Assembly (NCBI GenBank): GCA_963802185.1
Contig: CAWDHU010000025.1
Location: 16,997-80,996, forward strand
DNA: 64,000 nt
Direction: 5' to 3'
From: an uncultured Bacteroidales bacterium
GTDB lineage: Bacteria > Bacteroidota > Bacteroidia > Bacteroidales > UBA4417
Numbering within the stretch: position 1 is the stretch's first letter; each line of letters begins with the position of its first letter. The position numbers and the translations under genes are program-made. Shown piece after piece: positions 1-64,000 of the stretch. The notes below the pieces were generated by a model. That model searched no databases. It saw only the letters and a list, made by a program, of their open reading frames with translations, and had not been told where the DNA came from.

Positions 1-2
1 AG

Positions 3-167
3 CACATTCACCTGTCGTTGTTGGATGAATCGGTTAAACCTGCTGAAATTGCCTCATACCTGGAGGCAGCAGGTAACCGTAATGTCCATATCTCAAAAAT
101 TGAACCATCTATCGAAGATTGTTTTATGGAAATGATGAGCGAGGAAAGTGGTACAAGTGAAAGTTGA
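3..167 (+). CDS. ABC transporter ATP-binding protein, C-terminal fragment (5' end outside window)
   Basis: The frame is open from the window edge and ends at TGA 165-167. The translation ...SKIEPSIEDCFMEMMSEESGTSES matches the C-terminal tail of ABC ATPases, and an ABC-2 operon follows. Confidence 0.55.
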   Translation, partial: HIHLSLLDESVKPAEIASYLEAAGNRNVHISKIEPSIEDCFMEMMSEESGTSES

Positions 168-439
168 AGTTGAGTGAGAGGCGGTAGGCGAGGGGGCGAC
201 TAGGCGAGGGGGTGATAGAGCGAATCTTTGAAAAGTTATTTTTTTGAAATATGGGAATTGATACTCTTCACCTCTGGAAATTAAAGTGGATTTGTCAACT
301 TATATCAAGAGAACATTAGAAAAAGAGAACATTAGAACAAAAGAACAAATGAATTAAAGAACCCTTATAGTACTCGTAGAAATCGCCCCGTCGCTCCCTC
401 TCCCCATCACCTTTCTCCCTAACCCCCAACCCCTAAAAA

Positions 440-1159
440 ATGCCAATCATTGAAGTAGAAAACCTGGTTAAAAAGTTCGGCAGTTTTGTGGCCAACGACC
501 ATCTGACTTTTTCGGTTGATGAAGGAGAGATTTATGGATTCCTGGGAGCAAATGGTGCGGGTAAAACCACGGCCATGAAAATCCTATGCGGGTTGACGGC
601 TCCTACATCCGGGAAAGTGAAAGTGGCCGGATATGATGTTTATCATCAATCGGAAATGATTAAGAAACGGATTGGCTACATGAGCCAGCGGTTTTCGCTT
701 TTCGAGGATTTAACGGTTTGGGAGAATTTCCAGTTTTTCGGAGGTATTTATGGATTGCCAAAAGCAAAAATTAAGGAAAGAACAACCGAACTCCTTGGCC
801 GGCTCGGACTGGAAAGCGAGAAAAATCAAATTCTGGGCTCACTCCCTTTGGGTTGGAAGCAAAAGCTGGCCTTTTCGGTAGCTATCATTCATAAGCCTTC
901 CATTGTTTTTCTCGATGAGCCTACCGGTGGAGTAGATCCGATCACGCGGCGGCAGTTCTGGGAAATCATCTACGAAACTGCAAGCCAGGGAATCACGGTT
1001 TTCGTAACCACACACTATATGGACGAAGCCGAGTATTGCAGGCGTGTAAGCATTATGGCTGATGGTAAGATTGTAGCCCTGGATACACCAGCTAACCTCA
1101 AAAGGCAATACAATGCAGCGAATATTGAGGAGGTCTTTCTCAAGATAGCTAGGAGTTGA
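440..1159 (+). CDS. ABC transporter ATP-binding protein
   Basis: 239-aa ORF with Walker A GANGAGKTT, signature-like LPLGWKQKL and Walker B VFLDEPTGGVD. Confidence 0.92.
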   Translation: MPIIEVENLVKKFGSFVANDHLTFSVDEGEIYGFLGANGAGKTTAMKILCGLTAPTSGKVKVAGYDVYHQSEMIKKRIGYMSQRFSLFEDLTVWENFQFFGGIYGLPKAKIKERTTELLGRLGLESEKNQILGSLPLGWKQKLAFSVAIIHKPSIVFLDEPTGGVDPITRRQFWEIIYETASQGITVFVTTHYMDEAEYCRRVSIMADGKIVALDTPANLKRQYNAANIEEVFLKIARS

Positions 1160-1299
1160 TCTGAAATATTAATTTACGAATTACGATTTACGAGGTACGA
1201 ATGAACCGAGGCATCGTAAAATTATATAAAGTATGAAAAAAGAGAAATTAATGAATCATCTTCCCCAATCGTAACTCGTAAATCTGAAATCGTACATCT

Positions 1300-2397
1300 A
1301 TGAAAGGTTTTATCATCAAAGAGTTTTACCATATTTTCCGCGACTACCGGTCGATGATCATACTGTTTGGTATGCCCGTGATACAGGTTTTGCTCTTTGG
1401 TTTTGCGCTTTCAACGGAAGTAAATAACGCTCCCATTGCTATTATCGATCATTCCAACGACCAGGTTACCAGGGCTATAACATCGAAACTGCTTTCGTCC
1501 GGTTTTTTTATTCTCAGCGACCAGGTGCCGGGCGAAGGGCATATCGAGGAGGTCTTCAGGCATGGCAAAGTAAAGGAGGTAATTATATTCGAAAGTGATT
1601 TTGCCTCAAAACTTGAAAAAAACCGCCAGGCCGGCATACAGGTAATTGCCGATGCCAGCGACCCGAACACGGCAAACCTGCTGGTAAGTTACACATCAGC
1701 CATTGTAAATGATTACCAGCAGGAATATCTTAAAGGGATGTCGCTGCCGGTTACCATCAACACGCAAACGCAAATGATGTACAACCCGGCTTTAAAAAGC
1801 GTTTTCATGTTTGTTCCAGGTGTTATCACGATATTGCTTATGCTGATTACAGCCATGATGACTTCCATTTCCATTGCCCGCGAAAAGGAAATGGGTACTA
1901 TGGAAGTCCTGCTTGTGTCGCCCATGCGTCCGATACAGATTATTGCAGGTAAAGTACTTCCGTATGTGTTACTTGCTTTCTCCAATGCACTTATCATCCT
2001 TCTGCTCAGTTACTTTGTGCTGCAAATGCCGGTAAAAGGCAGCCTGGTACTTCTGTTGGCCGAAAGCCTGCTGTTTATACTGATGGCTTTGTCGCTCGGG
2101 ATTTTTATTTCAACGGTAAGCAGCAGCCAGCAGATGGCCATGATGCTATCGATGTTTGCACTCATGCTTCCTACTATATTGTTAAGCGGGTTTATTTTCC
2201 CGATCGAGAACATGCCGCTTCCTTTGCAGATAATAAGTAACATCATGCCTCCGCGCTGGTTTATAATAATCGTAAAATCAATTATGATAAAAGGGCTTGG
2301 TTTTCAGTATATCTGGAAAGAAACCCTGATCATTGCAGGAATGGCGGTATTTTTTATTGCACTGAGTATTAAGAAGTTCAAGATAAGACTTGAGTAG
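1300..2397 (+). CDS. ABC-2 type transporter permease
   Basis: 365-aa ORF with one N-terminal TM, a large loop and a C-terminal multi-TM block. The REKEMGT(M/I)E motif is typical of the ABC-2 (YbhS/YbhR-like) family. It is a paralog of the next gene. Confidence 0.85.
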   Translation: MKGFIIKEFYHIFRDYRSMIILFGMPVIQVLLFGFALSTEVNNAPIAIIDHSNDQVTRAITSKLLSSGFFILSDQVPGEGHIEEVFRHGKVKEVIIFESDFASKLEKNRQAGIQVIADASDPNTANLLVSYTSAIVNDYQQEYLKGMSLPVTINTQTQMMYNPALKSVFMFVPGVITILLMLITAMMTSISIAREKEMGTMEVLLVSPMRPIQIIAGKVLPYVLLAFSNALIILLLSYFVLQMPVKGSLVLLLAESLLFILMALSLGIFISTVSSSQQMAMMLSMFALMLPTILLSGFIFPIENMPLPLQIISNIMPPRWFIIIVKSIMIKGLGFQYIWKETLIIAGMAVFFIALSIKKFKIRLE

Positions 2398-2582
2398 GAA
2401 GAGAAGGGCGAATGGGAGAGTGGGAGAAAGGTGACAAGGCGAGGGGCGACAAGACGAAAAATCTAATGTGCCCTATGTTCCAATTGTAGTAAAAATTGAA
2501 TTCAAAATGCAAAGGGTAAAATTCAAAAGTCAAAGTGAAGTTTTACCGGGAACTTGAAACGAGAAACACTGAAACAAATAAA

Positions 2583-3698
2583 TTGAAAACAATACGCTAC
2601 ATATTACAAAAAGAATTCAGGCAGATTTTCCGCAATAAGTCGATGTTGCCTATCATTTTCGTTATCCCGATTGTACAATTGCTGATACTCGCTTTTGCCG
2701 TTACATTTGAAATCAAAAATATCAACCTGGTGATTGTGGATCAGGATCATTCAGTGGCTTCGCGCCAGCTTGTTTCAAAGTTTGCTGCACCCCCGTTTTA
2801 TCATATAAAAGCATATGCTGATTCGTATCTGCAGGCTGAAGAACTGTTAAAGACCGGTAAGGCCCACCAGATACTGATCATCCCCAGCCGTTTTGAACGC
2901 GACCTTCAAAAAGAATCAAAAGCATCAGTTCAGCTGATTACCAATGCCATCGACGGAAGCGCAGCCGCTATTATGAATGCGTATGGCAATTCGATTATTA
3001 TGGATTATAACCAGGATATACTTGTTGATCTGACAGGAGGAATGGAAATTAAACCACCATTCGATTTACGGTATTCATACTGGTTTAACCCGGAATTGGA
3101 TTACAAAACCTATATGGTGCCAGGAATACTTGTATTGCTCGTTACTATAATCGGCATGTTTTTATCCTCCATGAACGTGGTGCGTGAAAAGGAAATGGGC
3201 ACCATCGAGCAGATCAATGTTTCGCCGGTAAAGAAATACCAGTTTGTAGTTGGCAAGCTGCTTCCATTCTGGTTTATTGCCTTATTCGAACTGGGTTTCG
3301 GCCTGACGCTTGCGCGTATCGTTTTTGGAATCCCAATTCTGGGAAGTTTGTGGCTGATATTTGGAGTGGCATCGGTATATTTATTAGCTGTACTGGGCAT
3401 CGGACTTTTAATATCAACCCTGGTAAATACGCAGCAACAAGCTATGTTTCTTGCATGGTTTTTTGCAGTGGTTTTTATTATGATGAGCGGCCTGTTCACG
3501 CCTACTGACAGCATGCCTGAATGGGCTCAGCAGGTTAATGTCATAAACCCGATAGCCTATTTTATCAAAATTATCAGGATGATTATGCTCAAAGGATCCC
3601 AGTTTCAGGATATTCTGAAGCCGTTTATTGCTATTGCGATATATGCTGTATGTTCGCTAACACTGGCAGTTTGGCGTTACCGGAAAGTTGCTTCCTGA
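2583..3698 (+). CDS. ABC-2 type transporter permease (second paralog)
   Basis: The ORF is open from GTG 2535. TTG 2583 gives (M)KTIRYILQKEFRQIFRN, which aligns with the N-terminus MKGFIIKEFYHIFRD of the upstream paralog. It also carries the REKEMGTIE motif. The start codon is uncertain (2535 or 2583). Confidence 0.8.
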   Translation: MKTIRYILQKEFRQIFRNKSMLPIIFVIPIVQLLILAFAVTFEIKNINLVIVDQDHSVASRQLVSKFAAPPFYHIKAYADSYLQAEELLKTGKAHQILIIPSRFERDLQKESKASVQLITNAIDGSAAAIMNAYGNSIIMDYNQDILVDLTGGMEIKPPFDLRYSYWFNPELDYKTYMVPGILVLLVTIIGMFLSSMNVVREKEMGTIEQINVSPVKKYQFVVGKLLPFWFIALFELGFGLTLARIVFGIPILGSLWLIFGVASVYLLAVLGIGLLISTLVNTQQQAMFLAWFFAVVFIMMSGLFTPTDSMPEWAQQVNVINPIAYFIKIIRMIMLKGSQFQDILKPFIAIAIYAVCSLTLAVWRYRKVAS

Positions 3699-3924
3699 TT
3701 ACTCCAGGTTGGAGGTTATAATTTAGATTTCAGGATTTGTATTTTTTAGAATATCTGTAATACCCTGATAAAATATTCCTTAGAAGAATGATTAAACTAA
3801 CTTTCTGAAGTGATAGCAATTCGTCTGAGCTTTACCAGGAAGCAAACAGAGCCTTGTAAATACAATTCACACTAAGTTTCGATTCATCCAATCAGAAAGA
3901 GCTACTCTTGTTGAAAGGAACTTT

Positions 3925-4554
3925 TTATTCTCTTATTACCTGGTTGAGCAAGCTATCAATATAAGCACCGGGATTCTTGTATAAATCAGATCCCGGTTTA
4001 TTATTTGAGCTAAAAACATATTTAACCGAATAGCCATTTATTTCAAACCTGCCTCCAGATTGTGAGAATCCACTCCATGCCTCCGGTTGGTTTATCCTCA
4101 AATCTTTTCTTGAGGATAATAAGCTGTCAACATGTATAATATTATGATTGTACACATTTAATTCTTTACCCGAAAATCCACTTCTTCTGAAATCAGAGAT
4201 TGGATTTTCTTTTGAATCGAAGATTACCAGAATAAAATCCTTATCCGTATGAAAATTGATGTCGATGGTGTTATCCTGGAATGCATAGAAGAGGGAAACA
4301 GATATTCCCAGTATAATTTCTCCGAGCAGAATTTTGTAGTACGCCAGTCTTTTAACTAACACCCTGTCAATGACATAAAGGAGTATTAAAAATATAGTTA
4401 TTTGCAAAGTGACTGCTGCATATAATGCTGCTGAATGATTGCCGCTAAAAACGATGAAAGCCCATATGGTCGCAACCAGGCTTACTGCAGTAATTACAGT
4501 TAGTGGTGTGACGGGTAGAACCAGATTTTTAAGGAAGGTCTTTGTTTTAGTCAT
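3925..4554 (-). CDS. hypothetical membrane protein (3 N-terminal TM helices plus a soluble domain)
   Basis: 209-aa ORF with clear hydrophobic helices in the first ~100 aa. No family was recognised. Confidence 0.6.
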   Translation of the reverse strand: MTKTKTFLKNLVLPVTPLTVITAVSLVATIWAFIVFSGNHSAALYAAVTLQITIFLILLYVIDRVLVKRLAYYKILLGEIILGISVSLFYAFQDNTIDINFHTDKDFILVIFDSKENPISDFRRSGFSGKELNVYNHNIIHVDSLLSSRKDLRINQPEAWSGFSQSGGRFEINGYSVKYVFSSNNKPGSDLYKNPGAYIDSLLNQVIRE

Positions 4555-4691
4555 AGTCTTAATCTCTATTAAAACTGCTCACAAGGGTTGAGGTTATGAA
4601 ATGTAAAAATAGTCATTAAAGTAGTTTTGATTGAGCACAATGTTGACCCTGTTTCTAATTTATTCTTCTGCCAAAATGCGTTTCTGTCACT

Positions 4692-5363
4692 CTATTTGTT
4701 TGACAAAACAAGAATGTCTTTTGGCTTAAGTATATTTTTCTCGTAGCCATGAAGCATCGAATTGATCATGGCCAGGCCAATCTGTGAGGTAGTTACTACA
4801 GAATCTGGCGCAATGGCTTTAATTCCTTTTACCAGCCACATAAAATAATCGTACATAAACTGGTAACTCTTTGTTCTTGATTTGATTCCCCTTAGCGGGA
4901 TAATTGCACCTGGCCGGAACATGAAAGCCTGTTTAAAACCCAGGTGAAGCAGGTCGTTTTCGGTCTTCCCTTTTATACGTGCCCACATCATACTACCTTT
5001 TTCCGACGAATCAGTACCCTGGCCCGAAACATAATTGAATGTCATTTGCGGATTGATTTCCAAAAGCGTCTTAGCCAGTGAGAGCGTATACTCGTAGGTG
5101 ATTCGTTTATATTGTTCCTCATTCAGGCCGGCGGCGCTTATCCCAAGGCAGAAGAAACAGGCGTCGTAACCTGAAAGCTGTTCCAGGGAACCTGAGAAAC
5201 CGGTAAAATCTTTATGAATCAATTCTTTTAATTTCGGATGTTCAATACCTACCGGATTTCTCCCTATAACCAACACTTCATCAATGGAATTATGGTCTAA
5301 ACATTCCAGTAAAACGCCTTTTCCAACCATTCCGGTTGCACCTGTTATGATTACTTTCTTCAT
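4692..5363 (-). CDS. NAD(P)H-binding Rossmann-fold protein (atypical SDR/epimerase-like)
   Basis: The N-terminus MKKVIITGATGMVGKGV contains the TGxxGxxG dinucleotide-binding motif. 223 aa. Confidence 0.8.
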   Translation of the reverse strand: MKKVIITGATGMVGKGVLLECLDHNSIDEVLVIGRNPVGIEHPKLKELIHKDFTGFSGSLEQLSGYDACFFCLGISAAGLNEEQYKRITYEYTLSLAKTLLEINPQMTFNYVSGQGTDSSEKGSMMWARIKGKTENDLLHLGFKQAFMFRPGAIIPLRGIKSRTKSYQFMYDYFMWLVKGIKAIAPDSVVTTSQIGLAMINSMLHGYEKNILKPKDILVLSNK

Positions 5364-5561
5364 AAATGAATATTATTGTTGTTAACGAACGAATTGTTTT
5401 AACCTTTAATCCCAAATCGCTGCAATTTCACCCGGACTTATTTTTTGTAAAGATCGCACTGTTTCTGCTTTTAAGCTATTCACTTCAAAACTTACAGGCT
5501 GTTGAATATCATGAAAAACAATCTGAAATGAAAATGAGGATTGATTAAAATGAAATGTATT

Positions 5562-6371
5562 TTAGAGTTTGGTCACATCAATTTTAAAGAGTTTTGCAGC
5601 ATTTTTCCACAGTATCAGTTCCTTTTTATCTTCGGGGAGATCCAATTGTTTCATAAAGTTGAGGTACGATTTCATGGTCGATATCGGCCAGTCGGTTCCG
5701 TACAAAAGATACTCAGGTTCCCCTGCATAAAGTATCATTTCTTCGAGCTGGCTTTTCATGTATTTTTCAAATTTTTCGGTAAAATCCCCCAATACCAGCC
5801 CCGAAAAATCGGTGTACACATTTTGGTTTTTGTAAACCACTTCCATGCAATCCTTTATCCAGGGATTACCTACATGGCATATCACTATTTTCATATCAGG
5901 ATTATCCACAGCAACATCATCGATGTGAATCGGATGGGCAAAGCGAATCCTTCCTTTAGGTGTGTATGTATCGCCCGAATGGAACATAACCGGCACATCG
6001 AATTCAACAGCCAGGTCGTACACAACTTTAAGCCGGTTATCGTAAGGATAAAAGGGCTCGTAGCCAGGGTAAAGTTTAAGGCCTTTAATGAGCCCGTCTT
6101 CCAGGTAATCACTCAGCTCACGCAGATCTTTTTCCCTGTAATCCGAAAAACTGATGCCTGCAATTACCCCAAGATTCTTACGATCGCGGGTGGCTTCCAC
6201 TACTTTTTTGATGCCAGGCCTGTTTTCGTTTACAGCATAAGAAGTTAGAATCAGGGCATAATCCACCGAGTTGTCGGCCATGGTATCGGTAAGCTGGTTC
6301 AGGCAATCCTCAAGAGATACTACTCTGTCGGTGTGATAGTTATTAATATGAGTATGTGCGTCAATTATCAT
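5562..6371 (-). CDS. amidohydrolase-family metal-dependent hydrolase (TIM barrel)
   Basis: MIIDAHTHINNYH at the N-terminus carries an HxH metal motif, with later H/D residues (MFHSGD, ICHVGNPW, GTDWP). 269 aa. Confidence 0.8.
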   Translation of the reverse strand: MIIDAHTHINNYHTDRVVSLEDCLNQLTDTMADNSVDYALILTSYAVNENRPGIKKVVEATRDRKNLGVIAGISFSDYREKDLRELSDYLEDGLIKGLKLYPGYEPFYPYDNRLKVVYDLAVEFDVPVMFHSGDTYTPKGRIRFAHPIHIDDVAVDNPDMKIVICHVGNPWIKDCMEVVYKNQNVYTDFSGLVLGDFTEKFEKYMKSQLEEMILYAGEPEYLLYGTDWPISTMKSYLNFMKQLDLPEDKKELILWKNAAKLFKIDVTKL

Positions 6372-6595
6372 TTTTCAGAATTAATTTGTTTATAAATGGG
6401 AGAATAAATATTGCTTGTTTACTGGCAATATACGAAAATAAACTGAATGTTTATCGTTCGGCTCATGAGTTGTGAGGGTTTTATTCATTTGCTTTTCTAT
6501 ACTATGAAAAAATTGAATTCAATCGGACGCCACAACCAGAGAGGTTTTAAGAAGTATGTGGCCTTTATTTTAATATGAAATATGTAAAAAAGCCA

Positions 6596-6763
6596 GAAAA
6601 CGGCTGAGGCTATTAGGAGTGGCTGATGACTTGATACGCTCATGCATGAGACTACTTCGCTAGGTTGCGTGGTACTTAGCTGTCAACCAACACGAACGAT
6701 TGTGCGGGCAACGAACCTTAAATTATATTTCCATACCAGCCATTTGTTATTGCCTTTGTTAGC
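6596..6763 (-). repeat. attC-like structured repeat, distal (terminal) variant of the cassette array
   Basis: The + strand reads GAAAAC-GGCTGAGGCTATTAGGAGTGGCTG ... CAGCCATTTGTTATTGCCT-TT-GTTAGC. The arms pair with G:T wobbles. The outer R box is hybrid (GTTTTC on the minus strand), as expected for the last site of an array. Confidence 0.65.
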
Positions 6764-6781
6764 AAAGGTTTTTATTCAAAT

Positions 6782-7039
6782 TCAGTCATAATGAAATCTG
6801 CATTTCGCAATTAATATTTCATCGTCTTTCACTTTATATATCAATCTATGTTCGCTATCAATTCTGCGCGACCAAAATCCTTTATACTTATATTTCAATG
6901 GCTCTGGTTTTCCTATGCCTGAAAAAGGTGTTCGTGAAATGTCTTTCAGCAAGTCATTTATTTTGGACAACATTTTCTTATCTGTTTTTTGCCAATACAA
7001 ATAATCCTCCCAAGACTCATCTACAAATATGTATCTCAT
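6782..7039 (-). CDS. yoeB: YoeB/Txe-family toxin (mRNA interferase)
   Basis: The 85-aa translation WEDYLYWQKTDKKMLSKINDLLKDISRTPFSGIGKPEPLKYKYKGFWSRRIDSEHRLIYKV...RFHY is diagnostic of YoeB. It overlaps the antitoxin gene by 4 bp. Confidence 0.92.
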   Translation of the reverse strand: MRYIFVDESWEDYLYWQKTDKKMLSKINDLLKDISRTPFSGIGKPEPLKYKYKGFWSRRIDSEHRLIYKVKDDEILIAKCRFHYD

Positions 7040-7290
7040 TGTTCTGAAAGGTCTTTCTGAAATGATGAGCCTGTTCTGAGCTTTTCAATAGCTGAATCTA
7101 ATCTTTTTTCATTTGTCTTGGATGACAATTCGTGATAAGTTGCATTAAGCGAATTATACTCGTCTAATGACATAATGACCACCCCGCTGTCTTTGCCTCT
7201 GTTAATTATCAAGGTTTCAAAGTTTTCAGTCACACGGTCAAGATAGTGCTTAATATCTTTTCTAAAATCGGAAATTGTTGTTGTTAACAT
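7036..7290 (-). CDS. yefM: Phd/YefM-family antitoxin
   Basis: MLTTTISDFRKDIKHYLDRVTENFETLIINRGKDSGVVIMSLDEYNSL has the YefM N-terminal fold signature. ATG 7290 is preferred over the upstream 7335 start of the ORF track. Confidence 0.85.
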   Translation of the reverse strand: MLTTTISDFRKDIKHYLDRVTENFETLIINRGKDSGVVIMSLDEYNSLNATYHELSSKTNEKRLDSAIEKLRTGSSFQKDLSEQ

Positions 7291-7379
7291 GATATTGGTT
7301 ACTTTGTACGTTTCAGAGTACAAATATAAGTACAAATAGTGGAATATTGTTATTTTGGTCAGATTTTTTTAAAACAGTT

Positions 7380-7531
7380 GCTAACGGATGACGCTATGGC
7401 AAGTGCGGGAATAAATTGTTGCTCAACTGTCTGCCAGCACGACCTGTCCCGATTTATCGGGAAATGTATGTAAAGATTTCTAATGTTTCAACGAACACGC
7501 AAACCCGCATTTGCTATAGCGTTTGTTATGG
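7380..7531 (-). repeat. attC-like structured repeat (with a 21-bp hairpin insertion)
   Basis: GCTAAC-GGATG-ACGCTATGGCAAGTGCGGG ... CCCGCATTTGCTATAGCGT-TT-GTTATGG. Relative to the other copies it has an extra CCTGTCCCGATTTATCGGGAAATG segment. Confidence 0.75.
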
Positions 7532-7569
7532 GCAGTTTTTAATTTTCTAAGGTTCTTTTTGATTTTACA

Positions 7570-8043
7570 CTAATCAAATAATTGTTTGTCGATAAGTTTT
7601 ATTCTTTTCTTGTCTTTTTCTCTACCAAAGAGTTGAAAAATTCTCTTCTGTTCATTTAAAGTTGGAATTTTTATTTCAAAATTTCCAACAGCAATAGATT
7701 CATTTTCTGTGATTTCAAGCCGTTCCCAAATCCCCTTTTTATTCACTTTTAGGTCTCCCATTATTTCTATGTCCAAAACGGAGAATTTGTACCTGGCAAA
7801 TTTTGAAGAGAATAGTTTATCATCTGACGTGATATGCTCTTTAGTTAGCCGATTACCCCATTCTTCCCTTAAGAAATCGGCATCCCTATCGCTTACTAAA
7901 ATATCTATATCATACATTTTGTCAAGTTCAAATCCAGACAAGTTGAGTGCTGCTGAACCTATCAAATAGAAGTTATCCTTAAGCAATAGCAATGAATGGG
8001 AGGCTTCCTCTAGAGTATAAAATATTTTCTCTTCAATAGTCAT
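7570..8043 (-). CDS. nucleotidyltransferase-fold protein (cassette gene)
   Basis: 157 aa. GSAALNLSGFELDKMYDIDILV matches the G[SG]-x(9-13)-DxD minimal NTase motif. The substrate is unknown. Confidence 0.6.
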   Translation of the reverse strand: MTIEEKIFYTLEEASHSLLLLKDNFYLIGSAALNLSGFELDKMYDIDILVSDRDADFLREEWGNRLTKEHITSDDKLFSSKFARYKFSVLDIEIMGDLKVNKKGIWERLEITENESIAVGNFEIKIPTLNEQKRIFQLFGREKDKKRIKLIDKQLFD

Positions 8044-8097
8044 AAACGTCTTTTGGATTTGTATAGAATTTCAATTTATGGGCATGTGCTTTATTTT

Positions 8098-8457
8098 TCA
8101 ATGATGTAAAGTATGTGATGAAATTAAACCTACTATTATAATCACGAGCAATATTGCTGTCAGTGCTTCCTTACGTAAAAATCTTTCTTTTGCTTTTCTA
8201 ATATAATTCAATAAGGTTTTCCAGTTATAAACAAGATGGAGTATTAAGAATATTATGAATAATACTCCAGATACATTATGTACAGACATCCAGAAATGTC
8301 TTGCTTGTGTCAATTCAAGTTGATACGTATGGTTCATAAAACCTGTAAAGGGTAAAAACAGTCCTGATATAAACATAGTTGTCGAAATGAATGCCCTTTT
8401 ATTAAACTGTTTCTTTTTTGCTACTATTTCCATATTATATTTTTTTAAGTTTTTCAT
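8098..8457 (-). CDS. hypothetical membrane protein (3-4 TM, His-rich) in the same cassette as the NTase-fold gene
   Basis: 119-aa ORF with hydrophobic helices. It lies between the same two attC-like sites as 7570-8043. Confidence 0.5.
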   Translation of the reverse strand: MKNLKKYNMEIVAKKKQFNKRAFISTTMFISGLFLPFTGFMNHTYQLELTQARHFWMSVHNVSGVLFIIFLILHLVYNWKTLLNYIRKAKERFLRKEALTAILLVIIIVGLISSHTLHH

Positions 8458-8610
8458 TTTCTATTGGAATGATATGTCCCGATTGCGAATGTATATTCAT
8501 TTCCGGTGTCATGATAATTATTTTTGTCAAGGCGAGTATTGTTTGTTAGTCAATGTCCAATGTCAAGATTAACAATCATGTTTTGTCTTGTTGTCTTTTG
8601 TTCTAGCATT

Positions 8611-8744
8611 GCCCATAACGGTTGAGTGTAGCAGCAGTAAGGGATTGCGGACGACAAAACTGTCCACCACCACAAAAGTTTGAGCGTGGTAGAATGCTTG
8701 AAATACCACTGAAACCCTTATTGCTGCTACACTTTGTTATGGGC
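8611..8744 (-). repeat. attC-like structured repeat (sequence-divergent, structure-conserved variant)
   Basis: GCCCATAAC-GGTTGA-GTGTAGCAGCAGTAAGGG ... CCCTTATTGCTGCTACAC-TTT-GTTATGGGC. The R boxes and spacer are the same as in the other copies. The stem sequence is entirely different but still pairs. Confidence 0.75.
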
Positions 8745-8784
8745 TGTGCCTTATCTCTATTTTTTATTATTCTCAATTTCATAG

Positions 8785-9567
8785 CTATTCCATCTTGATA
8801 GATTTCAGTATTGTTATTAGGCTTTTAATGTTTTGATTAAAATCACCCTTTGAAAAATCAAAGTATTGAATATTTGAAAAAAGATTAGTGAGGTTTTGCG
8901 GCATTGAATTAATTGTAGAAAAAGGGTCTGTTAAAAAAATAGGAATAATATTATTTCCATAATTCCCTAATTTATGCTTATCAAGAGCATATTCTATTTC
9001 ATTTAACGAAAATTGAGAATTAATGGTCTGGTCACTTATGAGCATCAAGAAGAAACCTTCCTCAATTGTTTCATTTATTGCTGCTCTTAATTGGTCAGCC
9101 CATGGAATAGAAGTGTCTAATGACTGATAGTCTAAAAATACCGTATAATCATTTTGCTCTAATTGTACAGAAATAGCCTGAGCTTGCTTTAAGTCTTTAT
9201 GAGCATATGAAAGGAATATCGTAATTCTTTTTGACAAAGTTTTTATTCCTTCTATTTGACTGTCTACGTCATCATCCAAATTAATAACCTGATAAACTTT
9301 GTCTGGTAATGACCTTATAAAATCAATCTCTGTCTGAACCCATTTTGATTCTTTTGCATTTGTGCTATCACATAGAATAAACCAATTTCTCGCTGCGATT
9401 TCGCGTTTTATCAAGTCGTCAACTTCGGAATTATCACTTAAACATTTTAGGAAAAACAATAATGGTTTATGTCCTTTTAATTCTAATTGGTTTCTAATTT
9501 CACGGACTTTATTCCAATCTTTCAATGAATGTGAAACAAAAATCCATGCACCATTTTCATTATCCAT
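8785..9567 (-). CDS. tandem TIR-domain protein (single-gene cassette)
   Basis: 260 aa with two TIR-like modules. The first is WIFVSHSLKDWNKVREI...SKWVQTEIDF. The second is ITIFLSYAHKDLKQAQAIS...SQFSLNEIEYAL. Each has a conserved Glu at the position of the TIR catalytic Glu. Confidence 0.8.
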   Translation of the reverse strand: MDNENGAWIFVSHSLKDWNKVREIRNQLELKGHKPLLFFLKCLSDNSEVDDLIKREIAARNWFILCDSTNAKESKWVQTEIDFIRSLPDKVYQVINLDDDVDSQIEGIKTLSKRITIFLSYAHKDLKQAQAISVQLEQNDYTVFLDYQSLDTSIPWADQLRAAINETIEEGFFLMLISDQTINSQFSLNEIEYALDKHKLGNYGNNIIPIFLTDPFSTINSMPQNLTNLFSNIQYFDFSKGDFNQNIKSLITILKSIKME

Positions 9568-9637
9568 AATTCTATGTCGTTTAATTTGTTATTAGTTCTT
9601 GATTAAAACATCTTGCTGTCTGTCCGTTTTTGGCATT

Positions 9638-9880
9638 GCCCATAACGGCTGACGCTATGGCAAGTGCGGGAATAAATTGTTGCTCAACTGTCTGCCAGCA
9701 CAAATGTATATAAAGATTTCAAATGTTTCAACGAACACGCAAACCCGCATTTGCTATAGCTACGCTATGGCAAGTGCGGGAATAAATTGTTGCTCAACTG
9801 TCTGCCAGCACAAATGTATGTAAAGATTTCAAACGTTTCAACGAACACGCATACCCGCATTTGCTATAGCGTTTGTTAGC
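9638..9880 (-). repeat. two attC-like repeats fused head-to-tail (inner R boxes missing)
   Basis: Copy 1 (9638-9760) ends at ...TTGCTATAGC. Copy 2 begins immediately with TACGCTATGGCAAGTGCGGG and ends at GTTAGC 9875-9880. Confidence 0.7.
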
Positions 9881-9893
9881 TGTAGTTGTTTCT

Positions 9894-10208
9894 TTAAACC
9901 ATTAGTTTCCATAGTTGAATAAAAACCGAAATATTCGATATAATGCTCAAAAAGAGGGCAATTTGAATTGTCAGTTTCATTTCTTTTTTCCGAACTGCAA
10001 TAAGTCCGAATATTAAGGACGAAAGACCTAGAATTGAGAAGTAATATTTATAATAAAACTGGGCAATCTCAATAATTCCAAGCAATGCACGAGTCTTTCC
10101 GTCCGATAACAAATACTGTTCTGCTATTTTTCGATTCACTATGATGACTGCAATAATACAAACGATGCTTAATATTATCGACAAAGCAGAAAATCTATAC
10201 TTTTTCAT
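9894..10208 (-). CDS. hypothetical small membrane protein (cassette gene)
   Basis: 104-aa ORF with 3 predicted TM helices, placed between attC-like sites. Confidence 0.5.
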   Translation of the reverse strand: MKKYRFSALSIILSIVCIIAVIIVNRKIAEQYLLSDGKTRALLGIIEIAQFYYKYYFSILGLSSLIFGLIAVRKKEMKLTIQIALFLSIISNISVFIQLWKLMV

Positions 10209-10287
10209 TCACTGAATCATTTAATGTCTTCGTGTCGTTCTCAAGTTTGGTTGTCAATTTCGGGATTTTTTGTACAATTACTGCCAA

Positions 10288-10310
10288 TGCCCATAGGCGT
10301 GTGTTAGCTG
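10288..10310 (-). repeat. collapsed attC-like relic (R boxes only)
   Basis: TGCCCATA-GGCGTGT-GTTAGCTG retains only the two terminal boxes seen in the full repeats (CCCATAAC... / ...GTTAGC). The whole stem is missing. Confidence 0.4.
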
Positions 10311-10337
10311 CCGTAGTTTGGTTGTTCAACATTGTAT

Positions 10338-10999
10338 TCAGCTATAAAAACTCCAATTCAAATTTTCTATTGTTTGGTATTCTGCTATTTTTTTTATTAT
10401 TGAGTTTTGATGAGCAGCACCGATAAAAAAAACTGCTTGGTTATACTGATTTTCTTTGCTGTATGAGTATATATTATAAAGCATTTCATTCTCACGCTTA
10501 TCTTGATCTTCGTAGAATGTTTCGTAAATACGATTTAGCTTTTTTTGTGAATGCCTTCTAAATCCAGTAATTTTCTTTCTATATCTTTTTTTTTGTGTAA
10601 TAATTCAGAATGCTTAGCACTATTTAGATAGGCAAATCCTTCTATTTTCATTATCTTTTTTTGTTCTATTTCTATTTCATTGTAAATATCATATTTTTTA
10701 AAAAAGTCAAACACAAAGTTTATTTCTTTAGAAAAAATCGAATTTGTCATAATATCTACAGGAATGTTTTTAATGTTATGGGTCTGTAGATATTTTTTGA
10801 TACATTTGATTTCCAAGACTTCTTCCAATAACTCCTCTAACCCTAAGATATTTTCGTTGTAAACTTTATCAAATAAACTGTTCGGAAGTTCTTCAAAAAT
10901 TATATTTGGATTTATTGAATCAATAATATTGTACAACTCATCAGAATTACATTTTCCAATTTCAGAATGGTGAGTACAAATAAGACTAATGTTTTGCAT
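10338..10999 (-). pseudogene. hypothetical cassette protein, interrupted by a frameshift at a homopolymer
   Basis: The 154-aa ORF (10535-10999) stops at ...EGIHKKS. A second frame, open from 10604 to TGA 10338, continues ...NRIYETFYEDQDKRENEMLYNIYSYSKENQYNQAVFFIGAAHQNSIIKKIAEYQTIENLNWSFYS. T7 (10540-10546) and T9 (10586-10594) runs lie in the overlap. Confidence 0.5.
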
Positions 11000-11056
11000 A
11001 TCATTCTTCTACTACTAAAGTCAATTTACTAAGGCTCCTCTGTTTGATTTTCATGT

Positions 11057-11461
11057 TTAATAAATCGGAATAACTGCTCTACCTTCACTTGGCCAATATA
11101 CTTGCCATACACTTCCATCTATTTGGTCAAGAAGAATTAAGTTATACGGATTTTCGGTTGGATGCAATATAAATCTTCCATTAGATTCATTTTCGGGAGT
11201 TACACGAGGGGTTAAACTTAATATACTTTGAAAGCGTTTATTTGCATCAGCATTGAATTGTATTACCCAAAGTTTTCCGTTTCGTGTATTTAATTTAATA
11301 AATGTCCAAGTGTTTCCTGTCGGATAAAGCTTATAAACTGCTGTTGTATCATGAGCTTGATTGCTTATATTAGAATTTCCATTAACCATATCGGCTTGAT
11401 TCTGAGAATAAGAAGTTAGTGTTATAAATACTAACATTAGAGAAATCATAATTTTCTTCAT
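11057..11461 (-). CDS. hypothetical secreted protein (signal peptide)
   Basis: 134 aa. MKKIMISLMLVFITLTSYSQ is a signal peptide. No family was recognised. Confidence 0.6.
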   Translation of the reverse strand: MKKIMISLMLVFITLTSYSQNQADMVNGNSNISNQAHDTTAVYKLYPTGNTWTFIKLNTRNGKLWVIQFNADANKRFQSILSLTPRVTPENESNGRFILHPTENPYNLILLDQIDGSVWQVYWPSEGRAVIPIY

Positions 11462-11772
11462 GCCATTTGATTTTAAAGTTTGTTTTTTCTTGTCTTTCTG
11501 CCTTGTTGAAATGTGATTTCAGCCCGCAAACGAATAGATTCACTCGACTCAAAGTCTATTCTATTAGTTTTCCGTCGTTGTCAATCATAGTCGAGAAGCT
11601 AAAAATCCAATTCTTTCCATAGAAAATCTGCGAAGAATTGTCCGCCAAGCTGAATTCCGATAGTCAACAAATTCTGTCGTTACAGATTCGTCTGGTTATG
11701 TCTCGAAAGCTGACAGTTCTTCAAAGATTTTTCAACCGACAAGTCTGTCTTTTTTCTTTTTTTACAATTACA

Positions 11773-11902
11773 GCTAACGGCTGACGCTATGGCAAGTGCG
11801 GGAATAAATTGTTGCTCAACTGTCTGCCAGCACAAATGTATATAAAGATTTCAAATGTTTCAACGAACACGCAAACCCGCATTTGCTATAGCGTTTGTTA
11901 TG
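11773..11902 (-). repeat. attC-like structured repeat
   Basis: 130 bp, GCTAAC-GGCTG-ACGCTATGGCAAGTGCGGG...CCCGCATTTGCTATAGCGT-TT-GTTATG. It is nearly identical to the copies at 12638, 13389 and 14127. Confidence 0.8.
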
Positions 11903-12637
11903 CAGCAGTTTTTCATTTCTGTCAGTTATTCTCAATTATATCTTAGCATAAATTTCAAGAGTTCAAGTCTATCTGATTAATATAATTTTCATGCTGTCAA
12001 TTGTTTCAATTCTCAAATCAATGTCATAAATCAGTCAATTGAAATATCAAGTTACAATTCTTTTAATCATTAACTTCTATCCCATGAAATTCTGCAGCAA
12101 AAATCCAACTGTCCAAGTCTAGTTATTACTTCGATATTTGAATGAAAATTAGCAAGTTCAATAGTAAAAATTGAATATCTTCAGACTGTTCGATAATATC
12201 TTAAAGTAATTCATATCAATTTCTGTCAGATATATCAATTTTGTCTTGTCAATTAATTATACAATCTGACAAGTTCAGAATGCAATATTTATCGAAAACA
12301 AATCTTATTATAGATTCTGTAAGCTATCTATATCAATATCTTAAAATGCAACGCCGTATTTGATATGATCATTTGTCATAAGCAGCATTCTCTAAATCGT
12401 CTTATTCAACTCGAACTTCTCGCTGAAAGCGAATTCAAAACGAACACGACTCTTCGCTCGTTGTTGTGTCTGCATCAAGCAAACACTTCTGTCCGGCCAA
12501 AAAGCTCTCTGCGGAATTCGTCTACATTGTCAAGGTAGGAGAGAAGCCTGGATATTCAGTGAACGAAATAGAATCTTCGAACTTGGTCAAATCTTCGCTA
12601 TTTTGTTCTGTCTGTCTGGGTTTCTATACGCTGCGCT

Positions 12638-12767
12638 GCTAACGGCTGACGCTATGGCAAGTGCGGGAATAAATTGTTGCTCAACTGTCTGCCAGCACAA
12701 ATGTATGTAAAGATTTCAAATGTTTCAACGAACACGCATACCCGCATTTGCTATAGCGTTTGTTAGC
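12638..12767 (-). repeat. attC-like structured repeat
   Basis: 130-bp near-identical copy ending in GTTAGC. Confidence 0.8.
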
Positions 12768-13388
12768 GGTAGTTTTTTATTTTTTCAATTCGTCAATTCT
12801 TCATAATTTGTCTGATTCATAATGTCATGATCAATAATTCTTTCAGTATCATTCGTAAATTAATATATATCTGTCAATAATCATGCTTCAATTTGAATTA
12901 AGTCTAGTCTTATATATCAATATTCATGATAGTTCAAGTTATGTAATAAGTATTCTATATTCTCTTGTCAATTTGTATAAAGTTATCTAAGTATAGTCTC
13001 TTAGTATTATATCATTAGTAAATAATTCAATAATTATTCGTAATATGAATTCTGAATTATTCGTCCAATCTATTGATTTCGAATAGCCATTTAATATCTA
13101 TTATCAATTTCAAATTGAATTCATCATAGACTAATTTGCATGTTAATACTTGTTCAAAATATGCAAGTCATTCTCAATCAGCTATATGAATGTCTGAATT
13201 TTTCTGTCAGTAATTCAAAATTGTCATAATGCATTCTAAAGATAAGTACTTATAATTCAATTCTGAATTTGTCCAATAGTGATTTTCAATTCAATAGTTT
13301 GTCAATGTTCATTGCTTGAACAATATTTAAATGTCAATAATTGTCAATATTAATGTCTGAATTTGTCATGTTTTTTCATAAAATTGCT

Positions 13389-13518
13389 GCTAACGGCTGA
13401 CGCTATGGCAAGTGCGGGAATAAATTGTTGCTCAACTGTCTGCCAGCACAAATGTATGTAAAGATTTCAAATGTTTCAACGAACACGCAAACCCGCATTT
13501 GCTATAGCGTTTGTTAGC
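13389..13518 (-). repeat. attC-like structured repeat
   Basis: 130-bp near-identical copy ending in GTTAGC. Confidence 0.8.
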
Positions 13519-14126
13519 AGCAGTGTTTTTTTCTTTCAATGTAGTTTGCATTCCAAATTATCTTTCAAATGATTCAATCGAATTTCATAATCACGTTTTG
13601 CAATTCTAAATTTGTCAGCTGTAATCTAGTGTTTTGTCATTAATCATACTTGGATCTCATAATAGTCAAATCATTCTATGTCAATAATTACTTGTATTGT
13701 CATAATCTGTAAATTCAAGTTGTCTATAAAATCTGTCTAATGAAGTTATAATTTCATTGTCTAATCAAGTTACTGAATTGTTCATGTCAACATAATTGAG
13801 ATTGCTTTGGTATAAATTCAAGCAAACAATTTCTGTTGTCAAATTCATTCTGAATATGTCTTGATAATATTTGACAATTCCAAGTATTCAATAAATTGTC
13901 TAGTCGAATTATGTTGTATCAATAATTCTGAGATTCTCATAGTCAATACTCATGTTCTGTTAATCTGTTTAATGAATATGCTTTTGTCATGCAATAGTCT
14001 AATGAATTCTAACAATATAAGCAGAAATGTCAATGATTTCCATAATCTAATGTTTATTATGTCATAGTTCAAAATTTCAATAGTATTGATCTGTCAATAT
14101 GATTTTCTGCGGTCTTCAAAATTGCT

Positions 14127-14252
14127 GCTAACGGCTGACGCTATGGCAAGTGCGGGATTAAATTGTTGCTCAACTGTCTGCCAGCACAAATGTATGTAAA
14201 GATTTCAAATGTTTCAACGAACACGCAAACCCGCATTTGCTATAGGTTGTTT
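14127..14252 (-). repeat. attC-like structured repeat, recombinase-proximal copy with a degenerate outer box
   Basis: It has the same left box, stem and loop as the other copies. The right end reads ...GCTATAG-GTTGTTTAA instead of ...GCTATAGCGTTTGTTAGC. Confidence 0.7.
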
Positions 14253-14852
14253 AAAAAGTCGTCTTCATATTTTCGATGTTTGTTTTAACAATTACTGATA
14301 ACTAGTCTATAGCAACAAATATATACCACTTTTCAATACAAGATAAACACTTTCAAAATTATTATTTGCTCTTTTATTACCTGAATTAAATGGTTTCAAT
14401 ATGTTGTGGATTAACTACCCCCTCTCTTTACTTCAAAGAGAGGGGGCAGGGGGTGAGTTTTTTGAGTAATTCATATCTGATCACACAAACTTAATCTATT
14501 TCCTGACTTCATCACTTGGGTGCCCCAGTCGAAATTAAATACTTGAGAATCTCATAAATAACAAAAAATTGCTTTTGTGTTGTCAAATGTTCAATTCACA
14601 TGAAGTTATCACATATTTGGGTGTCCCCGCGACGAAGTCAAGAGATAAGCACACTCAAATTTATTATTTGCTTTTATTTCACATCAAATGAATGGTCTCA
14701 ATATGTTGCAGGAAAACCACCCCCCTCTTTCAAAAAAATAAATACCTTTTCCCTTCTCCTTTCAGGAAAAGGTGCCCAAAGGGCGGATGAGGTTAAGAGG
14801 GGGGCAGCGGTTGAGTTTTTTATGTTTCATATTTAATCTCTGCAAACATCTT

Positions 14853-14930
14853 CTATTTCTCAGGATATTCACCTCCAAGCACCCCCTGCATCAGGTCAAG
14901 CGGACTGATAATTTTCCTGGCTGCTTTTGG
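14853..14930 (-). pseudogene. relic of a tyrosine recombinase 3' end (last ~25 codons plus stop)
   Basis: About 85% identical to 14981-15058. The minus strand would read PKAARKIISPLDLMQGVLGGEYPEK*, against PKAARKVISPLDRMQGMLGSDDPEK* in the intact gene. Confidence 0.7.
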
Positions 14931-14980
14931 GGCAGGGGGTGAGTTTTTTAAGTTTCATATTCAATCTCTATAAACATATT

Positions 14981-16717
14981 CTATTTCTCAGGATCATCAC
15001 TTCCAAGCATCCCCTGCATCCTGTCAAGCGGACTGATAACCTTCCGGGCTGCTTTTGGCAAAATATGAGTGTATACCATCGTCGTTTTAATATTCGTATG
15101 CCCCAGCAATTGCTGTATATACCGGATATCTGTCCCGTTCTCCAGCAGATGCGTGGCAAAACTATGCCTTAGCGTGTGTACACTGGCTTTCTTCTCCAGG
15201 CCTGCTTTTTCAACAGCTTGGCGCATCACATTTTGAACCGTGCCCGTACTTAAAGCTTCACCTTTATACTGCCCGGCAAAAACCCATTCGTCGGGAGGAT
15301 AGATTTTCCGGTAATCTTCGAGGTAAGCTACAATAGAGTAGGGGAGCATCACCACCCGGTCCTTATTGCCTTTGCTTTGCCTCACAAAAATTTTATGTTC
15401 ATCAAAGGAAATATCAACCCATTTCAACCCTACAATTTCACTTCGGCGCAGACCCGCTCCATAACCTAACAATAAAAGCAACTTATGCTTCGGATTTACA
15501 ACCTGGCTGAAAATACGCGAACACTCATCAAATGTAAGTACCACGGGTATTTTGTCCTCATCCCTGGGACGCGGAAGCTTGATTTCAAAACTGTCGCGAT
15601 GCAGCACCGTGCGGAAATAAAACTGTAACGAATTAATCACCATATTAACACTCGATACCGAAAGACCTTGTTCAACCTTCATGGCCAGGTGCCGCACAAT
15701 CTGTCTTTCAGTTAACGAGTCAGGACTCTGATATTCGTTAAAACGCAAAAATAAATTGAAAGCACTTACATAATTCCTGATCGAACTGCTACTGTAATTC
15801 ATAGCTGTCATATAGTCGATCATGGCAAGGGTGTAGGTGTGAACCATTACAGGAACCTGCTTCAGCAAGGCTTCCCGCATCCCTTTAAGTTGTGTGGCTT
15901 TTTTATTCAGGGCTTTGGACTTACGCAGATACCCTTGTGGCAAATTGCTCTGAACACGTATATTGAGTTTGTTGGCAAGTTCCTGCAGGTTTTCGAAAAT
16001 CACCGGCGTAGCATTCAGCACATAAGCTTCGAGCGCCGGGCTGTACCTGCTCCCTTGCCAGCGCCTCACCTCTTCCAGCAAAAACGGCACTTTCGGGCAA
16101 CGCAATACCATCCAACGCTTGTCGGCAGCATACGCATCCAGTTCAATAACGGTGTTTTCGTTAACAATAATTTCGGCAGCATCAAAGTAATTTTCCGGAA
16201 ACAGAACACCCGAATCCAGCAGCGCTTCAACTTTGATTTTCGTATTTACATGCCTGAAAACAAAGAAAGCCTTATGCTCCTTATTCCAGAACACCCCTTT
16301 AATATCCATCAACTTGCGCGAGAGATCTTCTTTGTATGGAACCTGCAGTATCCAATACTTTCCCACGCTTCCTTTGTAAACAATTTTGGCCGCAAATTCA
16401 GGGTCCGGGCCCTTATGTTCAACCGGCAAAGCAGGTTGAAGTTCGCTGATTGCCTCAGCTATGTGAACAATTTCATGCTGTATTACAGCAGGTTCAGGTG
16501 GCGGCTGATTGTTTTCGTCTTTCAGTATTTCAACTTCCCCAAAGGTAAGCAATATTCGCTCATAATTCACCTTGTTGTACAATAAATACCAACAAGTATG
16601 GGTTTGACTCCATCGTGCGTCAAGGCTCCTGGCTTTTTGCTTCAGCTCATTATCAAATCCAAAATATAACGCAATCTGGTAATCACCCCTGTGATAAAAC
16701 TTCCTGATTTGTATCAT
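14981..16717 (-). CDS. tyrosine site-specific recombinase (Xer-like catalytic domain with a ~300-aa N-terminal extension)
   Basis: Catalytic signature: GAGLRRSE (Arg), KGNKDR (Lys), HTLRHSFATHLL (His-x-x-Arg), LLGHTNIKTTMVYTHI (His...Tyr). ATG 16717 (MIQIRKFYHRGD) is preferred to the 16774 start. It is co-oriented with the cassette ORFs. Confidence 0.88.
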   Translation of the reverse strand: MIQIRKFYHRGDYQIALYFGFDNELKQKARSLDARWSQTHTCWYLLYNKVNYERILLTFGEVEILKDENNQPPPEPAVIQHEIVHIAEAISELQPALPVEHKGPDPEFAAKIVYKGSVGKYWILQVPYKEDLSRKLMDIKGVFWNKEHKAFFVFRHVNTKIKVEALLDSGVLFPENYFDAAEIIVNENTVIELDAYAADKRWMVLRCPKVPFLLEEVRRWQGSRYSPALEAYVLNATPVIFENLQELANKLNIRVQSNLPQGYLRKSKALNKKATQLKGMREALLKQVPVMVHTYTLAMIDYMTAMNYSSSSIRNYVSAFNLFLRFNEYQSPDSLTERQIVRHLAMKVEQGLSVSSVNMVINSLQFYFRTVLHRDSFEIKLPRPRDEDKIPVVLTFDECSRIFSQVVNPKHKLLLLLGYGAGLRRSEIVGLKWVDISFDEHKIFVRQSKGNKDRVVMLPYSIVAYLEDYRKIYPPDEWVFAGQYKGEALSTGTVQNVMRQAVEKAGLEKKASVHTLRHSFATHLLENGTDIRYIQQLLGHTNIKTTMVYTHILPKAARKVISPLDRMQGMLGSDDPEK

Positions 16718-16816
16718 AATAATAACGTTTACAGGATAAATTTCAAAAACTGATATTGAGATAATCGCAGTCAAATAAATAGCAATACCAAAGATATAAA
16801 ATAAAATTGAATTTTA

Positions 16817-16966
16817 TCATCAGTTGAGCCTATTATAAGTGGCGGATTACGTGATACTTAACTATCATTCAACACAGCCTGTCCCGATATATCGGGAAAT
16901 GCTTGTGCGGGCGACAAAGCTTCAATTATGTTTCCAAACCCACCATTTGTTATAGTCTTTGTCGGC
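16817..16966 (-). repeat. attC-like structured element, degenerate variant upstream of the recombinase gene
   Basis: About 75% similar to 6596-6763. Shared segments are TTGAG.CTATTA..AGTGGC.G, TTGTGCGGGC.AC.AA and CCATTTGTTAT. The arms pair, but both R boxes are degenerate (TCATCA / GTCGGC). It contains the CCTGTCCCGATATATCGGGAAATG hairpin. Confidence 0.55.
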
Positions 16967-16976
16967 ATCTCGTTAT

Positions 16977-17824
16977 TTATTCTTCTGGGGCACTTAATTC
17001 CTTGTCTTCTCTTAGCCCAAGTTTTTTAGCATTAAGTGGGCTTAACACACTATTTCCTAATTTCTCTTCTAATTCCTTTCTTGCATTGCCCGCTACTGCT
17101 CCTCCTTTTCGAGCGATCAATTTATTTTCGGGAAAAGTCTTTGGCTTATGTTTTTTCGAAAGTTCAGTCGTTGATGTTTCAGCTAACATATTTAGCACCA
17201 ATTCCAAATTAGTCATGTTATCTCTAAGATTCTCTTTTTTGAGATCCTTGAAACCTTTATATTCTTTAGTCGTAAATCCTGCCCATGCTTTTGTAATCTC
17301 GTCAGTAAGAATCGCATACTCTACCCCCTTGTTAACACCTCGGTTTTCCCATTCATCAGTTAACTCTTTTCTGACCTCAATGCTTTTTAGCCGTTGATTG
17401 ATCCAGTTTTTGAATATCCTTTTTTCAAATATGTTTCCATTGCTCTATCAAAGGCAATTTCAGGGTCTTCTGTTTCTTCAATACGCTCATATCCAACTTT
17501 TGCTAACCAAACCTTAAAAGGTTCAGCTTTTGGTGAAGGTATTGATTGTATTAATCTTAATAATTGTTCTGTATCTGCAACATCTGTTTTGTAATATTTG
17601 CCATCAGCTGATTTCATTTTCAGTTGACTACAATTTGTAGCCAACTGACTTCCTTCTTGTTTAAGTCTTGTTTTTAATACACTCCAATATTTTCTGGGGT
17701 TCGGGCTTTCAGTTAATATTCCTATGATATCAACAATTGAAAAAAACCACTTTTCCCGGTCTTCATCCCATAGTACTCTAACTTTTTGGTCCTGGAATAA
17801 TCTTATTGCATTTTCTTTTGTCAT
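16977..17824 (-). pseudogene. Bro-N domain / DinD-like DNA-damage-inducible protein, frameshifted
   Basis: The 145-aa N-terminal ORF is Bro-N-like (...KVRVLWDEDREKWFFSIVDIIGILTES...). It stops at ...KKGYSKTGSING. A second frame, open from ~17445, continues KNWINQRLKSIEVRKELTDEWENRG... to 16977. An A6/T6 run at 17418-17427 lies at the junction. Confidence 0.65.
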
Positions 17825-18068
17825 ATTTTATCAAATAAGGATATTCAAAGATAATCAATCATTTCAAAATAGATATTCTATTGCAATGCCATTTTTACAA
17901 TGAATGCCAACTCATTTGTAGTGAAAACTATACTTCTTTAAAATTTGTGGTTTCAGTAATATAGGAATAAAATAATGGGTCAAATGGCGCGATAACAAAC
18001 TTTTGTTTCTTTTGTGTTTCAAAAAAAGTTTACTACAAAAGACATAAAAGGGAATATCCCACAATCTG

Positions 18069-18076
18069 TATCTTTG
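18069..18076 (+). promoter_or_regulatory. Bacteroidota -7 promoter motif TAnnTTTG (TATCTTTG)
   Basis: Exact match to the TAnnTTTG consensus, upstream of the 18170 start of the GT39 gene. Confidence 0.4.
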
Positions 18077-18169
18077 CGAAACTTTGCCAGCCCTTTAAAA
18101 CGTCCTTATCAATAGTAAAACACCCTGAAACCCCGATCAACCACCGGCTACCCCATCCTTTACCTGCTT

Positions 18170-19666
18170 ATGGTTTCAGCAGCAGTGCGTGCTTTGATGG
18201 CAGCAGGGTTTAACCTGGGCAACGACGAAGCCTACTATTATACCTATGCCTTGTATCCGGCAATGAGCCATTTCGACCATCCGCCCATGGTAGGCTGGGT
18301 AATTCAGTTGTTCAGCCTCAACCTGCATTTCAGCAGCGAAATTTTTATCCGTATGGCTGCCGTAGTTGCCGGAACGGTGAATACCTGGCTGATGTATGCC
18401 ATAGGCAGGCAACTCCGCGACGAACGCACCGGCTGGTATGCAGCATTGCTGTACACGGCTTCCGTTTATGGTTTTGTAATTGTAGGCATATTTATTTTAC
18501 CCGATTCGCCACAAAGCGTCTTCTGGCTATCGGCAATTCTGATGCTGCTGAAAGCTTTCGGCAGAGAAATTGATGTAAAAGCCAAACAAAGATTCCTGCT
18601 GGCTTCCGTTTTTATAGGACTGGCAATGCTCAGCAAATACACCTCGGCATACCTCTGGCTGGGAATGATCATTCATATCCTGATTTACAACCGCAAATGG
18701 CTGACCGAAAAAGTGTTTTACCTGGCACACCTGGTGATGGTTGTACTTTTTCTGCCGGTACTGATATGGAATGCACAAAACGGTTTTGTAAGTTTTCTTT
18801 TTCACAGTGGCCGAGTGGAACCTTTTATCAAAACCTTTACTCCGGATTATTTTCTTACCGAAGTCCTCGGTGAAGCTTTGTATACCAACCCCGTTATCCT
18901 GGTTTTGGTTGGATTTGCAGTTGTTGCCTTTTTCAAGGGGAAATACAACAAAACCAATTCTCCAATTGCATTGCTTGTATGGGCAGCGCTTCCGCTGATA
19001 GCAACATTCCTGGTTGTTTCCATATTCAGGCGCACACTTCCACATTGGAGCGGCGCAGGATATTTAACGCTTATTCCCTTGGCAGCGCTCTGGCTGCGAA
19101 ACCGTGCTGACCTGGTTTTCCCTTCTGCTATAAAAGCCGCCCTGTCCTTTTTCCTTTTGTTGATCACGCTTACTACCGCCCAGATTTTAACCGGTTTTAT
19201 CCCGATTACAAAAATTGTGAACGGCGAAACAGGTAAAGGATCAGCCGATTACTCGCTCGAAGTTTATGGGTGGCGACAATTAGGAGATGAATTCAAGTCG
19301 CTGGCAGCAATATATGAAAAAGAAGGGCTGATGCCGCCCGATTCGCCGATAGTGAGTTACCGCTGGTTTCCGGCCGCAAATTACAGTTATTATGCAGCCA
19401 GGGGAACCAACCGTTTTGTTATGGCTGCAGGCGATACCGCCGAAATCCACAAATACGCATGGATCAATGCCATTCACGGAGGATTCAGGCTCAACAGCGA
19501 TGCCTGGTATATTACCTCCAGCCGTGATTTCAGGCACCCGCGCTCCATGCGTTCGGTTTATTACGGGAAAGTGCTTCCACCCGATACCATCAGCATTATG
19601 CGAATGGGGGAGCCGGCTTATTATTTCTACGTTTACAGGCTGAAAAACCTGCAGGCGAAGAGGTAG
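18170..19666 (+). CDS. glycosyltransferase family 39 (ArnT/PMT-like membrane glycosyltransferase)
   Basis: 498 aa and polytopic. The N-terminal NLGNDEAYYYTYALYPAMSHFDHPPMVGW motif is typical of the ArnT/PMT family. There is no in-frame alternative start upstream (stop at 18116-18118). Confidence 0.8.
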   Translation: MVSAAVRALMAAGFNLGNDEAYYYTYALYPAMSHFDHPPMVGWVIQLFSLNLHFSSEIFIRMAAVVAGTVNTWLMYAIGRQLRDERTGWYAALLYTASVYGFVIVGIFILPDSPQSVFWLSAILMLLKAFGREIDVKAKQRFLLASVFIGLAMLSKYTSAYLWLGMIIHILIYNRKWLTEKVFYLAHLVMVVLFLPVLIWNAQNGFVSFLFHSGRVEPFIKTFTPDYFLTEVLGEALYTNPVILVLVGFAVVAFFKGKYNKTNSPIALLVWAALPLIATFLVVSIFRRTLPHWSGAGYLTLIPLAALWLRNRADLVFPSAIKAALSFFLLLITLTTAQILTGFIPITKIVNGETGKGSADYSLEVYGWRQLGDEFKSLAAIYEKEGLMPPDSPIVSYRWFPAANYSYYAARGTNRFVMAAGDTAEIHKYAWINAIHGGFRLNSDAWYITSSRDFRHPRSMRSVYYGKVLPPDTISIMRMGEPAYYFYVYRLKNLQAKR

Positions 19667-19900
19667 TTCGTATAAGGTAAAATTTACCCTTTTTATAAAA
19701 AGACCCAAGTTACAAATCTCAAATTTCAAGAACCAAGGCCTGCTCAATATCCCTTCCTGGAATTTGAGGCTTGGTCCCGATAGTAACAATCGGGATGGTT
19801 TTTGGGGCTTAATATGTAGAAAAATTATTTTTGTAAATGATTTTGCAGGCTCCAATTGAATTTACTGGTAAAATTAACCCAAAACTGCTCAAATGCTTGA

Positions 19901-20346
19901 TATATATCGTCCCTAACGGGACTTAAAATCAGGATGGGGTGCTTTTATTCTACCAATATTTAGCCCCTGGCGGGGCTGTCACGTAGATTATTTGTGGTAG
20001 CAAATAACTATTGGTAGAACCCAATTTATAAATTAGGTATAAGTCCCGCTAGGGACGATATATTGGTAGAAAACAATTAATTATATTTGTATAAAGTCCC
20101 GTCAGGGACGATATAAAATTATAGCTATGGCCAATACATATACACAAATTCACATCCAGGCAGTCTTCACATTTGAAATTTTAAATTAGGAGATATAGGG
20201 AATTGCAAATCAGCATAAGATCACACGGCGTAAAATATTGGTAAATAGCATATTGAATATTTATATCCAGTCCCATAGGGACGCTATATAGGTAGAAAAC
20301 AATTAATTATATTTGTATAAAGTCCCGTCAGGGACGATATAAAATT
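19901..20346. repeat. cluster of REP-like hairpins (GTCCC-N4-GGGAC) plus a 109-bp duplication of the transposase 5' region
   Basis: Hairpins lie at 19901-19924, 20041-20072, 20094-20120, 20269-20298 and 20320-20346, with a variant at 19948-19980. 20062-20170 is ~95% identical to 20288-20398, which includes the first 44 nt of the transposase ORF. Confidence 0.75.
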
Positions 20347-20352
20347 ATCGCC

Positions 20353-20841
20353 ATGGCCAATACATATACACAAATTCATATCCAGGCAGTTTTCGCTGTC
20401 CAAAACCGTGAATGCATTATCCGCGATTCCTGGAAAGATGAGCTTTATAAATATATCAGTGGAATTGTGCAACAGAATAACCACAAACTTTTATCTGTTA
20501 ACGGAATGCCGGATCATGTTCATATTCTTTTTGGATTAAGACCATCACAATCCATTTCCGATTTAATGCAGGATGTCAAAGGAAGTTCATCAAAATGGAT
20601 CAATGACAAAAATCTCGTAAAAGGCAAATTTTCATGGCAGGAAGGTTATGGTGCATTTTCTTACAGCAAACACGAAGTCCCGGGTATAATTCAGTATATA
20701 ATAAATCAAACAGACCATCACAGAAGGAAAACCTTTTCAGAAGAATATAATGAAATGTTAAAGGAATTTGAAATTGATTTTGACGACAGATTTATCTTCA
20801 AACCCATTGATATAAGCTATAACGTACCTGACGGCACTTAA
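20353..20841 (+). CDS. IS200-like Y1 (HUH) transposase / REP-associated tyrosine transposase (RAYT-like)
   Basis: 162 aa. MANTYTQIHIQAVFAVQNR..., the HUH motif in PDHVHILFG, and the Tyr region WQEGYGAFSY. It is flanked on both sides by inverted GTCCCTGACGGGAC hairpins. Confidence 0.85.
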   Translation: MANTYTQIHIQAVFAVQNRECIIRDSWKDELYKYISGIVQQNNHKLLSVNGMPDHVHILFGLRPSQSISDLMQDVKGSSSKWINDKNLVKGKFSWQEGYGAFSYSKHEVPGIIQYIINQTDHHRRKTFSEEYNEMLKEFEIDFDDRFIFKPIDISYNVPDGT

Positions 20842-20859
20842 TGGAATGACATACTGATA

Positions 20860-20891
20860 TTCTACCAATATACCGTCCCTGACGGGACTTA
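20860..20891. repeat. REP-like hairpin downstream of the Y1 transposase
   Basis: TTCTACCAATATACCGTCCCTGACGGGACTTA is the inverted counterpart of the upstream ...GTCCCGCTAGGGACGATATATTGGTAGAAA. Confidence 0.7.
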
Positions 20892-20916
20892 GAATAGAAA
20901 GCGCTGAATATCTTTT

Positions 20917-21996
20917 CTAAACATATTCAATTATTTCCGCTTCACCGTGCAGAATCATTACCCCGTTTGTAGCCAGCGAATCGAGATCATTAACGATAGG
21001 ATATACCGAAACCGGGGCTATTTTTTTAATGCGGTTCACCAGCTTTTCGGCAAAAAACCTGTTATTCATGATGGAGCCCATAATAAGAGTGGCGTCTACA
21101 TTAAATTCGAGAACTGCCGCCATACTGCCTATTTCTTTTGCAATCTGGTAAGCCATGGCATCAACGATGAATCTGGCTTTTTCGTCGCCCGATTCCACCA
21201 TCGATGTAATCTCCGACAGAGATTTGGTGCCGAGATAGGCTTTCACTCCACCCTTCTCGGTAATCAGCTCACGCATTTCTGCATGCGTGTAATTCCCGCT
21301 GTAGCACAAATCAATCAGCTGTCCTGCCGGCAGGCTCCCTGCGCGGGTCATAGAGAAAGGCCCGTCGCCGTCGAATGCCTGGTTTACATCTACTACGAGC
21401 CCGTTGCGGTGTGCTCCAACCGATACGCCGCCATTGCCGATGTAGGCGATTATCACTTTCAAATCTTTGTAATTGCAGTTGATGCTTTTGGCATACTCAC
21501 GCGAAATATTAAAATGGTTGAGCGCATGGAAAATGGAATTTCTTTCGATCTGGGGCAAGCCCGAGACCTTGGCAATGGGTTCCATTTCGTCAACAACCAC
21601 AGGATCGGCCAGGTAAGCTTTTGCGTTGGGTAGTTTTGATGCAATCTGATCAGCGATAAGGCCGCCAAGGTTAGTAGCATGCATTCCCATAACACCAACT
21701 CTCAGGTCGTGCTTCATGGCTTCGTTCACCTGGTACACACCCGATTTAAGCGGTTTTATCAGACCGCCGCGAGCCATTACTATGGCTATATCGGCGAAAT
21801 CTATCTGGTTGTTTTCCAGCTCTGTCATAATTAGGTCGGTGCGGTAATCGAGCTGTTCGATTACATGCGCATATCCGGAAACTGCTTCCGGTTTATGACG
21901 TATGGATTTCAGAAAAATAAGGCTGGTATTGCGATACACTGCAATCTTGGTAATATCTACTTCCGGATATATAACCAGAATCTGTTGTGCTGACAT
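20917..21996 (-). CDS. buk: butyrate kinase
   Basis: 359 aa of the ASKHA fold. ILVIYPEVDITKIAVY..., ARGGLIKP, HATNLGGLIA, AYIGNGGVSVGAH and FDGDGPFSMTRAGSLP match butyrate kinases. Confidence 0.88.
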   Translation of the reverse strand: MSAQQILVIYPEVDITKIAVYRNTSLIFLKSIRHKPEAVSGYAHVIEQLDYRTDLIMTELENNQIDFADIAIVMARGGLIKPLKSGVYQVNEAMKHDLRVGVMGMHATNLGGLIADQIASKLPNAKAYLADPVVVDEMEPIAKVSGLPQIERNSIFHALNHFNISREYAKSINCNYKDLKVIIAYIGNGGVSVGAHRNGLVVDVNQAFDGDGPFSMTRAGSLPAGQLIDLCYSGNYTHAEMRELITEKGGVKAYLGTKSLSEITSMVESGDEKARFIVDAMAYQIAKEIGSMAAVLEFNVDATLIMGSIMNNRFFAEKLVNRIKKIAPVSVYPIVNDLDSLATNGVMILHGEAEIIEYV

Positions 21997-22225
21997 GGCA
22001 GGGTTTTTATTTGAAAGGTCAAATTTATTAATATTTCCGGTAAGTTCCTTCGCGGGAAGCAGGATAAGTTAAAAGTTTAAAAGGGTAACAGGTAGCTGGT
22101 TTCAAGTATAAAGGCTGCTTTTTCCGGAAACTATTTTCCATTAACTATTTTCTATTTGTTCAAAGTTCTGAACCAATACATCCGAAATCCAACATCCGAA
22201 ATCCAACATCCGAAATCCGAAATTA

Positions 22226-22426
22226 TTAATCACCACTCTCCCCATCATCCATATGTTGATTTATGATGTGCCAGGTTACAGCCCGCCCTACAAAGTACAT
22301 CACCAGCAGGAAGATAAACGGGTAATCCGACATGATCCCGATATTGCCTGTGTAATTCAACAATATCAGCAAGAGCCCTAATACTACAATTACAATCAGA
22401 TCGGGAATTCGTTGTTTACTCAGCAT
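22226..22426 (-). CDS. hypothetical small membrane protein
   Basis: 66-aa ORF with two hydrophobic helices. The conserved ~155-bp post-stop element follows its stop codon. Confidence 0.45.
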   Translation of the reverse strand: MLSKQRIPDLIVIVVLGLLLILLNYTGNIGIMSDYPFIFLLVMYFVGRAVTWHIINQHMDDGESGD

Positions 22427-22745
22427 AACGATTGATTTTCAGCAAACGTACAAAAAACAGGGATTAATTCTGACTGAAGGGTTGGTTTATTTACAATAAC
22501 AACACCAAAGAAGACTAAAATGGGGAAATTCCTTTCATAGTAATCATGACTTAGGCACTGTTTAAAATTACTAACTATTCGCAGTTAATTAAGTAAGAGT
22601 CGGAAGACTGGAGTCAGAAGACGGAAGAATCCTCAATTTAAGATCAAATTTCTTAGGATATTTTCGCCCCTCTCCCCTCGCCTTGTCTCCCCTCACTATT
22701 TCAGAATGTAAAAACTATGATTTCAAACAGACTCTCTGAAAAATT

Positions 22746-23861
22746 CTATTTTTTAAACTTATAAAAGTAGCTTCCAAAGGCAAATACTACAATTATACCC
22801 GACAGGATAAAGGCCCATACATTTGCCTTTCGCGATTGAGCTGAAATTTCGCAATCGCTGTACACCATGCGGTAAGCAGTAAGCCTCCATACCAAAGTGT
22901 CGCTGCGGATTACAGCGTTATTCGGTTCAATTACTTTACCCGGCAGCAACAATTTATAGTCAATGGATTTGGTGAAATACTTTATAAACTCAAGGCTATC
23001 CAGGTTATCTTCAAATTTTTTCATCGGGCTTTCTTTCCTGTTCCATAATGTAGAGAATGCGGTGGTTTTAAAATAATTGTCAAGGCATTTATCCATTTCC
23101 AGTTCCATTTCCCCGTTTTTATTGAATGTCATATTCTTTTTAAAAACAGAATCCCTGGCTTGCTCAAGGTGTATTTTGGTTACAGGTTTCGGATCCAGCA
23201 TGTCATAATTTGCGAGAAGAGTTTTGTATTCAACATTCCACAGGTTATGGGCAAACCAGGAGTTGTATTTATTTTCGATCTCACCGATATATTCACGGAT
23301 TTCGACTCCGTTCATTCCTTTCAGTAAGTCAGGCTTGCCCGAAAACCAGAATGAGGCTTCATCGTTGGTCATATATTTTGAAAAAGGCACATTATCAAAC
23401 GTTTTTATTTTAGGATAAACCTCTTTATAGGTGTAATAGGTATAAAACCACCGGAATTTCTTTTCCAGTGAGGCTGTAGTCCTGAAATTATGCCAATCAT
23501 CCGATTTCTTAAAATTGAATTTGTCAGCCATATCTTTTACATCAGCATAATCGTGCCGGGCTGTAACGATTATTCTTCTGGATGTATCACCGGCATTCCA
23601 TTTACAGTTTTTTACCGGCCAGTTGGTATGGATTTCCTGGTTTACATACACCCAGGACATCTTCCAGCCCGAATCCAGGTCCACCGGAAAGGGATTGTTT
23701 TGGGCAGTATCGCCGTTCATGAAAGCGGAATCGGCATTTTTTACAAATTCACGGTAACACGAACCATCCGGATTTATTACCGTTAACATTTCATCCTGGT
23801 TGGTACAGGACACTGCAAGCATGCATATTGCAAGTATTGGAATCAGGGCTATACGTTTCAT
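22746..23861 (-). CDS. hypothetical lipoprotein with a C-terminal TM anchor (downstream of the ECF sigma/anti-sigma pair)
   Basis: MKRIALIPILAICMLAVSC is a lipobox-type signal and there is a terminal hydrophobic helix. It abuts the anti-sigma-like gene: stop 23880 and start 23861-23879. Confidence 0.6.
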   Translation of the reverse strand: MKRIALIPILAICMLAVSCTNQDEMLTVINPDGSCYREFVKNADSAFMNGDTAQNNPFPVDLDSGWKMSWVYVNQEIHTNWPVKNCKWNAGDTSRRIIVTARHDYADVKDMADKFNFKKSDDWHNFRTTASLEKKFRWFYTYYTYKEVYPKIKTFDNVPFSKYMTNDEASFWFSGKPDLLKGMNGVEIREYIGEIENKYNSWFAHNLWNVEYKTLLANYDMLDPKPVTKIHLEQARDSVFKKNMTFNKNGEMELEMDKCLDNYFKTTAFSTLWNRKESPMKKFEDNLDSLEFIKYFTKSIDYKLLLPGKVIEPNNAVIRSDTLVWRLTAYRMVYSDCEISAQSRKANVWAFILSGIIVVFAFGSYFYKFKK

Positions 23862-23879
23862 GACTTTTATCTTTAACAT

Positions 23880-24317
23880 TTATTGAGCAACAGTTTCCTG
23901 GTCTATTGACACGTATTTCAGGTAAAGCTGTTTTGAATTCTCGTTTTCAGCCTGGTTACTTTTCATGTAGCAGATGTACTGGTTTAGCAGCTTCCTGTTT
24001 TCAGTCATTCTTATTGTGGTTTCAGCATTGCAATTCATTTTTTTAAGAACAGCCTGGTTTACATACTTTGAAGCAGTATACACCTGAGTTGTATTCGTAG
24101 TTTCAACCTGCTGGTAAAAAAACAAACCCAGCAAAAACACCGCGGCAGCCGTCATTATCGGACGCATCCATATAAGAATTTGTTGTGGGATGTTATTATT
24201 TTGACGGCTTATGGCCTGCATTATATCATGAGTCAGCAGGTCGGCATCAGAAGGAACCGGTTTCACTTCCCTGAGTCTGTTAACCAGGGTGTTGTATTTT
24301 GTATTATCAGTTGTCAT
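23880..24317 (-). CDS. putative anti-sigma factor (single-pass membrane protein)
   Basis: 145 aa immediately downstream of the ECF sigma gene, with a central TM helix (PIMTAAAVFLLGLFFYQQV). Confidence 0.55.
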   Translation of the reverse strand: MTTDNTKYNTLVNRLREVKPVPSDADLLTHDIMQAISRQNNNIPQQILIWMRPIMTAAAVFLLGLFFYQQVETTNTTQVYTASKYVNQAVLKKMNCNAETTIRMTENRKLLNQYICYMKSNQAENENSKQLYLKYVSIDQETVAQ

Positions 24318-24332
24318 GGTTTCAAATTGCTG

Positions 24333-24881
24333 TTAAATGTTCTCAATCTTTTTGCGGATAAACTGCCGGGCTAAGTACAGGTTACTTTTAATTTTTTCAG
24401 CCGATAACCCGGTGATGGATATTATTTCTTCTATTTCAAGTCCTTCGAGGTCGCGCAAGGTAAAAACCAGTTTTTGCTTCGGCGTTAAATTGCCGGTTAG
24501 TGATAATATGATTTGCGACAGTTCCTCATTTATTATTGTTTTCTCTATGTTTTCGTTCGAAATAAACTCACTTATCACGTTTGTATCATCTAACCTCAGG
24601 GTATAATTATGCTTTGCTTTTCTAAGTTTATCATAGCATTGGTTCGCTGCAATTGTGTAAAGCCAGGTCGAAAATTTGAGTTCGGGTTTAAAGCGTTCCA
24701 GGTTCTTCCACACTTTGATAAAGGTTTCCTGTACAATGTCTTTGGCATCGTCGTCGTTGCACAGCAACCTGAATGCCAGTGTATAAACCATTGCCTGATG
24801 AGCCTCAACCAGTTTCCTGAATGCCTGGGAATCATTCTGCCTGCTTAAAACAATTAATTCTTTTACAGTGGATTGGTGCAT
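24333..24881 (-). CDS. RNA polymerase sigma-70 family ECF sigma factor
   Basis: 182 aa. Region 2 is DAKDIVQETFIKVW...FSTWLYTIAANQCYD and region 4 is LTPKQKLVFTLRDLEGLEIEEIISITGLSAEKIKSNLYLAR. Confidence 0.88.
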   Translation of the reverse strand: MHQSTVKELIVLSRQNDSQAFRKLVEAHQAMVYTLAFRLLCNDDDAKDIVQETFIKVWKNLERFKPELKFSTWLYTIAANQCYDKLRKAKHNYTLRLDDTNVISEFISNENIEKTIINEELSQIILSLTGNLTPKQKLVFTLRDLEGLEIEEIISITGLSAEKIKSNLYLARQFIRKKIENI

Positions 24882-25176
24882 CAGGAATAATGTGTTTGTA
24901 TATTATACGCCGAAAAGAGAATCCGGTCGAATTTTAGTATGATTCAGTAGAGCAACCAAAAACAGGCTGATAGATATTTTTCGGAGGCAAATCGTTCGAA
25001 ATGAATTCAATAGCCTGATCTTTCCTGCTTTATTTAAAAAGAAAAGACTGACAGGGGAAGTCAAATCATGTTTAGGATGTAAAGTATATTTTAGATACAG
25101 TTTCATATAAAAACAATTCCAGACCGGTTAAAAAGGCATGAATTCCAGCAACTAACTTTAACACCTGAATTCCCGG

Positions 25177-26442
25177 TTATGACCAAAATTCATACAAATC
25201 CTCTTTCGATTCTCTTTCCATTAAAAGCTCAAAGGTTTCACTTTCGTCAGAATAACCGACCACTTTCGGCATTTGCCTGCTGTTGTAGCGCGACCACATG
25301 CTTAGGGTATAGGCCCCGGCATCGTGTATCAGGATATAGTCGCCAGCTAAAACTACCGGTAATTCCAGGTCCCGGCCAATAATATCGCCGCCAAAGCAGA
25401 GTGGCCCGGCTACCGTGTATTTATTCCTGTCGGTTCCGGTTTTAATGTTACCATGTTGATCAACAACCGTAATGTGATGATGCCAGTCACCGGGATTATA
25501 ACTTTTACGCAGAAACAAGTCGGCTCCTACATGAGTCATGATGATATTGTAGGCTGGTTCCCGTTTCACATACTCAACTCTAGAAGCAACCCATCCGGTT
25601 GTAGCATAAATGTAGCGGCCCAATTCAGTTATCAGTCTGAATACACCACTAAAAAGTTCGGGACAGGCGTTGTTTAGCAATGCCACGTATTGTTCTATTG
25701 TAACAGGATCAATACCTGGATGATACGAAACCGGAAGCCCGCCCCCGATATCAAAGTTTTCGATGCGGCCTGGCTTCGAATTCAGTTCGAAATTTTCATT
25801 AACTTCAATCGCCAGGTCCAGTACTTTCCTGATTCCCTCTACGACCAGAGGAACCGGGCAGCCCTGTGAACCTATATGCACATGTATGCCTCTGAGCCAA
25901 TCGTACTTCAGGAAATACGAAATTATTTTTTGCCTGTTCCCGTTAACCGGAATCCCGAATTTAGAAATTGTATCAGCTACACTGGTCGAGTTTATGCTTC
26001 CCTGTCCAACCTGGGGGTTAATCCGTACCCCGATCGAGCTTTTTGAATTTACTGAGAGCAGAATTTCTGCTATGCGGTCAAGTTCATCGAATGAATCCGC
26101 ATTCAGGTAAACTCCTGCCTTTAAGGCATATTCGATTTCAGCTTTGGTTTTGCAGGGAGAATCAAACACGATGGTTTCAGGGGCAAATCCGGCCATTTCG
26201 GCCAGGTGAAGTTCAGGCAAACTGGCTACTTCTGCGCCAACACCAGTGGATTTTATTTTGGAAAGGATTTTTGTCAGCGGATTAGCTTTTACGGCTATGG
26301 CGTGTAATGTTGATTGTGGGAATGTATTCTTAATACCGTTAATTCTCTCTTCAACAGAACTGAGATTATAAAATATAACGGCAGTGTCGTCTATGCCAAT
26401 AATAGATTTATCCTTTAGTGCGAAACTGAAAAGAGAACTCAT
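25177..26442 (-). CDS. type III PLP-dependent decarboxylase (Orn/DAP/Arg decarboxylase family)
   Basis: AIAVKANP (PLP Lys), HVHIGSQ, DIGGGLP and AGPLCFGGD...DAGAYT motifs. ATG 26442 (MSSLFSF...) is preferred to 26526. The substrate cannot be assigned. Confidence 0.78.
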   Translation of the reverse strand: MSSLFSFALKDKSIIGIDDTAVIFYNLSSVEERINGIKNTFPQSTLHAIAVKANPLTKILSKIKSTGVGAEVASLPELHLAEMAGFAPETIVFDSPCKTKAEIEYALKAGVYLNADSFDELDRIAEILLSVNSKSSIGVRINPQVGQGSINSTSVADTISKFGIPVNGNRQKIISYFLKYDWLRGIHVHIGSQGCPVPLVVEGIRKVLDLAIEVNENFELNSKPGRIENFDIGGGLPVSYHPGIDPVTIEQYVALLNNACPELFSGVFRLITELGRYIYATTGWVASRVEYVKREPAYNIIMTHVGADLFLRKSYNPGDWHHHITVVDQHGNIKTGTDRNKYTVAGPLCFGGDIIGRDLELPVVLAGDYILIHDAGAYTLSMWSRYNSRQMPKVVGYSDESETFELLMERESKEDLYEFWS

Positions 26443-26604
26443 CTCTTCTTTCGAAAGATTCGGTTTTATCACCCTGGTTTGTTTAATACAACATTGGCCT
26501 TTTAAATGGAAACGGATATAAATCAATAAGCGTCTGATATTACTCTTCAGCCCGATACAAACTTAGGTTTTTTATTAATGTCCGAATAGAGCACTGCATT
26601 TTTA

Positions 26605-27405
26605 TTAGGCAGTGTTCCGGCTATCCAACTTTTTAACTCTTCCCGCAATTTTCCCCCTGATTTTCAGGTAGGATGGAGGCGGACCTGTTCTGACTTCTTT
26701 GCCATCAATATACAATCCTTCGTGTATTCCCCATTCTGCTACAGTTTCCCTGTTTTTAGCGTCGTATTCCTGTATATTGACTTTCCCCGGGAACTCAGCA
26801 GCAACCCTCATTGCTCGCTCGCAGGCAATACTCTGGGCCGGACACCATCCATTTCGGAACAGAGTCACATTCACTTTTTCGGTTCCTTTCCCTGGAAGTT
26901 TTTTGGGTTTAATGAATTGTGGTGGAACAGCATTTTCATTAAACGGTTTCCACAATAATCTCAAAAACCCGTTTTTGTCAATTACTTTAAATCCCTGCCG
27001 TTTAAACCAGGAAGCCCGCATAAAAACGGGTATAATAAGTCCCCAGGTTACAAGGCCGTTTGTGCCCATTTGCCGGCAGTCTTCTTCGGCGGCTTTCAAT
27101 AAAGCCCTTCCCATTCCTCTTTTCCGGTAATCGCCGCGGCCTTGTTTGTATCCATGTACCCAAATGCAAAGCACAACATACAGGCTTCTGCCTTCAAACA
27201 TCGAATGTTCAACCGGTACATACTGAATCATTCCACCAATAATGTTATTATCATCCAGGGCAAATTTTACTCTTATTCCTTTGTCCTTCATAAATTCGTA
27301 CCACTTCTGCTTGTAATCGCCCGCTTCTTTCATTTCTTCTGACCAGTCTTCCAGACAGCAGAAAAAGAACGGCTCGTTTTCCGGTGTAATATCTGTAATC
27401 GTCAT
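26605..27405 (-). CDS. GNAT-family N-acetyltransferase fused to a thioredoxin-like C-terminal domain
   Basis: The acetyl-CoA-binding-like segment is VHGYKQGRGDYRKRGMGRALL. The C-terminal ~90 aa (VTLFRNGWCPAQSIACERA...LYIDGKEV) resembles a glutaredoxin/thioredoxin-like fold. ATG 27405 is preferred over TTG 27432. Confidence 0.6.
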   Translation of the reverse strand: MTITDITPENEPFFFCCLEDWSEEMKEAGDYKQKWYEFMKDKGIRVKFALDDNNIIGGMIQYVPVEHSMFEGRSLYVVLCIWVHGYKQGRGDYRKRGMGRALLKAAEEDCRQMGTNGLVTWGLIIPVFMRASWFKRQGFKVIDKNGFLRLLWKPFNENAVPPQFIKPKKLPGKGTEKVNVTLFRNGWCPAQSIACERAMRVAAEFPGKVNIQEYDAKNRETVAEWGIHEGLYIDGKEVRTGPPPSYLKIRGKIAGRVKKLDSRNTA

Positions 27406-27718
27406 AGGGTTGGAATTATATTTCCCGGACAAAAGTTAGAGATACTTTTCAGATTCATTGCACACGAGCTTCCGGTTAACACAAAGGTAAGCCAAAAGGC
27501 AAATTTAGTCAACACAAAAAGGTTGAACTGCAAGGATTAAAGTGCGGTTAAACCAGCTGATAAAACCAAACAGGATTATGAATAGAGCGTATGGAGAAGG
27601 AATTCACAGGAATACTTTTATTCTAATAACCAATTGACGGGTTCTTAGTTCGGGAGTGACTTAACACCGTTATCCTGATTAAATGAAAGGCAAGAAGTAA
27701 AATATTTAGAAAGAGAAA

Positions 27719-28144
27719 TTATTCAGCCTCATTGAAATTTTTAAGAACTCCGGCGAGAATCTTCCTGTCGCATTTTACACGCGACTTAAACAATACAGGG
27801 AATACATCATCCCAGTTAAGCCCAAGTTTTAATAAAGCCTTGTTCTTTTCACTTTCGGTCCAGTCGGTTTCCTTATAAAACTCAACCTGACCCTTGTCAA
27901 AAAATACTACAGGCTGAATATAGTCAAGCTCACCTGAATCATGTGGTGAACAAAAGCCTATGTGTTTAGTCTTGTTATTGAAATAAAATTCTGTAAGTAC
28001 TATGTGAGTAGTATTACTGCCTTCGTTAACTTCCGTTTTATCCGAAGCGCTCACATATTCAATATTATCAGCCATCCAATATTCCCACACGTGGTTTTCG
28101 AGCAGATCAGCTTTTGACAAGTCCAGGAGTCGTTTTTTATCCAT
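27719..28144 (-). CDS. hypothetical protein
   Basis: 141-aa ORF with coding-like composition. No family was recognised. Confidence 0.5.
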   Translation of the reverse strand: MDKKRLLDLSKADLLENHVWEYWMADNIEYVSASDKTEVNEGSNTTHIVLTEFYFNNKTKHIGFCSPHDSGELDYIQPVVFFDKGQVEFYKETDWTESEKNKALLKLGLNWDDVFPVLFKSRVKCDRKILAGVLKNFNEAE

Positions 28145-28439
28145 TTTTAAAATATTATTGCGTTATAAAGCTTTACGAAGTGAGAATAAATGATTTCTTT
28201 ACGAAAACGGGATGAGCTCTTAAATATTGTATTTTAGTGTTTTACAGTGAAAAGGAATCCTTTTGTAGCTTAATACGGTTGAACCAGTCTCAGAATTAAC
28301 AGAAAAGCTATCAACAAATATAGTTAAAATATCAATTCACGGGGAAGTGCTTCGTTTAAAAGTTATTAACCTTCTGAACCAGCAAGTAGAAAGAAAGCTT
28401 TATTATTTAAGAGAGTAGGACTTTGGTGAGATTTAGACA

Positions 28440-29714
28440 TTAAAAAGTTTCCTGCAGGTTAAAATAGATACCGCTCGAACGGTCGGAGCCGATCCCGTAA
28501 TCAACACCAAGATTTGTACGTGAGAGTTTGTCGAACTTTATCCTGATTCCTGCACCAACTCCAACAGCAACTTTTTCGAATAATGCCTGGTAATAGTCGC
28601 TTACATTGGCGGCATTTACAAAAAGCACACCACCGAAAAGTCCGTTTTTTGAAACCGGGAAACGGTATTCAGCTTCATTATACATCATATTCAGACCCCT
28701 GTAGCGGCCCTGTATAAAAGCTCTCCCTGAGCGGTTAAAGGTATCCCATCCTATCGAAGGAAGAACAAGATATGGAATCGTACCCTGCATTTTGAACGAA
28801 CCCCAGCTCCAGAATGCCAGGATATGACTTGGATTGCGGGAACTGAGTCCAAGGTAATACATGGCCTCATAAAGCAACTGCGTGCTTTGCTGCGAATTGT
28901 CGCTGAGCTTAGCATTGAAAATCATGGATGCAGATGCGAAATAGCCTTTGTAACAATTGGCAATATTGTCGCGGGTATCGGTTAAAACCGAAAATTTTAA
29001 TCCATAATTACCATAATGCAAGGGATTGAAATTGTTTTTCCTCGAATATTTATAATGGTTTGTAATGTAAAAATCCGGGCTGTCAGGTATGGTATCCAGT
29101 CGCTCATCGTTAATATTAAAAAGATGATTAATAACAACACCCAGTCCAGCATAAAAGCTTGAATTGCCAAGTTCCCGCGAAGCCTCTTCGTAGAAACGGA
29201 TTTGATTGTAACGCATCGGATCACCCCATGTACCTGTGGTTTCCTCCAGGTTGTTAATGTGAAATTGAGGTTTCGGATCGTCCGGACTTTGTATCCCCAA
29301 TCCATAGGTGGTTTGTGAAAAAATAAGTAAACGCCAATCGCCCTGTAGAAACCATTTGTTATCCCTGAAATAAATTTTAGTTCGGGCGTTGGTGATAAAT
29401 TGCTTTTTTGATGTGACTTCACAGGTTATCAATCCTGAGGATAAACTGGTAGGCGGCTCGCCAAATAAATGAGCTATACTCATAGCTCCGCCTAATACAA
29501 ATCCATTGGCAGGAGCATATCCCACATAAGGCAACAGGGTATAACTGATTTTACCGACTGAAATTTCCTTCCTGGCATAGCTGCCCGGATTTTTTTTAAA
29601 TTGATTAAAGATGTCTTTTATATCTTTAGATTCAACCTGGGCCATAGAATAGTATACTGAAAAAATCAGGAATACCACCATCATGCAACATAATTTGTGT
29701 AAACCTGACTTCAT
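28440..29714 (-). CDS. outer-membrane beta-barrel protein (BamA/surface antigen D15-like barrel)
   Basis: Signal peptide MKSGLHKLCCMMVVFLIFSVYYSMAQ (ATG 29714), alternating beta-strand pattern and a terminal ...YFNLQETF aromatic residue. Confidence 0.65.
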   Translation of the reverse strand: MKSGLHKLCCMMVVFLIFSVYYSMAQVESKDIKDIFNQFKKNPGSYARKEISVGKISYTLLPYVGYAPANGFVLGGAMSIAHLFGEPPTSLSSGLITCEVTSKKQFITNARTKIYFRDNKWFLQGDWRLLIFSQTTYGLGIQSPDDPKPQFHINNLEETTGTWGDPMRYNQIRFYEEASRELGNSSFYAGLGVVINHLFNINDERLDTIPDSPDFYITNHYKYSRKNNFNPLHYGNYGLKFSVLTDTRDNIANCYKGYFASASMIFNAKLSDNSQQSTQLLYEAMYYLGLSSRNPSHILAFWSWGSFKMQGTIPYLVLPSIGWDTFNRSGRAFIQGRYRGLNMMYNEAEYRFPVSKNGLFGGVLFVNAANVSDYYQALFEKVAVGVGAGIRIKFDKLSRTNLGVDYGIGSDRSSGIYFNLQETF

Positions 29715-29932
29715 CTTCTGTTTTATAAAATATTTCTGCGTATTTAAATTAAGCGGTAACCCTGATTGGATTTTTCGGAAGGTTAACTCTGACAGGACAC
29801 TTGAGATTAATGACAAAAATATACATTTATAGCATCTCAGACTTTATTCGGTAACTTATTAAGCCAAATAGGGAAATATCTATTTACGCTTTGTAAGTCA
29901 TATAGTCATAATTTTCAATCTCTTAATTTCCT

Positions 29933-29940
29933 TACCTTTG
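29933..29940 (+). promoter_or_regulatory. Bacteroidota -7 promoter motif TAnnTTTG (TACCTTTG) upstream of cysS
   Basis: Exact consensus match 22 nt upstream of ATG 29962. Confidence 0.45.
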
Positions 29941-29961
29941 CACCTTGCTTAAGATTTCAGC

Positions 29962-31431
29962 ATGGAAAACAACTTATTCGTTTACAACACTTTATCACGC
30001 CAAAAAGAGCTTTTTGTCCCGATCAGCACTCCCCACGTAGGCATGTATGTTTGCGGGCCAACCGTTTATGGTGATGCACACCTTGGTCACGCACGCCCTG
30101 CCATTTCATTCGACCTGGTGTTTCGCTATCTCCGTCACCTGGGATATAAAGTACGTTATGTACGCAATATTACCGATGTTGGCCACCTCGAAAATGATGC
30201 CGACGAAGGCGAAGATAAAATTGCTAAAAAAGCACGCCTCGAGCAGCTTGAGCCCATGGAAGTGGTGCAGTATTTTACCGATCGCTACCATGCAGCCATG
30301 GATAAGCTTAATGTGCTGAAGCCCAGTATTGAGCCACGCGCATCCGGGCATATGATTGAACAGATAGCTATGGTAAAAACCATTCTGAATGCAGGTATGG
30401 GTTACGAAAGCAAAGGATCGGTTTATTTTGACGTGGAAAAATACAACCAGACCCATAATTACGGAATACTTTCAGGACGTGTGGTCGAGGATCTTTTATC
30501 TAATACCCGTGAACTAGAAGGACAGGACGAAAAACGCAATAGTTTTGATTTTGCATTGTGGAAAAAGGCACAGCCCGAACATATTATGCGCTGGCCATCT
30601 GAATGGAGCGATGGATTCCCCGGCTGGCACCTCGAATGCTCAGCCATGAGCACCAAATACCTTGGCGAGCAGTTCGATATTCATGGCGGAGGTATGGACC
30701 TGCTTTTTCCGCATCATGAAAGTGAAATTGCACAAAGCACCGTTTGCAACCATAAAACCCCGGCCAAATACTGGCTGCACAACAACATGATCACTATCAA
30801 CGGTCAGAAGATGGGTAAATCACTGGGCAATTTTATACAGCTTGATGATTTCTTTGCCGGGCAACATCCATCGCTGGAGCAAGCCTACAGCCCGATGACC
30901 GTTCGCTTCTTTATTCTCCAGGCACATTATCGCAGCCCGCTCGATTTTAGTAACGAGGCTTTGCAGGCATCAGAAAAAGGATTCCTGCGGCTGATGAAAA
31001 GTATTGCCACCATCGAAAAACTGGTTCCAGCAACTAAATCAACGGTTGATGTAGCCGCGATTCAGGCCAAATGTTATGATGCTATCAATGACGACTTCAA
31101 CAGCCCTATACTGATTGCACACCTTTTCGATACAGCCCGCATTATCAATTCAGTTAACGACAAAAAAGAGAGTTTCACTTCCGAAGACATAAGCCTGCTG
31201 CGAAGCATGATGCACACGTTTGTTTTCGATATTCTGGGACTGTTGCCTGAGAATGATCCGCAAGCCGGGAACCAGGTAATCAGCAACCTGATAAACATTA
31301 TCCTCGATCTGCGCCGCGAAGCTCGCACCAATAAGGACTGGGCTCAAAGCGACCGGCTTCGTGATGCACTGGCACAAGCTGGAGTTATTATCAAGGATAC
31401 GAAAGAAGGGTCTGCGTGGGAGTTGGAGTAA
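29962..31431 (+). CDS. cysS: cysteine--tRNA ligase
   Basis: 489 aa. [18 protein letters not shown] carries the HIGH motif and KMGKSLGN the KMSKS motif. Cys/His ligand residues lie in GWHLECSAM and FPHHESE. Confidence 0.95.
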
Positions 31432-31658
31432 AAATAATTTCGGATTTCGGATGTTGCTGCCGCAGGACTTTGAGAAAATAGAAAATAGTTAATGGAAAAT
31501 AGTTTCCAGAACAAGTAGCTTTTTAATATTTGAACCCATCAATCAGTAACCATCAACCAGTTACCCTTTTAAACTCTGAACGGCGCAGCCATTTGAACCA
31601 TTCTTAAATAACCTGAAATTTAATATGCAAAAAGAACTGCTTTCTTTTATTAAAAAAT

Positions 31659-33231
31659 TTGATTCCAGTGGTTCATCCACTTACCCAAGAATCTTCATTA
31701 GCTTACTGGAATGCTTCCATCAGCGGGAAAGAAGAGGATTGGAAAAAATCGGAAGAACTTAACATTGAACTCACAAAGGTTTTCGCGAACAAAGAGCATT
31801 TTGCTGTTCTCAAACGAATCAAAGAATCCAATACAATTACTGACGAGCTTTTAAAACGCCAGCTTGATTTAATGTATCTTGCTTATTTGGGTAACCAGGT
31901 GGATACCGAATTGCTGAACAGTGTTATTTCGATGCAGACCGAAATTGAACAAAAGTATTCGAATTTTCGTGTGGATGTAAATGGCAAAAAACTGAGCGAC
32001 AACGAGGTTGAAGATATTTTGAAAACTTCCACCAGTTCCACTGAGTTGCAACAGGTTTGGGAAGGTCACAAAGCAATAGGCCCGGTTGTGGCCAAGGATA
32101 TTATAAAACTGGTTAGAAAACGTAACGAAATTGCCAAAGAACTTGGCTTCAACAATTATCACGAAATGAGCCTCAGGCTCAGCGAGCAGGATCCGGGAGA
32201 AATCAGCGCATTGTTTGATGAACTCGACAACCTGACCCGTGATTCATTTGTCGTCCTGAAAAATGAAATCGACACACACCTGTCAAAACGCGACAATGTT
32301 AAAGTGAAAGAATTGATGCCATGGCATTACCAGAACCGTTTTTTCCAGGAGCCGCCGGCAATTTACAGTATCGACCTCGACAAATATTATAATGACCGGA
32401 ATATCGAAACGCTGACTACCGGTTATTTTTCCAGCATCGGTCTTGATATCACCGATATGATTGCAAAAAGTGACCTGTACGAGAAGCCCGGTAAAAACCA
32501 GCATGCCTATTGTATTGATATTGATAACCAAGGTGATGTACGCGTGCTTTGCAACATAAAACCCAACCAGAACTGGATGGGCACTATGCTACACGAATTC
32601 GGCCATGCCAACTACGATAAATACATTAATCAGCAACTGCCTTTCACGCTTCGCAACCCGGCTCATATTTTTACTACCGAAGCCATTGCTATGTTTTTTG
32701 GCCGCATGTCGTCCAATGCTCAGTTCCTGGTTGATATGAAACTTACCGATACAATTGATGCCGCTAAAGTTTCAGATGAAAGCTTTAAAGTGCTGAGGCT
32801 CGAACAGCTTACTTTCAGTCGCTGGGCGCAGGTGATGTATCGTTTCGAGAAAGCATTGTATGCAAACCCTGACCAGGATCTGAATACGCTGTGGTGGGAT
32901 CTGGTTGAAAAATACCAGATGATCAGGCGCCCGGCCAACCGCCATCAACCCGATTGGGCCAGCAAAATACATATTGCTACATCACCCTGCTATTATCACA
33001 ATTACCTTCTGGGTGAATTACTCGCTTCACAATTCAATCATTTTATTTCGGCCACTGTGCTCAAATCGACGAATTTCGGACAAAGCTACTTTGGCAAAAA
33101 GCAAGTCGGTGATTATTTTAAAGAAAAGCGTATTCAGCCCAGGTGCCCGCTTTAGCTGGAACGAAATGATTGAAAAAGCCACCGGTGAAAAGCTGACGGC
33201 TAAATATTATGCTGAGCAGTTTGTTAAATAG
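31659..33231 (+). CDS. HEXXH zinc metallopeptidase (M2/ACE-like), with a frameshift near the 3' end and possibly at the 5' end
   Basis: LHEFGHANYD zinc motif and an N-terminal ...ESSLAYWNASISGKEEDW. The main frame ends at 33155 (...KEKRIQPRCPL*). Another frame continues VFSPGARFSWNEMIEKATGEKLTAKYYAEQFVK* to 33231, consistent with one extra base near 33131. ATG 31625 (MQKELLSFIKKF) is out of frame with TTG 31659, across an A6 run. Confidence 0.7.
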
Positions 33232-33260
33232 CGGGTTGTTAAATGATATAAAAGTCTACT

Positions 33261-33292
33261 ATGGCTGTCCTTTCCTGACGGCCATTTTTTTT
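33261..33292 (+). terminator. rho-independent terminator candidate
   Basis: ATGGCTGTCCTTTCCTGACGGCCAT hairpin followed by T8, about 30 nt after the peptidase stop. Confidence 0.6.
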
Positions 33293-33364
33293 ATATCCGG
33301 AATAATCATATTCGAAAACTGATAATTGCTATCTTGCGCCCTGATTTTAAAAACCATAAATAGT

Positions 33365-35569
33365 ATGAACAAAAGATTTTTTTTAGTCCTGGCAATACTT
33401 GCTTTTTCAAGCCTTGCATTTTCCCAATACATGGGTGGCGGTATTATGCTTTGGACAGCAGACGGAAATAGTTATACCACTCTCGAAAAAGGCAAAATCG
33501 TGAAAGTAGAATTGCCGTCAATGAACAAAACAACCCTGATTGATGCTGAAAAACTTTTCCCAAAAGACAGCATTCACCCCAGGCAAATCAGTTCTTTTCA
33601 ATGGTCGGCAAACGAAGACAAAGCCTTGCTTTTTGTAAATACTGAAACGCTGTATCATAAAACCACTGGAGAGGTCTGGTTGTATATCCCCAAAACGGGA
33701 ACATTGAAGCAAATGGGTAAAGGCCTTCGCCAGGATGGACTGATGTATGCCAAATTTTCGCCTGATGCATCTAATGTAGCTTATGTATACCAGGATAAAT
33801 CAAAAAACAAGGTAGTGTATAACCTGTATGCGGAAAATCTGCTTAACGGTAAGATCAAACAACTTACGTTCGATAACCGCGACCGTAGCATCAACGGCAC
33901 TTTCGACTGGGTGTATGCCGAGGAACTTATGTGTAAGGATGGTTTTCGCTGGAGTCCTGACGGGAAAAATATTGCTTTCTGGAATATCGATGCATCACAG
34001 GTGAGGAATTACCTGATGCTTAACACTACCGATTCAACCTACTCATTTACTGTTCCGGTTGAATATCCGAAAGCGGGGGAGGACCCATCACCTGCCAAAA
34101 TCGGGGTGGTTGACTTTGCCACTGCCAAAACAAAATGGATGAAAATTGAAGGAGATCCTCGCCAGAATTACCTGGTTAGGATGGAATGGGTCGATAACAA
34201 AGGATTGATCATCCAGCAGCTAAACCGCAAGCAAAACAAAACTACTATTATACTTGCCGATTCGAAAACAGCAGTTTGCAAACCGTTATGGTCTGAGAGC
34301 GATGCTGCATGGATCGATATTAAAGCTTCGTGGAACGGCGGCGATAATGTGGGATGGGATTGGATAGAAAAAGGGAAAGCTTTTTTATGGGCCAGCGAAA
34401 AGGACGGTTGGCGGCATTTGTACCGGATAGGAATGGATGGCAAGGAAACACTTATTACAAAAGGCGATTTTGATGTGATCAGGCTATACCTTATTGATGA
34501 AGCGACCAATACTTTATATTTTGCGGCTTCACCCGACAATTATACCCAACGATACCTGTACAGCACTAAACTGGATGGCTCTGGAAATGCAGTACGCCTT
34601 ACTCCTGCTGATTTAGCCGGAACCCATAATTATGTGATATCACCCAATGGCAAATGGGCGAGGCATAGCTTTTCGAGTCACCTGTATATGCCGGCATCGG
34701 AATGGATAAGCCTGAAGGATATGAAACCTCTCGATGATACTAAATCCATCGAAAAGACACTCAGAGAGGATCCGTTTGGAAAACAGATTGAATTCTTTAA
34801 AGTGACGACCGAAGACAACATTACCCTTGATGGATGGATTGCAAAACCTAAAGATTTCGACCCATCAAAAAAATACCCTGTGTTCTTCTACGTATATGGC
34901 GAGCCATGGTCATCAACGGTTATGGATCAGTTCGGGGTTGGCAGGAACTCCCAGTTTGGTGATGATATTCCGGACCAGGGATACCTTTTTGTCTCCGTTG
35001 ATAACCGTGGAACACCATCGCCACGAGGCCGCGAATGGCGCAAATCCATCTATCGCAAGATCGGAATTGTAAATATCCGCGACCTGGCCATGGGGGCAAA
35101 AGAAGTACTCAAATGGCCGTATTGCGATACAAGTCGTGTGGCTGTAACCGGTTGGAGTGGCGGAGGCTCATCAACCCTGAATCTTATGTTTCAGTATCCT
35201 GAAATTTTCAAAACAGGTATTTCTGTTGCTGCTGTAGGCAACCAGCTTGCTTATGACAATACGTACCAGGAACGGTATATGGGCATACCACAGGAAACCC
35301 GCGCTGATTTTATAGCCGGTTCACCTTATACATACGCGAAAAACCTTAAGGGCAACTTACTTTATATTCATGGCACAGGCGACGACAATGTTCATTATGC
35401 CAATGCCGAAAAGCTTATTAACGAACTGATCCGGTATAACAAACCCTTCCAGATGATGGCATATCCTATGCGTTCGCATGGAATATATGAGGGCGAAGGC
35501 ACACGTGAACATCTGGAAACTATCAGCTCGAAGTTTTTACATGAGAACTGCCCGGCTGGTGGCAGATAA
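33365..35569 (+). CDS. dipeptidyl-peptidase IV-like S9B serine peptidase
   Basis: Signal peptide MNKRFFLVLAILAFSSLAFSQ, a DPP-IV N-terminal propeller (NGTFDWVYAEE), GWSGGG nucleophile elbow, and later D (GTGDDNVH) and H (RSHGI). Confidence 0.9.
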   Translation: MNKRFFLVLAILAFSSLAFSQYMGGGIMLWTADGNSYTTLEKGKIVKVELPSMNKTTLIDAEKLFPKDSIHPRQISSFQWSANEDKALLFVNTETLYHKTTGEVWLYIPKTGTLKQMGKGLRQDGLMYAKFSPDASNVAYVYQDKSKNKVVYNLYAENLLNGKIKQLTFDNRDRSINGTFDWVYAEELMCKDGFRWSPDGKNIAFWNIDASQVRNYLMLNTTDSTYSFTVPVEYPKAGEDPSPAKIGVVDFATAKTKWMKIEGDPRQNYLVRMEWVDNKGLIIQQLNRKQNKTTIILADSKTAVCKPLWSESDAAWIDIKASWNGGDNVGWDWIEKGKAFLWASEKDGWRHLYRIGMDGKETLITKGDFDVIRLYLIDEATNTLYFAASPDNYTQRYLYSTKLDGSGNAVRLTPADLAGTHNYVISPNGKWARHSFSSHLYMPASEWISLKDMKPLDDTKSIEKTLREDPFGKQIEFFKVTTEDNITLDGWIAKPKDFDPSKKYPVFFYVYGEPWSSTVMDQFGVGRNSQFGDDIPDQGYLFVSVDNRGTPSPRGREWRKSIYRKIGIVNIRDLAMGAKEVLKWPYCDTSRVAVTGWSGGGSSTLNLMFQYPEIFKTGISVAAVGNQLAYDNTYQERYMGIPQETRADFIAGSPYTYAKNLKGNLLYIHGTGDDNVHYANAEKLINELIRYNKPFQMMAYPMRSHGIYEGEGTREHLETISSKFLHENCPAGGR

Positions 35570-35657
35570 AAGAGGCGATAAAAAAGAACTATTTAAGCTG
35601 AAAAACTTCAATCATTAGGCAATAGTCCGTTAATCAAATAAGACATTAATATTAAAG

Positions 35658-35697
35658 GCCAGTGGCAGGAAATAATTCATTATTTCCTGCCACTGGC
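35658..35697. terminator. bidirectional terminator hairpin between convergent genes
   Basis: Perfect 17-bp stem, GCCAGTGGCAGGAAATA-ATTCAT-TATTTCCTGCCACTGGC. Confidence 0.6.
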
Positions 35698-35776
35698 ACA
35701 TCGCCTGATCATCCTTCACCACTGTATATTGCCAGAATATGATTACAGAGCACAATAGAGGGAATTTATCCAGACG

Positions 35777-36754
35777 CTAAACTTTATGAGCAATCATTTG
35801 GCTCAACCCTGATTCAAATTCTACCCGTGAAATAGTTACAAAGCCTGCGGTTGAAAGCATCTCTGTAACTTCCTGCTCTGTAAAGCAATCTCCGGCTTCG
35901 GTTCCTACCAGCATATTTATTGCAAATACAGCTCCGGATGTGGGTTGTGTCCGTTCGTTATTCATGATCCAGTCCTGGATAATAATTTTGCCGTTTTTGT
36001 TTAAAGCACTATAACATTTCTTTATTAAATCACGGTTTGTCTCCAGCGAATTGCTATGGATAATGGCTGATAGAAACACCAGGTCGAATCCTTTGGGTAA
36101 ATTATCAGTGGTGTAATCGCCGGTATATGTTTTGATTTTTGAAGCAAAACCTTCTTTGTCAATAAATTGTTGTGTTATGGGTACGACATTAGGCAGGTCA
36201 AAAACAGTGGCTTGAATAGAAGGTTTTCTTGTGATAAACTCCATGGAAAAAGCTCCTGAACCACCACCAATATCCAGAACAGATTGTATTCCTGACAAAT
36301 CAATAGTTGCCAATTGTTGCGGAGCTTGTTTTTTAGCCCTGTCGTGCATGGCATTTATAAAAGAAAAAAGCCATTCATCTCCTCTTTCATTAATTTCGGC
36401 ACGATGGGAAGCATTACCGGTTTTTACAACCTGAGTAAGATTGCTCCAGGTATTCCAGAGATGGTTTGAATGCATCAGGCCACCTAAATATTCCGGACTT
36501 TTTTTTGACAGAAACGTAAAACTTTCGGGAGTGTTAAAGAACAATTGGTTTTGTTTTGCAAGGAAACCTAATGAAACCAAAGCATTCAGCAAACGTTCGC
36601 AAGCGTGTTTATCCAGATGCAATGTGTTCGCCATTTGATCGGCAGTAGTACCCGATTTGTCCAAATGGGTAAATAAATCAAGTTCAAAACCGCTTAATAA
36701 AATCCTGCTTTTCTGAAATGAAGAGGCAAATTCTCTGATTGTATTTGGATTCAT
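35777..36754 (-). CDS. class I SAM-dependent O-methyltransferase (family 2, with a dimerisation/winged-helix N-domain)
   Basis: VLDIGGGSGAF SAM motif and VFDLP...DLVFLSAIIH. ATG 36754 is preferred over TTG 36778. Confidence 0.8.
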   Translation of the reverse strand: MNPNTIREFASSFQKSRILLSGFELDLFTHLDKSGTTADQMANTLHLDKHACERLLNALVSLGFLAKQNQLFFNTPESFTFLSKKSPEYLGGLMHSNHLWNTWSNLTQVVKTGNASHRAEINERGDEWLFSFINAMHDRAKKQAPQQLATIDLSGIQSVLDIGGGSGAFSMEFITRKPSIQATVFDLPNVVPITQQFIDKEGFASKIKTYTGDYTTDNLPKGFDLVFLSAIIHSNSLETNRDLIKKCYSALNKNGKIIIQDWIMNNERTQPTSGAVFAINMLVGTEAGDCFTEQEVTEMLSTAGFVTISRVEFESGLSQMIAHKV

Positions 36755-37248
36755 ACTATTGTCAATTATGTTTTTCAACGTTCATGAAATTTTCTGATCT
36801 GGGGTGGAGTAGTTGAATATAAAACACTTACTTCCTGTTTTACACAAAAGTAAATAAAAAGGATTTCTTGCCGGATAATTTACACGCATATTGCTCTATC
36901 CCAAATATACTGTCTTTTAATCATGTATTTGAAAAGTGATTCCGTTATTTTTGTAATAAATTCTAATCTCTTTGGGGTTAATTCCCCGCGGCTTTGCTGC
37001 GAGAGAAATAGTTTTAAGGTAATACCTCGATAGCTCAGCTTCGGGGTAGTTAATTAGAAACAGATGTTAAAATTAGGCTGAAGATTTTCACAAGCCACTT
37101 ACACTCAATAATTGTTAAGAACAAAGCAGCTTGCTTTTACCAGCTTACCGATTTATTAAATAAGGAAATTTGTGCCCAATACCTACAGTAGTGGGATTAG
37201 CACTGTTGCTGACTACGCTCTTTTGGTTAAGGCTTTGCCGATGTAAAT

Positions 37249-39048
37249 CTAGGGGGCAACGGTAGTCGAACCAATTAAGTTTGCACCCAGGGAAGTATTC
37301 CAGATATCGTGATTCGCAAACTGTATAGAACGCCTGTTAGTACTAGTTTCTTTAGGATCATTGATCTTCAGGTAAATATCAAAGTCACCAGGAGGCACCT
37401 TACCAAATTCGCCCATATTAATAGAGAAGTTCAAATCACGCCATGCAGCGGTATTGCCTGCCCTGCTGTCCGGATCAGGCCGCCAATCCCTTGCGTCAAG
37501 GTTCGTAAGTGCCGTGTAAGTGTTAAAACCATCTTTGGCTTTCAGAATTACCGAGACATTTTTCTTGTTTACTATATTACCAAAGCCGACGTTTTGGATC
37601 TTCCCTTCGAACCTCAACGTACCATTTTGCTCTACCCATTTACTTGCATTAGCCTTGCGCAACACTAACCGGTAGCCCAGTCTGTCACGCATATATTCCA
37701 TTCCGTTTCTGCCGTCATATACCGGGTCAAAGATTGCCGTTCGGGTTACTCCATCGTGTGGAGGCGTAAACGGTGCAGTGACATTTTCTTTATTATAAAC
37801 AAAATCACCCCAAAGTTTATAAGTGAGTCGGTTCCAACTTGTATTCAAATGAGTCGTTTGAGCATACGCGGCTTCATAAAGAACGTTTGGAAACCTGGGA
37901 TAGATATTTTCGTCAGAACCGGGTCCAACAGATTCACCGCCGTAGAAGTTATTTTGATTTCTGATCCAGCTTAAAGCAGCGTTACGATCAAAATCATTTT
38001 GATCCCCGGTTCCTATTAGTCGATACCCTTCGGAAAGTGATCCATTGTCATCATAAAATTTACTTCTTGAACCCGCTGAATAACTATCGTTGAACATACC
38101 GAAACGTTGCTCCGGTGTTCCGCGTGCCGGGGCCGGCATTAAATTAGTAAAGTTATAATCGGTACCATATTCAATGTTATGCCATGCCATAACTCCGCCC
38201 GCATGTACTAAAATTGAACGTGAAGCGGGAACATAACCCAGCAACGCTTTCAAAAGCCAGTGATAACCCTCCCGGGTTCTGGCATAAGATGACGAGTGCA
38301 TTTCGCCCCATGGGCCAAAGATTCCCCCTTTAACAGCCATTATACAATCTTCGAATTCGCTGAAAACATTTCCAAGCTGCCAAAGATGATATTGTACCCA
38401 GTTTTTGTCCTCATGACCGGGTATACCACACAAATCAGATTTATTAATAACTCCGGTTTCGTACCAAACCCGACCTTTTGGTGCCCCTGGTTCGCAATCA
38501 TGAATGAGCTGGTCATAACTTTTATTATCAACATACGTATTGCCCTGTCCGTCATAATTAAATTTCACAATGGCAACAGCTTCGCTTTCTCTTACTCTTT
38601 GAAGCGCTGTCCTTACATAATCAAGGGCAGCGGGTGTTAAAGGTTGAGTTGTTCCATAATCTGGCGGAACATCACCTTTAGCACTCCAGGGTCCTATGGG
38701 TTTTCCATTGAGAGGGGCATTCGACGAAAAGTTTTTCAGGTCAAATTCCATATAAACGATGCGAGCATTAACAGAGACCGTGGTTCCACTTATAATGGTC
38801 GCTAAGTCAGGAAAACCTGGAGTTCCAATGTCGACTGGAATTACATAACCTTCGGGTCTGTAAAAGCCCCTGTCAGGATTCGGAATATCAACAGGATTCT
38901 CCATATAGTTAAGGGGCTGTAACACAAGCGGAGACTGCTGCTGGAAACCAAACAAAAAACAAGCGCTTACAGCGACAGCGACAAAAAAAATTTTACTTTT
39001 CAAATGAATTATTTTTAAAATTAGGGGGAAAGATAATAACTTTTTCAT
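37249..39048 (-). CDS. secreted DUF4874/DUF4832-like putative glycoside hydrolase (paralog 1)
   Basis: NPVDIPNPDRGFYRP, WVQYHLWQL and FGPWGEMHSS motifs, with a conserved C-terminal module ...GYRLVLRKANAS...IQNVGFGN...IYLKINDPKE...GANLIGSTTVAP. ATG 39048 (MKKLLSF...) is preferred, because the 39291 start would overlap the upstream gene. Confidence 0.75.
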   Translation of the reverse strand: MKKLLSFPLILKIIHLKSKIFFVAVAVSACFLFGFQQQSPLVLQPLNYMENPVDIPNPDRGFYRPEGYVIPVDIGTPGFPDLATIISGTTVSVNARIVYMEFDLKNFSSNAPLNGKPIGPWSAKGDVPPDYGTTQPLTPAALDYVRTALQRVRESEAVAIVKFNYDGQGNTYVDNKSYDQLIHDCEPGAPKGRVWYETGVINKSDLCGIPGHEDKNWVQYHLWQLGNVFSEFEDCIMAVKGGIFGPWGEMHSSSYARTREGYHWLLKALLGYVPASRSILVHAGGVMAWHNIEYGTDYNFTNLMPAPARGTPEQRFGMFNDSYSAGSRSKFYDDNGSLSEGYRLIGTGDQNDFDRNAALSWIRNQNNFYGGESVGPGSDENIYPRFPNVLYEAAYAQTTHLNTSWNRLTYKLWGDFVYNKENVTAPFTPPHDGVTRTAIFDPVYDGRNGMEYMRDRLGYRLVLRKANASKWVEQNGTLRFEGKIQNVGFGNIVNKKNVSVILKAKDGFNTYTALTNLDARDWRPDPDSRAGNTAAWRDLNFSINMGEFGKVPPGDFDIYLKINDPKETSTNRRSIQFANHDIWNTSLGANLIGSTTVAP

Positions 39049-39145
39049 TTTTGGATTTTTCTTTATGGGTGCTGTAGGAGCGGTGCTGTATTCCATATCA
39101 CTTAATATCCGTTTTAAATTCAATAATCTTTTATGGATTTTGGAA

Positions 39146-41422
39146 TTAAAAAGCCCGAACCGGCCGAACGTAATACATATAGGTAGCGTCAAATTTACGA
39201 CCGGTATTTCGCCAATAAGCATTCGCATCAATCTCGATACAAACTGGCCATGCTCTAATCGTGTCTGTTGATGTCCAGTATAATTTTCCAAGCATATCCT
39301 TAGTAACCGGATCGTTGGGATTATTTAATACGTAGGCTCTAATCTCCATAAGTTCATCCTGGGTTGGGAGGTACCAGTCGCTCAAGCCATTTTTAACGTA
39401 TTCATCGCAGGCTTTTGCGGCTGGTGCGTCTGGATCACCTGGATTAACAATGGAGTCAGTAGTCCGAAGGATAAAGTCGGTGTTATACAATCCTGCACCA
39501 AACTGGGGATAGGTAGCTATGCCATTCCTAACGGCAAAGATACTGTCTCTTGAGGCCCAGGTAACAGGTACTCCTCCTGCAATATCTTCGGAGCCTATTT
39601 CAATGTAGTGGGCAACTCGTGCTAAAGTTGGATTTTGTGGATCGGTCAGGATGTCAAAGCCAAAAGGATTCACATAGACTATTTTGCCACCACCAGGGCC
39701 TGTATCGCCGACTTGGTATTGTGCAACAAAGGAGTTGTCACTATCTGCTCTAACAGTTGTCGAACCAATCCGGTTGGCGCCAAGCACTGCATTCCACATA
39801 GAACCATCAGAACTGTCGTTGTTTGCAAAACGGACATTACGAAGGTTTTCCTGTTTTGCCTTAGGATCACTAATCTTCATGTAAATCTTGTAATCACCCG
39901 GCGGCACAGCTTTGTGAAACTCGCCTAAGTTGACTGAGAAATTTAAATCGCGGTAGGAATCTGTATTGTCGGGCCTGTTGTTCATAGGAATACCCTGGTC
40001 TTTCAGCCAATCTCGCGCATCAAGGTTTGTTAGCGCCTTGTAAACCTCACCGGTCGATCTGTTTTCCAATAATACGTATACATTCTTCTTGTTAAAAATG
40101 TTTCCAAAACCGACGTTTTGTATTTTCCCTCTGAAGTGCAGGTCATTGCCCATCGTAACGGTGTCACTTGCCCGGGCCTCACGCAGCACCAACCGGTAGC
40201 CCATTCTGTCGCGCATATATTCCAGTCCGTTTCTGCCTTCGTATACCGGATCAAAGATTACACTTACGGTTTTGCCATTGTGCGGATAAAAAATCGGTGC
40301 AGTGACGTTAGCTTCAGTATACTTGAAATTCTCCCAACGTTTAAGATTGACTCCGTACCAGTCTGTATTCAGGTGCGTTGTTCCCATAATAGAAGCTTCA
40401 TAAAAAATGGAAGGAGGAGAGTCATAAGGACGGGAGCTCATCTCATTCGTCTCACCGCCAACAGGACCATTCTGACCACGGATCCAGTTTAAAACTTTGT
40501 CCCGATCAAAATCATATTTAGTTCCAAGTATTTGAGCCCCTTCGGAAAAGGAGTCCATGTCACTGTACAAGCCGTTCATGTGTGATAAACCGTTCGCGTA
40601 ACTGTCGTTCAGCAAACCGAAACGCGACTCTGGCGTGTCCCGTAGAGGTATGGGTAAAAATCCCATATTGGCAAAAGTAAAAGGGGTATTGTGTATGGCG
40701 TTATACCACGATATGTATGCTCCCCCATGGACGGCGAGCTTACGCGAAGTGGGGACTGCGTCCAGCAGTGCTTGCATAAGCCAGGCGTATGCTTCTGTGC
40801 TTTTACCATAGTCTGATGAGTGCATTTCACCCCACGGTCCGAAGAAGCCCCCTTTAAATGCAAATATGATGTCTTCATTTTCACGCCAAATTGGTTCCAG
40901 CTGCTTTATATGATATTGTACCCAATTTAAGTGTTCAAAACCGGGTACAGTACACTGGCCATATGGTTCAGGACTGAATGCGAGTTCGTCCGTTGGTACA
41001 TCCCAGGAATGATTGTCATAACTATGTAGCATCAAGACAACACCATCCCGAGCTCTTATCGAATCCATTGTTCTTCTGTAGTAAGCAAGGCCGTCGTTCG
41101 ATATGGGACCGTTTTCAGTTACGCCCTCGACTCGGGCATACCGCGAAAAATTTCTCAAGTTGAAGTACACTTCACTAATGCGGACCTCTACATTGGTGTT
41201 AGTGCCTGAAATACGGGTGAGTCCGGCGCGTGATCCAGTTCCTTGTGTTCCACCGGAACTCGGAACAATACCTCCAGAGCCCGGAGTATAAAAACCTCTA
41301 TCCGGATTCGGAATGTCACCGACAAACTCCGTAGTGTTAATATTCTGTGGCACAAGATTGTCCTGAGCGTTTACAGCGCTGACAACCAAACAAAAAACTA
41401 GAAATATAATATTGATTTTCAT
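39146..41422 (-). CDS. secreted DUF4874/DUF4832-like putative glycoside hydrolase with a C-terminal DUF1566-like domain (paralog 2)
   Basis: It has the same motifs as paralog 1 (DIPNPDRGFYTP, WVQYHIKQL, FGPWGEMHSS). It adds ~190 aa ending ...DWYLPTQDEL...YWTSTD...YVRPVRAF, typical of the DUF1566/Lcl C-terminal domain. Confidence 0.75.
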   Translation of the reverse strand: MKINIIFLVFCLVVSAVNAQDNLVPQNINTTEFVGDIPNPDRGFYTPGSGGIVPSSGGTQGTGSRAGLTRISGTNTNVEVRISEVYFNLRNFSRYARVEGVTENGPISNDGLAYYRRTMDSIRARDGVVLMLHSYDNHSWDVPTDELAFSPEPYGQCTVPGFEHLNWVQYHIKQLEPIWRENEDIIFAFKGGFFGPWGEMHSSDYGKSTEAYAWLMQALLDAVPTSRKLAVHGGAYISWYNAIHNTPFTFANMGFLPIPLRDTPESRFGLLNDSYANGLSHMNGLYSDMDSFSEGAQILGTKYDFDRDKVLNWIRGQNGPVGGETNEMSSRPYDSPPSIFYEASIMGTTHLNTDWYGVNLKRWENFKYTEANVTAPIFYPHNGKTVSVIFDPVYEGRNGLEYMRDRMGYRLVLREARASDTVTMGNDLHFRGKIQNVGFGNIFNKKNVYVLLENRSTGEVYKALTNLDARDWLKDQGIPMNNRPDNTDSYRDLNFSVNLGEFHKAVPPGDYKIYMKISDPKAKQENLRNVRFANNDSSDGSMWNAVLGANRIGSTTVRADSDNSFVAQYQVGDTGPGGGKIVYVNPFGFDILTDPQNPTLARVAHYIEIGSEDIAGGVPVTWASRDSIFAVRNGIATYPQFGAGLYNTDFILRTTDSIVNPGDPDAPAAKACDEYVKNGLSDWYLPTQDELMEIRAYVLNNPNDPVTKDMLGKLYWTSTDTIRAWPVCIEIDANAYWRNTGRKFDATYMYYVRPVRAF

Positions 41423-41478
41423 ATGGGTTAATATTAATGAAAAATGCTATTCAGGCTTTTGTTCGAAATACACCTTAT

Positions 41479-42987
41479 CTAAGGTTCTAAATACCACCTT
41501 GGATTTGCATTATTGTAGGCCTGTAAGGCAGTCCATTTAGCTCGGGACGAAGTAGCTCTGCTTACGTTATCTAAATATACACCGTCAAAACCAACGTCGA
41601 CCAACCTGTCTATTGAGGATCTTCCATCCGGAAACTGAGAATGTTTATACTTGGGATTTTTATACGGGCTGCCGCCTCTTACGATAATATCACGCCACTG
41701 AGGATGCCACCAAAGCGGTGTGGATTCATCAGAGTATTGTCCGGAGTAAGCCGGCCATAGTATCCAATTTGGGATACCAACATCCCAAAATTTCTCACGT
41801 GCGGGTATAAATTTGCCGTTCTCAACAGCGCCTTGGAGAAAAGAATTTGTGCCAGGATTAACCATTACCGGATCGACAAACCACCGGTACAATTCTGTCG
41901 TACCAATACTTAAATATGCGATAACCTGTCGTCTGCCACCCTGGGGTTTCCATTTAAGCTTTTCAACCTCTTCCCTGGTAAGAGAATTCATGTCGAAATC
42001 TGCGTCAATATAAAAAACATCCCATTCTGAGGCAGCGAGTCCCTCAATATACGCCTTCCTGCCTTCATTTTGATTGTAGCCTTTCACCACCCAGAAAAAG
42101 TCCCATTCTGTCCCGTGTTCAGCGATCGCTTTAGCAACCACCTCTGCATCGCCGGTAGGTTTAAATCGTCCGCCTGCGAAAGGGACCAAATAACCAGCAG
42201 TGTTGGTTATATCGAGACGACTGGCTGGATGAGCTTCCCAGTCGGGCCAATTCGTATATTTACCGGTGCTGATCATGTATAGATAGTTTTTCGCATCCAT
42301 CATTTTATAAACATTGTTACTGTTTAATGTCTGTGCTACACCGGCAGGTATTGGATCATGGATTATATTGTAACTGTTGGAGGAAGGTGAATATATTGGC
42401 ATATAACCTGGATTGCCTATTCCGGGTGACTGATACACTTCTGCACTTAACCGCGGGTGCCAGAGAATATCATTATCGGCAGCAATTTTCTGGTTATCAG
42501 CAACAACTTTTACAGTGCTTCCATTAGTGTTTGCCGTACCCTTAATGCCAGCCTTACTTAGGTTTGCCAACCTGGTTACCGCAGTGGCGCTGAAATTTTC
42601 AATCCCCCAACCATCGAGCAAGTTAAGAAGATTCGAATCATATGAATTATCCGGATTTCCATCTACATGGGCATATTCCAAAGTGTCTTGCGGAACAATC
42701 TGAAAGTTCGGATTTCGGGTCTTCGCCTTGATGGCAAGTTCCATTATTAATGCCTGCATCTTACGGGCGCGCCCAACCTCACTAACATCATCCGGATCAC
42801 CATAATAAGCTTCAACCAGCGCATTTAGTTCTGCAATCGTGTGCCCCCCCTTGGGTATCCAGGATAGTTTTTGCGGGAGCTGATCAGCAGATACCATTTG
42901 TCTGGGAATCCAGGAGATCAGAGCCGGAGCGGCTCCCATGGCGGCGGCTGCGAGCATGCTGGTTTTTAAAAATTCTTTTCTGTTCAT
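41479..42987 (-). CDS. secreted GH114-like TIM-barrel protein (putative endo-alpha-1,4-polygalactosaminidase-like)
   Basis: Tat-like leader MNRKEFLKTSMLAAAAMGAAPA. The C-terminal region has QVIAYLSIGTTELYRW and VGFDGVYLDNV, resembling the two GH114 signature segments (V.CYFSAG..E..R / G.DGV..DNVD). The N-terminal ~320 aa are unassigned. Confidence 0.55.
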   Translation of the reverse strand: MNRKEFLKTSMLAAAAMGAAPALISWIPRQMVSADQLPQKLSWIPKGGHTIAELNALVEAYYGDPDDVSEVGRARKMQALIMELAIKAKTRNPNFQIVPQDTLEYAHVDGNPDNSYDSNLLNLLDGWGIENFSATAVTRLANLSKAGIKGTANTNGSTVKVVADNQKIAADNDILWHPRLSAEVYQSPGIGNPGYMPIYSPSSNSYNIIHDPIPAGVAQTLNSNNVYKMMDAKNYLYMISTGKYTNWPDWEAHPASRLDITNTAGYLVPFAGGRFKPTGDAEVVAKAIAEHGTEWDFFWVVKGYNQNEGRKAYIEGLAASEWDVFYIDADFDMNSLTREEVEKLKWKPQGGRRQVIAYLSIGTTELYRWFVDPVMVNPGTNSFLQGAVENGKFIPAREKFWDVGIPNWILWPAYSGQYSDESTPLWWHPQWRDIIVRGGSPYKNPKYKHSQFPDGRSSIDRLVDVGFDGVYLDNVSRATSSRAKWTALQAYNNANPRWYLEP

Positions 42988-42992
42988 AACGT

Positions 42993-45173
42993 TTACTTTA
43001 TGTTAGTCGAACCAATTAAGTTAGCACCAAGGTCAGCATTCCAATTATTTCCCTTATTCGCAAACCGTATAGAGCGCTTGTTTGTGCTTTGTTCTTTAGG
43101 ATCATTGATTTTCAGGTAAATATCATAATCCCCGGGAGGCACCTCACCAAACGCGTCCATGTTAATTGAAAATTTCAAATCATGCCATGCAGCGGTATTT
43201 GTAGACCTGGAGTCAGGCATTGCGCCATTCGGACCCACCTCAGCAGGCTTCCAATCATACGGGTCAATGTTCGTAAGCACCGCATTGGATACGGACCCAT
43301 TGGATTTGGATTTCAGAATTACCTTCACAGCTTTTTTGTTAAAAACAGTACCCCATCCGACATTTTGGATTTTCCCATGGAACATAATGGTACCATTCTG
43401 TTTTACAAATTCACTTGCTTTAGCCTCACGCAGAACTAACCGGTAGCCCAATCTGTCACGGTAATATGCCAATGCACTTTGGCCTTCATAAACCGGGTCA
43501 TAGAGTACCTGTATGGTTTGACCATTCCACGGGTAAGTTATCTCCACATCAATGCTTTTTCGTGTATAAGGATAATCTGCCCGCGACTTAAATCTTCCCG
43601 GACCCTGCTGCATACACATATACGTCAAGTGGGAAATACTGCTTTCATAGAACATGGAAGGAAAACGCAAAATTACGTCGTTCACAGTATTTTCTTTTCG
43701 TTCGCCGACGGGAATATAGCCTCCGTTGGTACCGGATTCAGGTTCTTCAGCAATTTGTTCACCGCCATAGACAGACATCTTTCCGAGAAAGTTCATAACC
43801 TTGGTACGATCCCAATCAATGAAATAGACTCCACGCCACCTTGCATCACTTAGCTTTTCCGGAACGGCTACAAGCCTGTTGGTTCCGCTATCATTATATC
43901 CGATAACTGGTGATACTCCAGGTCTCGTCAGTGACGGATCCACTCCTTTTGGATTATATCCTTTCAGAATTGGATCATAGGCCAGCATTCGATACCCTTC
44001 GGTTAATGAGCCACCGTCGCCATACGAATATTCGTCTGCTGACCAGCCATTTGAGTCGTCGAACATACCAAAACGCGCCTCCGGCGTACCGCGTACAGGG
44101 GTGGGGAAGGCATCCAGTGTGCCAAAGTCATAAGTAGTATTGTATGTGCGGTTATACCAATCCAGGAAACCGCCAATATGCGTCATTATCGGTTTACCAT
44201 CTGGAACTGCGTCCAGTAATGCATCTAAAATGATCTTGTAATTGCCCGGTACTTCAGCATCATAATTTGAGTGGGATTCGCCCCATGGACCAAATGTGCC
44301 TGAATCAAATGCCCAAATTATATCTGAGTATTCCTTGAAAATTGGTTTCAGCTGATGATAATGATACTGGACCCAATTCATATCTGTAAACCCGGGCACG
44401 GTACACATTCTAAATATTGGCGAAGATCCTCTCCATGTACCCGCGCCTGGTTTTGCAATGTGAGCAGCACGATTCTCAGCTGACACAGGTCTTTTGTAGT
44501 CTGCCTTATAATAGTATCTTTCATCGGTGGATGCGGGTCCGTCATCTTCATATTTAAGATTATCTTCAGTCCAGACAAAATGGTTCCAGCCTTTAGGGTC
44601 ATAACAAACACGTATATGAGCGACACTGTTGGTGTTGGATCTTATAAATTCAAGTTGTTTTCTTATGAAATCAAGCCCATAGGATGTTATGGGTCCATCC
44701 ACTCCTACCTGACTGTGATCATCGGGATTACCAGGGGAACCATCGCACCATGCATTCGACGAAAATTCATTCAGGACGAGGTAGAACTGAACGATACGTG
44801 GTTCAACAGTGACGTTGCAATACTCGGGGCCTGCTCCTTCCGGACCAAAATATATAGGCGGGGTCATTTCGTAAGCCATCTTAAAGGGTTGGCCTAAAAT
44901 TGTATTGGCACTTGCCGGAATTGTCATATACCCCCAATAGTTTGAACCTCCCGGTCTATCAGGGATAAAGGCGCCCAGGCCGGCAGCGTCGTCATTGCCT
45001 CTTTCAAAGCCCCTGTCCGGATTCGGAATGTCAACCGGATTCTCCGTGTAGTCAAGCGCCTGTGACACAAGCGGGGTTGCTTTTCTATCATTCGCACATG
45101 CGACAAACAACAATCCTGTCAACACCAGGCCAACAATTAACTTGATTTTATTCACTCTAAATACTTTTTTCAT
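42993..45173 (-). CDS. secreted DUF4874/DUF4832-like putative glycoside hydrolase (paralog 3)
   Basis: Lipoprotein-like leader MKKVFRVNKIKLIVGLVLTGLLFVAC, the NPVDIPNPDRGFERG, WVQYHYHQL and FGPWGESHSN motifs, and the shared C-terminal module. Confidence 0.75.
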   Translation of the reverse strand: MKKVFRVNKIKLIVGLVLTGLLFVACANDRKATPLVSQALDYTENPVDIPNPDRGFERGNDDAAGLGAFIPDRPGGSNYWGYMTIPASANTILGQPFKMAYEMTPPIYFGPEGAGPEYCNVTVEPRIVQFYLVLNEFSSNAWCDGSPGNPDDHSQVGVDGPITSYGLDFIRKQLEFIRSNTNSVAHIRVCYDPKGWNHFVWTEDNLKYEDDGPASTDERYYYKADYKRPVSAENRAAHIAKPGAGTWRGSSPIFRMCTVPGFTDMNWVQYHYHQLKPIFKEYSDIIWAFDSGTFGPWGESHSNYDAEVPGNYKIILDALLDAVPDGKPIMTHIGGFLDWYNRTYNTTYDFGTLDAFPTPVRGTPEARFGMFDDSNGWSADEYSYGDGGSLTEGYRMLAYDPILKGYNPKGVDPSLTRPGVSPVIGYNDSGTNRLVAVPEKLSDARWRGVYFIDWDRTKVMNFLGKMSVYGGEQIAEEPESGTNGGYIPVGERKENTVNDVILRFPSMFYESSISHLTYMCMQQGPGRFKSRADYPYTRKSIDVEITYPWNGQTIQVLYDPVYEGQSALAYYRDRLGYRLVLREAKASEFVKQNGTIMFHGKIQNVGWGTVFNKKAVKVILKSKSNGSVSNAVLTNIDPYDWKPAEVGPNGAMPDSRSTNTAAWHDLKFSINMDAFGEVPPGDYDIYLKINDPKEQSTNKRSIRFANKGNNWNADLGANLIGSTNIK

Positions 45174-45224
45174 AACCTAACCTCCAACTCAATATAATAA
45201 ATACTCGCCTTCGCCGATTAAAAT

Positions 45225-47169
45225 CTAGGGGACAACTTTCGTCGAACCAATTAAGTTTGCACCAAGTGAAGTATTCCAAACATCGTAATTCGCAAACTGT
45301 ATACAACGCCTGTTAGCACTGGTTTCTTTAGGATCATTGATCTTCAAGTAAATATCATAGTCACCAGGGGGCAAATTACCAAATGCGCCCATATTAATTG
45401 TGAAGTTCAAATTCACGCCATGCAGCGGTATTATCAGCCCTGCTGTCCCCATTCTCAGCAGTCAGCCAATCCCTTGCGTCAATGTTCGTAGCTGCTATGT
45501 AAGAGTCAGAACCATCTTTGGCTTTCAGAATAACCGACACCTTTTTCTTGTTTACTACATTACCAAAGCCGACATTTTGGATCTTCCCTTCGAACATAAG
45601 GGTCCCATTCTGCTTCACCCATTCACTTGCCTTAGCCTCACGCAACACTAAACGGTAACCTAATCTGTCGCGGAAATATTCCAGCCCGGTTCTGCCGTCA
45701 TATACCGGGTCAAAGATTGCCGTTTTTGTTGGTCCGGAGAAAGGAGGAACTGTCTCTCTGCCTGATGCCGGGAACGTAACCGGTATAGTGACGTTTGCTT
45801 CATTATAGATAAAATTACTCCACCGGGAATAATTACCGTGTCTCATATTCAAAGCAGTTGTCCGGAATTCAAGGGCTTCTATAATAGCGCCCGGCATATT
45901 GCCAAAAGCATTATTGCCGACCCCGCCCTCAACTTGAAGGATTGTGTTTCGATTATAAAGCCAGGTGAGAAATCTGAAACGATCATATGGACCATGAAAT
46001 CTGCCATTGTCAGAATAATTAGCCGCATAACTATCGTCGAAAAATCCAAAACGCGCCTCCGGCGATCCCTTAGGCGGAATCGGCATGGCGTCTATATTAG
46101 TAGCGGTGTAAGTGGTCCCATACGTAAGGTTATACCATGCCATGAATAAGGGCTGATTTGTTAAAAGAATACGCGAAGCCGGAACAACTTCCAGATAATC
46201 ATCTAAAAGCTTTTTACCAGCATCCGCACTCAGGGCCATAGGTGATGAGTGCTGTTCGCCCCATGGACCAAGCATACCCGTTTTAACACACATGATGATG
46301 TCTTCGAATTCATGGAATATTGGTTTAAGCTGCCAAAGATGATATTCTATCCAGTCTTTGTCCGTATGACCGGGTACATCACACAAGGCAGATGGATTAT
46401 TAGGAGTTATATATGCTGGTTCCGGGCCATGAATGAGTCCTTCGGTGAGATTTAGTTGGGGATACTTAAAGGGTTCAATATAATTAAACCCGTTGCCGTC
46501 ATATGAAAATTTCACAAAGGCTACGCCGTTGCCATCTCTCACCTTCTGAAGCAGGCCTCTTATATAATCAAGCGCAAACGAAGTTAAGGGTTGAGTTTTT
46601 CCTGTTCTTGTGGCTCCGGTGCCCGGGTCTGCAAACAATCCATCATCCTTGTAACCAAAAGCATCCTTCGCCGAGAGGAATGCGTTAGAAGAAAAGTTAC
46701 ACAAGTCAAAACACATAAATGATATGGAAGGAAGGGCAGAGACACCGGTTCCGCCAACGTAGGGGTTAGCGTTTTGATTAACACCATTATAAAATTGAGT
46801 CTCTTCGATATCATCTCCTTCCACAGGCGGCACCTGTCTTCCCTGATACAGCACAGAATTTGCATCAACCGGAACCCGGTGATCTACTTCAGGCGTAATA
46901 CCAAAAGGCGAATTAGTCCCATTAACCGAATTAGGCGATATATTCTGCCATCGGCCTCTATAGACGCCTCTGTCCGGATTCGGAATATCAACTGGATTCT
47001 CCGCATAGTTAAGTTTCTGTAACACAAGCGGGGCTACAGTTCTATCATCCGCCCCTTTCAGTACAATGTCATTTCCGGGAGCCTTCCCCGCATATACTAC
47101 ACACAACATGCCTGTCAACAACGTGCCAAGGATTAACTTGAATTCATTCATTCTAAATACTTTTTTCAT
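45225..47169 (-). CDS. secreted DUF4874/DUF4832-like putative glycoside hydrolase (paralog 4), frameshifted near the 3' end
   Basis: The 591-aa ORF ends ...NTAAWREFELHN*. The overlapping 75-aa ORF continues ...NLNFTINMGAFGNLPPGDYDIYLKINDPKE...GSTKVVP. Paralog 1 reads GAAGTTCAAATCACGCCA where this copy reads GAAGTTCAAATTCACGCCA (~45405-45422), a 1-nt insertion. Confidence 0.7.
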
Positions 47170-47220
47170 AACCTAACCTCCAACTTAATATAATAAATGC
47201 ACGCCTTCGCCAATTAAAAT

Positions 47221-47293
47221 CCAGGGGGCAACTTTAGTCGAACCAATTAAATTTGCACCAAGTGAAGTATTCAAAACATCGTGATTCGCAATT
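47221..47293 (-). pseudogene. relic of the 3' end of a fifth DUF4832-like paralog
   Basis: CCAGGGGGCAACTTTAGTCGAACCAATTAAATTTGCACCAAGTGAAGTATTC...GTGATTCGCAA is homologous to the last ~70 nt of the paralogs. It is preceded by the same intergenic junction sequence as at 45174-45224. Confidence 0.65.
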
Positions 47294-47307
47294 TGACTAA
47301 TTCAATT

Positions 47308-48573
47308 TTATGATGCCTCAATTTTCACCACAGCTTTTTCGAGATCCTTTATTCTATCGATTTCCAAAGTGTATAAATAATTATCTTTCTCTTGAGATGT
47401 TATTGAGTCAGATATCTTTAAATCATCCGAACTGAATGTTAACTTTCTTTCGGATTCTATTTTGATGGTTAGCTTGTTATTACTGAGTTGATCTTTCATT
47501 TTATTAGTTTCAAGGAAATCAATATCAATTTGATCTCCACGATTCTGCACTTTTGTACAAACATGATGTACAAGCTGATTTCTGAATGATGAAGAATTCC
47601 TGGCTAACATTGTTTCAGGTTTATCATTATATGGCTTCAGAAGTTTCACCCACGAATCTACAATTTCTGAATTACGACTCGGGTCCGGATGCAGCAGGTT
47701 TGGCCAATGTAATCCGCAAGTAGGCCCTCTGAGTATTCCGCCAGGTTTTTTACCAAAATCATCCCAATGAAGCAAGTCTTCTCCCCGGTCAACGGTAATG
47801 ACTCCAGAATCAATCCCAAATATTCCAAACTGAGCAGCTTCGGCATTATACATACTATAAAAAGGTGTATTGATATAATTAATCCCACGTTTCTTTATTA
47901 CTCCTGCCATACTGATTTTATGCGCACCTGTCAAACCAAAACCATGTAAAAATGCGGTGGGGACAAAAGAAGTTGGAAAAGGACCTAATTGATTTTGCTC
48001 CAACAATTTTTCAAAATAATCAAGGTGAAGTTCAACCTGATCCAGGGGGCGCATTTGCCCGGAACGGTCTGCCCATTCTGCCCGGGTGAAATTTTCGTCT
48101 TGCCAGTATTCATGAGCTATACCATGCAATGTTAGCTCAAAGTGATTTTGGTTATTCCTTATGATATCTGCTGCCTCATCCAACCAGGCACCCACCCATT
48201 TACTGTTATCCCATTTCTCACGCATCCAGGTGCTTGTCGGAAGATTTCGCAAAATATTTTCCCTATCCCATTCACAGAGAATGGTCGCTGCCTGTGGTCG
48301 TACGCCCAATTTTATTCCCAGATCTACGATCGCCTGGTAATCTGCCGGAACATGATTCCGACTTATTCCTGTTCGGTATGGCTCCTGACGCTTATTGCCG
48401 TCTTCTCCCGACCACCAGCCGACATCATCAATAACTATCTGAATTGGCATGGGTATAGTCACATTTAATTCATCATTATGAACGGACCTCGTTCCTTCAC
48501 GTGGAACAAAATTTGAAACTGCAAGTCCGGCAGCTATTAATGCAGATTTTCTTGTGAATTCACGTCTAGTCAT
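47308..48573 (-). CDS. twin-arginine (Tat-type) leader protein, NodB/DUF2334-like putative polysaccharide deacetylase fold (function tentative)
   Basis: Twin-arginine leader MTRREFTRKSALIAAGLAVS. VIDDVGWW and LTLHGIAHEYW resemble the Asp-Asp and His motifs of deacetylase-like folds. The assignment rests only on these motifs. Confidence 0.45.
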   Translation of the reverse strand: MTRREFTRKSALIAAGLAVSNFVPREGTRSVHNDELNVTIPMPIQIVIDDVGWWSGEDGNKRQEPYRTGISRNHVPADYQAIVDLGIKLGVRPQAATILCEWDRENILRNLPTSTWMREKWDNSKWVGAWLDEAADIIRNNQNHFELTLHGIAHEYWQDENFTRAEWADRSGQMRPLDQVELHLDYFEKLLEQNQLGPFPTSFVPTAFLHGFGLTGAHKISMAGVIKKRGINYINTPFYSMYNAEAAQFGIFGIDSGVITVDRGEDLLHWDDFGKKPGGILRGPTCGLHWPNLLHPDPSRNSEIVDSWVKLLKPYNDKPETMLARNSSSFRNQLVHHVCTKVQNRGDQIDIDFLETNKMKDQLSNNKLTIKIESERKLTFSSDDLKISDSITSQEKDNYLYTLEIDRIKDLEKAVVKIEAS

Positions 48574-48974
48574 ATTATGAATCGAAATCTCTTTTAATTC
48601 GTGATTACCAATTTTAAAGCCCTAATATTCGCAACGCATTTTTTTGCATAGATTTTATCCACGACTTCACGTGGTACTTTTATATATTTTTAGCTTTTCA
48701 AGCTAAGGATGTTGTTTAATGGGGATAAGTATAAAGTTGAATTTCGAATAAATCAATAGGGATTTCAATAAAAGTCGGAAGATAAAGTCTAAGGCCACTT
48801 CAAATTTATGGAGAAATGCGATAGTAAAAGCACGAAAATAATTTTATCTGTTTTCTAAAAACAGGAAAAGGAGATCAATTATCCACCTTCTGCCACAGTA
48901 TATTGAACACAAACGATCCCATTGTATTAAAAGCTCTTCGCAGCAAAATGAATATAATTATGAATGAAAAAATA

Positions 48975-49011
48975 AAAACCACTTGTAAGATATTGTCTCA
49001 CAAGTGGTTTT
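48975..49011 (-). terminator. rho-independent terminator downstream of tRNA-Leu
   Basis: AAAACCACTTGT-N13-ACAAGTGGTTTT stem. On the minus strand it is followed by a T-rich run (TTTTTATTTTTT). Confidence 0.6.
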
Positions 49012-49023
49012 TCTTATTAATCG

Positions 49024-49106
49024 TACCCCGGGCCGGAATCGAACCGGCACGAACAGAGTTCATCGGTTTTTGAGACCGACGCGTCTACCAATTCCGCCAC
49101 CGGGGC
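49024..49106 (-). tRNA. tRNA-Leu (anticodon CAA), class II with a long variable arm
   Basis: The minus strand reads GCCCCGG-TG-GCGGAATTGGTAGACGC-G-TCGGT-CTCAAAA-ACCGA-TGAACTCTGTTCGT-GCCGGTTCGATTCCGGC-CCGGGGT-A. It aligns arm by arm with E. coli tRNA-Leu(CAA). CCA is not encoded. Confidence 0.93.
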
Positions 49107-49200
49107 AAATTGGAGTGCAAAGGTAATTATTTTTGTCACTCCACAAAAACTGTAAGTTTCCTGAAAGATTTAATCAACTTAAATCTCAATCGCACTCCTC

Positions 49201-50997
49201 TTATTTTATCATTTTCAGGAAGTTAACTTCCTTTTCAGCAAGGAAACGCCAGCGTCCGCGTGGAAGATCTTTCTTGGTAAGGCCTGCAAAAACCATACGG
49301 TCGAGTTTCACCACTTCATAACCAAGCGCTTCGAATATGCGGCGGACAATACGGTTACGGCCTGAATGGAGCTCAATACCAATTTCCTTTTTGCTTTTTC
49401 CTCCTTCAGCATAAGCTATCTCATCTACCAGTGTAATTCCATCTTCCAGTTCAACCCCTTCGCCAATTTTCAGGAGATCAGCTTTGGTAAGCGGTTTATC
49501 AAGTTCTACATGATACACCTTGCGAACTTTGTGGCTTGGATGCATCAGTTTGGTAGCTAACTCCCCATCGTTGGTAAAAAGCAACAAACCACTGGTATTG
49601 CGGTCGAGACGGCCAACAGGATAAATCCTTTCCCTGCCGGCATCAGCAACAAGCGACATTACCGTGTTACGGTCGAATGGATCGTCGGTGGTGGTAATAT
49701 ATCCTTTTGGCTTGTTAAGAAGCAGGTATACAAGTTTTTCCCTGCGCACTTTTTCGTCACCGTACTGAACTTTATCAGTTGGTAAAATTTTAGTTCCCAG
49801 TTCAGTTACAACAACGCCGTTAACCATAACGGCACCCGCAACAATTAATTCATCAGCTTCTCGGCGTGAGCATATTCCCGAATTAGACAGGAATTTGTTC
49901 AGGCGTATGCTGCCATCCGGACTTGGAGGGCTGGGTTTACTTCCGGGATAATCTTTTTTGGCGGGTTTGCGATCGTAACCACCTTTACGATCTGAGGATC
50001 TCTCATAGGTTTTACGAGCCGGTCTTTCACTATCTCCGCTTCTTTCGTATGGACGACGAGCTGGCCTTTCGCTATCACCATTTCTTTCGTAGGGTTTGCG
50101 TGCCGGTCTTTCGCTTTCTCCGCTTTTATCAAAAGAACCTCGAGCTGGCCTTTCCCGATCACCACTTTTATCAAATGAGCGGCGGGCTGGCCTTTCACCA
50201 TCACCGCCTTTGTCGAATGAACGACGTGCCGGTCTTTCGCTATCTCCGCTTCTTTCATAAGGACGACGGGCTGGTCTTTCACCATCTCCACTTTTATCAT
50301 ATGGACGGCGTGCTGGTCTTTCTCCATCACCGCCTTTGTCAAATGAACGACGTGCCGGTCTTTCGCTATCTCCGCTTCTTTCATAAGGACGACGTGTTGG
50401 TCTTTCACCATCTCCACTTTTATCAAATGAATGGCGCGCTGGTCTTTCTCCATCACCGCCTTTGTCGAATGGACGACGTGCCGGTCTTTCGCTATCTCCG
50501 CTTCTTTCATATGGACGACGTGCTGGTCTCTCACCATCACTGCTTTTATCAAATGAACGGCGTGCTGGTCTTTCACTATCCCCACTTTTGTCGAATGAAC
50601 GACGGGCTGGTTTTTCGGCATCACTGCTTCTGTCGAATGAACGGCGTGCTGGTCTTTCGGCATCACCACCTTTATCGAATGAACGATTTGCTGGTCTCTC
50701 TCCATCACCGCCTTTATCGAATGAACGACGTGCTGGTTTTTCGGCATCACTGCTTCTTTCAAATGAACGGCGTGCTGGTCTTTCACCATCACTGCTTTTG
50801 TCGAATGAACGACGTGCTGGTCTTTCGGCATCACTGCTTTTTGTATAAGACCGACGTGGGCTTTCATCTTTCCCCGTGCTTCTGCTGGCACTTCTACCTG
50901 TTGATGAAGGTCTTCCGCTACCGGAGGCAGAACTTCTTTTAGGCCGGGAATCACTATTCTTCGGGGTTCCCTTACCCGGCCTGCTATTGCGTTGCAT
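49201..50997 (-). CDS. rluB: 23S rRNA pseudouridine synthase RluB family, with a ~340-aa repetitive Arg/Asp/Ser/Pro-rich N-terminal extension
   Basis: The C-terminal 245 aa hold an S4 domain (IRLNKFLSNSGICSRREADELI) and an RsuA/RluB catalytic core (YPVGRLDRNTSGLLLFTNDGEL). The N-terminus contains 20 tandem 14-aa units. Confidence 0.9.
   Translation of the reverse strand: MQRNSRPGKGTPKNSDSRPKRSSASGSGRPSSTGRSASRSTGKDESPRRSYTKSSDAERPARRSFDKSSDGERPARRSFERSSDAEKPARRSFDKGGDGERPANRSFDKGGDAERPARRSFDRSSDAEKPARRSFDKSGDSERPARRSFDKSSDGERPARRPYERSGDSERPARRPFDKGGDGERPARHSFDKSGDGERPTRRPYERSGDSERPARRSFDKGGDGERPARRPYDKSGDGERPARRPYERSGDSERPARRSFDKGGDGERPARRSFDKSGDRERPARGSFDKSGESERPARKPYERNGDSERPARRPYERSGDSERPARKTYERSSDRKGGYDRKPAKKDYPGSKPSPPSPDGSIRLNKFLSNSGICSRREADELIVAGAVMVNGVVVTELGTKILPTDKVQYGDEKVRREKLVYLLLNKPKGYITTTDDPFDRNTVMSLVADAGRERIYPVGRLDRNTSGLLLFTNDGELATKLMHPSHKVRKVYHVELDKPLTKADLLKIGEGVELEDGITLVDEIAYAEGGKSKKEIGIELHSGRNRIVRRIFEALGYEVVKLDRMVFAGLTKKDLPRGRWRFLAEKEVNFLKMIK
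49996..50835 (-). repeat. 20 x 42-bp in-frame tandem repeat inside rluB
   Basis: The unit consensus is (S/G)D(G/S/A)ERPARR(S/P)(F/Y)(D/E)(K/R)(S/G) and it repeats without interruption. The antisense ORFs in the track are artefacts of the periodicity. Confidence 0.9.
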
Positions 50998-51190
50998 AAA
51001 ATTTTAATTTTTGCAAAGATAGGCATTTTCAAGCCACAAAGTATAAATCCGGCCCCGGCTGCCAACAATTACTTCTTATAATCTGCACATAATCTGTTAT
51101 TTGCAGAATACTGAGGGCAATTACTTCTACACACGATGCAAAAGGCAATATATTTTTATATATTTCCATGGTTTTTGGCCAAATATTTAC

Positions 51191-51198
51191 TATATTTG
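51191..51198 (+). promoter_or_regulatory. Bacteroidota -7 promoter motif TAnnTTTG (TATATTTG)
   Basis: Exact consensus match 43 nt upstream of ATG 51241. Confidence 0.35.
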
Positions 51199-51240
51199 TG
51201 TTTGATTCAAAGGTTTTCTTTTAATTTAACAGGAGGAAAT

Positions 51241-52365
51241 ATGAAACTCGCTAAGGAACGCATTATTACTGCCGGGCACTTCTCATGGTCCAGGGCATTG
51301 CTGCTACAGATCATACTTCAGGATAACGGAATTGATTGTTTCCTGGTTTCCAAAGATACTGTGCTTTCCCGGGGATATGTTGATCTGCGGGTTAATGAAA
51401 AGGACCTGGAGAAGTCACTAAAAATCATTGATAAAGCATCGAAGGAAACCGGAAGATCCAAAGAGTATGCTGTCCAAAAGATTCAGGTTGTAAGGCGTAT
51501 CGTGGTGCCTGTTGATTTTTCCAATATTTCGTTTGATGCCTGCCGTTTTGCGATAAGCCTGGCCGGTAAATTTAAAGCTGAAGTTAAACTGGTACATGTA
51601 TTTTATAACCCGGCTATAGATGTTTCGCCCTATGCCGATCATTACTCGTACCAGATAAAACTAGTTGATAGCCTTCGTGAAATCGAAAAAAGTGCACGCG
51701 AAAATATGCTCAAACTGGAGCATAAACTAAAAATGTGGTGTATCAAAGAAAACCTGGCACACATTCATGTTACGGCAAAACTCATCAATGGTTTCAGCAC
51801 AGATGAATTACTTGAATACATCAAAATATACAAGCCAGCCATCATTATTATGGGTACACGTGGGCTTACCCGCGATAATTACAAAGCCTTTGGAAGAGTT
51901 GCAAATAAAATAATTGAAGACTCAACGGTTCCTGTCCTGGCACTTCCATCAGGAACTGCCACAACGATAGGAGAAATAAAAGCAATACTGTATGCCACCG
52001 ATTTAGATCCTTCAGACTATTCAGCCCTCAACCGCCTGATACAGATGATGACTCCATTTAAAATAAAAATTCATTGCGTACATATTTGTGTCGTTGAGAA
52101 GAAACCATGGGATACAGTTAAGCTCGACGAGCTCAAAGTTCATCTGAAAAATGAATACAAAGGAATTGACATTACTTTTAATAATATAGTCAGTGAAAAC
52201 GTAATAAACGGACTCGAAACATACATCCGGGATAACGGCATAGATGCCCTGGCAGTTACTACCCACAAGCGTAACCTGCTCGAAAAAATGTTTACTCCCA
52301 GCATTTCACGTGAGATTTATAGTGAAACAGGGAAGCCATTGCTGGTTTTCCATTCAAGGGAGTAG
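51241..52365 (+). CDS. tandem universal stress protein (two UspA domains) with a small N-terminal domain
   Basis: Two Usp-like modules, IVVPVDFSNISFDACRFAISLA...IIMGTRG and ILYATDLDPSDYSALNRL...ALAVTTHKRN. ATG 51241 is preferred to 51136. Confidence 0.78.
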   Translation: MKLAKERIITAGHFSWSRALLLQIILQDNGIDCFLVSKDTVLSRGYVDLRVNEKDLEKSLKIIDKASKETGRSKEYAVQKIQVVRRIVVPVDFSNISFDACRFAISLAGKFKAEVKLVHVFYNPAIDVSPYADHYSYQIKLVDSLREIEKSARENMLKLEHKLKMWCIKENLAHIHVTAKLINGFSTDELLEYIKIYKPAIIIMGTRGLTRDNYKAFGRVANKIIEDSTVPVLALPSGTATTIGEIKAILYATDLDPSDYSALNRLIQMMTPFKIKIHCVHICVVEKKPWDTVKLDELKVHLKNEYKGIDITFNNIVSENVINGLETYIRDNGIDALAVTTHKRNLLEKMFTPSISREIYSETGKPLLVFHSRE

Positions 52366-52452
52366 CTTTTCAGATTCTTTCGTGCCTTTTCAGCAGGACA
52401 TTCCTGAAAGAAATTCAATTATTTTAAAAATTATTAGACCTGAAATACAAAA

Positions 52453-52635
52453 ATGAAAGACAATATTCAAAAAAATGCTCCTTCCGGTGCAGTTTATGGA
52501 CTTGGATTTATTGGAGCCGCAGTTTACTTTATTTCACATGCCACCGGATTCTGGATGGGAGTTTTAGGTTTTTTTAAAGCTATGGTCTGGCCGGCATTCC
52601 TGGTATACGAAGCATTTAAACACCTTTCAATGTAA
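52453..52635 (+). CDS. hypothetical small membrane protein
   Basis: 60-aa ORF with two hydrophobic helices (GLGFIGAAVYFI, MGVLGFFKAMVWPAFLV). Confidence 0.4.
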   Translation: MKDNIQKNAPSGAVYGLGFIGAAVYFISHATGFWMGVLGFFKAMVWPAFLVYEAFKHLSM

Positions 52636-52695
52636 AAGCTTTAAGTACATCAAAAAAAATCTTCTTCACTTTTCTCTCTTCACTTTTCACTCCTT

Positions 52696-53058
52696 TCACA
52701 TTCTCGCCATAAACGCATCTTTAATATGCTTTAATACAACCTTCCCACCGCCCAGCAATATCCCGATCACGTCAAAACGCGTTTCACCTTTGAAATCCGC
52801 TAATTGGATATAGGCATCGGCAGTCCTGACTATGGCTTTCATCTTGGCTGGTTTTACTTCCATTTCGGGTTCACCGAAACGGTCGGTGGTGCGGGTTTTC
52901 ACCTCCACAATTACAAGCCATTCGCCATCGCGGGCAATAATATCCAGCTCATCGTGGCCAAAGTGCCAGTTGCGGTGTAAGATTCGGTAACCCAAATGCC
53001 GGAGGTGCTTCTCGGCCAGGTCTTCTCCTATTTTACCAAGTTCATTGTGATCTGCCAT
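52696..53058 (-). CDS. YraN-family (UPF0102) endonuclease-like protein
   Basis: 120 aa. GEDLAEKHLRHLGYRILHRNW...ELDIIARDGEWLVIVEVKTR is the YraN signature. Confidence 0.85.
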   Translation of the reverse strand: MADHNELGKIGEDLAEKHLRHLGYRILHRNWHFGHDELDIIARDGEWLVIVEVKTRTTDRFGEPEMEVKPAKMKAIVRTADAYIQLADFKGETRFDVIGILLGGGKVVLKHIKDAFMARM

Positions 53059-53096
53059 TTGATGAGTTTCAGGTTTGCCCCAATTCCTGATTATTC

Positions 53097-54122
53097 TTAT
53101 TTCAAAAACAAACCGATCAGGTAAAGGATAATATATATAAAAACAAAAAATCCGAGGAAGAACAGAGCCGGTTTGAGGATTTTACGAAATACTTTACCTG
53201 GTTTAGTTGCTTCGCCTCCCGATAAAAATTGAAGCGAAACTCCGTTTGTACTAATATCCAACTGAACTTCACGGCCCATAATCAGCGTGCGGTTATCGGC
53301 AATATGGCCCGCCGGGAAGTTGAAACAAACCGGTATTCCGGCTTCTTGTACGTATTCTTCTATAATCTGATCCGCCTGTTTTCCAAACGGAACAGTGTTA
53401 TCATTCATTTTGGTTAAACCACCAACAATAAGCCCTTTAATTCCTGATAGCTTACCACTTCGTTTCAGGTTAATCATCATGCGATCCACATGATAGAGGT
53501 ATTCGTCGAGGTCTTCGATAAAGAGAATTTTATCCTGCGTCAGTATATCCGAAGGCGTCCCTGCTAAAGCATAAAGGATTGAAAGATTTCCCCCGGTAAT
53601 AACCCCTGAAACACTACCAGGTTTATTAAAGGAATGGTTTCCTGTATTGTATACAAGTGTTTCGCCAAATAATGCTTTTCGCAACGATTCGATGGCTTCA
53701 CCAGTACCCTCATCCGGGAAATTGATAGGCATGATGGCATGCAGCGTTTCAATGCCCAATTGAGTTTGAATATGCGAATGCAACACGGTAATATCACTGT
53801 ATCCAACAATCCACTTAGGATGGGACTCAAATGCGGAAAAATTCAAATTGTCGATAATCCGTACTGTACCATAACCGCCTCGTGCACACATAATGGCTTT
53901 AATCCCGTGATCATCCAGCATCGACTGTAAATCTGAAGCACGCTCTTCATCTGTGCCCGAATACTGGTTATTCTCTCCAAATAAATGCGGTCCTGTAACT
54001 ACCTGCAATCCCCATGATCGGAAAGTACTTATGGCAGTATCCATTTCGGATGGACTGACCTTTCGGGCGGTTGCAACAATGGCAATTTTATCGCCGGGTT
54101 TCAGGTAAGGAGGAGTGATCAT
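53097..54122 (-). CDS. LD-carboxypeptidase (peptidase S66) with a C-terminal TM helix
   Basis: LKPGDKIAIVATARK..., GYSDITVLH (nucleophile Ser) and a later E/H region ...FPAGH. Confidence 0.82.
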   Translation of the reverse strand: MITPPYLKPGDKIAIVATARKVSPSEMDTAISTFRSWGLQVVTGPHLFGENNQYSGTDEERASDLQSMLDDHGIKAIMCARGGYGTVRIIDNLNFSAFESHPKWIVGYSDITVLHSHIQTQLGIETLHAIMPINFPDEGTGEAIESLRKALFGETLVYNTGNHSFNKPGSVSGVITGGNLSILYALAGTPSDILTQDKILFIEDLDEYLYHVDRMMINLKRSGKLSGIKGLIVGGLTKMNDNTVPFGKQADQIIEEYVQEAGIPVCFNFPAGHIADNRTLIMGREVQLDISTNGVSLQFLSGGEATKPGKVFRKILKPALFFLGFFVFIYIILYLIGLFLK

Positions 54123-54743
54123 TTAAATTAGTTTCGAATATCAAAAGTAATGATTCCTAATGAAATCCATCACTTTATTATGAAAAGTTCAACCACGGAG
54201 GCACTGAGGGCATGGAGGAGCACAGAGAGAATAAATTCATTTTAATATTTCGATTATTCCTCTTATAATTATTAATCTTAGGAAGAAAAACCTACATGGA
54301 ACATTGGCTCAATTGGAATAACCACTCTGTGTTTCTCTGTATAATTAATCGGTGTCTCCGAGGTAATTAAAATAATATAGGTATCGGGAATCATTAACAA
54401 AATGAATATTGCATTCTCTAGATTTACCTCTCCGCCTGTCGGCACCTCCCCTAATTTTAGGGGAGGAAGGTATTAATCAACAGTACTACAAAGCTTTATT
54501 GTTAGTACAATCTTACTCCCTCCCTATTTTTAGGGAGGGCTGGGGAGGGTACATTATAAAATGAACTTCTTATTAATCTTTCCAGATACTCAATTTAAAA
54601 TAATAATTTCAGCAGAAGTTTCAACTGAAAATGTTTTAACCGGAAAAAGCAGATTGGAAGGCTGACTTCCCAACACCTAACCTCTAAAACCTAAATCCAC
54701 CAATACATTTATAAAAAGCCATTTCAATTCCTAACCGATTCAG

Positions 54744-54751
54744 TATCTTTG
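54744..54751 (+). promoter_or_regulatory. Bacteroidota -7 promoter motif TAnnTTTG (TATCTTTG) upstream of metG
   Basis: Exact consensus match 28 nt upstream of ATG 54779. Confidence 0.45.
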
Positions 54752-54778
54752 CAAACTATTTTTACCAGGAGGAGAATT

Positions 54779-56842
54779 ATGACTGACACCAATACCAAAA
54801 CTTTCAAACGCTATACCGTTACTTCTGCCTTGCCTTATGCCAACGGCCCAATCCACATAGGGCACCTGGCCGGCGTGTATATTCCGGCTGATATTTATGT
54901 ACGGTTTTTACGCTCGAACAGGCGCGATGTTTTATTTATCGGTGGTAGCGACGAGCATGGAGTTCCAATTACTATCAGGGCTCGTAAAGAAGGGGTAACT
55001 CCTCAGCAGATTGTGGATAAATACCATGAGATTATCAAAAAGTCGTTTGAAGAATTAGGCATTTCATTCGATATTTATAGCCGGACTTCCGCTCCAATCC
55101 ACCACGAAACAGCCTCTGAATTTTTTAGAAAATTATACGACAACAAGCAGTTTATTGAAAAAGAAAGTGAGCAATATTACGATGTGGAAGCCCAGCATTT
55201 CCTCGCCGACCGTTATATTACAGGTACTTGTCCGCGTTGTGGCAATGAGCGTGCTTATGGCGATCAATGCGAAAGCTGTGGCTCGACACTGAGTGCTACT
55301 GAACTGATCAATCCCAAATCTGCATTAAGCGGGAATGTGCCCGTGATGAAAGAAACAAAACACTGGTTCCTGCCGCTCGATCAGTATGAAAAATGGCTTA
55401 AAGAATGGATTCTCGAATCACACCGCGAAGATTGGAAAACAAATGTTTACGGGCAATGCAAGTCGTGGCTCGACAGCGGCCTGCAACCCCGTGCCGTTAC
55501 CCGCGACCTTGATTGGGGTGTACAGGTTCCTGTTGATGGAGCCGAGGGGAAAGTGCTGTATGTATGGTTCGATGCTCCTATCGGATATATTTCTGCCAGT
55601 CGCGACTGGTCGTCACAAACCGGTAAAGACTGGGTTCCTTACTGGAAATCAGGTGATACCAAACTTGTACATTTTATAGGGAAAGACAATATCGTTTTTC
55701 ATTGTATCATTTTTCCGGCAATGCTGAAAGCTGAAGGCACCTATATTTTACCCGATAATGTGCCTGCCAACGAATTTCTGAACCTCGAAGGGGATAAAAT
55801 TTCAACTTCGCGTAACTGGGCAGTATGGCTTCATGAATACCTGGTTGATTTTCCCGGCAAACAGGATGTGCTGCGTTATACATTGGCTGCCAATGCACCT
55901 GAAACCAAGGATAACGACTTTACCTGGAAGGATTTTCAGACGCGCAACAACAGTGAGTTGCTGGCTATTTTCGGGAACTTTGTAAACCGGACCCTTGTGC
56001 TTACACACAAATATTTTGGTGGTGAAGTGCCTGCATTGGGAGAGGTGAATGATACTGACAGGGCTGCTATGGCAGAAATCGCTGAATTCCCGGCCCGTAT
56101 AGCTTCCAGTATCGAGAGTTACCGCTTCCGCGAAGCCTTGAACGAGATGATGAACCTTGCCAGGCTTGGGAATAAATACCTTACCGAAACCGAGCCCTGG
56201 AAAAACTTTGCTTCGAATCCTGAAAAAGTGAAAACAATCCTGAATATTTCGTTGCAGATTTGCGCCAACTTATCCATTTTGAGTGAGCCCTTCCTGCCGT
56301 TTACTTCAGCACGGTTGCTCGAAATGCTCAATTCAGATTTAAGAACATGGACTGAAGCAGGATCGTGTACTTTATTGCAGCCGGGACATAAACTAAATCA
56401 GCCGGCTTTGCTGTTTGATCGCATTGAAGATGATGTTATTGCCGCTCAGGTGAAAAGACTTACAGATACCAAAGCTGAAAATGCCGCCGAAAACAGCGTA
56501 GTTGCTCCTCAGAAACCAGAAATCACATACGACGATTTTACCAAACTTGATTTGAGGATTGCTACCATTACTGAAGCCGAAAAGGTAGCCAAAACTGCCA
56601 AATTACTGAAATTAACACTGGATACAGGTATCGACAAACGTATTGTGGTATCAGGGATTGCCGAACATTATGCACCTGAAGATATAATTGGGCAGAAAGT
56701 GGTGTTGCTTGCCAATCTCGCACCAAGAAACCTGAAAGGAATCGAATCGAAAGGAATGATACTGATGGCAGAAGACAAAGACGGAAAACTTTGCTTTGTT
56801 TCGCCTACCGAAGCTTTCGGAAATGGCAGTGAAGTAAGATAG
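54779..56842 (+). CDS. metG: methionine--tRNA ligase (with a C-terminal tRNA-binding domain)
   Basis: [16 protein letters not shown] (HIGH), the zinc knuckle [25 protein letters not shown] (KMSKS-like), and a C-terminal Trbp111/EMAP-like domain ([13 protein letters not shown]...GMILMAED). Confidence 0.95.
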
Positions 56843-56956
56843 GCTCAAATTTGTAAAGCAAAACCATTAGGAAATAGTAAATCTGGCATTCGCCTTGTCT
56901 CCCCCTCTCCTGGTCCCCCTTCTCCTTGTAGTACTAAAGCACTCTATTCGCCATCA

Positions 56957-58309
56957 TTACTGCAAATCTCTTCCTTCGTCTTTTAACATCCGGTAGATGG
57001 TTGTCTTGCCTATGTTAAGCTTATCGGCAACAAGGCGTACTTTATTATCGTACTTATTCAGGTAATGGGTGATAATGATCTTTATATAATCATCCAATGT
57101 AGCTTCTTCGTTTACAAAATCGAGCATTGCAGCAGTATTTGGCAATTTAACGTCTTCGGCATGAATGGTATCTGTATTCGTCATTACAGCTGCCAGCTCA
57201 ACAATAGCTTTTAATTCACGCACATTGCCAGGGAAAGGATATTTGCGGAATTTCTCCATGGCATCGGCTGAAATAATAAGTTTAGGCATAGTGTTTTTTG
57301 AACAGAATTCATCCACAAAGAACCTTGCCAACAAAAATATATCATTCCCCCGCATCCGCAATGGGGGAAGTTCGATTGGCAATCCCAACAACCTGTAGTA
57401 CAAATCTTCCCTGAAATTACCTTTTTTAACTTCTTCAAGAAGGTTTTTGTGTGTGGCCACAATAACACGCACATCTAGCTTTTGCGGTTTATTTGAACCA
57501 ACCCTTACCACTTCTTCTTCCTGTAACACCCTCAGTAGTTTAGCCTGCATATTCAGGTCCATATCCCCTATTTCGTCAAGGAATATTGTACCATGGTTGG
57601 CTTCTTCGAATCGCCCGATTCGCTGATTATTGGCCCCGGTAAACGAACCCTTCTCATGGCCAAACATCTCACTTTCTATGAGTTCGCGTGGAATCGCTGT
57701 CACATTTACAGCAACAAATGGCTTGTTTTTTCTTTTTGAGTTGAAGTGTATAGCTTTGGCTACCAATTCTTTACCTGTACCTGTTTCACCATGCACCGAA
57801 ACTGTAATGTTGGTTTTGGTGGCTTTTTCGATCAGGCGGAACACGGCATTTATTGGCGCGCTATCCCCCTTTATCAGGCTATTAAATTCATATTTTTTCC
57901 CGATTTCATCCTCCAGGTTCGAAATACGCTGTTTGAGGTTAAAATTTGATTTGATGTTTCGCATTACCGACCAGATCCTGTCTTTGGTATCCGGATCCTT
58001 AAGAACATAATCGTAAATACCTTTCTTTAATAACTCTACGGCAGTTGAAATATCCTGCTGTCCCGAAACAATTATTACCGGCAACTCAGGATCAAATTCC
58101 CTGATGCGTTTTAATACATCAAATCCACTCATATCCGGAAGATTGAAGTCGAGTGAAATGGCTGAAGGTCCTTTATACAGATTAGCCAGTAATTCCTTAC
58201 CTGAAGTAAAGACGGTTACGTCATAATCCGGATTTTGTGACAAATGATACGAAAGTATTTTCGCATACATAATATCATCTTCAACTATAAAAATTTTAAA
58301 CGTATCCAT
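56957..58309 (-). CDS. sigma-54-dependent response regulator (NtrC family)
   Basis: Receiver domain (FIVEDD...SLDFNLPDMSG), AAA+ sigma-54 interaction domain (GETGTGKE, GAFTGA-like GSFTGA, ESEMFGHEKG) and a C-terminal HTH. Confidence 0.9.
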   Translation of the reverse strand: MDTFKIFIVEDDIMYAKILSYHLSQNPDYDVTVFTSGKELLANLYKGPSAISLDFNLPDMSGFDVLKRIREFDPELPVIIVSGQQDISTAVELLKKGIYDYVLKDPDTKDRIWSVMRNIKSNFNLKQRISNLEDEIGKKYEFNSLIKGDSAPINAVFRLIEKATKTNITVSVHGETGTGKELVAKAIHFNSKRKNKPFVAVNVTAIPRELIESEMFGHEKGSFTGANNQRIGRFEEANHGTIFLDEIGDMDLNMQAKLLRVLQEEEVVRVGSNKPQKLDVRVIVATHKNLLEEVKKGNFREDLYYRLLGLPIELPPLRMRGNDIFLLARFFVDEFCSKNTMPKLIISADAMEKFRKYPFPGNVRELKAIVELAAVMTNTDTIHAEDVKLPNTAAMLDFVNEEATLDDYIKIIITHYLNKYDNKVRLVADKLNIGKTTIYRMLKDEGRDLQ

Positions 58310-58486
58310 AAAAGTGTCCTTTTCTTAGGTTAATTTCCTAAAAAGGGAAAAGTAACAAGAAAAATCAAAAATAAAGTAAATTTCCCATACCGGGACATTT
58401 AATCTTGTATCAGGAGAGTTTGTCCGTATTAAGCTCAATATGTAAAATCCATAACTCAGAAAACTTTTTAAGGGTTCTTTTCAAAT

Positions 58487-58768
58487 TAAAAAGTGTGTAA
58501 CTAATCAGTGCCTAAAGTTAAAAGTGCCTAAAATGCCTAAAGTTCATTTTAGTAACCATATTTATGGGAAAGTAAATAAGTGGCTATAAAATAAATTACT
58601 CAATGATTTGCTGTTTTTCAAAGAATTGTGAGTTTTGACAAAAACCCTTAATAATAATGCGAATTCTATGAAGTAAAAGGAGCTAATTTTAGGCACTTTA
58701 GGCATTTTAGGCACTCTAAGTACTCTCAAAAAGAAAACTATTATTAGGGTGATTAGTTACAAAAGTGT
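58487..58768. repeat. MITE-like palindromic element with word-repeat arms
   Basis: The left arm is AAAAGTGTGTAACTAATCAGTGCCTAAAGTTAAAAGTGCCTAAAATGCCTAAAG. The right arm is TTTTAGGCACTTTAGGCATTTTAGGCAC...GGTGATTAGTTACAAAAGTGTTT. They flank ~130 bp. Confidence 0.6.
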
Positions 58769-59737
58769 TTATGATTTTGATAAACTCGTAAGAAGCCCCT
58801 CTATCTCGGCAAAACTATTCCTGGTGAGAATATCCATCCTGACTTTCTTAAAACCTGGCAAACCTTTAAAATACCCGGCATAATGTTTACGCATTTCAAT
58901 GATTCCTTTGTGTTCGCCTTTTTTCTCGATGGCGAACCTTAAATGAGATAAGCTAACTGCAATGCGCTCCTTTAAATCAGGTGGAGGAATAACTTCTCGG
59001 TTCCGAATAAATGATTTAACTTCATTAAATATCCATGGATTGCCAATTGCGGCTCTCCCGATCATAATGGCATCAACTCCGTATCTGTTGAACATTTCAG
59101 CTGCTTTCGGAGCATTGGTAATATCCCCGTTTCCAATCACGGGAATTTTCATCCTGGGGTTATTCTTTACTTCACCTATCAGGGTCCAGTCAGCTTCGCC
59201 CGAATACATCTGAGCCCTTGTGCGGCCATGAATTGTAATCGCTTTTATACCAACATCCTGAAGCTGTTCTGCCACATCCACAATAATTTTATTATTTTCG
59301 TCCCAACCAAGCCTTGTTTTCGCTGTTACAGGCAATCTCACCGCATTTACCACTTCGCGGGTGATGGCCACCATAAGCGGAATATCGTTCAGCAGGCCGG
59401 CACCGGCGCCTTTCATGGCCACTTTCCTGACCGGACAGCCAAAGTTAATATCAATCAGTTCGGGATTTTGCTGTTCAGCAAGTAATGCTGCATTCTTCAT
59501 AGCTTCCACATTGTTTCCGAAAATCTGGATTCCAATTGGCCTTTCACTTTTGTCGAACATCATTTTATTACTGCTTTTCACGGCCGACCGAACCAGTGCT
59601 TCCGACGATACAAATTCAGTATACACCATATCAGCACCGTGAGCCCGGCATACAGTGCGGAATGCTGAATCAGTAATATCCTCCAGCGGAGCAAGAATAA
59701 CCGGGTATTTTCCCAAATCAGTTTTTCCTATAATCAT
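58769..59737 (-). CDS. dusB: tRNA-dihydrouridine synthase
   Basis: VILAPLEDITDSAFR, INFGCPV, ...KTRLGWD and IHGRTR motifs of the Dus family. ATG 59737 is preferred to 59770. Confidence 0.9.
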   Translation of the reverse strand: MIIGKTDLGKYPVILAPLEDITDSAFRTVCRAHGADMVYTEFVSSEALVRSAVKSSNKMMFDKSERPIGIQIFGNNVEAMKNAALLAEQQNPELIDINFGCPVRKVAMKGAGAGLLNDIPLMVAITREVVNAVRLPVTAKTRLGWDENNKIIVDVAEQLQDVGIKAITIHGRTRAQMYSGEADWTLIGEVKNNPRMKIPVIGNGDITNAPKAAEMFNRYGVDAIMIGRAAIGNPWIFNEVKSFIRNREVIPPPDLKERIAVSLSHLRFAIEKKGEHKGIIEMRKHYAGYFKGLPGFKKVRMDILTRNSFAEIEGLLTSLSKS

Positions 59738-59801
59738 AACAATGTATATCTGGTGCAAAAATAGCAACAATAACCAAGGTTCAGGATTAAACCATATTCA
59801 T

Positions 59802-59809
59802 TACTTTTG
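59802..59809 (+). promoter_or_regulatory. Bacteroidota -7 promoter motif TAnnTTTG (TACTTTTG)
   Basis: Exact consensus match 17 nt upstream of ATG 59826. Confidence 0.4.
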
Positions 59810-59825
59810 CGGTAAACACCACATC

Positions 59826-60755
59826 ATGCTCAGAGGCGCATACAGTCAAATAAATAGCTTCAGTAAGTTTATCCTGCTGCTAACGCTGGTTATCAGTTTT
59901 CTGCTGTTCTCAATCTTAATCGGAATTCTGGCGCTGGTGCCATTTTTCGGAACCGGAGTTATAGGTTTGCTTTCCGCTCCTGACTACACAAGTGTATCGG
60001 TTGTTAATGGCATGAAAGTGATTCAGATTATTAATACGTTAGGTGGTTTATTATTGCCTGCAGTTATTTATATGTGGCTTTGTGCACCTGAGAGTAAAAT
60101 ATACCTTGGCTTTCGCAAATCATCATTCATATACGTATCCATAGTATTATCAGCATTTCTGATTGTATTTGCACAACCGCTTATTGGCTGGGCCAATGAA
60201 CTTAACAGCTACCTTTCACTACCCGAAGGCCTTTCATCCATTGAAAACTGGATGAAAAATGCCGAAACCCAGGGTGCACTGATCACAGAAGCATTTCTTT
60301 CGACTACATCTGCAAGTGGTCTGCTGTTAAATATTTTTATGATTGCCATTCTTCCGGCTTTTGCTGAAGAAATACTATTCAGAGGTGCACTTGCCTCATT
60401 ATTTAAAGACTGGACAAAGAATGTGCACCTGGCTGTTTTTATTTCCTCTTTTATTTTTGCAGCTATCCATATGCAGTTTTATGGATTCCTGCCAAGGTTT
60501 TTACTTGGTACAGTCCTTGGATATCTTTTTTTCTGGAGCGGAAGTTTATGGTTGCCCATAGTGGCGCATTTTACCAATAACTTTTTATCGGTGATTGTTG
60601 AGTTTCTTTATCGAAAAGGTACTATTCAGACCAATGCCGAAAACTTCGGTATGGACAATACTGCTTTGTTTACCCTGATCAGCATTGTAGGAGTAACAGG
60701 TTTGTTGTATTATATTTACAAGCTTACGGTGATGCAAAGGAGCGAAAGTTTATAA
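59826..60755 (+). CDS. CPBP-family intramembrane glutamic endopeptidase (CAAX protease-like)
   Basis: Polytopic protein with the EEILFRG, FAAIH and HFTNN motifs. ATG 59826 is preferred, because the longer ORF overlaps dusB on the opposite strand. Confidence 0.82.
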   Translation: MLRGAYSQINSFSKFILLLTLVISFLLFSILIGILALVPFFGTGVIGLLSAPDYTSVSVVNGMKVIQIINTLGGLLLPAVIYMWLCAPESKIYLGFRKSSFIYVSIVLSAFLIVFAQPLIGWANELNSYLSLPEGLSSIENWMKNAETQGALITEAFLSTTSASGLLLNIFMIAILPAFAEEILFRGALASLFKDWTKNVHLAVFISSFIFAAIHMQFYGFLPRFLLGTVLGYLFFWSGSLWLPIVAHFTNNFLSVIVEFLYRKGTIQTNAENFGMDNTALFTLISIVGVTGLLYYIYKLTVMQRSESL

Positions 60756-60782
60756 TTGTTTACCTGAAAATCAGGTATCCTT

Positions 60783-61847
60783 TTAGTGTAAAAACAGTGT
60801 TCCAATATATCGGTCGATAAGCCTTGGCAAAGGCAGTTCTGCTATTTCATTTTTTCTAACAGAAAGTATATTTTCGGGGAGTGTGGGTACACCCGGCAAT
60901 TCAATCCGGATAAATCTGACCAATAACCTGCGATGCGATAGCTGATGAATATATTCATCTGAAACCTGTTTTACGATAAAAGGAAATCCACCACACAGAC
61001 CTGATTTTACACATGCATCCAAAACTTCTGTAGCATCAGTGGCATCGCTTGTTTCAACACAAGGAAAGTCATACATGTTTTTCCAGATATCATTCCCTGT
61101 GCGTTTGCGCATCATAATAAATTCTTCCTTATCTTTTTTAAAGCCTATAACCAGGTAATTGAGATGACGAACTGTTGCAGCTTTTTTAGGTGTTTTAACG
61201 GGGAGGTTTTCAACCTGGTTGAGTTTAAGCGCTTCGCATGCAAATGCAAGCGGACAAATATCGCAGGCCGGACTTTTAGGCATACACACCAGGGCCCCGA
61301 GTTCCATTACTGCCTGGTTAAATGTGCCGGGATGATTGGTGTCAAGCAAATTGTTTGCGAGGTTAGTAATGGTTTTTCGGCCTTCATTCGAATCAACAGG
61401 TGTATCAATGGCATACAAACGTGAAATTACCCTGGCAACATTCCCATCGAGAACAGCCGTTGGTTCATCAAAACAAATAGAAGCGATGGCAGCGGCCGTA
61501 TAATCCCCGATTCCTTTAAGTTTTTTTAATCCTATAGCTGATTGAGGGAATAAACCATTATGTTTTTCAACAATTTCCTTAGCGGTATAATGCATATTTC
61601 TAGCCCTTGAATAGTAGCCAAGCCCTTGCCAGAGTTTTAATACGTCCTGTTCGGCAGCAGCAGCCAGGCTTTGAACATCGGGAAAGGCCACGAGAAAACG
61701 ATGGTAATAATCTGTCCCCTGGGCTACGCGTGTTTGCTGTAAGATAACTTCTGAAAGCCAGATTTTGTATGGATCACGGGTTTCGCGCCATGGGAGCGGG
61801 CGTTTATTCTGGCTGTACCAGTGAATCAGGGATTGTGAAATTTGCAT
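60783..61847 (-). CDS. mutY: A/G-specific adenine DNA glycosylase
   Basis: LPWRETRDPYKIWLSEVILQQTRV, HhH-GPD (GIGDYTAAAI), 4Fe-4S cluster loop C-x6-C-x2-C-x5-C (CMPKSPACDICPLAFAC) and a C-terminal NUDIX-like domain. Confidence 0.92.
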   Translation of the reverse strand: MQISQSLIHWYSQNKRPLPWRETRDPYKIWLSEVILQQTRVAQGTDYYHRFLVAFPDVQSLAAAAEQDVLKLWQGLGYYSRARNMHYTAKEIVEKHNGLFPQSAIGLKKLKGIGDYTAAAIASICFDEPTAVLDGNVARVISRLYAIDTPVDSNEGRKTITNLANNLLDTNHPGTFNQAVMELGALVCMPKSPACDICPLAFACEALKLNQVENLPVKTPKKAATVRHLNYLVIGFKKDKEEFIMMRKRTGNDIWKNMYDFPCVETSDATDATEVLDACVKSGLCGGFPFIVKQVSDEYIHQLSHRRLLVRFIRIELPGVPTLPENILSVRKNEIAELPLPRLIDRYIGTLFLH

Positions 61848-62008
61848 GCAGTTGATTCGTATAAAATACGGGTTTTGTAACCCGGGCTTAAAAGTAGTCA
61901 GATATTTGCCTTCTCATAACGATTGAAATTCATATTTGATCGATTTCGGGTTTTACTTTTCCGGAAATAATTTAACTTGCACAGCTTTTCTTTGAAACAT
62001 CTTTGATT

Positions 62009-64000
62009 ATGATTAAAAAAATCACATTTCTACTTTGCTCCTTATTGCTTTTAAGTACAATAACATTTAGCCAGGCACTGGTTAAAAAGCCACTTACTCA
62101 CGATGTGTACGATGGATGGAAAAAACTGGACAAACCGCTTATTTCCGATAATGGAATATATATTTCTTACGAAATAAATCCGCTGAAAGGCGATGGCTGG
62201 CTCCACCTGCAAAACCCGGCAACCAACAAGCATGATTCGCTCTACCGGGGACAAGGTGCAGTGTTTTCATCTGGCATTGATATTATGGCATTCCGGATTG
62301 TTCAGCCTGAAGATACAATACATAAACTGAAATTAGCCAAAAAGAAAAAAGATGAACTGCCAAAAGACTCATTAGGAATCTGGTTGTTAGAGAAAGATAC
62401 GATCCTTCGATTTGCAGGTTTAAAATCATTTCAACTTCCAAAAGAAGGCGGAGCATGGGTAGCATGGCTTTATGAGAAATCGAAAGAAAAAGAGAAACCA
62501 AAAGAAAAAGCTGACAACAACGATACCATTCAAAAATCAACTCCCGATACTGTTGCTGTTATATCGAAAGAAACATCAGGGAAACCCAAAGAGAAGGAAA
62601 AGAAGAAGAAAAAAGGCTCTTATGCCGATATTGAAACAGCCAATCTCACTATACTGAATCCGGTTACCAATCAGAAATCGGAATCCGAAAATGTTACTGA
62701 ATCTGCTTTTGCAAAAAACGGCAACATACTTGCATTCATCACATTAAAGAAGGATAGTATTGATTCAACAGCTGTTAATGTATTTGATACGCGGAGTTTA
62801 AAACTGCAGAAGATTTTTGAAAGACCCGGTTTTTCTAAAAAGGTTATAGCTTCCAATGATGGCAAGTCAGTTACGTTTCTGTATACTTCTGATACATCAA
62901 AGGTGAAGCGATATGGTCTGTATTTATGGGACGAAAAATCGAACAAGACAATCATGGTAGCTGATACTTCGACAATTGGAGTTCCATCCGGGTGGGAAGT
63001 TTCAGAGAACGGAAGCCTGAGTTTTTCTGATGACGGCAGCAAATTATTTTTTGGAACAGCTCCTAAAAAGATGCCGGAACCAAAGGACACACTTCTTGAA
63101 GAAGAAAAGGTAAAAGTAGATATCTGGTCATGGAACGATGGCCTTCTGCAATCACAACAGCTTAAACGGCTCGAAGATGATTTAAAAAAGACATATCTTG
63201 CCGAATATCGTTTTTCAGATAAGCGGATTGTACAACTGGCAGATTCACTCGCGGAACAGGTTCGCACATTCCGGAAAGGGGATGCAGATTTTGCGCTTGG
63301 AATAACCAACAAACCATATGAAATACTCAGCTCGTGGGAAGGTACTTCCTATCGCGATTTTTACCTGATTGATTTGAAAACAGGAAGCCGGAAACTTCTG
63401 CTTAAGAAACACCCGGCTGCAGCCGAATTGTCGCCTGCCGGCAAATTCCTTTTGTATTATGATATTGCCGACAGCACCTGGAATACTATCCAGGTTTCGA
63501 CCGGGAAGAAATTCTGCCTGACAAAAAATCTTGATCTTCAGTTCAGCGACGAAGAAAACGACCAGCCCGATCAGCCAAATCCTTACGGAATTGCTGGCTG
63601 GACCACAGATGATGCTTCGGTTCTTATTTATGATCGTTATGATATCTGGCTTTTCAATCCTGAAAATAAAATTGCCCCGGTTTCAATTACCGGAAAGGGT
63701 AGAAGTAGTAAGACAGTGTTTCGTTATATTAAAACCGATCCCGATGCTTTGGATATCAATCCCAAAGAACCAGATACTTTTAAAACTAACTGAAGATGAA
63801 AGTTGTAAAGAAGGGTTTGCAAAGCTTAAATTAAGCGAACCAGGTAAACTTTCAGTTTTAATTTTATCCGATCACGATTACAGCAATCCTGTTAAAGCGA
63901 AAAATACTGAGCAATATATCTGGCAGCGTGCAAGTTATATTGAATATCCTGATTTGTGGACAAGCACCTCTTTGTTCACTGAAGCTAAAAAGCTTTCAGT
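62009..64000 (+). CDS. S9-family (prolyl oligopeptidase-like) peptidase, N-terminal propeller part; frameshifted near 63770; 3' end outside window
   Basis: Signal peptide MIKKITFLLCSLLLLSTITFSQ. The main frame stops at 63793 (...KEPDTFKTN*), but the next frame continues ILLKLTEDESCKEGFAKLKLSEPGKLSVLILSDHDYSNPVKAKNTEQYIWQRASYIEYPDLWTS... to the window edge. It also has a Lys/Glu-rich insert at ~62470-62620. Confidence 0.65.

Follow-up and report, generated by a model that had tools for sequence, protein, structure and literature searches.

Integrase, attI, and attC Sites

The window, i.e., the whole 64-kb stretch of DNA analyzed here, holds an array that is best read as a chromosomal integron of the Bacteroidales type with an inverted integrase. 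An integron-integrase-like tyrosine recombinase is encoded at 14981–16774 on the minus strand, with an N-terminal extension of ~300 aa and a probable ATG start at 16717. The protein matches Pfam Phage_integrase (1e-42) and SAM_4. Its top NCBIfam match is the integron integrase TIGR02249 with 228.7 bits, which is under the cut-off of 265 for that model. Full-length relatives with 80–85% identity are carried by four Bacteroidales MAGs. The attI core, AAAAGTGGTATATATTTGTTGCTATAGACTAG followed directly by TT, is located at 14300–14334 (minus strand), with the crossover between 14302 and 14301. In an alignment of six integrons a 33-nt site ending in G/TT is kept, and divergence starts directly after it.

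The attC repeats are ~130 nt long, with an aligned identity of ~95–100% across ~125 nt. The 31-mer GCTAACGGCTGACGCTATGGCAAGTGCGGGA has six near-identical copies, at 7380, 9641, 11773, 12638, 13389, and 14127 (0 expected), and all attC copies carry GCTAAC ... GTTAGC (or GTTATG), corresponding to the inverse core RYYYAAC and the core GTTRRRY at their ends. Predicted folding is better for the plus strand (-27.4 kcal/mol, z = -2.9) than for the minus strand (-19.4 kcal/mol, z = -0.3); the predicted folds of the two strands differ at two G.T vs. A.C positions and in a 5/2-nt internal loop. An attC's bottom strand has AAC in the R' box followed by G (PMC2727003), and the plus strand reads GCTAAC-G. 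The prediction gives a 20-bp L stem without a bulge and no extrahelical bases on the R''-L'' arm. Intact attCs, assigned to the plus (better-folding, bottom) strand, belong to cassette 1 (13389–13518) and cassette 2 (12638–12767), and a further intact copy (11773–11902) closes a composite unit, here called interval 3. Next to attI lies a minimal first cassette ("cassette 0"; 14132–14301, minus strand) composed of ~45 nt of cargo and an attC (14127–14256) with a variant left end.

The integrase, attI, and the cassette genes share the minus strand, which, as the k-mer bias described below also shows, is the sense strand. The initial annotation had seen ORF-less units set between attC-like sites with the minus strand as sense, a structural reading that the attC repeats and the gene orientation support.

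Composition of the ORF-Less Intervals

Three intervals, 11903–12637 (interval 3), 12768–13388 (cassette 2), and 13519–14126 (cassette 1), have a GC content of 0.24–0.27, with GG counts of 0/1/3 and CC counts of 5/3/3. The cargo of cassette 1 (minus strand) is ORF-less with 27% GC, and has three GG, three CC, and 20 GTC on the plus strand. As had been stated from the letters alone, there is no ORF of at least 60 aa within 11462–13860; the sole later one, at 13861–14067 (plus strand, 68 aa), has no match in Pfam. Stop density on the sense strand is ~10% in all frames of the three intervals, and the 3-nt periodicity that is present in neighboring genes is absent from them.

On the plus strand of the intervals, T precedes 74% of all C, and G is followed by T in 56% of cases, by A in 27%, by C in 16%, and by G in 2%. 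The near-absence of GG noted earlier therefore stands, whereas the statement that G is almost always followed by T was overstated. The rarity of this composition was judged against 174 attC-adjacent 450-nt segments of the same attC family from >100 genomes. The three intervals have the lowest observed/expected ratio of GG + CC (0.16–0.30 vs. 0.99 ± 0.24) and are among the top in GTC enrichment (3.5–4.6 vs. a mean of 1.7). Of ~890 AT-rich windows from related loci, no other shows GG/CC loss this strong. The loss is also absent from the intact gene at 10535–10999, which is equally AT-rich (25% GC), and from non-coding DNA elsewhere in the array. The unusual composition begins and ends at attC boundaries.

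The non-coding leader at 11462–11772 (minus strand, 311 nt, 36% GC), upstream of the 134-aa gene in the next cassette, had been described as sharing the vocabulary of the intervals. A moderate GTC excess (3.2x) and the loss of GG on the plus strand (one GG) are indeed shared, and nothing further. The leader may be a less decayed remnant; a search for its homologues found none. Pairwise alignment of the three cassettes gives local z values of 1–2, i.e., they are not detectable paralogues. Paralogy was rejected also at the global level, where z values of 3.6–4.9 are accounted for by shared k-mers.

Recurring Words

The word TGTCAAT starts at 11995, 12247, 12872, 12966, 13300, 13332, 13342, 13679, 14028, and 14092, so the three intervals hold 10 of the 17 copies found in the whole window. 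Dinucleotide shuffles predict 1.67 copies (z = 6.4), and 8.7 copies of TGTCA, which occurs 25 times. The minus strand of the intervals has 51 GAC vs. 4 GTC. An order-3 Markov model predicts 11.7 TTGACA and 7.3 ATTGACA, compared with 12 and 10 observed, and the counts of approximate 12–16-mer repeats match its expectation. Positions flanking the 51 GAC cores carry at most 0.26 bit each, and tandem repeats, hidden periodicity, and 10.5-nt spacing were not found in the intervals. The reported word enrichment survives a dinucleotide shuffle and disappears under a tetranucleotide-preserving null; therefore, there is no motif longer than 4–5 nt. The recurring words are a tri-/tetranucleotide bias, that is, short-range composition, and represent neither a code nor a binding-site array.

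The bias has a counterpart in intact cassettes. The k-mer log-odds of the intervals correlate with those of the sense strand of 183 intact cassettes (r ~0.5) and not with those of the antisense strand (r ~0), and GAC is the most enriched trinucleotide both in the intervals and in the sense strand of the intact cassettes. The k-mer bias of the intervals thus follows that of the sense strand of intact cassettes in direction and exceeds it in strength.

A Degraded Toxin–Antitoxin Cassette

The cargo of cassette 2 (12768–13388, minus strand) is recognized by homology and broken frames as a pseudogenized pair of ParE-family toxin and antitoxin. It matches locus L030 by blastn with 68.9 bits (maximum across 100 dinucleotide shuffles, 48.2), and its global alignment to the ParE/antitoxin cassette has z = 17. 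Cassette 2 is colinear over its full length with intact cassettes from other Bacteroidota arrays and has equal distance to attC. The best three tblastn matches are to the ParE-family toxin, the family toxin matches Pfam ParE_toxin, and a DNA HMM of the toxin–antitoxin (TA) family scores 18.7 bits on cassette 2 vs. 0 for shuffles. Frameshift-aware protein–DNA alignment gives the toxin a score of 85 (shuffled maximum, 54) and the antitoxin a score of 58 (shuffled maximum, 49). Toxin and antitoxin each have several frame changes and in-frame stops, and cassette 2 is therefore a pseudogene. Its alignments show descent from the kind of ParE-toxin/antitoxin cassette that other Bacteroidota arrays carry intact, an origin overlooked when non-coding roles were proposed for it and detected here by blastn, frameshift-aware alignment, and HMM.

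The nearest relatives of cassette 2 form the tight L264/L030 clade. Cassette 2 itself sits on a very long branch, with p-distances of 0.47–0.52, while members of the neighboring clade differ by 0.04–0.12; its placement in the TA family tree failed because the branch is too long. Compared with intact relatives, GC fell from 31 to 24% and GG + CC from ~31 to 3–4, and the number of TGA grew from 15 to 37. Substitutions are of mixed kinds (G to A 32, G to T 21, C to T 24, C to A 22). Only 4 of 19 GAC and 8 of 37 TGA are at ancestral positions, and the words are thus being created and not merely retained. In reliably aligned blocks, all 17 of the 17 new G are followed by A.

Despite ~40% divergence, cassette 2 kept its length (621 vs. 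600 nt), and its attCs are near-consensus. This preservation of cassette length and flanking attCs is left unexplained by decay.

A context-free decay simulation that started from the ParE/antitoxin ancestor gave 17.7 ± 4.4 GG + CC (3 observed), 12 ± 3 TGA (37 observed), and 0.5 TGACA (9 observed). Simple AT-biased decay was rejected as a full explanation; the GG/CC purge and the gain of TGA and GAC are not explained by a context-free process.

A Composite Third Interval

Interval 3 was initially taken as one attC-bounded unit. The bounding attC is present; the interval is not a single unit. It contains a conserved ORF-less mini-cassette of ~250 nt (12388–12637, minus strand, 44% GC), which is 71–79% identical to elements in L154, L185, L235, L214, and L147. 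L154 and L185 have the mini-cassette by itself, with an attC on each side and gaps of 2–3 nt, and L322 has it as the first cassette after attI. Altogether, it recurs in six other loci of a small searchable sample. No conserved ORF and no covarying structure were found in the family; the covariation term is positive, which counts against a shared fold. The stretch 12400–12637, which had been assigned to the GTC-rich vocabulary, is instead a separate conserved element.

The adjoining stretch at 12297–12387 (minus strand) aligns locally to attC and is the 5' part, in decayed form, of the attC that belonged to the mini-cassette. Its alignment score is 42.5, dinucleotide shuffles give 24.9 ± 4.0, and 1 of 500 shuffles reaches 42.5; the stretch begins precisely at the point where the attC starts in L154 and L185. 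The remainder of this attC and a decayed further cargo occupy 11903–12296 (minus strand), which resembles the other AT-rich cargos in composition (27% GC, GG 0, CC 4). Interval 3 is thus a composite, in which the decay of the mini-cassette's attC fused the mini-cassette to another decayed cassette. The presence of a decayed attC within the interval means that decay is not confined to cargo.

Relatives of the AT-rich cargos were searched in several ways. Homologues of the cassette 1 cargo and ancestors of 11903–12296 were sought by blastn, tblastx, tblastn, and the TA-family HMM, and in neither case was there any above the controls, which were shuffled or decoy sequences for cassette 1 and included reversed-sequence decoys in the tblastn ancestor searches. 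Blastn found no copy of the AT-rich cargos in genome and metagenome loci (a small searchable sample), an exact 24-mer scan of metagenomes for the cassettes gave 0 matches, and plasmids and phages gave no match. Neighboring cassette proteins, by contrast, have identical counterparts in the runs ERR12035938 and ERR15459710. Homologous ORF-less cassettes elsewhere, proposed earlier as a check, hence exist for the mini-cassette and were not found for the AT-rich cargos.

Origin of the AT-Rich Cargo

The AT-rich cargos at 13519–14126, 12768–13388, and 11903–12387 are, with a probability slightly above even, the remains of dead protein-coding cassettes, all on the minus strand. Cassette 1 and 11903–12296 would have the same history as cassette 2. 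Coding constraint would have been lost, followed by drift under AT-biased, context-dependent, strand-asymmetric mutation pressure, such that on the sense strand G would survive or arise almost only before A, and C almost only after A. Such drift would remove GG and CC. The flanking attCs may have been kept intact by selection for recombination or by conversion among copies. If the cargos are fossils of this kind, their vocabulary has no sequence-specific function today.

The decayed units adjoin attI, where the newest cassettes are expected; this position counts against plain decay.

The initial annotation had suggested ncRNA cassettes, arrays of protein-binding sites, or promoter cassettes. 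The strong strand asymmetry, and a threefold excess of TGA on the sense strand, might suggest genes for non-coding RNA or genes written in an alternative genetic code. The results all but refute this: no cassette-length frame opens when TGA, TAG, or TAA is read as sense (including table 25), frameshifts break the toxin and the antitoxin frame each, neighboring genes use the standard code, minimum free energy on the sense strand has z values of only -0.13, -0.23, -0.22, and -0.37 for the individual parts, and Rfam has no match better than E = 7. It is also very improbable that the cargos are arrays of sites for a protein reading (T/A)GAC(A/T) or ATTGACA in one orientation, serving as a decoy, a partition-like platform, or a silencing platform. 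The excess of GAC over GTC on the minus strand, the enrichment of TGACA, the concentration of TGTCAAT in the window, and the novelty of most word copies relative to the TA ancestor would fit such arrays. These counts are accounted for by tetranucleotide composition, however, the sites hold no information beyond a 4–5-nt core, their spacing is irregular, GAC is likewise the top trinucleotide in intact coding cassettes, on their sense strand, and the cassettes encode no candidate binding protein. A more general possibility, still rather unlikely, is that the cargos are functional non-coding cassettes acting via bulk DNA properties and not via a specific motif: they could ease strand opening and attC hairpin extrusion, act as a spacer or transcriptional element for the cassettes downstream, or form a "cargo-less" unit selected for mobility. 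Preserved cassette length and attCs, a composition extreme among 174 sister cassettes, a place beside attI that fits recent insertion or shuffling, and the promoter-active ORF-less cassettes known from integrons of the Treponema type and of Vibrio (PMC6557892; PMC11014356) are in line with this. Sigma-70-like promoter matches are also in excess in silico (30 vs. 18.5 ± 3.8 expected), but the enrichment is of TTGACA alone and belongs to the same compositional bias, and the Bacteroidota motif TAnnTTTG is not enriched (0–1 vs. 1.2–1.8 expected, in silico), which argues against promoter cassettes. Further points against bulk function are the failure of all searches to find a cargo copy elsewhere, a folding energy equal to that of shuffles, and the TA-cassette derivation, which argues against an original non-coding role.

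Accelerated strand-specific mutation is improbable as the explanation. When excision, lagging-strand replication, or strong transcription driven by the integron promoter leaves a cassette or the array single-stranded, the attC would be protected as a hairpin, and the unfolded cargo would be damaged or enzymatically edited, so that it erodes much faster than its attC and acquires a characteristic context signature. The long branch of cassette 2 beside a tight clade, the near-consensus flanking attCs, the limits of the odd composition at attC boundaries, the strand-asymmetric and context-specific signature, and the far better predicted folding of the attC plus strand all point in this direction. 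Yet one attC within interval 3 is decayed, the substitution spectrum is mixed, and the branch point of cassette 2 cannot be placed, so that a rate increase is not proven. A single-enzyme deaminase or a simple oxidation signature was rejected, since neither fits the contexts that are spared, TC on the plus strand and AC on the minus strand. In a broader form, held with low confidence, a fast strand- and context-specific process may rewrite cargo while attCs stay functional, purging GG and CC and creating the words GA, AC, and TGA. Either single-stranded cargo could be damaged or edited while attC is a hairpin, or selection could turn dead cassettes into cargo-less, highly mobile "selfish" units accumulating at attI. 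If a real process of mutation or selection on cargo lies behind the context signature, it would bear on the maintenance and mobilization of cassettes.

Comparison with Known Systems

ORF-less cassettes account for a considerable part of integron arrays and are poorly understood, and some of those in Treponema oral integrons (PMC6557892) and Vibrionaceae superintegrons (PMC11014356) are promoter-active. One ORF-less cassette is traced here to a specific coding ancestor; therefore, at least some "gene-less" cassettes are fossils and not regulatory devices. The locus provides a rare view of cassette DNA after coding constraint ends, and shows that a marked enrichment of words can come from short-range composition alone.

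The frame loss, accumulation of stops, and fall in GC resemble the decay of bacterial pseudogenes under AT-biased mutation. Unlike in such decay, the sequence has not become shorter on balance, its dinucleotide contexts carry an extreme, strand-asymmetric signature, GAC and TGA words are gained, and the sister lineages are far less diverged. With type II TA cassettes of the ParE/RelE superfamily, of which an intact YefM/YoeB example lies at 6782–7335 in the same array, cassette 2 shares the order of antitoxin and then overlapping toxin, orientation, attC distance, and a near-equal length, and it differs from them in that both reading frames are destroyed. The integrase is oriented as the cassettes are, similar to the "inverted integron-integrase group" (PMC4889954).

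The AT-rich units resemble ORF-less integron cassettes in being cassette-sized, attC-bounded, without an ORF, and part of a chromosomal array. They differ from known ones in that no homologous ORF-less copies of their cargos were found in a small searchable sample and host-type promoter motifs are not enriched, and one of the cargos is demonstrably a degraded coding cassette. The mini-cassette at 12388–12637 fits the class best, as it recurs standalone and is first after attI in L322. Of these units it alone remains a candidate, and a concrete one, for a cassette with a promoter or regulatory role in integrons of Bacteroidota.

The Integron Platform

The chromosomal integron occupies ~6.6–16.8 kb of the window. 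Its tyrosine recombinase gene (14981-16774, - strand) encodes Phage_integrase and SAM_4 domains, and its best NCBIfam match is the integron-integrase model TIGR02249 (228.7 bits, under the cut-off of 265). The N-terminal extension of ~300 aa has internally repeated segments. In the comparison set (the window gene and loci L120–L125), the integrase-like protein is kept at 80–85% in four Bacteroidales MAGs, which hold the closest integrases, and at 42% in Flavobacterium chuncheonense.

The attI site (AAAAGTGGTATATATTTGTTGCTATAGACTAG|TT, 14334->14300, - strand) lies 3' of the integrase gene and on the same strand. Its 33 nt are preserved across six integrons (the window and five related loci, L120–L123 and L322), whose sequences part just past G|TT, and the attI of the integron family can thus be read off directly. 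The integrase stop and attI are ~650 nt apart (window 14340-15060), and the spacer carries the integrase 3' end a second time (14854-14930), along with GGGGCAGGGGGTGAGTTTTTT in three copies and long G/C hairpins; in the relatives L122 and L123, attI is only 30–45 nt past the integrase. The spacer looks like small repeat-element insertions, which could insulate the array against read-through.

Beyond attI, the cassettes are separated by ~130-nt repeats with the ends GCTAAC...GTTAGC, and the first one (14301->14132) has a cargo of only ~45 nt. Cassette genes are 100% on the - strand, and their products include YefM/YoeB, a TIR protein, a DUF4405 protein and several unknowns. Integrase and cassettes have the same orientation, the known 'inverted integron-integrase' arrangement (PMC4889954). 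The predicted stem of the repeat lacks extrahelical bases, and its strands are distinguished instead by pairing: the predicted fold of the + strand is far more stable than that of the - strand, the difference coming from two positions that are G.T on + but A.C on -. In addition, AAC-G is read on the + strand, a bottom-strand R' feature described by Bouvier et al. (PMC2727003), and the - strand is therefore the cassette sense strand. A 21-mer of the repeat has exact matches in >240 loci of many Bacteroidota families and metagenomes; across these loci (L001–L263, including Chlorobiaceae bins) the attC (e.g., 12638-12767) is nearly invariant in sequence itself, besides structure.

The same array contains an intact YefM/YoeB toxin-antitoxin (TA) cassette (6782-7335), a TIR-domain cassette (TIR_2, ThsB-like; 8785-9567), a cargo-free head-to-tail attC fusion (9641-9760 and 9761-9882, window 9641-9883), an attC at 7380 whose loop is interrupted by an insertion of 21 nt, GACCTGTCCCGATTTATCGGG (window 7380-7531), and more divergent attC-like sites at ~6594-6776, 8601-8741 and near 10297-10319.

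Composition of the ORF-less Intervals

The initial annotation had described interval 3 (11903-12637), cassette 2 (12768-13388) and cassette 1 (13519-14126) as ORF-less, and no ORF of at least 60 aa was found in them, even when any stop codon was read as sense. Their AT-rich, GG-poor composition was also confirmed, with GC of 24–27%, GG counts of 0/1/3 and CC counts of 5/3/3. Among 174 attC-adjacent segments of the same attC family, they have the lowest GG+CC observed/expected ratios (0.16–0.30 vs. 0.99 ± 0.24 for the family) and GTC enrichment among the highest; an intact gene of the same array, at 10535-10999, is equally AT-rich (25% GC), and its GG+CC ratio is normal (1.07). G on the + strand, said to be almost always followed by T, is so in a majority of cases (56%), with A following in 27%; T precedes C in 74%. 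The recurring word TGTCAAT is indeed overrepresented, with 10 copies in the three intervals (17 in the full 64-kb window) vs. 1.67 expected from dinucleotide shuffles.

A Decayed Toxin-Antitoxin Cassette

Cassette 2, searched by blastn against loci bearing the same attC, matched one gene in three of them, L030, L081 and L064 (68.9 bits; best of 100 dinucleotide shuffles, 48.2 bits). This gene encodes a ParE-family toxin of 100 aa (Pfam ParE_toxin), preceded in the intact 600-nt reference cassette by an overlapping 78-aa antitoxin. Cassette 2 and the intact TA cassette run the same way and align over their full lengths (global z = 17). Frameshift-tolerant protein-to-DNA alignment scored 85 for the toxin (shuffled maximum 54) and 58 for the antitoxin (49), at ~40% identity; both genes are broken by several changes of frame and by in-frame stops. 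When 11,405 ORF segments were screened by tblastn, ParE toxin took ranks 1, 2 and 3, better than reversed-sequence decoys, and a DNA HMM of 22 TA-family members scored 18.7 bits (shuffles, 0). Among the 55 members collected, the nearest form the tight L264/L030 clade, and the branch of cassette 2 is very long (p-distance ~0.47–0.52 vs. 0.04–0.12 inside the clade). Cassette 2 is therefore a pseudogenised TA cassette.

Context-free decay from a TA ancestor, simulated with the observed substitution matrix, fails to reproduce cassette 2: simulated vs. observed counts are 17.7 ± 4.4 vs. 3 for GG+CC, 12 vs. 37 for TGA and 0.5 vs. 9 for TGACA. GAC and TGA are mostly at new positions, and where the alignment blocks are reliable, each of the 17 new G stands before A. 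A single deaminase or simple guanine oxidation was rejected, as neither matches the contexts that each strand has spared. Cassette 2 has kept its length, and its flanking attCs agree with the family consensus.

In the next cassette, the non-coding leader of 311 nt (11462-11772) has one GG on the + strand vs. ~8 expected and a 3.2-fold GTC excess, with normal CC; no homologue of it was found. It may show the same decay at an earlier point.

Interval 3: a Mini-Cassette and a Degraded attC

Interval 3 had been taken for one cassette; it is ORF-less, but a degraded attC lies inside it. ORF-less homologues elsewhere exist for its GC-richer part (12388-12637), a mini-cassette: five metagenome contigs and another genome carry elements 71–79% identical to it (L154:212-464, L185:146-399, L235:1359-1615, L214:1651-1907, L147:1302-1557 and L322:~4575-4815). 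In L154 and L185 it is a full cassette of ~255 nt, alone, with one attC on each side, and in L322 it is the first after attI. Neither a conserved ORF nor covarying structure was found in the family, and its invariant blocks, ACAAAATAGCGAAGATTTGACC and AGCGAAGAG.CGTG..CGTTTTGAATTC...TTCAGCGAG, mark it as a conserved non-coding mini-cassette, a candidate regulatory or promoter cassette. The 20-mer AAAATAGCGAAGATTTGACC of the mini-cassette also matches four Chloroflexota contigs (Ktedonobacteraceae, Chloroflexia; L319, L321, L323, L324) and in L320 falls within a coding region, all possibly by chance.

The degraded attC is 3' of the mini-cassette on the sense strand, at the exact attC start of L154 and L185. 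Its local alignment score is 42.5 vs. 24.9 ± 4.0 for dinucleotide shuffles, 1/500 of which match it. 'Cassette 3' is therefore two cassettes joined through attC decay, and the decay process hits more than cargo. The remainder (11903-12296) is equally odd in composition.

Origin of the Vocabulary and of the Intervals

On the sense strand the recurring words read TGACA, ATTGA, AGACA and similar. Arrays of short-motif binding sites, proposed from this recurrence, are very improbable: the flanks of 51 GAC cores carry almost zero information, no periodicity or tandem repeats were found in the AT-rich intervals, and a tetranucleotide-preserving model accounts for the counts (observed/expected TTGACA 12/11.7, ATTGACA 10/7.3, TGACA 25/21.6) and for the numbers of approximate 12-, 14- and 16-mer repeats. 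The vocabulary as a set of sites is rejected. When compared with 183 intact cassettes drawn from the same pool, the word bias correlates with their sense strand (r ~0.5) but not with the antisense strand, and GAC is the top enriched trinucleotide in the decayed set and the intact cassettes alike. The vocabulary therefore exaggerates a composition that is ordinary for the sense strand of these cassettes. Promoter cassettes, also suggested earlier, find no backing in the AT-rich intervals, where the promoter motif of Bacteroidota shows no enrichment. RNA genes, another early proposal, or recoded genes are scarcely credible, as the intervals yielded no RNA structure or Rfam match and no ORF under stop-codon reassignment.

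The best-supported reading, which we hold to be somewhat probable, is that of fossil cassettes beside one conserved non-coding mini-cassette: dead cassettes would have drifted far, under context-dependent, strand-asymmetric pressure on their sequence. That the intervals act through bulk properties of their DNA or through cassette mobility, which the kept length and intact attCs of cassette 2 would favour, is unlikely, and single-stranded cargo mutating at an accelerated rate is rather doubtful. The decayed units adjoin attI, where the newest integron cassettes are expected, and no copies of the decayed cargos were found in the small searchable sample. As fossil cassettes, the intervals have precedent: ORF-less and pseudogenised cassettes are already known, and the present case is therefore an unusually extreme example of an established class.

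Follow-up and report, generated by a model that had tools for sequence, protein, structure and literature searches.

In enterobacteria, tandem duplications whose join points lie at REP elements are an example of slipped misalignment at hairpin or REP-like sequences. Inverted integron-integrase chromosomal integrons have been described, for example in Treponema spp. (PMC4889954), and the IntI-specific domain, located close to patch III (Messier & Roy 2001), is represented in the same work by the intI_Cterm profile. The locus considered here lies in a window of 64 kb (the whole stretch of DNA that was analysed, 64,000 nucleotides) and shares with these integrons a recombinase gene co-oriented with its cassettes, an attI beside the 3′ end of that gene, uniform attC-like hairpin sites ending in GTT boxes, and small cassettes, mostly of unknown function, one of them with a TIR domain. 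It differs in its recombinase, which is without the IntI-specific domain, has an additional N-terminal region of ~300 aa and falls below the integron-integrase cut-offs. Under IntegronFinder-type rules the array would count as CALIN, and because the recombinase is without the IntI signature domain such a platform would escape standard integron finders. A literature search found no description of the recombinase family of this locus, nor of duplicated gene ends of this kind in integrons. Copies of the recombinase gene tail are stacked between the gene and the attI-like site, and we propose that they are probably tandem duplications that arose by hairpin-associated slippage and unequal exchange, forming a variable repeat in the recombinase-attI spacer.

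Recombinase, attC-like array and attI-like site

The recombinase gene (14981..16717, minus strand) encodes 578 aa in the list of open reading frames; its start, MIQIRKF, is backed by a 100% match to P0001, and an exact-protein look-up of the 578-aa sequence returned no record. The protein is an IntI/Xer-like tyrosine recombinase with a ~300-aa N-terminal extension. Pfam detects Phage_integrase (PF00589, 1e-42) and SAM_4, and the catalytic Tyr lies within ...TTMVYTHILPKAARK... The catalytic domain is that of a tyrosine recombinase closest to the IntI/Xer group: the best PDB matches by sequence are VchIntIA 2a3v (IntI4) and then archaeal XerA-type recombinases, and a fold search with the recombinase model returned the same set. 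The top NCBIfam match is the integron integrase TIGR02249, in two stretches and with 228.7 bits, which is below the cut-off of 265. The alignment to 2a3v is also split, query positions 469-491 (23 aa) standing opposite chain residues 180-244 (65 aa), and in this alignment the IntI-specific additional domain is absent from the recombinase. The N-terminal extension consists, in the predicted structure, of three beta-beta-alpha-beta-beta-alpha repeats; the fold search with the whole-protein model gave recombinase matches only and none for this region.

The gene heads an integron-like array in which seven attC-like hairpin repeats of 155 nt were delimited as repeat families. The first is located at 14111..14272 on the minus strand and the others at 13373-13534, 12622-12783, 11757-11918, 9735-9896, 9625-9786 and 7364-7546. 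Their consensus fold has outer boxes GCTAAC/GTTAGC, an 18-bp inner stem and two G.T wobbles on the + strand only; like attC sites, they form hairpins from imperfect palindromes whose outer boxes are RYYYAAC / GTTRRRY. Similar arrays 3′ of the recombinase gene are also present in distant family members.

The attI-like primary site (14300..14340, minus strand) has a single exact match in the window and is conserved in 18 relatives. Its minus-strand sequence is AAAAGTGGTATATATTTGTTGCTATAGACTA|GTT, also written TTGAAAAGTGGTATATATTTGTTGCTATAGACTA|GTT, and contains the promoter-like TATATTTG. In the 30 nt that precede the GTT, the 18 loci retain 1.5-1.9 bits/column (1.54-1.86), and after the invariant GTT 0.57-0.68 bits/column, so that the site shows the properties of an attI, which adjoins the integrase gene and whose conservation ends at the crossover GTT. 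The crossover GTT would accordingly correspond to 14300-14302, where cassette insertion would be expected, and a cassette promoter may lie beside the site. The initial annotation had expected the attI-like primary site at GCTTTTGG, inside the 3′ end of the gene; conservation in the 18 loci places it instead at 14300-14340, ~350 nt beyond the stacked gene-tail copies. Its distance from the recombinase stop codon is 40-500 nt in the 18 relatives, 40-138 nt in loci without the hairpin module described below and at most 40-60 nt in L160, L082, L161 and L162, which have neither module nor units.

Gene-tail copies and hairpins in the spacer

The tract 14341-15056 is an expanded spacer between the recombinase gene and the attI-like site, and lies, as had been noted initially, between the gene and the first attC-like site. 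A GC-rich module in the spacer consists of the motif CTCACCCCCTGCCCC and, after it, a 12-bp hairpin. Direct repeats of ~128 bp had been reported at 14801-14928 and 14929-15058; they are found here as a 128-nt head-to-tail repeat with a spacing of 128 and 87-88% identity, the second copy ending at 15056. Tandem Repeats Finder gives period 128, 2.0 copies, 87% matches and a score of 404, and self-BLAST of the tract 87.7% over 130 nt (E 1e-41). Both copies begin GGGGCAG(C/G)GG(T/G)TGAGTTTTTT and finish GCTGCTTTTGG. Read on the minus strand, each of them holds the last 24 codons and the stop from K555 (...PKAARK...), then 53 nt of downstream sequence, in agreement with the earlier description of a recombinase end plus ~50 nt.

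Copy 0 (14929..15056, minus strand) is the working gene end (14981-15055, last 24 codons and TAG), followed by a 32-nt spacer and the motif AAAAAACTCACCCCCTGCCCC. Copy 1 (14801..14928, minus strand) adjoins it with 0 nt between them and is a head-to-tail duplicate, 87.5% identical, with a pseudo gene end and a degraded motif, CTCAACCGCTGCCCC. It keeps the open frame and the position of the TAG (KAARKIISPLDLMQGVLGGEYPEK*) with 6 amino-acid changes, and differs from copy 0 at 10 of the 75 pseudo-coding nt and 7 of the 53 spacer nt. The two are joined at CTGCCCC|AAAAGCAG, with TGCC common to both parental sites (TTTTGCC|AAAAG and CCCTGCCCC|CTCTC); this microhomology is 4 nt and could be chance. 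Older joins in the tract have decayed beyond reading. The third, more diverged copy that had been noticed at ~14443-14530 holds up as a partial one: copy 2 (14443..14530, minus strand) is the oldest and comprises the last ~10 codons with TAG, the spacer and an intact motif AAAAAACTCACCCCCTGCCCC, at ~78% to copy 0. By BLAST it extends over 14443-14517 (77-78%, E 6e-11 and 4e-7) and by eye to ~14530; only ~280 nt, without genes, separate it from copy 1. The motif GGGGCAGGGGGTGAG occurs at three places only in the 64 kb, and its confinement to the three copies excludes chance. Decay grows with distance from the recombinase gene, the farther copies being older, which bears out the progressive degradation originally described. 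The motif AAAAAACTCACCCCCTGCCCC, on the other hand, is identical between copies 0 and 2 (21/21) against ~70-78% in the remainder of copy 2, and this is a hint of constraint or gene conversion that a purely neutral model does not predict.

A larger period of ~300 bp, also recognized initially, is formed by two AT-rich spacers: block A (14341..14422, minus strand), between hairpin A and the attI-like site, and block B (14643..14724, minus strand), after hairpin B. They are 77% identical (BLAST over 89 nt, E 1e-16). The C-rich/G-rich hairpins that had been associated with this period are likewise present. Hairpin A (14418..14446, minus strand; CCCCCTCTCTTT-5 nt-AAAGAGAGGGGG) has a folding energy of -27.8 kcal/mol (z -5.5), and hairpin B (14720..14804, minus strand), with arms CCCCCCTCTT and AAGAGGGGGG and ~65 nt between them, of -45 kcal/mol (z -3.4); the fold of the whole tract (z -6.3) is mainly due to these two GC hairpins. 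Within hairpin B, positions 14748-14801 form a short GC-rich element, frequent in marine metagenomes and unique in the window, with a depth of 47-72x in runs X2/X4 vs ~4x alongside. The sequence of hairpin A is kept in L002, L003 and L164 and partly in L083, and its counterpart in L164 reaches -31.5 kcal/mol (z -3.9). Hairpin A is probably a terminator or insulator after the recombinase gene; a terminator scan called no canonical terminator in the tract, hairpin A being missed by such a simple scan owing to its weak T-run, and for this reason we only infer a terminator role.

Other candidates for structure or origin were considered in the tract. A conserved RNA structure in the unit, pairing 'GCAGGGG' of the gene with the motif 'CCCCTGC', was rejected, as the consensus fold for six units is weak (-7.3 kcal/mol) and has no compensatory pairs. 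The Rfam scan of the window found nothing in the tract; its sole match is a tRNA at 49024-49106. Segment X (14531..14642), a filler of 112-125 nt between block B and copy 2, was compared (as 14518-14642) with the gene 3′ part, the units, attI and the first cassette, and nothing was significant against shuffles (p 0.2-0.9), which rules it out as a decayed attI.

Variation among relatives and origin of the copies

Among relatives, the GC-rich hairpin module between stop codon and attI belongs to one subclade only and is absent from L160, L082, L084, L001, L086, L161, L162 and all examined Prolixibacteraceae. Within that subclade each genome has between 0 and ~4 extra tandem units of the gene tail, 84-128 nt long and with differing join points: one extra unit of ~84 nt in L002, 2.4 copies of period 88 in L003, and 3.7 copies of period 104 (90%) in L164. 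The window junction is absent from L163 and from an X4 contig. In L163, the closest relative (96% aa), ...CTCACCCCCTGCCCC runs directly into the hairpin arm CTCTCTTT, not AAAAGCAG, and in L002, L003 and L164 the junction lies after CCCCCTCTCTT(T), with a restart near codon D565/M567. In all lineages the end of every unit falls within the hairpin's 5′ arm or at that arm; it is CTGCCCC for the window and, for L002, L003 and L164, CCCCCTCTCTT(T). The full hairpin is found in the last unit only. These are the features of a variable tandem repeat, in which head-to-tail units differ in number and length among close relatives. Copy number, which the initial annotation had suggested comparing in related loci, thus varies, and instead of one fixed structure the relatives show polymorphic junctions and unit numbers. 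Many of their assemblies break inside the tract, as expected for repeats. The motif was found at this locus only in the 64 kb, and in relatives at the orthologous place only, with no REP-like spread.

Identity is 87.5% between copies 0 and 1, 83.8% between copy 0 and L163 and 76.2% between copy 1 and L163, and from these distances it follows that copy 1 branched from copy 0 within the window lineage; against any relative's gene end, copies 0 and 1 reach 64-84%. The branch leading to copy 1 is ~10% vs ~2% for copy 0, copy 1 evolving about four times faster, and its changes are mostly non-synonymous and evenly spread over the pseudo-coding part and the spacer. The extra copies have no start codon and are located past the stop codon. 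They behave as unconstrained sequence, the exception being the better-kept 21-nt motif.

The slippage model that we propose starts with the hairpin, which would end recombinase transcription and insulate the recombinase from a cassette promoter beside attI. Where a replication fork meets this hairpin, replication slippage or template switching could duplicate the adjoining sequence in tandem and in place, and unequal exchange between units could later expand or contract the array. At least two duplication events would be required in the window lineage. The older one would have included gene tail, motif, hairpin and block, giving rise to copy 2, hairpin A and block A (~22% diverged); the younger one would have included the last 24 codons, spacer and motif only, giving rise to copy 1, which is 12% diverged and joined at CTGCCCC|AAAAGCAG. 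Segment X is not accounted for by these events. The best reading is that the extra copies decay neutrally and form a variable repeat putatively without function, and, judged by sequence comparison, they are not a recombination site.

Recombination or replacement at one point inside the 3′ end of the gene had been the initial interpretation, of which the variation of copy number and junctions among relatives has stood, and neither the recombination at GCTTTTGG nor the position of attI. A recombinase acting repeatedly, site-specifically or illegitimately, on a point in the 3′ end of its own gene, with GCTTTTGG as a primary or secondary site, is already disfavoured, and we consider it very improbable. 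The tract does adjoin the true attI, the two young copies cease to be homologous exactly at GCTTTTGG, and integron integrases use secondary sites; however, the junction is private to the window genome and differs from those of L163, L002, L003 and L164, none of the junctions has a GTT/AAC box, no inserted body lies between copies 0 and 1, and the 18-locus comparison locates attI elsewhere. Replacement of the gene end by DNA from an incoming strain, with homology on one side, an illegitimate join on the other and the resident ends left behind as copies 1 and 2, is improbable too. The recombinase gene is indeed a mosaic, being overall nearest to L160 (86% nt) and in its last 100 nt to L002, L083 and L003 (86-88%, vs 80% for L160), and the gene tail type GSDD/GGDD moves together with the hairpin module. 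The boundary of the mosaic is nevertheless not at K555, and multi-copy arrays of ~90% identical units, as seen in relatives, are left unexplained by repeated replacement. Moreover, no known allele is as near to copy 1 as copy 0 is, which fits duplication in place better than replacement by incoming alleles.

Could the units have a function? They might provide extra binding sites for the recombinase, in the way that DR1/DR2 serve attI1 and arm sites serve lambda Int, or act as a length-variable 3′ UTR or insulator that tunes recombinase or cassette expression. The far better preservation of the 21-nt motif than of the rest of the unit, the large N-terminal extension with its three predicted repeats as a possible binder, and the recurrence of arrays in several lineages speak for such roles, which we nevertheless regard as doubtful, because most family members, even the 85-90% identical L160, L082, L161 and L162, do without module or units, the motif is unlike attI/attC boxes, the pseudo-coding parts decay and no covariation for a conserved RNA structure is found in the unit. 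It would surprise us if motif and hairpin were the control element of an undescribed integron class, with a recombinase that is without the IntI domain and carries a predicted three-repeat N-terminal region, and if unit number were a heritable, fast-changing dial. Such a dial would set recombinase read-through into attI and the cassettes or the positioning of the recombinase at attI, and in-frame pseudo-tails could be swapped in by unequal exchange, altering the C-terminal tail past the catalytic tyrosine. Finally, the possibility that assembly wrongly joined two strain variants in tandem has to be weighed. Unitigs of the public run X1 are identical to the window over 14393-14872, also at the bases specific to copy 1; the public-run search and read mapping found no read across 14873-14925, and the 14928|14929 junction is covered by 3 nt of one X3 unitig only, which leaves it without independent read-level confirmation. 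The contig is of metagenome type, and the assemblies of relatives break in the tract. An assembly-made duplication is unlikely, however, since the copies are 12% apart; the exact run at the join is only 11 nt, too short to mislead a k-mer assembler, the X1 unitigs place copy 1 beside hairpin B, and independent assemblies of relatives carry the same type of array, which makes a false join scarcely credible.

Comparison with known repeat systems

Taken alone, the tract represents an ordinary kind of genome instability, and the integron-like platform, with its putative attI x attC recombination, is more notable than the duplicates. Duplicated gene ends beside a recombinase are no mark of a recombination site, and our analysis corrects this tempting misreading. 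The repeat tract also explains why assemblies break just past the recombinase gene, offers a natural length marker for strain discrimination, and indicates where the real attI and the likely cassette promoter lie in a cassette platform that is widespread in Bacteroidota.

The gene-end duplicates (attL/attR) left by islands and phages in the 3′ ends of tRNA or protein genes resemble the tract in that a working end is followed by displaced, diverged copies. They differ in that the window has 0 nt between copies 0 and 1 and ~280 gene-free nt between copies 1 and 2, and its junctions are not common to relatives; a flanked element with genes and one crossover in all carriers is not what the window copies form. 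DR1/DR2 of attI1 in class 1 integrons are likewise direct repeats on the integrase side of attI, whereas the repeats of the window consist of gene tail and a GC-rich motif unrelated to the attI core and are absent from most family members; the motif, which has no GTT/AAC box, shows neither the core-box likeness nor the family-wide presence of DR1/DR2. From REP-type slipped-misalignment repeats the tract differs in that its palindrome is no genome-wide repeat in the 64 kb available, and in that its units contain the last 10-24 codons of the recombinase gene and belong to an integron-like element, in which they occupy the spacer between recombinase and attI. What the two have in common are head-to-tail units with a GC-rich palindrome at their ends, perhaps also short microhomology where units are joined, copy number that differs among close relatives, and extra copies that decay.

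Organization of the repeat tract

The recombinase ORF is located on the minus strand at 14981-16717, from the start MIQIRKF at 16717, which is backed by a 100% database match (P0001), to its end at 14981, and encodes 578 amino acids. Its own end, copy 0 (14929-15056, minus strand), runs from the last 24 codons with TAG through a 32-nt spacer to the motif AAAAAACTCACCCCCTGCCCC, which has no further occurrence in the 64 kb beyond the tract. Copy 1 (14801-14928, minus strand) lies directly head-to-tail with copy 0 and repeats all of its parts; the two 128-nt units are 87-88% identical, and copy 1 retains the frame and TAG, with six amino-acid changes. Further away from the gene follow, in this order, hairpin B with a long insert (14720-14804), the 82-nt block B (14643-14724), about 112-125 nt of unrelated filler, the shorter and more diverged third copy, copy 2 (14443-14530, about 78%), the clean 12-bp hairpin A (14418-14446; -27.8 kcal/mol, z -5.5) and the 82-nt block A (14341-14422), which is 77% identical to block B. 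Repeat comparison of 14341-15056 thus bears out the stacked copies, the third copy and the larger repeat described in the initial annotation.

The insert of hairpin B holds a short GC-rich element (...CCTTTCAGGAAAAGGTGCCCAAAGGGCGGATGAGG..., 14748-14801), whose coverage in two marine metagenome runs is 47-72x, compared with about 4x for its flanks. The element is therefore a widespread short repeat; it has no second copy in the window and is absent from all fetched loci.

The attI-like site and the cassettes

Relatives of the recombinase were fetched from genomes and metagenomes, and the flanks downstream of the gene were read. These flanks have AAAAGT..TATA..TTTG....ACTA|GTT in common. Across ten close relatives, the information content is 1.86 bits per column in the 30 nt that precede GTT, which is itself invariant, and 0.68 bits per column in the following 25 nt. 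Beyond GTT each locus has a different cassette with A or G as its first base, as is the case in the right-hand boxes of attC sites. The shared sequence is the attI-like site, whose putative crossover GTT in the window lies at 14300-14302. The distance from the stop codon to GTT is 40-138 nt in loci without the hairpin module and 679 nt in the window. The initial annotation had suggested an attI-like recombination point at GCTTTTGG, inside the 3' end of the gene and about 630 nt from this GTT; conservation in the relatives puts the site at 14300-14302 instead.

The attI-like site includes, in its conserved left part, the promoter-like sequence TATATTTG (14307-14314, minus strand), which stands 13 nt ahead of the crossover GTT and fits TAnnTTTG, the Bacteroidetes -7 promoter consensus, exactly. 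A cassette promoter probably sits there and would drive the cassettes.

Cassette-like material is also present upstream of the recombinase gene (16830-17935). It comprises an attC-like repeat of a second type at 16830-16967, which is related to 6695-6764, a Bro-N gene at 16977-17824 that carries a frameshift and, at about 17901-17935, a weak attI-like sequence with the end ...AAATGAGTT. L159, which lacks attI, has this Bro-N cassette on the downstream side of its recombinase. A hybrid or doubled attC-like site occupies 9625-9896: two repeats overlap there, their starts 110 nt apart, such that the right stem of the first is joined to the left half of the second, and no cassette separates them. 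The 260-aa TIR-domain protein encoded at 8785-9567 on the minus strand (TIR_2 7e-30; ThsB-like 7e-10) marks a candidate anti-phage defence cassette.

Variation, origin and decay of the copies

A module of GC-rich motif and hairpin between stop codon and attI is found in the window and in the related loci L163, L083, L002 (= L085), L003 and L164-167, a subclade with a GSDD/GGDD-type protein tail as a further mark, in which the gene tail has been duplicated repeatedly. L002 has one extra unit of about 84 nt, L003 has 2.4 copies with a period of 88, and L164 has 3.7 copies with a period of 104 and 90% identity. In the L164 recombinase (295-2109) the stop codon is gone, so that the frame extends by 26 codons into the first unit and gives a 604-aa product, which is the same in four independent assemblies. 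In all three loci the hairpin's 5' arm, CCCCCTCTCTT(T), precedes the join, the units restart near codons D565-M567, and only the last unit carries a complete hairpin. The young join of the window (CTGCCCC|AAAAGCAG, restart at K555) differs from these, but it too falls at the beginning of the hairpin arm. In the closest relative, L163 (96% aa, 90% nt), CTGCCCC leads directly into CTCTCTTT, so that the window's junction is absent, and a contig from the sequencing run X4, which joins 14468 to 14953, represents a relative with one unit. Several relatives' assemblies stop inside the tract. The proposed check of orthologous loci reveals variable copy number and junctions; the initial interpretation is supported in part, its recombination point at GCTTTTGG being disfavoured. 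Within an attC-like site (16211-16660) of the Prolixibacteraceae relative L015, about five tandem copies of a 75-nt unit are present, which is another local tandem expansion at a hairpin-forming site in such arrays.

Copies 0 and 1 are 87.5% identical, copy 0 and L163 83.8%, and copy 1 and L163 76.2%; no other allele is as close to copy 1 as copy 0 is. These distances show that copy 1 split off from copy 0 in the window's lineage and then changed about four times faster. Copy 1 decays neutrally: its changes have the same density in the spacer as in the pseudo-coding part, and most of them are non-synonymous. Against pure neutrality counts the 21-nt motif, which is identical in copies 0 and 2 while the rest of the units diverged; gene conversion or constraint could account for this. 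No support was obtained for an RNA fold conserved within the repeat unit.

Compared with L160, L159, L082, L002 and L083, the recombinase gene (14981-16717) is a mosaic of alleles: nt 1-450 are closest to L159/L082 (86-89%), nt 451-750 to L160 (93-95%), and the last 100 nt to the module-bearing alleles L002/L083/L003 (86-88%). Such a pattern points to frequent homologous exchange among the platform's alleles, by which the module and the gene tail move together. The mosaic boundary is not located at the duplication point.

The units are tandem, polymorphic and decaying, a strong hairpin (-27.8 kcal/mol, z -5.5) marks where they end, and the young join shares the 4-nt TGCC. We infer that replication would be stalled by the hairpin, that the nascent strand would re-pair upstream and thereby create the duplication, and that from two units on unequal exchange would alter their number. 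Recombinase-made events at GCTTTTGG are disfavoured, considering that the junction is private to the window, that no GTT box is present there and that attI lies elsewhere; replacement of the gene end by foreign alleles is likewise disfavoured, on the basis of the distances between copy 0, copy 1 and the relatives. An assembly artefact is unlikely, because the copies are 12% diverged and exact unitigs of run X1 extend over copy 1 and hairpin B, even though the copy 0/copy 1 junction lacks read support in the runs checked. That the units are functional binding sites or a tuning element is possible but weak, since most family members lack the module. As for the hairpin itself, it probably separates the recombinase gene from the attI promoter as a terminator or insulator; a simple terminator scan did not call it, and its tail is only weakly T-rich.

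The recombinase family and known systems

The 578-aa protein is a tyrosine recombinase whose best family match, integron integrase, scores less than the curated cut-off and falls into two stretches, and whose best solved relative is Vibrio IntI4. In the window's recombinase, 23 residues take the place of the 65 IntI4 residues that hold the IntI-specific domain, and its extra N-terminal region of ~300 aa is predicted to form three beta-beta-alpha-beta-beta-alpha repeats. Seven 155-nt repeats, from 14272 down to 7364, alternate with small minus-strand ORFs and fold into attC-like hairpins that have GCTAAC/GTTAGC as outer boxes and an inner stem of 18 bp, in which G.T wobbles occur on the plus strand only.

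The protein belongs to a large Bacteroidota family (>280 matches) of IntI/Xer-like recombinases of about 578 aa. In the loci compared (L001-L024, L081-L088, L159-L167 and window 7364-16717) the recombinases lack the IntI-specific domain and carry the ~300-aa N-terminal region with the same three predicted repeats; the genes are followed by a conserved ...ACTA|GTT site within 40-140 nt and then by attC-like repeat arrays. A literature search found no description of the platform or the recombinase family, and this family, together with its attI, is a more interesting lead than the duplicates.

The tract adds an example to a known kind of event, tandem duplication associated with a hairpin or REP element, from which a variable repeat results. 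It differs from an integration scar in having neither an inserted element nor a shared junction, and its units do not correspond to attI accessory repeats. The layout of the platform, with the recombinase gene oriented with the cassettes and attI at its 3' end, is known from the 'inverted integron-integrase' group (PMC4889954). Recombinases near attC sites without the IntI domain have been judged not to be IntI (PMC4889954), and by standard integron rules the family recombinases would not be called IntI. The platform agrees with integrons in attC, attI and orientation, but its recombinase lacks the defining IntI domain; therefore, while it would seem to work like an integron, it should not be filed as a canonical one.
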